A DNA stretch of 24,525 bases from a virus. Taxonomy: Duplodnaviria; Caudoviricetes. The stretch is taken from positions 1 through 24,525 of IMG/VR virus record IMGVR_UViG_3300030330_002711. The stretch is one strand, 5' to 3'. Positions 1 to 24,525 of the stretch are shown piece after piece. How positions within the stretch are numbered: the stretch's first letter is position 1; every line of letters begins with the position of its first letter. The notes below the pieces were generated by a model that saw nothing but the letters and a program-made list of their open reading frames with translations, did not search any database and was not told the origin of the DNA. A program made the translations under genes and the position numbers.

Positions 1-1
1 T

Positions 2-76
2 CAAGAAGGTAAGGTAAACCAGGTAAGTGTGAATGGTGGTACATCTTCAATCATCAATATCAAGCAAGGTAGTTAA
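2..76 (+). CDS. 3' end of an upstream CDS (…QEGKVNQVSVNGGTSSIINIKQGS*), reminiscent of C-termini of FecR-domain proteins of marine phages
   Basis: Open frame from the window edge to TAA at 74-76. The family resemblance is from memory of a 24-aa fragment only. Confidence 0.4.
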   Translation, partial: QEGKVNQVSVNGGTSSIINIKQGS

Positions 77-107
77 AATATTGATCTATTTGAGTTAAAC
101 TAAATAT

Positions 108-533
108 ATGGGCATACAAACAAACATAATACTAGGTGGTTTATTGATAGCGAGTTTGGGTGCAAGTGCTTTGTATATAAACTTACAGAAGTCACAAATA
201 GAAAAATTACAAGTAGAATTGAATGTTGCTGTACAGAATCAAAAAGTCTTGGAGAATACTGTAGTTGAACAAAACGAAAACATGAAACAGCAACTAGAGA
301 ATCAAAAACAAAATCAAGAAAAGATAAGAGAACTTACAGAAACAAGCAATAAAGCAAACGAAGAAGTTAAAAAACTCAGAAATACGTTTGCAAGACATGA
401 CTTAAACAATCTTGCTATTGCGAAACCTGGATTGATGGAAGGAATAGTCAACCGAGGTACAAAAAAGGTAAACTCTGAACTTATAGAACTTACTAATCCA
501 GGACAATTTGATGAAGAAGTTATTATTAATTAG
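108..533 (+). CDS. Putative inner-membrane spanin (Rz-like)
   Basis: Single N-terminal TM helix (IILGGLLIASLGASALYI), long Q/E/N/K coiled coil, overlaps a downstream lipoprotein gene, near the endolysin. Confidence 0.7.
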   Translation: MGIQTNIILGGLLIASLGASALYINLQKSQIEKLQVELNVAVQNQKVLENTVVEQNENMKQQLENQKQNQEKIRELTETSNKANEEVKKLRNTFARHDLNNLAIAKPGLMEGIVNRGTKKVNSELIELTNPGQFDEEVIIN

Positions 534-900
534 CATTTTATTTTTATCTGGCTGTTCTACTTACGGAAATTTGTTTGACAAAGAACCAGAAACAAAACAA
601 GTAGAAATAATTACTGTAACAGAACCAGCACCTATATATCACCCACCTTTACCAGAGGTTCTAAGTCCAGCAGAAATAAAATGGAAAGTGTTAAATCCAG
701 AAACAATGAGGAATTACATCGAAGATTACGACAAAGGTGATGCACCTGCTGTTGCATACTACAGTTTGACTGCACAAGGCTATCAAAATTTATCTAACAA
801 TATTGCAGACATAAAAAGGTATATAAGACAATCTCTTACTATAATAGAATATTACAGAGAGAACGATCAGACTAATCAAGAGGTGAAAGATAATGAGTAA
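508..900 (+). CDS. Putative outer-membrane spanin lipoprotein (Rz1-like)
   Basis: MKK + hydrophobic signal + lipobox LSGC, Pro-rich segment (PAPIYHPPLP), start overlaps the 3' end of the i-spanin candidate. Confidence 0.7.
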   Translation: MMKKLLLISILFLSGCSTYGNLFDKEPETKQVEIITVTEPAPIYHPPLPEVLSPAEIKWKVLNPETMRNYIEDYDKGDAPAVAYYSLTAQGYQNLSNNIADIKRYIRQSLTIIEYYRENDQTNQEVKDNE

Positions 901-1273
901 ATCTCCAGATGCTTTTGTATACAGAGCAACGCTAGATCGCGTTGTAGATGGCGATACTTTTGATTGTATATTAGACCTAGGGTTTGATGTAAAACTCCAT
1001 AAACAGCGCGTTAGGCTTCACGGTATTGACACCCCCGAATCACGTACTAGAGATTTAGCTGAAAAGAAACTAGGATTAGCTGCAAAAGAAAGGTTAAAAG
1101 AACTTTGTAAAGGATCTTTCAAAGTTAAATCTCTTGGCAAGGGCAAGTATGGCCGTATACTCGGTATTCCTTATACAGAAGATGGTGAAGATATTTGCCA
1201 AATGTTGATAAAAGAAGGACATGCAGTAGAATATCACGGTGGTAAGAAAGTAAAAGTATGGGGAGATTACTGA
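893..1273 (+). CDS. Thermonuclease (SNase-like) family nuclease
   Basis: RVVDGDT, VRLHGIDTPE, GKYGRILG and LIKEGHA motifs; no signal peptide. Confidence 0.9.
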   Translation: MSKSPDAFVYRATLDRVVDGDTFDCILDLGFDVKLHKQRVRLHGIDTPESRTRDLAEKKLGLAAKERLKELCKGSFKVKSLGKGKYGRILGIPYTEDGEDICQMLIKEGHAVEYHGGKKVKVWGDY

Positions 1274-1716
1274 TGAATATTTCAGAAGAAGGTTTGTCAC
1301 TTATAAAGAAGTTCGAGGGTTGCGAACTCAAAGCCTATAGATGTGCTGCAAATGTTTTGACTATTGGTTACGGCACAACAAAAGGTGTCACCGAGGATAT
1401 GGAAATAACCAAAGAAGAAGCAGAGTCAATCCTAAAAGAAGAAATGCATGAATATGAAGGTTACATCAACGATATGGTTAAAGTGCCTCTGAAACAAAAC
1501 CAATTTGACGCGATGGTATCTTGGGTATTCAATTTAGGCAGTACAAACTTATCCTCTTCTACTTTATTGAAAAAATTAAATAATTCAGAGTATGATGAAG
1601 TACCAAGCCAAATAAAAAGATGGAACAAAGCAGGCGGTAAAGTTCTTGATGGTTTAATCAGGCGTAGAGAGGCAGAGGCTCTTTTGTTTGAAGGTAAAGA
1701 ATGGGAAAACGTGTAG
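1273..1716 (+). CDS. Endolysin, GH24 (T4/P21-type) lysozyme
   Basis: E-x8-C-x5-T triad (FEGCELKAYRCAANVLTIGYG), NQFDAMVSWVFNLG, GLIRRREAE. Start placed at the TGATG overlap (1273) after GGAG rather than at 1258. Confidence 0.93.
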   Translation: MNISEEGLSLIKKFEGCELKAYRCAANVLTIGYGTTKGVTEDMEITKEEAESILKEEMHEYEGYINDMVKVPLKQNQFDAMVSWVFNLGSTNLSSSTLLKKLNNSEYDEVPSQIKRWNKAGGKVLDGLIRRREAEALLFEGKEWENV

Positions 1717-3582
1717 ATGCCATTTACAAAAGTACAATTTAGACCTGGTATATATAGAGAGGGAACTGCTTACGATAACGAGGGCGGTTGGTTTGATTGT
1801 AACTTAATTAGATTCAGAGATGGCAGAGTAGAAAAATTTGGCGGTTGGGAAAAATTATCAAGTCAAACATTCTTAGGTAACGCAAGAGCCTTACACAATT
1901 GGTTAAGTCTTGGCAGTAATTTGTATCTTGGTATAGGAACTACTGTCAAATATTACATAAAAGATGGCGATAACTATAACGACATCACACCAATACGCAA
2001 AACTTCAACCAACAGTATAACTTTCTCTGCAACAAATGGCTCTTCAACTATTACGGCAACTGATAGCTCGCATGGAGCAGTACAAGGTGATTTCGTCACT
2101 ATTTCAGGCGCAGTCAGTCTTGGCGGCAATATAACTGCTGCTGTTTTAAATCAAGAATATGAAATAGCTACAACACCTAGCGCAGACACATACACTTTTG
2201 TCGCTAAAAATACGAGTGGTGTGACTGTAACAGCGAACGCAAGTGACTCTGGCAACGGAGGTAGTGGCGTTGATGGCAGTTATCAAATAAATGTTGGTCT
2301 TGATGTATATGTGACATCTGCTGGATGGGGTTCTGGCACTTGGGGTGCTGGAACTTGGGGTTCAACAAGCGCACTGTCAGCTAACGGACAACTAAGATTA
2401 TGGACGCACGATAATTTTGGCGAAAATTTAATTATAAATCCTAGAGGTGGCGGTATATACAGGTGGGTAGAAAACAACGGAACATCTACAAGAGCTGTAG
2501 AGCTTGCAACGACGACAGGTGCAAATTTAGTTCCTACCGTTGGATTACAGGTACTTGCATCTGAAGTTGATAGGCATTTAGTAGTATTAGGTGCTGACCC
2601 AATATCAGGCAGTACGCGCACTGGCGCAGTTGATCCGATGTTAGTCGCTTTTTCCGATCAAGAAAACGAACTGGAATTTGAACCATTAATCACTAATAGT
2701 GCAGGTTCTGTAAGGCTATCAAGCGGTTCTCAGATAATCGGTGGCGTAAAATCTAGGCAAGAGATAGTAATATTCACTGACACATCTGTATATAGCATGC
2801 AATTTGTAGGGCCACCATTTACTTTTGCTATTAATTTAATAAATGAGGCTAGTGGATTGATAGGGCCAAAAGCTGCTGTCGTTGATGAAAGTGGCGTATA
2901 TTTTATGAGTTATGGTGCTTTCTACGTCTATAACGGTTCAGTACAAAAATTACCTTGTTCCGTTAAGAATTATGTCTTTTCAGATATAAACGACGGTCAA
3001 GCATTTAAAATACATGCTTTTACAAATCTTGAACACAACGAAGTTGGGTGGTTTTATCCATCATCCTCTAGTACAGAGATTGATAGATACGTAATTTACA
3101 ATACGCAAGAAAAAATCTGGTATTACGGTAATTTATCTAGGACTGCTTGGTTGGACTCTGGTGTTGTCAGCTATCCACAAGCTGCAAGCAGTAATCACAT
3201 ATTCCAACATGAGGTAGGCTTTGACGACGATGGTAGTGCAATGACAGGTGTGTTTGTTGAATCAAGCGATTTTGCAATTGACAGTGGCGAAAACTTTACT
3301 TCTATATCATCTTTAATACCAGATATTAAGTTTTTACAAGATCAAAACGGTGGATCTATCAATATAGTAACCAAAGTGAGAAACTTTCCAGGTGATTCTC
3401 TCACTACGGAAGCAACCTCGGAAATTAGTTCATCTACGCAAAAAAAAGATATAAGAGCTAGGGGTAGGCAAGCAGTTCTTCGTGTTGAATCAAACGACGA
3501 TCAATCTGGAAATGGGAATTTATCAATCGGGTGGAGATTAGGTACAACTAGGTACAATATAAGACCAGATGGTAAAAGATAA
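1717..3582 (+). CDS. Virion structural protein, probable tail nozzle/DNA-stabilization protein (P22 gp10 / T7 gp12 position)
   Basis: 621 aa, beta-rich, S/T/G-rich insert (TITATDSSHGAVQGDFVTISGA), GWGSGTWGAGTWG repeat, located just before ejection-type genes. Confidence 0.7.
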   Translation: MPFTKVQFRPGIYREGTAYDNEGGWFDCNLIRFRDGRVEKFGGWEKLSSQTFLGNARALHNWLSLGSNLYLGIGTTVKYYIKDGDNYNDITPIRKTSTNSITFSATNGSSTITATDSSHGAVQGDFVTISGAVSLGGNITAAVLNQEYEIATTPSADTYTFVAKNTSGVTVTANASDSGNGGSGVDGSYQINVGLDVYVTSAGWGSGTWGAGTWGSTSALSANGQLRLWTHDNFGENLIINPRGGGIYRWVENNGTSTRAVELATTTGANLVPTVGLQVLASEVDRHLVVLGADPISGSTRTGAVDPMLVAFSDQENELEFEPLITNSAGSVRLSSGSQIIGGVKSRQEIVIFTDTSVYSMQFVGPPFTFAINLINEASGLIGPKAAVVDESGVYFMSYGAFYVYNGSVQKLPCSVKNYVFSDINDGQAFKIHAFTNLEHNEVGWFYPSSSSTEIDRYVIYNTQEKIWYYGNLSRTAWLDSGVVSYPQAASSNHIFQHEVGFDDDGSAMTGVFVESSDFAIDSGENFTSISSLIPDIKFLQDQNGGSINIVTKVRNFPGDSLTTEATSEISSSTQKKDIRARGRQAVLRVESNDDQSGNGNLSIGWRLGTTRYNIRPDGKR

Positions 3583-3911
3583 TGGCGAAGCTCTTAGAGA
3601 CTCGTCTGCCAATAGAATCAAACGATTTTACCAGAAGAGAGATATTTAATAGATTAGTAAGAATATTAGAAATAAACTTAGGTAGTTTTGATCCCAATAA
3701 CACACCGCAGTTTAACGATCAGCAAATAAGCACTTTAGCTTTTAAACAAGGTGATGTAATATGGAACACATCTATTGGCGTGTTGCAAGTATATACGGGC
3801 AACAAATGGATACAGCTTCATAATCCAGCTAATCCACAAGGATATGAACTGCAAGCAAATATAGGGAGTGTTTCTGTCAAAACTAATGGAAATATTTCTA
3901 TAAATGTGTGA
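3582..3911 (+). CDS. Hypothetical virion-module protein
   Basis: TAATG coupling; GDVIWNTSIGVLQVYTGNKW resembles tail/fibre-associated motifs. Confidence 0.7.
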   Translation: MAKLLETRLPIESNDFTRREIFNRLVRILEINLGSFDPNNTPQFNDQQISTLAFKQGDVIWNTSIGVLQVYTGNKWIQLHNPANPQGYELQANIGSVSVKTNGNISINV

Positions 3912-3944
3912 TATTCCTAATAATATTATGTGGCTGGAAAATAT

Positions 3945-4964
3945 ATGTTAAGTACCATAACAAACGCAATAACATCTGTCTTTAGTAATAAAGCAGCAAA
4001 AGACGCAATCATAAATGCAGCGATCACCAAAGTTGCAGGCGGTTCTGATAGAGCTGCTATTACAGCAGGACTAGGCACATTCGCCTCTCAAGAATATGGG
4101 ATACCTGGAATACCAGATTTTCTAGGAACGCCACCAATCAATCCCAACGCTCCTGATCCGAGATCATTTGCCGAGGCACAAAAAGGTATCATTGCTGGCA
4201 TAGAAGAATTTGATAGATTGATTGAACAAGCTGACAGAGTTGGAGATCCAGCGTTAGCGAATGAATATGCAAAAGGCAAAGGAGCTTTACAAAAACAACT
4301 TGCAGATATTAATAAACAAATTGCTACAACAACTACACCTGTTAAAACTGGAGGGACACCAGAGTTTATAAAAAATATTGGTGATTATTTTGGTTTCGGT
4401 GGATTAGAAGATTTAAAAGAAAAATACTTAGATAAAGATAGTAGATTTAGAACACCATTAGGTAAAGGACTACCATCACCTTCAGGTTTGGCTTTACCTG
4501 CTTTTTTGGGTCTTTTAGCGTATGATCGAGCAAAAGATAAAAGAGGTGGTATTGCACTAACTCCACAAGTGATGATGGATTCACTAGGTAGATACCAACT
4601 AGCAAGCGATATGGGGACTGGCGGTACAAGAGCAGAATTTGGTCTTGGGCCTAAACCTTCAGTTTTAAATGTAGCTGGTGGCGGTGAAATTAACAGACAA
4701 TATTTTAATCAAGGCGGTATAGCCGAACTTGATATGAGAGATGGTGGAGAATCAGCAGGTCCTGGAACTGGCACATCAGATGATATACCAGCGATGTTAA
4801 GCGATGGTGAATATGTAATGACTGCAAAAGCAACAAGAGGTGCAGGTGCATTTGATCTATCAAAATCAGATTCAGGCATCACTCTAGTAAAAACAGATAA
4901 CCCAGACAGAGAACGCGGTGTAGCAAACATGCGCGAGTTAATGAATATATTTGAGGAAATTTAA
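3945..4964 (+). CDS. Putative internal virion (ejection) protein
   Basis: G/A-rich, GPGTGTSDDIPAMLSDGEYV motif familiar from phage tape-measure/internal proteins. ATG 3945 preferred; GTG 3930 possible. Confidence 0.65.
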   Translation: MLSTITNAITSVFSNKAAKDAIINAAITKVAGGSDRAAITAGLGTFASQEYGIPGIPDFLGTPPINPNAPDPRSFAEAQKGIIAGIEEFDRLIEQADRVGDPALANEYAKGKGALQKQLADINKQIATTTTPVKTGGTPEFIKNIGDYFGFGGLEDLKEKYLDKDSRFRTPLGKGLPSPSGLALPAFLGLLAYDRAKDKRGGIALTPQVMMDSLGRYQLASDMGTGGTRAEFGLGPKPSVLNVAGGGEINRQYFNQGGIAELDMRDGGESAGPGTGTSDDIPAMLSDGEYVMTAKATRGAGAFDLSKSDSGITLVKTDNPDRERGVANMRELMNIFEEI

Positions 4965-6016
4965 TGGAAGTACCAGTAGGCATGAATCCTGTTGTTTATA
5001 ATGTTGAAAGAACAAATGAGATATCTGACCCATTTGTAAGAGAAGCATACTTTGGATCACCAGATACACCAGGAATAATATCTCAAGCTATTGATGCAGC
5101 AAATAGAGTATATGGTACACCTACCCCTATACAACAAACAGCAGGCTTATCGCCACTAGAATTAGAAGCGATGCGAGGAGCATACGCAGGAATTGGTTCT
5201 TTCCAACCATTTCTAGATGCAAACCAAAGAGCAATACTAGAAAGTTTTGGTTTGACTAGAGATGCAACTGGTGTGGCAAGACGCGCTGCGGATATGAGAT
5301 TTGATCCATCAACGATGATTCAAGACTATTTTGATCCATATGAAGATAGAGTGGTACAGCAGACAATAGATGATGTTTTCAAAGCTGGCGAGATAGCAGA
5401 TGTTGCACAAAGAGCCAGGGACATCCAAGCTGGTGGTGAGTCAGCATTTGGATCAAGAGCAAGACTTACAGCCAAAGAAAGAAGAGAAGCACTCAGCAGA
5501 GGACTTGGACAGGCACTTGCAGGCATACGTTCTGGTGGATTTAGAGATGCCAGAAGCGCAGCCAGAAGCGATTTTGGCGATCAGAGGTCTGCGCAGGAAA
5601 GATTTGGAAATTTCTTAACTGGTGCTGCTACAGGTATTGCAGGATTAGGTGGCCAACTAGGAGGACTAGGCAGTCAAGCTGCAAACCTTGCTAAAGAACA
5701 AAGAGATGAATTAGCAAGGTTAGGAGGGCTGGCAAGAGGTGTTAAACAAACTGGACTAGGCAGAGCATTTGCAGCGCAGACCGCAGATAGATTTGCACCA
5801 CTCTCTGCTGCAAGTTTTGTTAAAGGTTTCTTACCGACATATCAACCAGGAAGAACTCTAGTTACACCAACATACGGTATGCCTCAAGATCCTTTAGCAG
5901 CAGGTATCGGTACATTCTTAGGAACGTACGGAGCGTTAAGCAACACTGACCGAGAAAAAGAAAACCCTTACACAAAAGCAGCTAAAGTATACCAACAATC
6001 ATCAGGTATCGTTTAA
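4964..6016 (+). CDS. Putative internal virion (DNA pilot/ejection) protein
   Basis: A/G/Q-rich helical composition, DPYEDRVV and AFGSRA motifs, glycine-zipper-like hydrophobic segments, TAATG coupling. Confidence 0.65.
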   Translation: MEVPVGMNPVVYNVERTNEISDPFVREAYFGSPDTPGIISQAIDAANRVYGTPTPIQQTAGLSPLELEAMRGAYAGIGSFQPFLDANQRAILESFGLTRDATGVARRAADMRFDPSTMIQDYFDPYEDRVVQQTIDDVFKAGEIADVAQRARDIQAGGESAFGSRARLTAKERREALSRGLGQALAGIRSGGFRDARSAARSDFGDQRSAQERFGNFLTGAATGIAGLGGQLGGLGSQAANLAKEQRDELARLGGLARGVKQTGLGRAFAAQTADRFAPLSAASFVKGFLPTYQPGRTLVTPTYGMPQDPLAAGIGTFLGTYGALSNTDREKENPYTKAAKVYQQSSGIV

Positions 6017-6017
6017 A

Positions 6018-7400
6018 ATGAATGTTTTACAACGTAGAATGTTTTCAAATGGGGGTGATGTAAATATATCATCAGAAATGCAAACATATTTGGATGAAAT
6101 TGGTGTAGACCCAACAGGTAAAACGGTTGACCAAATCAAATCTGAAGTAGATCAAGCAATACAAGATGAATATGCTGATTACAGCAAACTTTTATTTGAT
6201 CCTAGCGATCCATTAGATTATGTTTCTCTTGGATTGATGGCTACTGGTGTAGGAGCTGGAGTGGGGACTGGTATAAAAGCATTGAGGAAAGGCAAAAAGA
6301 TACAAAAAATCGCACAGATGATTAAACAAGCTCGCGAAAGAGCTGCCAAAATTTTTAGAGAAAACCCAATAACATCGACTGCTATAGCAGGCGGCGTAGC
6401 TGTACCTTTAGTAGATGTAGCGACAGATTTCGAGGAACCTCCCGATATGGTACCTCCTGAAAATATAACAGCGGAGCTTGCTGATCTTACAGAACAAGAA
6501 CGTATTAAAAAACAAAACCAAAGTAAAAAACAACGTGAAGTGGATGCCGCAAGAGCTGCAAAAGATGAAAAGGATAAAATCAACGAAACCCTTCGTATTT
6601 TACAAACAAGAGCAGGAGAGTTTGACGAAGCCGAAAAAGAAAGAATATCACAAGAAAGAAGAGACAACGCATTTACTCTAATGCAAGAAATAGGATCTGC
6701 GATGGTAGAAACTGGTCAAATTGACAGAGGGTTGGCGTTAGGAGCAACAAGAGCCTCAAAAAGAATAAGTGAAGAGAAGTTGGCTGAAGAACTAGCTAAA
6801 AAGGAAGCTCAGGAAAAACTTGCTGAAGAATCAAAATTATCTGAATCAGATTATTTAAAAATTACAGAAAGATACCAAGAATCTGCAAGAACTTTATCAA
6901 AGCAAAAAAACCTAGAAAGAATAATACAAGGGATGGAACAAGCAATTTCAACAGGTAATGTAAGTGGTGCAAGAGGGGCTATAGGTAGGCTTATAGACGA
7001 TGTAGCAGGTTTTTCAGGTATAGGTGATGACATAGTAGGTGCAGCAACTAAGGCGGTTGCCGACGGAAGATATTTAGAGGCTCAAGCTATACAAGAAATA
7101 CTACAAGAATCAGGAAGAACCATATCTGACAGAGATAGAGATTTAATTCGTCAGATGATGGCAAATTTAGAAAGTTTATTTACAGGTAAAGGAGAAGCCT
7201 TAGACGCGCTTTCAAAAGTTAAAATTAATATTAGAGATGCTATGCAGGCTAGTAAATCTGATATTGACGCTTTAAAAAGTAGATACGGTGACAAAATACC
7301 AGAACTATCTAACTACGATAGAATTTATAGTATAAATCCACAGACAAGAGAGGTGGATGAAGATGATGCCGTATTACAAGCGGACGAAATAGATGTCTAA
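6018..7400 (+). CDS. Putative internal virion (ejection) protein
   Basis: 460 aa, coiled-coil rich with a Gly-rich hydrophobic stretch, position in the ejection cluster. Confidence 0.6.
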   Translation: MNVLQRRMFSNGGDVNISSEMQTYLDEIGVDPTGKTVDQIKSEVDQAIQDEYADYSKLLFDPSDPLDYVSLGLMATGVGAGVGTGIKALRKGKKIQKIAQMIKQARERAAKIFRENPITSTAIAGGVAVPLVDVATDFEEPPDMVPPENITAELADLTEQERIKKQNQSKKQREVDAARAAKDEKDKINETLRILQTRAGEFDEAEKERISQERRDNAFTLMQEIGSAMVETGQIDRGLALGATRASKRISEEKLAEELAKKEAQEKLAEESKLSESDYLKITERYQESARTLSKQKNLERIIQGMEQAISTGNVSGARGAIGRLIDDVAGFSGIGDDIVGAATKAVADGRYLEAQAIQEILQESGRTISDRDRDLIRQMMANLESLFTGKGEALDALSKVKINIRDAMQASKSDIDALKSRYGDKIPELSNYDRIYSINPQTREVDEDDAVLQADEIDV

Positions 7401-10400
7401 GAAAATTAGACTGCCTAATGGTCGTTATATAAAGGTAAAAACTAATGACCTTCAATTAGCCAAAGAACGAGCCGCAGAATACTATCGCCAAGGTGGTGAA
7501 GGCTTTATAGATGCTAAAACTCAAAGGTTAGCCGAAGCATACGACAGTAATTTCGACTACGATACAGGTGTAGATGCTCCTTGGCTTAGAGCTAAACTAG
7601 GAGCGCAAGAAACTTTACTTGGAAAAGAGAAAGTTTTAGAAGAAGCCGTAGGAACGAACGGGTATACGATAGATAGTTCGGGTAAGCTTGCTTTGACACC
7701 GTTAGGCTTAGAAAGAATGGGTATACCTACCTCCACTAATCAAAACGTAGTAATAGATGAAACTGGTTTTGGTTTTGGAGATTTAGCAGATTTTTCTGGC
7801 GTAGTAGGGCCAATAGTGGGATCTATAGCAGGGTCAATAATAACGAGAGGCAGAATAAAACCAAAAGTCCCTGGTATAAAAACTAAAACACTTATGGACA
7901 TAGGTAAAATATCCGTGGGTACAGGAGCAGGTGCAGTAGCAGGAAAATCCAGTGAAGAAGCTTTGGAGTATGTCACTGGATTACAAGATCAAAGTCCTGG
8001 AGAATTAGCTGAATTAGCTGCTCAAGAATTTGCAATAGGAGCTGGTGGAGAATTTGCCTTTGGTGTTGGTGGAAAACTACTGAAATCTGCATTTGGGCAA
8101 AATGCTATAAACGTACAAGGGGCGCAAATAGGTAGGGACAAACTTCTTAAAGCTTCTGCTTTAGCAGGGCCAGGTGTGACAGATGGTAATGATGTTTATA
8201 AAGGTGCCGTCGCATTAGCAGCATTAGAAAGTCCATTAATAGGTAGGTTACAACCAATTTTAGAGACTATAGGTGGTTCTAAATCAAGAGTGAAAGGTTT
8301 AGAAGACACTTTGATAGCAACTTTAAAAAATAATTACAGAGCCACAAACGATTTGACGGAGCAGTTTAGTAAATCTGTAGATGAAATTAAAGCTTCAGGT
8401 TTTGCAGACGCAGCATCTGATGTGGTTGCAGGCAGAGCAATACGGGAAATTTTAGAAAAACAAGAATTATCTGCACGTAAAGCATTAGATGTAGCTGAAT
8501 CCAAATTAGATGAAACAGTTAGTAATATTTTGAGAAATATGGATGCTTTCGCAACGCCAGCTACCACAGAGACTGGCTTCGCAATAAGAGAGTTTACTGA
8601 ACAAGCTTACAAGAGTTGGAAAGATACTTCTGATGATTTATATGCTCAAGTGAATAAATTTTTTGAAAAAGATGTAAATCTTGTTGATTTAGCTGCTGAA
8701 TCTGGTAAATCTGTAGAAGAATTTTCCGCTTTACTACCAAGAGGAGGCAAGATAACCGAACAGCTTGAATGGATAGATGCCACACCAATTAGAACATATG
8801 CAGATTTACTTGACGCAAAATTAATAGGTAAAGGAGTATCTGAAGAAGACGAAATTAGAAAAAGTTTACAGTTTTTAAAAGATTTAGGTGGTAACGATAG
8901 CACTATTTCATTAGAAAATTTATTAAGAATAAGGTCTGATCTAGCAACTAAAGCAAGAGCTACATCAGAGGGTGTAGATTTTGCAAAGTTTTCGGATATG
9001 GAGAGATCAAATTTTTTAGATTCTATAGATCGTATAATAAACAATCTTGCAGATGGTGACGAGTACGCAGTCAAACTATATGCAAATGCGGTAGGTAGAA
9101 GAAGAGTTACAAAACAATTAGCCAACAAAGTTAAATCTCACATGGATGCCTTAAAAATTGCAAACTCCTATTTTGCAAGAGGCTTACAAGCTTTTGATAG
9201 GCCAACTTTTAAAAGCATTTTGAATGACGCTCAAGCAGGTGGATTTGACACTGACCAAATATTAACTAAAGTCCTCAAAAAAAATAACGGTCAAGATTTG
9301 AAAAGATTTTTAGATACTTTAGATTTTAAAACGGCTGGTATAAGAAAACAATATGACGAACTTGGAAGAGTATCTCGTTCAGGTGAACCAAGCAGAGTGC
9401 CATTCTTAAAAGTAGGTGGTGAAGACATACTTGCTAAAGCAGATATAAAACTAAATCAAACTGTTTTTGAAAATAAAGAACAAGTCAGAAACATGTTGCA
9501 AAGAGAGTTTATTAGGAACCTAGTCAAGAATATAAATCGTACAGGCAACATGAATTACAACAAATTAGCTAACGCCATAGATGGATATGGCACTACTGCT
9601 GATGAATTGTTTGGAGGTTCGGCTGCTAAAAATGAGTTTTTAAAAACACTTAGAGATACAGAAGAACTCGTAAACGTAGGATCACTAGATGAATTCAATA
9701 ATCTAATAACTAGCAAAAGTTCAGCTCAAGGTATACAAGATGCTTTAAAAGAAAGAATTATGGCACAAGCTGATTTACAGGACATACAAAAATTAGATGT
9801 ATTTAGAAGAATACAAAGAGGAACAATAGATTCTGAAGAAATAGTAGCAAAGATATTTAAGCCAGCAAGTTCTGATGAAATTGTAAAAGTAAAAGAATTG
9901 TTAGGTGGGCCAGAATCTGAGGCTTTCAAACAGTTTCAAGAAACGGCGATGCGTAAAATATTGCAAGATGTTGTAAACCCAGGAGAGGATGTAATAACAA
10001 AACTTTTTAACGATGGTGCATTTGTAAAAGCGATTGATAGGTACGGAAGCGAAGTTTTAGAACAAACTTTTGGTGAAGAACAAGCGAAAGCTTTAATCAA
10101 AGCAAAAGACGTGGTGAAATTTGCGATGGATGGAGAAAGGGCTGCTGGCGGTGGATCATTATTTACACAAGGTTTCTTGTTCAGATACATCTTTGATCCA
10201 ATAAGAGCAACTGGAGTATTTACCCCAATAAGAATCATGGCTTCTCTTTTAGGAAGACCACAGGTTATCAAATGGCTTGCTGGAGATGTGTCTAATAAAG
10301 AGTTCGCAAGACAAATACCTACTTTACTTGATTACTATGGTGTGGCTTTCCCAGCTGCAAAAGTTGGCGCATCACAACTTGGTATCAGGGAAGTTGTAGA

Positions 10401-10632
10401 AGGAGTAGAAGAAGGCGAAAGATTTTTAGAAACAGATGGTATTGATCCGAGAGCTCCGTTAATAGGTGGCAGTCAAACTATGACTAGACCTCCTCAAGTA
10501 TCTTTAGACATTCCTGATGTTCAACCTATCGCAAGTGCGCCTAGTAGCACTAGACAAGGCACTCCAATCGGCCCAACATTATTACCAAACCCAAGAGATC
10601 AAGAAATCGCTGAGTTACTCAGACGAGTTTAG
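7393..10632 (+). CDS. Large putative internal virion (ejection) protein
   Basis: 1079 aa, helical, N-terminal glycine-zipper segments (GVVGPIVGSIAG, GTGAGAVAG), last gene of the structural operon as in podoviruses. Confidence 0.65.
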   Translation: MSKKIRLPNGRYIKVKTNDLQLAKERAAEYYRQGGEGFIDAKTQRLAEAYDSNFDYDTGVDAPWLRAKLGAQETLLGKEKVLEEAVGTNGYTIDSSGKLALTPLGLERMGIPTSTNQNVVIDETGFGFGDLADFSGVVGPIVGSIAGSIITRGRIKPKVPGIKTKTLMDIGKISVGTGAGAVAGKSSEEALEYVTGLQDQSPGELAELAAQEFAIGAGGEFAFGVGGKLLKSAFGQNAINVQGAQIGRDKLLKASALAGPGVTDGNDVYKGAVALAALESPLIGRLQPILETIGGSKSRVKGLEDTLIATLKNNYRATNDLTEQFSKSVDEIKASGFADAASDVVAGRAIREILEKQELSARKALDVAESKLDETVSNILRNMDAFATPATTETGFAIREFTEQAYKSWKDTSDDLYAQVNKFFEKDVNLVDLAAESGKSVEEFSALLPRGGKITEQLEWIDATPIRTYADLLDAKLIGKGVSEEDEIRKSLQFLKDLGGNDSTISLENLLRIRSDLATKARATSEGVDFAKFSDMERSNFLDSIDRIINNLADGDEYAVKLYANAVGRRRVTKQLANKVKSHMDALKIANSYFARGLQAFDRPTFKSILNDAQAGGFDTDQILTKVLKKNNGQDLKRFLDTLDFKTAGIRKQYDELGRVSRSGEPSRVPFLKVGGEDILAKADIKLNQTVFENKEQVRNMLQREFIRNLVKNINRTGNMNYNKLANAIDGYGTTADELFGGSAAKNEFLKTLRDTEELVNVGSLDEFNNLITSKSSAQGIQDALKERIMAQADLQDIQKLDVFRRIQRGTIDSEEIVAKIFKPASSDEIVKVKELLGGPESEAFKQFQETAMRKILQDVVNPGEDVITKLFNDGAFVKAIDRYGSEVLEQTFGEEQAKALIKAKDVVKFAMDGERAAGGGSLFTQGFLFRYIFDPIRATGVFTPIRIMASLLGRPQVIKWLAGDVSNKEFARQIPTLLDYYGVAFPAAKVGASQLGIREVVEGVEEGERFLETDGIDPRAPLIGGSQTMTRPPQVSLDIPDVQPIASAPSSTRQGTPIGPTLLPNPRDQEIAELLRRV

Positions 10633-11102
10633 TTATAGTTAATCCCAAGTTCTTCTCTATCAAATCCTAAAGGTTTATCTGACAGACAATCCAGTTCGTT
10701 CCTGGAAAAGTGTATATATGGCTCTGAGTCTTCTGGTAGTTGCGGTTCAGCTATCGTACCGAATCTGACATCATATACTTTATTTTTATCCCAAGTGTGT
10801 GAATACACGCTATCAGTCATAGCAAACACAATTACGAATGGATGATTGGTAGCTAAAGATAAAGCACCGCCCATCCTGAGTTTAGACGCGCTCAATAACA
10901 GCGTATCGTATCTATCAATACCGAAGCTGCGACACTTAACTTCTAACCAGAATGATGACTGTTTACTTTCGCACCAGTAGTCCAATCCGTATGATACTGG
11001 TAGTTTATTGCAACTGACTCCCCATAATCCCTCTATAAAACCAGCGACTCTTTCTTCTCTTTTTTGGTCGTTGATCGTTTCCATTTTTGGTTTTGCGTTC
11101 AT
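10629..11102 (-). CDS. PD-(D/E)XK superfamily nuclease-like protein
   Basis: E…LDY…LEVKCR catalytic pattern, GAGG SD, downstream of the primase-helicase. Confidence 0.7.
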   Translation of the reverse strand: MNAKPKMETINDQKREERVAGFIEGLWGVSCNKLPVSYGLDYWCESKQSSFWLEVKCRSFGIDRYDTLLLSASKLRMGGALSLATNHPFVIVFAMTDSVYSHTWDKNKVYDVRFGTIAEPQLPEDSEPYIHFSRNELDCLSDKPLGFDREELGINYN

Positions 11103-11110
11103 TTACCCTC

Positions 11111-13231
11111 CTAGTCTTCAAAGAAGTCTGGATCTATCGCTACTATCCTTTTCATTGGCCTACCAGAAGTTTTTGTACGCACACTCTTCTCTTGTATCTC
11201 GCCTGCGTTCATCAATCTTTTAATAATTTCTTTAACCTCAAACGACTTCATTGATCTAAATATTTCTCTTCTGTCGATATCTCTCTTACTGATACCGATT
11301 TCTCCTTGCGTCCTGATGAAACTCAAGACTTGTTTTATTCTGCTTTCCATCTCTGACCCTGCGACTTTATCCTCACATGTATCAATCATTATCTGATCGT
11401 AGTAATTTACATAATTTATTGCCCATTCTGTCATTTCACCCGATATAACTTTTGAATTTGGGTTTTCGGACATCTGACATATCAAAGCCAATCGCATCGC
11501 TTTCTCTTTTGTTCGCGACAAAAGGACTTCTAGTCCATCTTTCTCTAATTTGTCTTGTTGTCTTATCAAATCGTGAGCAAGGACATTCAACAAATCTAGT
11601 GAGTGCTGATCAAATTTTACAACTCTTTGTTTTAAATCTAATTCTGAATTATTTATTGCAACCTCTTCCATTTCATTTCTTGGTTGTCTGACCCTTCTTA
11701 TCCATTCGCATATGTCGTAATCAGGTTCGCTGTAAGATACTAGCCTACCGACTGCTCTTGGTAACTTTGATTCCACAACAATAAATCTATTTAAAAATCC
11801 ATCTACGATACGACCAGTAGATAAAGCACCATAAAAGTTACGTGGTACTGACATACCTATCAAAGTGATTGCAGGTTTCATCGTAGAGCGATTTAGAGCC
11901 TCCTCCTGCTGTTTTGCGGTCATATTCATAAGAGAGTAGTTGTCAGGTCTTAAAGTGCCGTGACAGCGACCCCAGGACTCCATAAGCACCTGTAAAGCAT
12001 CCTCTTTGTTTGAGTTCGATGATTTGGCGATACTTTCTAATCTTTTACCAAATTCATCCATCACAGTGATGTGTGTTGGTTTATGTCTGAGTAAACTGTA
12101 AACAGCACCCGAACTGGTGTATCCATCGCCTGCCATAATGTCAGCGTGTCCTGATGCGTCTAATATTGATTCTATTGTAGTTTTTACGTTTTCTTTCCCT
12201 TGTCCTGATTTTGCAATACACATAAAAAACAAAGACGAGAAGTTGTTCATATCTGTTCTGTATATACGACCAAGTGCAACAGATCCAAAAGCAAGTGCTG
12301 TTTGTAAAGATAGTGCAGGTTGTTGTATGTGTGCAATCCTCTGAGAATATTCGTAAACATTTTTGAGTATGCCTGGTGGATTGTATAAATCTTTTGGTTC
12401 TTTAATTGTGTATTGATTTTTCTTGAATAATGGTGCTTGTTGATTTTTTCTTTGGTGAGTTTTTAATATGGAATTGACTGTCGTTGATATTTCATTTTTT
12501 GATAGCGGCGGTTTATTTTGCAAGTTCCATTGTTGAACAAAGAATTCAACCATTTCAATACTAACACCTTTAGCAATCAAGTTGCCTGCCAATCTAGCTG
12601 CATTGTCATTACGACTGCCTTGAACAACACCATCCATCGAAAAAGGAGTTGATATTGGTTTGCCGTTTATTTTTTCAGCACCTGTTATTTGAATCCAGTT
12701 TTCTTTGGTGAAGTCTGGTAAATCGCTAGTATCATGCCAATCCCACCCAGGTATGAACTTTGGTTCATATATAGCACCTGTAGCATGTATGTTGTATGGT
12801 GCAATAATTAATCCGCCTGTCCCTCTGATATCAATCAGTTTTGCAGGGTCACTTGAGTTTGTTCTTCTTGCAACGTAGGTCGTATAGTTTTCTGGATTAT
12901 TGTAGTAATAGTGCATACCCTTACCAGTAACAACCTTACAAGGTGTGTTTGGCAAATTCTTTTCTGCCCAAATGACAGCTTCTGGTGTATCTGCATCTAC
13001 GACGATAAATTTACCGCATATCAAAGCGACAACAAGATCGTCACGACCCTCAAACCATTTTGTTATTTGTTCTTCGCTTGGCTGTTTATCTTTAAATTGC
13101 TGCCAACCGCCTAGTTCTTTTGGCGGTACTTTATTATGACGCATTAACGGTACTGGTGAGTATCCATGTTCCAGATATGCCAACGCAAGATCAAGCGCAG
13201 TATCCTGCGCAGATACTTCTATGTTAAGCAC
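11111..13231 (-). CDS. Bifunctional primase-polymerase (Prim-Pol + PriCT-1) fused to a P-loop helicase (DUF3987-like)
   Basis: VVDAD, TGKGMHYYY and DIRGTGGLIIAP AEP motifs; GSRND…WN…PPL PriCT; Walker A AKSGQGKE; Walker B VMDEFG; GTG start overlapping the upstream TAG. Confidence 0.88.
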   Translation of the reverse strand: MLNIEVSAQDTALDLALAYLEHGYSPVPLMRHNKVPPKELGGWQQFKDKQPSEEQITKWFEGRDDLVVALICGKFIVVDADTPEAVIWAEKNLPNTPCKVVTGKGMHYYYNNPENYTTYVARRTNSSDPAKLIDIRGTGGLIIAPYNIHATGAIYEPKFIPGWDWHDTSDLPDFTKENWIQITGAEKINGKPISTPFSMDGVVQGSRNDNAARLAGNLIAKGVSIEMVEFFVQQWNLQNKPPLSKNEISTTVNSILKTHQRKNQQAPLFKKNQYTIKEPKDLYNPPGILKNVYEYSQRIAHIQQPALSLQTALAFGSVALGRIYRTDMNNFSSLFFMCIAKSGQGKENVKTTIESILDASGHADIMAGDGYTSSGAVYSLLRHKPTHITVMDEFGKRLESIAKSSNSNKEDALQVLMESWGRCHGTLRPDNYSLMNMTAKQQEEALNRSTMKPAITLIGMSVPRNFYGALSTGRIVDGFLNRFIVVESKLPRAVGRLVSYSEPDYDICEWIRRVRQPRNEMEEVAINNSELDLKQRVVKFDQHSLDLLNVLAHDLIRQQDKLEKDGLEVLLSRTKEKAMRLALICQMSENPNSKVISGEMTEWAINYVNYYDQIMIDTCEDKVAGSEMESRIKQVLSFIRTQGEIGISKRDIDRREIFRSMKSFEVKEIIKRLMNAGEIQEKSVRTKTSGRPMKRIVAIDPDFFED

Positions 13232-13569
13232 TAGCTTTCTTTCTTAGTTTCGTCTATTGGCCCATAAATAGATTCAAAATCTAATTTACCGCCAGTATTC
13301 TTTATAATGATTTTTGCTTGCTTAATGGAGGGTTGTCTTCTGCCGTATCTATATGCTTTTGCAGTTCCTGGAGTACATTCAAACAGTTTTGCTGCTGCCT
13401 CCGTACCCATGAATTCTATGTATTGTCTCAATGTGTATCTTTGCACCTCTCTCTCCTTATATTCAGGTTCAAATCCCTCTTGATAAAGGGTCTTGAGTAT
13501 GTCGTTTGATAGTTCTTTTTGTCTAAAATAATAATTTGTAATCCATTGTTTGTTTTTTGTTTTGTTCAT
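13231..13569 (-). CDS. Cro-like helix-turn-helix regulator
   Basis: TLRQYI…GTEAAAKLFECTPGTAKAYRYGRRQPS…TGGKL; an internal AAGGAG-GTG start is also present at 13446. Confidence 0.75.
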   Translation of the reverse strand: MNKTKNKQWITNYYFRQKELSNDILKTLYQEGFEPEYKEREVQRYTLRQYIEFMGTEAAAKLFECTPGTAKAYRYGRRQPSIKQAKIIIKNTGGKLDFESIYGPIDETKKES

Positions 13570-13642
13570 GCTACAATAAGTCCCAATTGAGTGAAAAACT
13601 AAGTGTAGCTCAATTTGTTATTAAATAAAAGTTAAACTTTAA

Positions 13643-13648
13643 TATAAT
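13643..13648 (+). promoter_or_regulatory. -10 element (TATAAT) of the sak4-ssb operon
   Basis: Perfect TATAAT just upstream of GGAG-ATG in a divergent intergenic gap; no clear -35. Confidence 0.5.
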
Positions 13649-13664
13649 TTTCATGGAGAAAGAT

Positions 13665-14381
13665 ATGAACGATAGTATATTATCACGTATAAAAACTCCA
13701 AACGAACTTGTGGAACAACAGGGTGCTAAGTTGCTGATCTACGGTGAGTCTGGAGCAGGAAAAACGACTTCTCTCAAAACTGCACCTGGTAAAACCTTAG
13801 TTGTAAGTATGGAGAGTGGTTTATTATCTATTAAAGATGCTGACAATTTGACGGCGATTGAAGTCAAAGAAGCATCCGAAATAGAAGAGATAGCACAAAT
13901 GTTAGAAAACGGCACACTCGAATACGATACAGTATGTTTGGATAGTATTACCGAGATGTCAGAGATTTTGTTATCTCAGGAAAAAGCAAAATCAAAAGAT
14001 CCACGAAGAGCATACGGAGAGGTAATCGAAGTAATGATTAAAACTATGCGTAGGTTTAGAGATTTGCCAATACATGTAGTTTTTATTGCCAAACAAGCAA
14101 GAGAACGTGACGAGGCAACTGGCATGTTTCATTATCAACCGATGATGGTGGGTGCTAAGTTACCGACACAAATACCTTACTTTTTTGATGAAGTGCTAGT
14201 CCTCAGAACTTTTGACGACGAAACTAAAGAAGGTAATAAGATTGTCAGTCGTTGGTTTCAAACAAGGGTGGGACAAAACTACATAGCGAAAGACAGAAGT
14301 GGGAAGTTAGCAGAGTTTGAAGAACCTAACTTAACTAATATTATTAACAAACTAGGATTTGCATCAGGGGGTGCAGTATGA
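13665..14381 (+). CDS. sak4: Sak4-like AAA ATPase (single-strand annealing recombinase, AAA_24)
   Basis: Walker A YGESGAGKTT, Walker B VCLDS, AKDRSGKL C-terminal motif, followed by an SSB. Start 13665 after GGAG (13653 possible). Confidence 0.85.
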   Translation: MNDSILSRIKTPNELVEQQGAKLLIYGESGAGKTTSLKTAPGKTLVVSMESGLLSIKDADNLTAIEVKEASEIEEIAQMLENGTLEYDTVCLDSITEMSEILLSQEKAKSKDPRRAYGEVIEVMIKTMRRFRDLPIHVVFIAKQARERDEATGMFHYQPMMVGAKLPTQIPYFFDEVLVLRTFDDETKEGNKIVSRWFQTRVGQNYIAKDRSGKLAEFEEPNLTNIINKLGFASGGAV

Positions 14382-14887
14382 GCGATTTTGAAGGATTAGA
14401 TATAAACATGGAAGAAACAGAAAGCGGTTCATTCATACCAGAGGGCGAATACCCTTGTATTATAAATGTATCCGAAATAGCAACTTCACAGGCAGGTAAC
14501 GATTACCTAAAATTAGAACTATCAGTAACTGGTGAGAAATACAATGGTTGGAGAGTGAGGAAAAACTTCAATCTTTGGTATAAACATGCAGATGCAGAAA
14601 AACAAAGTAAGACCAGAGGTTACGCTAATAAAGATTTTGCACGTTTTTTGAAAGCATGTGGCATGGATAAACCACCAAAAAGTCATGTTGCCTTACAAGG
14701 TAAAGAAGTAATCTGCAAGTTAATAGTAAAAGAAGCGGAAGAGGGATCGGAGTACGGGCCAAGTAATGAAGTACAATCTTTTAGTAAAATAGAAAGATTG
14801 ACTCCTCCGAAAGCATCTAGCTTGCCACCGAGCATGTCAGAGGACAAAGAGAAGGAAGATGATACTCCAAAACCACCTTCTTTATAA
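14378..14887 (+). CDS. DUF669-like phage single-stranded DNA-binding protein
   Basis: IPEGEY…SQAGNDYLKLEL…GEKYNG…NFNL…LQGK…NEV pattern; ATGA-coupled to sak4. Confidence 0.8.
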   Translation: MSDFEGLDINMEETESGSFIPEGEYPCIINVSEIATSQAGNDYLKLELSVTGEKYNGWRVRKNFNLWYKHADAEKQSKTRGYANKDFARFLKACGMDKPPKSHVALQGKEVICKLIVKEAEEGSEYGPSNEVQSFSKIERLTPPKASSLPPSMSEDKEKEDDTPKPPSL

Positions 14888-14900
14888 ATCCACACGGCTC

Positions 14901-15050
14901 GCTAGGGGTCGAAGAGTAAAGTGTTCTCCATACCCTAATCATCGCACTTTCTCGACCTAGCAAAGTTGTACCTTATTGCTACGAGGCTCCTCCTATATGG
15001 CCTTATTGAACAACCTTGGTGCAGTTGTGTAGCGAAACGCACCTTTTTTT
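14901..15050 (+). ncRNA. Candidate structured RNA with two anti-SD loops and a terminator
   Basis: Hairpin 14901-14961 (GCTAG/CTAGC, GTC/GAC, GAG/CTC, AAAGTG/CACTTT; loop TCTCCATACC…), hairpin 14983-15004 (loop CCTCCTATAT), then a GGTGC/GCACC-T7 hairpin. Confidence 0.5.
15018..15050 (+). terminator. Intrinsic terminator-like hairpin
   Basis: GGTGC(A)GTT…AAC GCACC followed by seven T. Confidence 0.55.
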
Positions 15051-15064
15051 ATAAGGAGAGATTT

Positions 15065-15397
15065 ATCAAACCAAGTTCAGCAAAAGCAAAAGGCAGACTG
15101 CTACAACAGAAGTTTAGAAATATGTTAGTAGATATTCTTGGACTTGACGAAGATGATCTTGAAAGTCGTCCGATGGGGAGTGCTGGTGAAGACATAATTA
15201 TGGGCAAGCAATCCAGAGACAAGTTTCCCTACAGCATCGAGTGCAAGAACCAAGAGGCTATCAATATCTGGAAGTCCTACGACCAAGCATCAAAAAACTG
15301 TAAAGGGTATGAGCCTTTAGTTGTTCTCAAAAGGAATAGAAGTAAAGTATTGGTTTTATTAGATGCAGAACATTTTGTAAAACTGCATAAAGACTAA
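15065..15397 (+). CDS. Holliday junction resolvase-like PD-(D/E)XK nuclease, apparent ATC start
   Basis: KPSSAKAKGR…MGSAGEDI…YSIECKNQE…EPLVVLKRNR; AAGGAG 6 nt before an in-frame ATC at 15065. Confidence 0.75.
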   Translation: MKPSSAKAKGRLLQQKFRNMLVDILGLDEDDLESRPMGSAGEDIIMGKQSRDKFPYSIECKNQEAINIWKSYDQASKNCKGYEPLVVLKRNRSKVLVLLDAEHFVKLHKD

Positions 15398-15633
15398 TAA
15401 ATATTTTCGTCAATTAATTTTTGTAAGTACCACCAGGCTTTTCGTAAATCTTCGATACCATTATCATGTTTCTTTTCGTATCTCCACAAGTATTTAATAC
15501 AACACGCTTTTAGATGCGCCTTGAATTGATCGTGCGTCATACTGGCTTTGATGGCATCAATACATTGTATCTCGCCTTCGCTTTTGTAGTGGTCAGGGTT
15601 TATATTGTCTTTAATTTTATTAGGTGGTCTCAT
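15394..15633 (-). CDS. DUF3310 family protein (T7 gp1.7 nucleotide kinase / SaV-like)
   Basis: DNINPDHY…IQCIDAI…KYLWRYEKK…IEDLRKAWWYL. Confidence 0.85.
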   Translation of the reverse strand: MRPPNKIKDNINPDHYKSEGEIQCIDAIKASMTHDQFKAHLKACCIKYLWRYEKKHDNGIEDLRKAWWYLQKLIDENIY

Positions 15634-16459
15634 TTTCTAAATCCAAGGTCACGATATTCGGACTATTGTAAATTGTTGGTTTATTACCCTTCATACATCT
15701 TTTGATGTTATCCAGGTGCGTGTTCATTGTTTCCCAAGCAACATCCATTTGCTTATCTGTAATTATGAATACCTTACTTGCGTATGGCGGTTTCTTTTCT
15801 TGAGCAACAAATACAAATTCTTTTACTTTATAGCCTGCAGCTTCCATACCGCGTCTATACCAAGACGCTTGTTCTGCATAGCCATACTTCAATACAGAAT
15901 CTCTGAAATACTCAGGAGAGCAACTGTAAGTGGTTTTGTAATCCACAACTACAATTTCATGCGGTTTATGTGGGCTTCTTGGTTGGCAAATAACATCAGG
16001 ACGGCATTTGCAAAGAACTTCGTCTTCATACCAGTAAAATGATGCTTCGGCAATTTTGCCCTCACCATTCAAATACATATCACCCTCTGGAATCATGTGG
16101 TCACGCATCGCCATAATATCTTTGTATTCGTTTTCTTTAATACAGCACATACCTCGATCTAGTATGTCTTGTTTAAGTTCTTTGTTTATTTTGGTATATG
16201 GAGATCCAACAATTACTCCAACGTCTCTGGAAAAAGCATCTTCACCCTCTACAAGAAGAGAGTGCGCTGCTGTTCCAAAATTCATAGCTGCTGTTGTTTC
16301 TTGTTCTAATTCAAGCGCGTGTAACTGGCTCTCACCAAATTTACGCACGTAAGATGAACTGATACCTATATCTGAATGATAATCTTCATTTGATATACCA
16401 GTATAAATAAAAGCATCACCGCGCTTCTCACATTTGTATTGATCTAATGGGTGTTTCAT
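15620..16459 (-). CDS. RecE/exonuclease VIII-like PD-(D/E)XK exonuclease (DUF3799-like)
   Basis: NEDYH…ISSS, FGTAAHSLLVE, CKCRPD, VDYKTT, YGYAEQASWY, FVFVAQEKKPPY; AGGAG SD. Confidence 0.87.
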   Translation of the reverse strand: MKHPLDQYKCEKRGDAFIYTGISNEDYHSDIGISSSYVRKFGESQLHALELEQETTAAMNFGTAAHSLLVEGEDAFSRDVGVIVGSPYTKINKELKQDILDRGMCCIKENEYKDIMAMRDHMIPEGDMYLNGEGKIAEASFYWYEDEVLCKCRPDVICQPRSPHKPHEIVVVDYKTTYSCSPEYFRDSVLKYGYAEQASWYRRGMEAAGYKVKEFVFVAQEKKPPYASKVFIITDKQMDVAWETMNTHLDNIKRCMKGNKPTIYNSPNIVTLDLENETT

Positions 16460-16468
16460 TTGGTTCTC

Positions 16469-16879
16469 CTAAAATGGAAGACTATCAAGATCGTCGTCAA
16501 ATTCGTCTTCATCAAAATGTACTTTCTTCTTATCGTTTTTATCTGGCGGTGGATACATATTTAGTTTCCGTTCAAACTCAAAATAATCTGCGTCATACTC
16601 TGTATAATCCAGCAAAGCTGTTTGAATTAAATCTTCATTGAAATAAGGTTCAGGCCAAAATCCAAACCTGTTATATATGGTTTGCATGTTTTCTTGAAAT
16701 GACTTTTTATTGTCATACATGGGTTTACCGATAGATAGCCAGTATTTTCTTATTTCTCTCAACCCTTCTTTGTCGCCCTGGTAAATTATATCGTACTCAG
16801 TTTTTTCGTATGGCAAGTATATGTAACCGCCTTTATTACGATTGAAGACGTAGCACTTGATGGGTTTACCTATCGTCAT
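16469..16879 (-). CDS. Hypothetical protein with an acidic SSB-like C-terminal tip
   Basis: Aromatic-rich 136 aa ending DEDEFDDDLDSLPF; GGAG SD within the upstream gene. Confidence 0.75.
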   Translation of the reverse strand: MTIGKPIKCYVFNRNKGGYIYLPYEKTEYDIIYQGDKEGLREIRKYWLSIGKPMYDNKKSFQENMQTIYNRFGFWPEPYFNEDLIQTALLDYTEYDADYFEFERKLNMYPPPDKNDKKKVHFDEDEFDDDLDSLPF

Positions 16880-17114
16880 TTATCAGTCTCCTCTCTGATT
16901 CTTTATAGACATCTTCAAATACAATAGGGTATCTTTCTCTTAATACAGTCAAAGCGTATGCCATTCTGTTCATTGATTCGAGGTCGCTGCAAAATAATTC
17001 TGTAGATTCGAGATCAACAGGTTCAAAGCGTACAGGCATTTTGATTTTTTTTGGCTTAACGGTTATCTTTTTTGGGACTGCAATATCTTCAATAGTTTTG
17101 TTTAGTTCTGACAT
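16866..17114 (-). CDS. Hypothetical protein
   Basis: GGAG SD, first gene of a leftward operon. Confidence 0.75.
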   Translation of the reverse strand: MSELNKTIEDIAVPKKITVKPKKIKMPVRFEPVDLESTELFCSDLESMNRMAYALTVLRERYPIVFEDVYKESERRLINDDR

Positions 17115-17147
17115 TTAATTCTCCAATTAAATTGTATATTTTAGAAC

Positions 17148-17176
17148 ATTGTACTTTATTACATCTTTATAAGCAA
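17148..17176 (-). promoter_or_regulatory. Sigma70-like leftward promoter
   Basis: TTGCTT-17 nt-TACAAT on the minus strand upstream of ATG 17114. Confidence 0.55.
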
Positions 17177-17208
17177 CATTTTGAATAACTATATGAAGTA
17201 ACAATATG

Positions 17209-17238
17209 TTGAAATAAATATTTACATATGTTTATAAT
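17209..17238 (+). promoter_or_regulatory. Sigma70-like rightward promoter
   Basis: TTGAAA-18 nt-TATAAT. Confidence 0.6.
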
Positions 17239-17246
17239 AAAGTATT

Positions 17247-17299
17247 GGGTAAGACAGGAACTACATACCATAAAAACACACATACCCCCTGTCTTGCCC
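17247..17299 (+). promoter_or_regulatory. 5' leader hairpin with a large loop
   Basis: GGGTAAGACAGG / CCTGTCTTGCCC, 12 bp with one U-G wobble on the + strand; loop carries ACATACC twice. Confidence 0.6.
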
Positions 17300-17326
17300 T
17301 TTCTTTAAATCAATATGGAGAAAGGT

Positions 17327-17497
17327 ATGCCAAGATTAAATAACTTTCAAATTTTCGTTCGTAGAATGTATTATCAAAATTGCAGAGAGCGTAGAGACAA
17401 CGGACAAAAACCTTACTTTGATTGGGAAGAATACTTGAGTAAAAACGAAGAATTTTTAAAACAAAAATACCAGGAGAAAAAAGATGATGTGTCCTAA
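17327..17497 (+). CDS. Hypothetical protein
   Basis: GGAG 6 nt before ATG 17327 (the ORF track start at 17315 overlaps the SD). Confidence 0.7.
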   Translation: MPRLNNFQIFVRRMYYQNCRERRDNGQKPYFDWEEYLSKNEEFLKQKYQEKKDDVS

Positions 17498-17627
17498 GTG
17501 CGATGAAGGCTATATTGTTACGCAAGAAGCCGAGCCAGATATAGGTATTCCAAAAGTACATTACTGCGAAGAGTGTGATGAGGTATATGATGAATATGAA
17601 ATCGACGAAATTAGGTATGACTTATGA
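17484..17627 (+). CDS. Small acidic zinc-ribbon protein (47 aa, not in the ORF track)
   Basis: MMCPKCDEG…HYCEECDEVYDEYEIDEIRYDL; two CxxC; AGGAG SD; ATGA coupling to the next gene. Confidence 0.75.
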   Translation: MMCPKCDEGYIVTQEAEPDIGIPKVHYCEECDEVYDEYEIDEIRYDL

Positions 17628-17791
17628 GTAAGATAATCGTCAAAAGTCCTAAGATTTATCAATACACTCTCTTGAACATAGTCAAAGATATTATAAACAA
17701 AGAACCACTGGACGAAATGCAAAAAGACAGTCTTATTTCAAAGGTGGAGTTATTGCAACAAAACGAGCCTATAATCGAATTGGAGAAATAA
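17624..17791 (+). CDS. Hypothetical protein (55 aa, not in the ORF track)
   Basis: MSKIIVKSPK…IELEK; fills the gap exactly, ATGA overlap, stop 1 nt before the next ATG. Confidence 0.7.
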   Translation: MSKIIVKSPKIYQYTLLNIVKDIINKEPLDEMQKDSLISKVELLQQNEPIIELEK

Positions 17792-17792
17792 T

Positions 17793-18041
17793 ATGGCCAG
17801 ATTCACAGATAACACTATTTATAACGAAATGATAATGTCAATCATAGGCATATTTTCTAAACTTGATATAGAAACTCAAATAATCACTGTTAAGACATTG
17901 GCGCAAACCATTGAAAGACAGCACAATATTACTCAGATGGAACGAGAATCTTTCGAAGAGAAAGAACATTTGCTGCGACAGCAACATGAAATGATGCAAG
18001 CATTGTCTGATTTAGAAGATAAATCAGGTTTATATAAGTGA
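17793..18041 (+). CDS. Hypothetical protein
   Basis: GGAG SD; GTGA overlap with the methyltransferase. Confidence 0.75.
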   Translation: MARFTDNTIYNEMIMSIIGIFSKLDIETQIITVKTLAQTIERQHNITQMERESFEEKEHLLRQQHEMMQALSDLEDKSGLYK

Positions 18042-19336
18042 AACCTCAAGTAGTTTTAAGTTTATTTGATGGTATGTCTTGCGGTCAGATTGCTCTGAAT
18101 CGTTTAGGCATACCCATCAAAACATATTACGCATCGGAAATAGATCCATACCCAATCAAAGTCACCCAAGCAAACTATCCACATACAGTACAGTTGGGTG
18201 ATGTCAGAGATATATCCTTAGAATCATTACCAGAAAAGCCAGATATTATACTGGCTGGCTCTCCTTGTACTGGATTTAGTTTTGCAGGTAAGAGATTGGC
18301 TTTTGATGATCCGCAATCGGTATTGTTTTTTGAGTTTGTCCGTTTACTGAAAGAGATCGAACCTAAATGGTTTCTTTTAGAGAATGTCAAAATGAAAAAA
18401 GAGTATCTAAATGTGATTACAGAACATGTAGGTGTTGAACCGATTCTATTAAATAGCGCGTTAGTCAGCGCACAAAATAGATGGAGATATTATTGGACAA
18501 ACATTCCAGGAATTAACGAACCTGAAGATAAAGGTATTGTACTAAAAGATATATTGGAAAATGGTTTTGACAGCGAAAGAGATAAAAGCTATTGCTTAGA
18601 TGCAAATTACTACAAAGGCAGTAGCGTAGAAAATTATTTTAAAAAAAGCCGTAGGCAAATGGTTTATCATGACGATACGAGTAATCTACCTGATAAATCA
18701 TCTGTAATTAAATCCAATTACTACAAATCATCTAAGGCAAACTTTGAGAATGATAAAACAAAAGGCAGTAAGTTTTCAGCGACAGGTGTACCGCAAAAAT
18801 TGCATAAACCCAAGCAAGTAGGAGTGGCTGCTGAGATAAATGGTCACGATATTTTGAAACGAGTGTACTCTCCTGACGGAAAATCGCCTACTTTGAACAG
18901 TTGTTCGGGTGGAAACAGAGAACCGAAGGTGGCGGTTAAATGTATGACTGAAGTAAGAACACCCGAAGCAAACAAAATAAGAGCCGAACATAAGAAAAGA
19001 ACAGGAAAAGACTGGTCGCCTAGACACATGAGGCATTTGGTTGAACGAGATGACGATAAAACAAACACTCTGACAGCAAATACCAGTAAGCAACATATAA
19101 TACAAATACAAAAAGACAGCGAGATGCGTTGGAGAAAATTAACACCGATTGAAGCGGAACGCCTGCAAACAGTTGATGACGATTATACTGCACACGTGAG
19201 TAATTCGAGACGCTATAGCATGTTAGGCAATGGCTGGACTGTAGATATTATTTGTCACATATTAAAAAACATGGTCACCGTCGAGCAAGGTGGCGAGGTA
19301 GCGGAGAGAAAAGGACAAATCGGGTTCGAATTTTGA
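18038..19336 (+). CDS. DNA (cytosine-5) methyltransferase, possibly multispecific
   Basis: Motif I LSLFDG, IV GSPC, VI ENV, VIII QNRWR, IX RKLTPIEAERLQ, X LGNGW; long variable region with four TRD-like units. Confidence 0.93.
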   Translation: MKPQVVLSLFDGMSCGQIALNRLGIPIKTYYASEIDPYPIKVTQANYPHTVQLGDVRDISLESLPEKPDIILAGSPCTGFSFAGKRLAFDDPQSVLFFEFVRLLKEIEPKWFLLENVKMKKEYLNVITEHVGVEPILLNSALVSAQNRWRYYWTNIPGINEPEDKGIVLKDILENGFDSERDKSYCLDANYYKGSSVENYFKKSRRQMVYHDDTSNLPDKSSVIKSNYYKSSKANFENDKTKGSKFSATGVPQKLHKPKQVGVAAEINGHDILKRVYSPDGKSPTLNSCSGGNREPKVAVKCMTEVRTPEANKIRAEHKKRTGKDWSPRHMRHLVERDDDKTNTLTANTSKQHIIQIQKDSEMRWRKLTPIEAERLQTVDDDYTAHVSNSRRYSMLGNGWTVDIICHILKNMVTVEQGGEVAERKGQIGFEF

Positions 19337-19342
19337 TATACT
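19334..19342 (+). promoter_or_regulatory. Extended -10 promoter (TGnTATACT), predicted leaderless transcript
   Basis: TG-A-TATACT ends 6 nt before ATG 19349, which has no SD. Confidence 0.5.
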
Positions 19343-19348
19343 CCCGAT

Positions 19349-19678
19349 ATGGAAGAGAAAAAAACGCCTGATCTGAAGGTAGTATCACTTGAAGAAAGAC
19401 GGCCTAAACCGAATCATATCGAGGGCAAAGAACGCCTAGATCTACTCTTTGAAGATTTTGTAAAGCGCGGTGCAAGACCTGAAATGGTCGCAGAAATGAT
19501 ACTGGCATACGGAATATGTGAAGTATTGAATCATTCGGCACGTCCAGAAATCGGGTTCGAATCTATCAGTCGGCTCTTAACTGACTCATTTAATCTAAAT
19601 ATTGAACAAGAATACATCTTTCCTGATAAAAATAGGAGTTTTGTCAGAAACGATACTGACGATGACAAAACTATCTAG
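19349..19678 (+). CDS. Hypothetical protein
   Basis: 109 aa ORF with natural-looking composition (LKVVSL N-terminal motif). Confidence 0.75.
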   Translation: MEEKKTPDLKVVSLEERRPKPNHIEGKERLDLLFEDFVKRGARPEMVAEMILAYGICEVLNHSARPEIGFESISRLLTDSFNLNIEQEYIFPDKNRSFVRNDTDDDKTI

Positions 19679-19921
19679 TCTGAAGACCTTTATTTGTAAG
19701 GTTTTGGCGTTTTGTCAGTTTTGTCAGGATATCTGTCTTTCCTAAATAATCAGGGACAAAATGTAGAAAAATAAGAAAAAAAGAAAGGGTATATATATAT
19801 TAATATGACAAAAAGGGGGTTTTAATAAATATATATACTTGTATCCCTTTGTTTTAGCGGATTTTGTTTTGGCAGACACATTCTGACAAAACTCTGACAA
19901 AATAAAAATAATATGACAAAA
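19639..19921. repeat. TGACAAAA iteron cluster, putative replication origin
   Basis: Eight exact copies (reverse at 19639, 19710, 19719; forward at 19663, 19806, 19884, 19895, 19914) plus variants, around AT-only (TA)n tracts. Confidence 0.75.
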
Positions 19922-19945
19922 CTATATATAGATTAGATTGTACGT

Positions 19946-20116
19946 ATGAAAGTATTAGCTAATAAAAAGATAAGAGAATCGTTGCATCCAGATATACGAG
20001 AGTTGTTAGAGTCGGAAATGATTGTTAAGATAGCTGAAACATTTCCTGGAACAAGAATAGTATATGCCGAGAGACACATACATAAGAAAAAGTGTAAAAG
20101 TAGAACCGACACTTGA
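19946..20116 (+). CDS. Hypothetical protein (56 aa, not in the ORF track)
   Basis: MKVLANKKIRESLHPDIRELLESEMIVKIAETFPGTRIV…; TAGATT 6 nt upstream; overlaps the terS start. Confidence 0.55.
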   Translation: MKVLANKKIRESLHPDIRELLESEMIVKIAETFPGTRIVYAERHIHKKKCKSRTDT

Positions 20117-20627
20117 AGAAACAGATGAAATGCCTATCGAATATCTTAATCAAGATGAAAAGCATTTAACCAAACGACAAAGATTGCTCGTTTGGAATTT
20201 AGTCAACGATCCACAACTAACGTATGCCGAGGCTGCTAAGAAAGCAGGTTATAAAAATCCTATTGTAGTCGGGCGATATATGCGTAAGGATTCTAAAAGT
20301 AAATATGCGCACGTTCGTCGGGAATACGAGAGATTGATGGTCGAGGCAAAGAAGAAGTTTGAATTAACGCATGAACGTGCGGTTGAGGATCTGTATAAAT
20401 TGAGAGATGATGCTTGGGGTAAAGGTGCATTTAACGCAGCTATTCAGGCTCAAGGATTGTTATTGAAGGTCGGGGGATTAATCGTTGATCGTCGGGAAGT
20501 ATTGCATGGGAAGATAGATCAAATGAGTCGGGCAGATGTAGAAAGAAGACTCCAGGAATTACTTGGAGAAAAGTCAGTCGGGATTATTGAGAATAAGTCG
20601 GGAACTAAGGCCTTGGAAAATAAATGA
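20064..20627 (+). CDS. terS: Terminase small subunit
   Basis: LTKRQ…TYAEAAKKAGYK HTH, helical oligomerisation segment (LRDDA…FNAAIQA…LLKVGGL…DRREV). Confidence 0.8.
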   Translation: MPRDTYIRKSVKVEPTLEETDEMPIEYLNQDEKHLTKRQRLLVWNLVNDPQLTYAEAAKKAGYKNPIVVGRYMRKDSKSKYAHVRREYERLMVEAKKKFELTHERAVEDLYKLRDDAWGKGAFNAAIQAQGLLLKVGGLIVDRREVLHGKIDQMSRADVERRLQELLGEKSVGIIENKSGTKALENK

Positions 20628-20746
20628 GTAAAAGAAAAAAATTAACTACTGAGTCGGGTATCGAGGTTGAATACCTGATAGATGAAAATGGATTCCAGAT
20701 ATACGGAGATTATACAGACAGCGAATATCGGGAAATAATCCCGATA
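20268..20746 (+). repeat. Dispersed same-strand GTCGGG motifs in and after terS, ending in an inverted repeat
   Basis: GTCGGG at 20268, 20317, 20469, 20491, 20527, 20577, 20597, 20653; TATCGGGA-5 nt-TCCCGATA at 20726-20746. Confidence 0.75.
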
Positions 20747-20782
20747 GTCGCCAGTCTAGAAGTAGAACAGAGATCATCTTAG
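20624..20782 (+). CDS. Hypothetical protein (52 aa, not in the ORF track)
   Basis: MSKRKKLTTESGIEVEY…; ATGA coupling to terS. Confidence 0.6.
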   Translation: MSKRKKLTTESGIEVEYLIDENGFQIYGDYTDSEYREIIPIVASLEVEQRSS

Positions 20783-20980
20783 ATCGCTTTCTTTCGTTAG
20801 TATACTCCTCATAATATCCTCTACTGAGTCTACTATATCTATATATTCATCTTGCTTTTCTTCTGTCCTATTCCCTTCGTCATCATAAATCGGATCAAGT
20901 GAAGAATACTCAAGTATGTATTCAGATAACATTGCATATAGCTCTACCCACTTTTCATCAGGTATAATTGGTTTACTCAT
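20774..20980 (-). CDS. Small acidic hypothetical (early-region) protein
   Basis: AAGGAG SD, TGATG coupling, 19 D/E in 68 aa. Confidence 0.78.
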   Translation of the reverse strand: MSKPIIPDEKWVELYAMLSEYILEYSSLDPIYDDEGNRTEEKQDEYIDIVDSVEDIMRSILTKESDLR

Positions 20981-21222
20981 CAGAAATCTCCTTGTCTAAA
21001 ATGTCTTTTTGATACTCTTTTCCAAACTTTACTATATCTTTCTAGCCAGTCGTATTGTTCTTGATTATTATAATTACCGCTTGATCTACTTTCAGATGCA
21101 CATATATGTTCTAATCCGTTTTTTTCATAAAAGTTATTTAAGATATCGCACATATAATCAATCATCGAAAAATCTCTGCCTTTTGATTTAGTTATAAAAA
21201 GATGATGCTCTTCATTTTTCAT
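20980..21222 (-). CDS. Hypothetical early-region protein
   Basis: Start reassigned to 21222 (MKNEEHH) after AGGAG at a TGATG junction. Confidence 0.75.
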   Translation of the reverse strand: MKNEEHHLFITKSKGRDFSMIDYMCDILNNFYEKNGLEHICASESRSSGNYNNQEQYDWLERYSKVWKRVSKRHFRQGDF

Positions 21223-21446
21223 CAGAAATCTCCTATCCATTTGTTAAATACTTCATCTCTTTCTTGTTCTGTTCTAAACCAAAAACATTCGGTATGATCA
21301 TGTTCTTCATTATCGTAAGTGTAAATTCCGTAAGGTAAACCTTCGTTATCCTTCCAAACTTTTTTGCTTTGTCCCATTTTTTTGTAGTAGGTATCTAATT
21401 CTTGTTCCCACCAGTTCACTTTTTCAATTAAATTTTTATTGATCAT
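21222..21446 (-). CDS. Hypothetical early-region protein
   Basis: AAGGAG 7 nt before ATG 21446; WFRTEQERD motif. Confidence 0.75.
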   Translation of the reverse strand: MINKNLIEKVNWWEQELDTYYKKMGQSKKVWKDNEGLPYGIYTYDNEEHDHTECFWFRTEQERDEVFNKWIGDF

Positions 21447-21663
21447 CAAGAATCTCCTTAACTGTTATCTTAAATTCATAATCAGGTACTTCTAAATTAT
21501 CAGAATTTAAAATTGTTCCACATTGACGTATGGTTTCTATGTTAATTTTGTATTTATCTTCGTTGAAATATTTTTCTGGGATCTCGCTGTTACAGTATGC
21601 CCAATCTACATTTGTTGCTATGATGTCTTCAAAGTAAACAATTTTTGATTTTTGCTCAGTCAT
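21436..21663 (-). CDS. Hypothetical early-region protein
   Basis: AGGAG before ATG 21663 (MTEQKSK). The frame is also open from GTG 21729. Confidence 0.65.
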   Translation of the reverse strand: MTEQKSKIVYFEDIIATNVDWAYCNSEIPEKYFNEDKYKINIETIRQCGTILNSDNLEVPDYEFKITVKEILDDQ

Positions 21664-21694
21664 CTTACTTTCTCCTAGTTTAATAAATATAATA

Positions 21695-21718
21695 GAATCC
21701 ACCATTTCTGATGGATTC
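21695..21718 (-). promoter_or_regulatory. 10-bp GAAA-tetraloop hairpin within the early operon
   Basis: Minus strand GAATCCATCA-GAAA-TGGTGGATTC, one U-G wobble, followed by TATTATATTT. Confidence 0.6.
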
Positions 21719-21725
21719 GATATAT

Positions 21726-21920
21726 TCACTCCTCGTTTATATTTCTACCTTTATATTCTGGTATCTCATAATCAAAGTTATGAACAACTTCGGGCATTTC
21801 TACATTACATAATTTGATATATGCGTTCTTCAAATCTTTGTCTGTATGTTCGTTGATATGATTTTTTAGAGTATGTTGCAACTCAAATACTTCCTCTAAA
21901 GTAAAGTTTAATCTAGGCAT
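21726..21920 (-). CDS. Hypothetical early-region protein
   Basis: GAGGGGG SD, starts 1 nt after the upstream stop. Confidence 0.72.
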   Translation of the reverse strand: MPRLNFTLEEVFELQHTLKNHINEHTDKDLKNAYIKLCNVEMPEVVHNFDYEIPEYKGRNINEE

Positions 21921-21921
21921 T

Positions 21922-22176
21922 TTAATACCCCCTCATTACTGGGATTGTTTCCAATCCCTCAATTGAAGTAGCTAATGAGCCACCATCATTGCCTTCATCA
22001 TCTGCCATTGGGAATATCCATGAGCCATCAGTAAATGTTATAGCTAAAGGTGCTTTATCCCACATCATTTCTTCAACCTCATATTTTGTTAGATATTCAA
22101 CCTTGGCAATGGTTTTTCCCACCAGTTCTGATGAAATCTTCTTTTCCCATCTATCAGTAGTATTATTTTTACTCAT
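21922..22176 (-). CDS. Conserved-looking phage hypothetical protein
   Basis: LVGKTI…FTDGSWIFPMADDEGNDGG motif; AGGAG SD; ATGA coupling. Confidence 0.8.
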   Translation of the reverse strand: MSKNNTTDRWEKKISSELVGKTIAKVEYLTKYEVEEMMWDKAPLAITFTDGSWIFPMADDEGNDGGSLATSIEGLETIPVMRGY

Positions 22177-22883
22177 GCTTGTTCTCCTATGTTATTAATA
22201 AAATTTATAAATGTTTGTTTCGGGAATGTATCATCAAGATAATATTCAGTTTTACCATTGAGTAAATCTTTGATGAATTTGATAACTTCTTCATCTCTCC
22301 ATTTGAATAAATTAAGTTTATGATTGGTATGTTCCTCTAATATCCCAACTAATCCGTATAATGTTGGTTTGTTGACGAAATCAACCACCTCATTGAAGTA
22401 CATGGTTTGAAATGAAAACTCAATGCCGTTTCCATAATCTCTTTCGTATGTTGCTGAAAATCGCCAATCTTCAAATTCAGATAAATCTTTATGACCAATA
22501 CTAAGATATGCTTGTTGCCTACCTTCTTTTGTCGGGTGATTAATCCATATCTGATAGCCATTGTGAGAGAAACTTGGTAATTCATCATTTCCATAAGATA
22601 CATTTTCCCATTCATCAGGAATATCTAAGTATCTGTAATAATCTTCCCAAGTGAGTTTTTTCTGATAATCTAATTCACTCAATATAATTTTTCTCCTATA
22701 CATATTTTTTCTGGTAGTGTTGGCTAAATCAATGTTACCAACCTTGTGTAATAAAATAGAGTCAACAAAAACTTCTGTTTTTATTTCATTGTTTAGAATG
22801 TCGGTTAATATTCCACACTCAGAATCAGAGTCAAATGTATCAAACCAATCACACACATCTTCAAATTCAATGTGTTTTCTCAT
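22173..22883 (-). CDS. Hypothetical early-region protein
   Basis: 236 aa, WENVSYGNDELPSF motif, AAGGAG SD, TAATG coupling. Confidence 0.8.
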   Translation of the reverse strand: MRKHIEFEDVCDWFDTFDSDSECGILTDILNNEIKTEVFVDSILLHKVGNIDLANTTRKNMYRRKIILSELDYQKKLTWEDYYRYLDIPDEWENVSYGNDELPSFSHNGYQIWINHPTKEGRQQAYLSIGHKDLSEFEDWRFSATYERDYGNGIEFSFQTMYFNEVVDFVNKPTLYGLVGILEEHTNHKLNLFKWRDEEVIKFIKDLLNGKTEYYLDDTFPKQTFINFINNIGEQA

Positions 22884-23152
22884 TACGCACTCTCCTTACC
22901 TAATACTTTGAATATTAAATCCCACGCTTTTTTATTGGGATTGATGAAGTCAACATTTTCTTTTAACCCTAAATGATGAATTTTTCTTCTCTTTGATATT
23001 GTTGCATCACGCAAATAATGTTTGTATTCGTGACCCCAGAAATACGCAATACCCATATATTTTTTTGTTCCAACATACGATTTATCTAAATTATGTAAGT
23101 CACAAAATGATTCAAAATCAATAACATTTAAATTGATACTGTAATTACTCAT
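22883..23152 (-). CDS. Hypothetical early-region protein
   Basis: Start reassigned to 23152 (MSNYSIN) after AAGGAG at a TAATG junction. Confidence 0.75.
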   Translation of the reverse strand: MSNYSINLNVIDFESFCDLHNLDKSYVGTKKYMGIAYFWGHEYKHYLRDATISKRRKIHHLGLKENVDFINPNKKAWDLIFKVLGKESA

Positions 23153-23439
23153 TATTGGCTCTCCTTGCAAAACTTTTTATAAGACAGATTCCAAGGATTG
23201 TCATTTTCTTTAAAGTCATCTTCAGTAAAAATGATAGTGTCGTACCCATAGTTTTTACCAACTTGCATGGCACTATTGAATACATCTTCACCTAATTTTT
23301 CTTTTAACCTTGGTAACTCGCTTTGATGTATTTCAACAAACTCACCATTAATACGATAACCATAACCTTCAAGATCAAACTCGTATCTGTCAAAATAGAC
23401 GATTGTTGATTGTGTGAATTTCTCTTCTGGTTTATTCAT
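23152..23439 (-). CDS. Hypothetical early-region protein
   Basis: AAGGAG SD, TAATG coupling at both ends. Confidence 0.78.
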   Translation of the reverse strand: MNKPEEKFTQSTIVYFDRYEFDLEGYGYRINGEFVEIHQSELPRLKEKLGEDVFNSAMQVGKNYGYDTIIFTEDDFKENDNPWNLSYKKFCKESQ

Positions 23440-23879
23440 TATTGGCTCTCCTTCAATTTATCAATCTCGTTAGTGAGAGCAAACATTTTTGGTACTCCAT
23501 TCTTGAGAGTATCGTAAAAGTAGAATCCTTCCCATACCATTCCATCAAAATCGTGATCATCATAAAAGCACCATACAATTTCTTTATGCTCATGTATGAT
23601 TGATAAATTATCTTGGATTGTTTGATATATTCGTTTTTTCAAATCATCTCCAATTACATCCGCATAATATAAACCAAAAATACATAATTGGTTTTCATCT
23701 GTCGGGAAACTAAAACTTGGCTCTAATTCTCCGTTATGATTTTCTAAATCATTTATCAGCCATAAGGTTTCATCTGTCAGTTTGAGATTGTGTGAGAAAT
23801 GCAGACAACCACCACCAGAATAAATCCAACCTAAATTGTATTTATCCATTAATTTTCTTTCTTGTTCTAATATTTGCAT
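23439..23879 (-). CDS. Hypothetical protein, first gene of the leftward early operon
   Basis: AAGGAG SD, SGGGC motif, acidic/aromatic composition. Confidence 0.78.
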   Translation of the reverse strand: MQILEQERKLMDKYNLGWIYSGGGCLHFSHNLKLTDETLWLINDLENHNGELEPSFSFPTDENQLCIFGLYYADVIGDDLKKRIYQTIQDNLSIIHEHKEIVWCFYDDHDFDGMVWEGFYFYDTLKNGVPKMFALTNEIDKLKESQ

Positions 23880-23906
23880 TACGCGCTCTCCTTATATTGA
23901 GGTTTT

Positions 23907-23936
23907 ATTATACATTATTTGGGAACAAAAAGTACA
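23907..23936 (-). promoter_or_regulatory. Leftward sigma70-like promoter of the early operon
   Basis: TGTACT-18 nt-TATAAT followed by AAAA, upstream of the SD of ATG 23879. Confidence 0.6.
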
Positions 23937-24032
23937 CATATTAGTTAATTATTTATTCTATACAGTAGAGTTTTATAAAAAAAATAGCATTTATCTCACC
24001 TCGTCTGGCTCTACATCTACAGAAACGAAAAT

Positions 24033-24197
24033 GTCGGGTGTCGGGTTCATATTTAAGTGTCGGGTGTCGGGTTATCTCTTATATATGGATATAGATGATA
24101 GATAGATATATACAGATAGATGATGATATTGAGATATTGTCGGGTGTCGGGTTTAGTCGGGTGTCGGGTTAATATTTAAAACCCCGACAAGACCGAC
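24033..24197 (+). repeat. Four GTCGGGTGTCGGGTT units plus inverted copies, interspersed with GATA-type low-complexity tracts
   Basis: Exact 15-mers at 24033, 24059, 24139, 24156; CCCGAC at 24183 and CCGAC at 24193. Confidence 0.9.
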
Positions 24198-24295
24198 AGA
24201 TAGATATAGACTGATAGATAGATTTATATATAAAAAAAGTGGCTTATAAAATTTTAGATCCAAAAAAATTGGGTTATATAGAGATAAAATCCTGG

Positions 24296-24325
24296 TGGAC
24301 AATTTGTTTACTTTCGTTATATAAT
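24296..24325 (+). promoter_or_regulatory. Rightward sigma70-like promoter
   Basis: TGGACA-18 nt-TATAAT followed by AAAA, AT-rich upstream region. Confidence 0.6.
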
Positions 24326-24357
24326 AAAAGTTCAATTAATCAATATAGGAAATACAA

Positions 24358-24525
24358 ATGAAAATTACTGTTACCAATTTAATCAATCTTGATTCCAACA
24401 CTTTTATGAATGTTTCACCATTATGGGCGGTTTCATACTCTTATTGTGAAGAAAAAAATTTGCTTTCAGCGTTATTTGCAAGCAATCAAAAAGGTAAATT
24501 TCTAGAGTTTTCAGAATCTTTGCCC
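24358..24525 (+). CDS. Hypothetical protein, truncated by the window end
   Basis: AGGA SD, ATG 24358, frame open to the edge (MKITVTNLINLDSNTF…). Confidence 0.65.
   Translation, partial: MKITVTNLINLDSNTFMNVSPLWAVSYSYCEEKNLLSALFASNQKGKFLEFSESLP

Follow-up and report, generated by a model that had tools for sequence, protein, structure and literature searches.

OppZ and CarZ are bacterial sRNAs that come from the 3' end of an operon, are processed by RNase E and base-pair with a transcript to inhibit translation, as was shown experimentally (PMC7398697). RNAs of the cuckoo/CcsR type carry CCUCCUCCC in each hairpin loop; their CIN1 subgroup lies beside a DUF1127 gene, and CcsR of R. sphaeroides originates from a 3' UTR (PMC8034643). 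RydC depends on a pseudoknot for its stability, has a U-rich tail and a 5' single-stranded seed, and needs Hfq (PMC4337610). STAXI has been found near ssb and other DNA-handling genes (PMC2864571), and the pseudoknot in the T4 gene 32 leader is the nucleation site of gp32 (PMC535899).

The DNA analysed here (the window) is a phage record of 24.5 kb (24,525 nt) that is 48% complete. Its replication region runs in the order sak4, DUF669 ssb, gap, RusA-like resolvase and then a convergent block with exonuclease VIII. A preliminary description had placed in this gap, put at roughly 175 nt, a small RNA with two simple hairpins of the cuckoo kind, each exposing an anti-SD loop; AbcR sRNAs are named together with cuckoo/CcsR as repressors that act through such loops. 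We found that the gap between the ssb stop (ending at 14887) and the resolvase start (15065) measures 177 nt (14888-15064), that the coordinates given were all correct, and that UUCUCCAU, beginning at 14924, and CCUCCUAUAU, beginning at 14989, each lie inside a hairpin loop of the predicted fold. The scaffold proved different: the gap reads as two predicted pseudoknot modules in tandem, which the preliminary description had missed. Module 1 (14895-14961) is a predicted H-type pseudoknot with a hairpin in loop 3. The features of the region are as follows.

13665-14381, plus strand: sak4, Sak4-like ssDNA annealing protein (PHROG 124, E 4e-51), at the head of the RNA-carrying operon
14378-14887, plus strand: ssb, DUF669 single-strand DNA binding protein (PF05037, E 1.9e-10; PHROG 378); the predicted RNA starts 7 nt 3' of its stop
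14895-14911, plus strand: module 1 stem 1, 14895-14899 with 14907-14911, loop 1 being C14900; covaries over three groups
14901-14961, plus strand: module 1 stem 2, 14901-14906 with 14956-14961; sequence nearly invariant
14914-14953, plus strand: loop-3 hairpin with the first anti-SD loop (14924-14944), which shows UUCUCCAUA; stem changes, loop kept
14978-15033, plus strand: module 2 outer stem, 14978-14982 with 15029-15033; encloses hairpin H2 and the stem 15010-15014/15024-15028
14983-15004, plus strand: hairpin H2 with the second anti-SD loop, 14989-14998 (CCUCCUAUAU)
15018-15050, plus strand: last stem, 15018-15022 with 15039-15043, and 7 U; predicted terminator and also stem 2 of the second pseudoknot
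15053-15397, plus strand: RusA-like resolvase (PHROG 244, E 2e-17), SD 15053-15058, apparent non-AUG start ATC 15065

Like OppZ/CarZ (PMC7398697), the element sits at an operon 3' end before a predicted terminator and, in CUCC(A/G)U lineages only, has a conserved seed complementary to a ribosome-binding site; pairing with the sak4 leader would here equal the same feedback. Unlike them, it is phage-encoded, has a predicted pseudoknot scaffold, and has another operon as its best candidate target. Anti-SD words in hairpin loops are shared with cuckoo/CcsR (PMC8034643), but the loops read UUCUCCAUA and CCUCCUAUAU without CCUCCUCCC and are fitted to particular leaders, the scaffold is a pseudoknot, no DUF1127 gene is adjacent, and there is no Rfam match. 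The element resembles RydC (PMC4337610) in a predicted pseudoknot followed by a U-rich tail and differs in that its seed lies inside the loop-3 hairpin; no sequence match to RydC was found. With STAXI (RF01728; PMC2864571) it has in common a pseudoknot with a hairpin before the last strand, proximity to ssb-type genes and a possible tandem arrangement, but the CCAAUG lead-in, UGAGA loop, UUCG tetraloops and 2-3 repeats of one unit are absent, the stem sequences differ, and there is no Rfam match.

Rfam searches, which the preliminary description had suggested, were run with the window, the gap by itself, a compact variant and five loci of groups 2 and 3 (below), and none gave a credible match. 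HDV-like ribozymes have P3/L3 with P1.1 and pistol ribozymes a P2-P3 core; both were rejected as identities on the just 7-9 nt between stem 2 and the hairpin and on the lack of an Rfam match. Blastn of the gap against cultured phages gave no match, scans of genome contigs gave no relative, and neither a close cultured relative nor a host was found; even the nearest cultured phages are remote, with 35% for the primase and 40% for a structural protein. In the literature we found no description of the element; an earlier unlisted one is possible, and later RNA-motif catalogues were outside the scope of the search.

Relatives were gathered by protein search, independently of the RNA motif. Searches with sak4 and ssb gave group 1 (121 loci used, three loci at 28-30% identity excluded), a search from P0046 gave group 2 (62 of 63 loci used), and alignment A3 supplied group 3, of which the best 80 of 152 loci were used. 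Complete beyond the ssb stop were 111 loci of group 1, 57 of group 2 and 78 of the best 80 of 152 in group 3, in total 246; these loci are not independent genomes and hold 82 distinct element sequences.

We found that stem 1 of module 1 begins 3-8 nt past the ssb stop in 241 of the 246 loci of these three divergent phage groups (group 3 being the best 80 of 152). The flanking genes of the element are DUF669 and a PDDEXK/RusA-like nuclease. A GCUAGG...CCUAG pair is present in 110/111 loci of group 1, 57/57 of group 2 and 74/78 of group 3 (best 80 of 152), and the bases on either side of GCUAGG pair in a second stem, crossing the first, with a loop 1 of 0-2 nt and no loop 2. For these flanking bases (stem 1), 45 of 46 distinct combinations give at least 5 pairs, and the mean is 5.52 pairs compared with 4.45 ± 0.16 when partners are shuffled (maximum 4.91 in 1000 shuffles), the loop-1 offset being free in observed and shuffled sets alike. 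Group 1 opens stem 1 with a C-G pair and group 2 with A-U; in group 3 there are many other versions. Stem 2 is paired in 99.2% of cells in 61 sequences; because it is nearly invariant (5 of 6 pairs never change), it has no double-change support. G.U pairs leave the minus strand unable to fold, which points to a plus-strand RNA.

A simple-hairpin reading of module 1 was rejected, as the two bases preceding stem 2 vary (AA, GA, AC, AG) whereas the strands of stem 1 are kept or covary. In the window variant stem 1 has a competitor, a long plain hairpin of -15.7 kcal, and in the consensus fold an alternative partner exists for the 3' strand of stem 2. The paired figure for the loop-3 hairpin, 61.7%, is affected by alignment register and was excluded from use. 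Folding, put forward as a check, gave a weak signal for the window by itself (z -1.38; 16 of 200 shuffles). In the relatives the stems are conserved with compensatory changes, and the exposed loops are conserved as well.

In the near relatives of the window, module 2 consists of an outer stem, H2, a short stem with a loop that pairs to the final strand, and seven U. Over 13 distinct sequences 98.1% of cells pair; 6 of the 13 have a C-G to G-C exchange in the outer stem, which also shows a single change of A-U to G.U. In group 3 (best 80 of 152 loci) module 2 has the same topology in unrelated sequence, with 99.1% paired and double changes at 7 pairs (0 of 500 shuffles). Among the 241 loci it occurs in 17 of group 1 and 17 of group 3. 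Modules 1 and 2 are not repeats of one unit, and model R1 finds one strong copy per genome. The terminator claimed for the end of the gap is present as a predicted hairpin of -9.0 kcal with a 9-nt loop and 7 U, the last stem of module 2; a terminator scan of the window did not call it.

The predicted RNA after ssb, in which stem 1 and module 2 covary, recurs across three phage groups and very probably represents a real, conserved and apparently undescribed family of phage RNA structures.

Five exceptional loci end in a different pseudoknot-like structure, four with module 2 only (group 3) and one (L205) otherwise. L205, a distant relative, has after ssb (3736-3825) an unrelated pseudoknot-like end with 7-bp and 12-bp stems and a U-run, read by eye; the best partner of its loop word UUCCUUU is its own sak4 leader (rank 1 of 4). 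Model R1 gave no hit in the more distant DUF669 loci L209, L210, L419 and L540. L209, a GC-rich phage whose ssb is 30% identical, has two plain hairpins after the stop (2459-2555) with loops CCCCCCUCCU and UUCUCACUUCC and then a T-run, which is the same idea with the pseudoknot absent.

The position of a pseudoknot directly behind a stop codon recalls recoding signals. Known recoding pseudoknots have comparable spacing, and the fixed distance of 3-8 nt would suit stimulated readthrough or frameshifting at the end of ssb, but all three stops are used (TAA 187, TAG 47, TGA 7), readthrough would add at most 10 codons in 190 of 241 loci, and a slippery heptamer occurs in only 17 of 241. We found neither a leaky stop nor a slippery site that is conserved together with an extension, and rejected recoding as extremely improbable.

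Another precedent is the T4 gene 32 operator, also an H-type pseudoknot adjoining a phage ssb gene and, by eye, of the same class, with a 1-nt loop 1, no loop 2 and outer four stem-2 pairs GCUA/UAGC followed by A. By analogy, SSB could load on the pseudoknot, spread over the adjacent U-rich stretch and repress the resolvase or downstream gene, or alter RNA stability. The likeness in stem 2 and its invariance, which suggests protein recognition, agree with such an operator, as does the group-2 resolvase ATG, which lies within about 9 nt without an SD. However, the T4 pseudoknot is on the 5' side of ssb, where a long unstructured tract and the SD follow it (PMC535899), whereas this element lies 3' and has an inserted hairpin. 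In most loci of groups 1 and 3, moreover, the next gene is convergent and leaves nothing to repress in cis; a long UUAAA-type tract is absent, DUF669 is not gp32, and a 4-bp likeness can be chance. We regard an operator of this kind as quite unlikely.

In the window (15053-15067) the resolvase has an apparent ATC start behind a strong SD. Among 26 distinct leaders in relatives, ATC or ATT is the start in 7, every one with an SD, and 14 of the 18 leaders starting with ATG have no SD, a pattern that suggests selection for low translation. The near relatives L003, L009 and L077 have an extra gene without an SD between element and resolvase, a variable cargo slot. In loop-less group-1 phages (L027 3040-3450, minus strand) a convergent PDDEXK_15 nuclease replaces the co-directional resolvase, and its stop abuts the pseudoknot.

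Turning to the exposed loops, we found CUCC(A/G) in the loop-3 hairpin of 26/110 loci in group 1, 57/57 in group 2 and 14/74 in group 3 (best 80 of 152). Loop 3 holds CCCC in 60/74 loci of group 3 (best 80 of 152), and in group 1 it is short in 70/110 loci and holds another word in 14/110. The existence of loop-less lineages means that the seed is dispensable. These lineages retain the pseudoknot, often squeezed between the ssb stop and the stop of the convergent gene; hence, the element probably also has a loop-independent role, forming or protecting a 3' end.

Such a cis role might be the only one: pseudoknot and U-run would end and protect the sak4-ssb mRNA, the loops would be passengers or tune folding, and leader matches would reflect shared ancestry. 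Besides the loop-less lineages, this is favoured by at least 4 T within 10 nt 3' of stem 2 in 209 of 241 loci, by the replacement of module 1 with module 2 in 4 group-3 loci, and by the unrelated pseudoknot and U-run of L205. It leaves unexplained why the CUCC(A/G) word is kept in all 57 group-2 loci although its stem changes, and why leaders divide by loop type as described below. We consider a purely cis-acting element unlikely; a cis 3'-end role is probably real in addition to the antisense role.

Pairing of the loops with leaders concerns the following sites.

13653-13660, plus strand: sak4 leader, SD GGAGAA before the start ATG 13665; a secondary candidate for pairing with loop 1, 8 bp
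17209-17238, plus strand: sigma70-type promoter match, 11/12 by consensus match alone; precedes the small-gene/methyltransferase operon
17314-17322, plus strand: leader of the ATG 17327 gene, the first in that operon, SD 17317; best-supported candidate target of loop 1, 9 bp
22693-22702, minus strand: small-gene cluster leader with start codon TTG 22682; loop 2's best candidate target, 10 bp including one G.U

Within the window ATGGAGAA occurs at 13653-13660, at 17315-17322, within coding sequence at 10130 and as the loop, that is, 4 matches compared with 1.16 expected (4 of 100 shuffles), and the 9-nt match TATGGAGAA at 17314 was confirmed. Both complementarities reported for the first loop are thus real, and both do fall on the SDs of first genes in operons, 13653 on that of sak4, whose relatives begin at the equivalent of ATG 13665, and 17317 on that of the ATG 17327 gene. 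Two of nine GGAGAA leaders in the window have AT in front (P ~0.14 at the 7.4% background), and when whole loops are compared with whole initiation regions these two leaders give -10.8 and -11.9 kcal/mol, outside the top six of the window. For the window alone, the case for antisense loops is weak; support comes from relatives.

On longer contigs all GGAG-type leaders were ranked by the length of uninterrupted pairing they can form with the loop; a heuristic that probably took the wrong ORF in G021, G055 and G059 located the first gene of the sigma70 operon. At the corresponding promoter, group-2 relatives have TTGACA-17-TATACT. The leader of this operon reads ATGGAG in 20 of 24 CUCC(A/G)U genomes (ACGGAG in 1, CTGGAG in 3) compared with 0 of 26 genomes with other loops and a background of 27 of 365 leaders. 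It is the top-ranked leader in 16 of the 24 genomes and among the top two in 21, with some ties, and the gene downstream of it differs among genomes. Loop tails fit the leader flanks as well, in several genomes, giving for instance 10-11 bp in G041, G049, G047, G032 and G003, and the A/G variation of the loop opposite a target U is the pattern of RNA wobble; G045 has G opposite C. The duplexes are short, with energies of -10.8 to -12.7 kcal/mol. With CUCC fixed and the loop flanks shuffled, summed pairing over 15 representatives was 131 observed compared with 82 ± 5.8 (maximum 108 in 2000 shuffles), and with leaders permuted among the 15 loops it was 128 compared with 119 ± 4.3 (p 0.03; not significant within groups, p 0.13 and 0.56). 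On the sak4 tree the loop was lost twice separately in group 1, each loss accompanied by a TAGGAG leader. Because the genomes are related, the independent loop/leader events number about three or four. Across the genomes compared, the CUCC(A/G)U loop goes with the ATGGAG leader.

The sak4 leader follows the loop in some lineages only. AT precedes its GGAG in 7 of 22 CUCC(A/G)U genomes and 0 of 28 others, and it ranks 1-2 in 8 of the 22. In the three group-3 genomes with CTGGAG (the G028 lineage) the sak4 leader pairs over 11 bp at rank 1, that of G028 having been chosen after the result was known. In three close group-2 relatives (L406, L408 and L413) loop and sak4 leader show a matched change. 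For the proposal that the RNA targets phage leaders, the comparison supports the 17314 leader as a candidate, which by pairing length recurs as best partner across two phage groups, and the sak4 leader in part; by energy, as noted, neither leader stands out in the window.

For the second loop the best partner is a third leader, at 22693-22702 on the minus strand, which is rank 1 of 23 window leaders. In 4 of 4 near relatives whose sequence extends to the minus-strand cluster and that keep the loop, a TATAGGAG leader comes first. Two near relatives, L266 and L285, have a U-rich UUCAU loop in its place.

Further observations concern these sites. The UUCAU-bearing loop (L266 560-717, minus strand; L285 701-858) is complementary over 11 nt to a small-gene start region in G013 and pairs over 13 bp, G.U included, with the operon leader of G001; within the two fragments themselves, the sole match to it is the loop itself. 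In the window the 236-aa ORF at 22173-22883 (minus strand) resembles two genes fused in frame; in G004 and G013 a stop codon precedes an ATG that follows the same TATAGGAG leader. The 17327 gene has in its leader a 12-bp hairpin (17246-17306) with a C/A-rich loop of 28-29 nt and a T-run, kept with compensatory changes in G003, G004, G001 and G013; its loop has CAUACC twice, the complement of the GGTATG start region, and it looks like an attenuator or a further RNA. Near the right end of the window (24101-24205) is a GC-rich hairpin region with repeated GTCGGG words, a possible origin or packaging signal.

The CCCC-type loops behave differently. In G022, G024, G029, G058 and G064, neither leader is matched beyond 4-5 bp. 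In near-complete genomes CCCCC loops have no clear target of their own, the best being a 6-bp fit to a GGGGGA leader (by eye); the lysozyme leader was not found as their target in G022 or G024, and a fit to a GGGG-type SD style was ruled out, as those phages use GGAG.

Loops of this kind might instead be directed at the host, pairing with host mRNAs (specific or general SDs), or the RNA might be a decoy for a host defence protein, for example a type III toxin. The C-run of the CCCCC loops has no SD-placed complement of at least 8 nt in near-complete G024 (97%) or in G022, both GGAG users, and loop 1 pairs with many initiation regions, both as expected of a host target. The loops, however, read CUCCAU, CUCCGU or CUCCUAU, not the 16S anti-SD, and fit the flanks of their own leaders better than shuffled loops do. 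Type III antitoxin RNAs are pseudoknot units in tandem repeats; such an RNA or its mimic was rejected, as the element is single-copy, without tandem repeats and without an Rfam antitoxin match. The suggestion of a general shut-off of host translation found nothing here to support it, and host direction as a whole appears improbable.

With moderate confidence we favour a 3'UTR antisense RNA on a pseudoknot scaffold that would regulate the phage's own leaders, chiefly that at 17314-17322. The RNA would be the 3' end of the sak4-ssb transcript, and the pseudoknots would stabilise it, alone or after processing. Its exposed C-rich loops would be antisense seeds that block ribosome binding at the phage's own operon leaders. 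As the abundant replication transcript accumulates, loop 1 would pair in trans with the leader of the sigma70-driven operon, and loop 2 with one of the leaders in the small-gene cluster on the minus strand; the sak4 leader itself may be paired by loop 1 in some lineages, a negative feedback. We infer from promoter consensus matches and gene size that the target operons are early. The result would be an RNA-based early-to-middle switch as replication proteins build up. In a more speculative variant, which we think has little probability, the fixed scaffold would dock SSB (or SSB with Sak4) in place of Hfq and carry swappable seeds for phage or, with CCCCC loops, host targets, and the level of free SSB would time early-gene shut-off.

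Few regulatory RNAs of environmental phages have been described, and sequence seldom reveals their targets. The present RNA has a predicted structure, is unmatched in Rfam and occurs in three divergent phage groups, and changes in its loop go together with changes in a phage leader. The link between ssb and a pseudoknot recurs in T4 gene 32 and in STAXI, which is still unexplained. As a small scaffold with an exchangeable loop, the element is a candidate for the design of synthetic antisense RNAs, and for the phages that carry it, it is a candidate RNA-based switch of phage gene expression.
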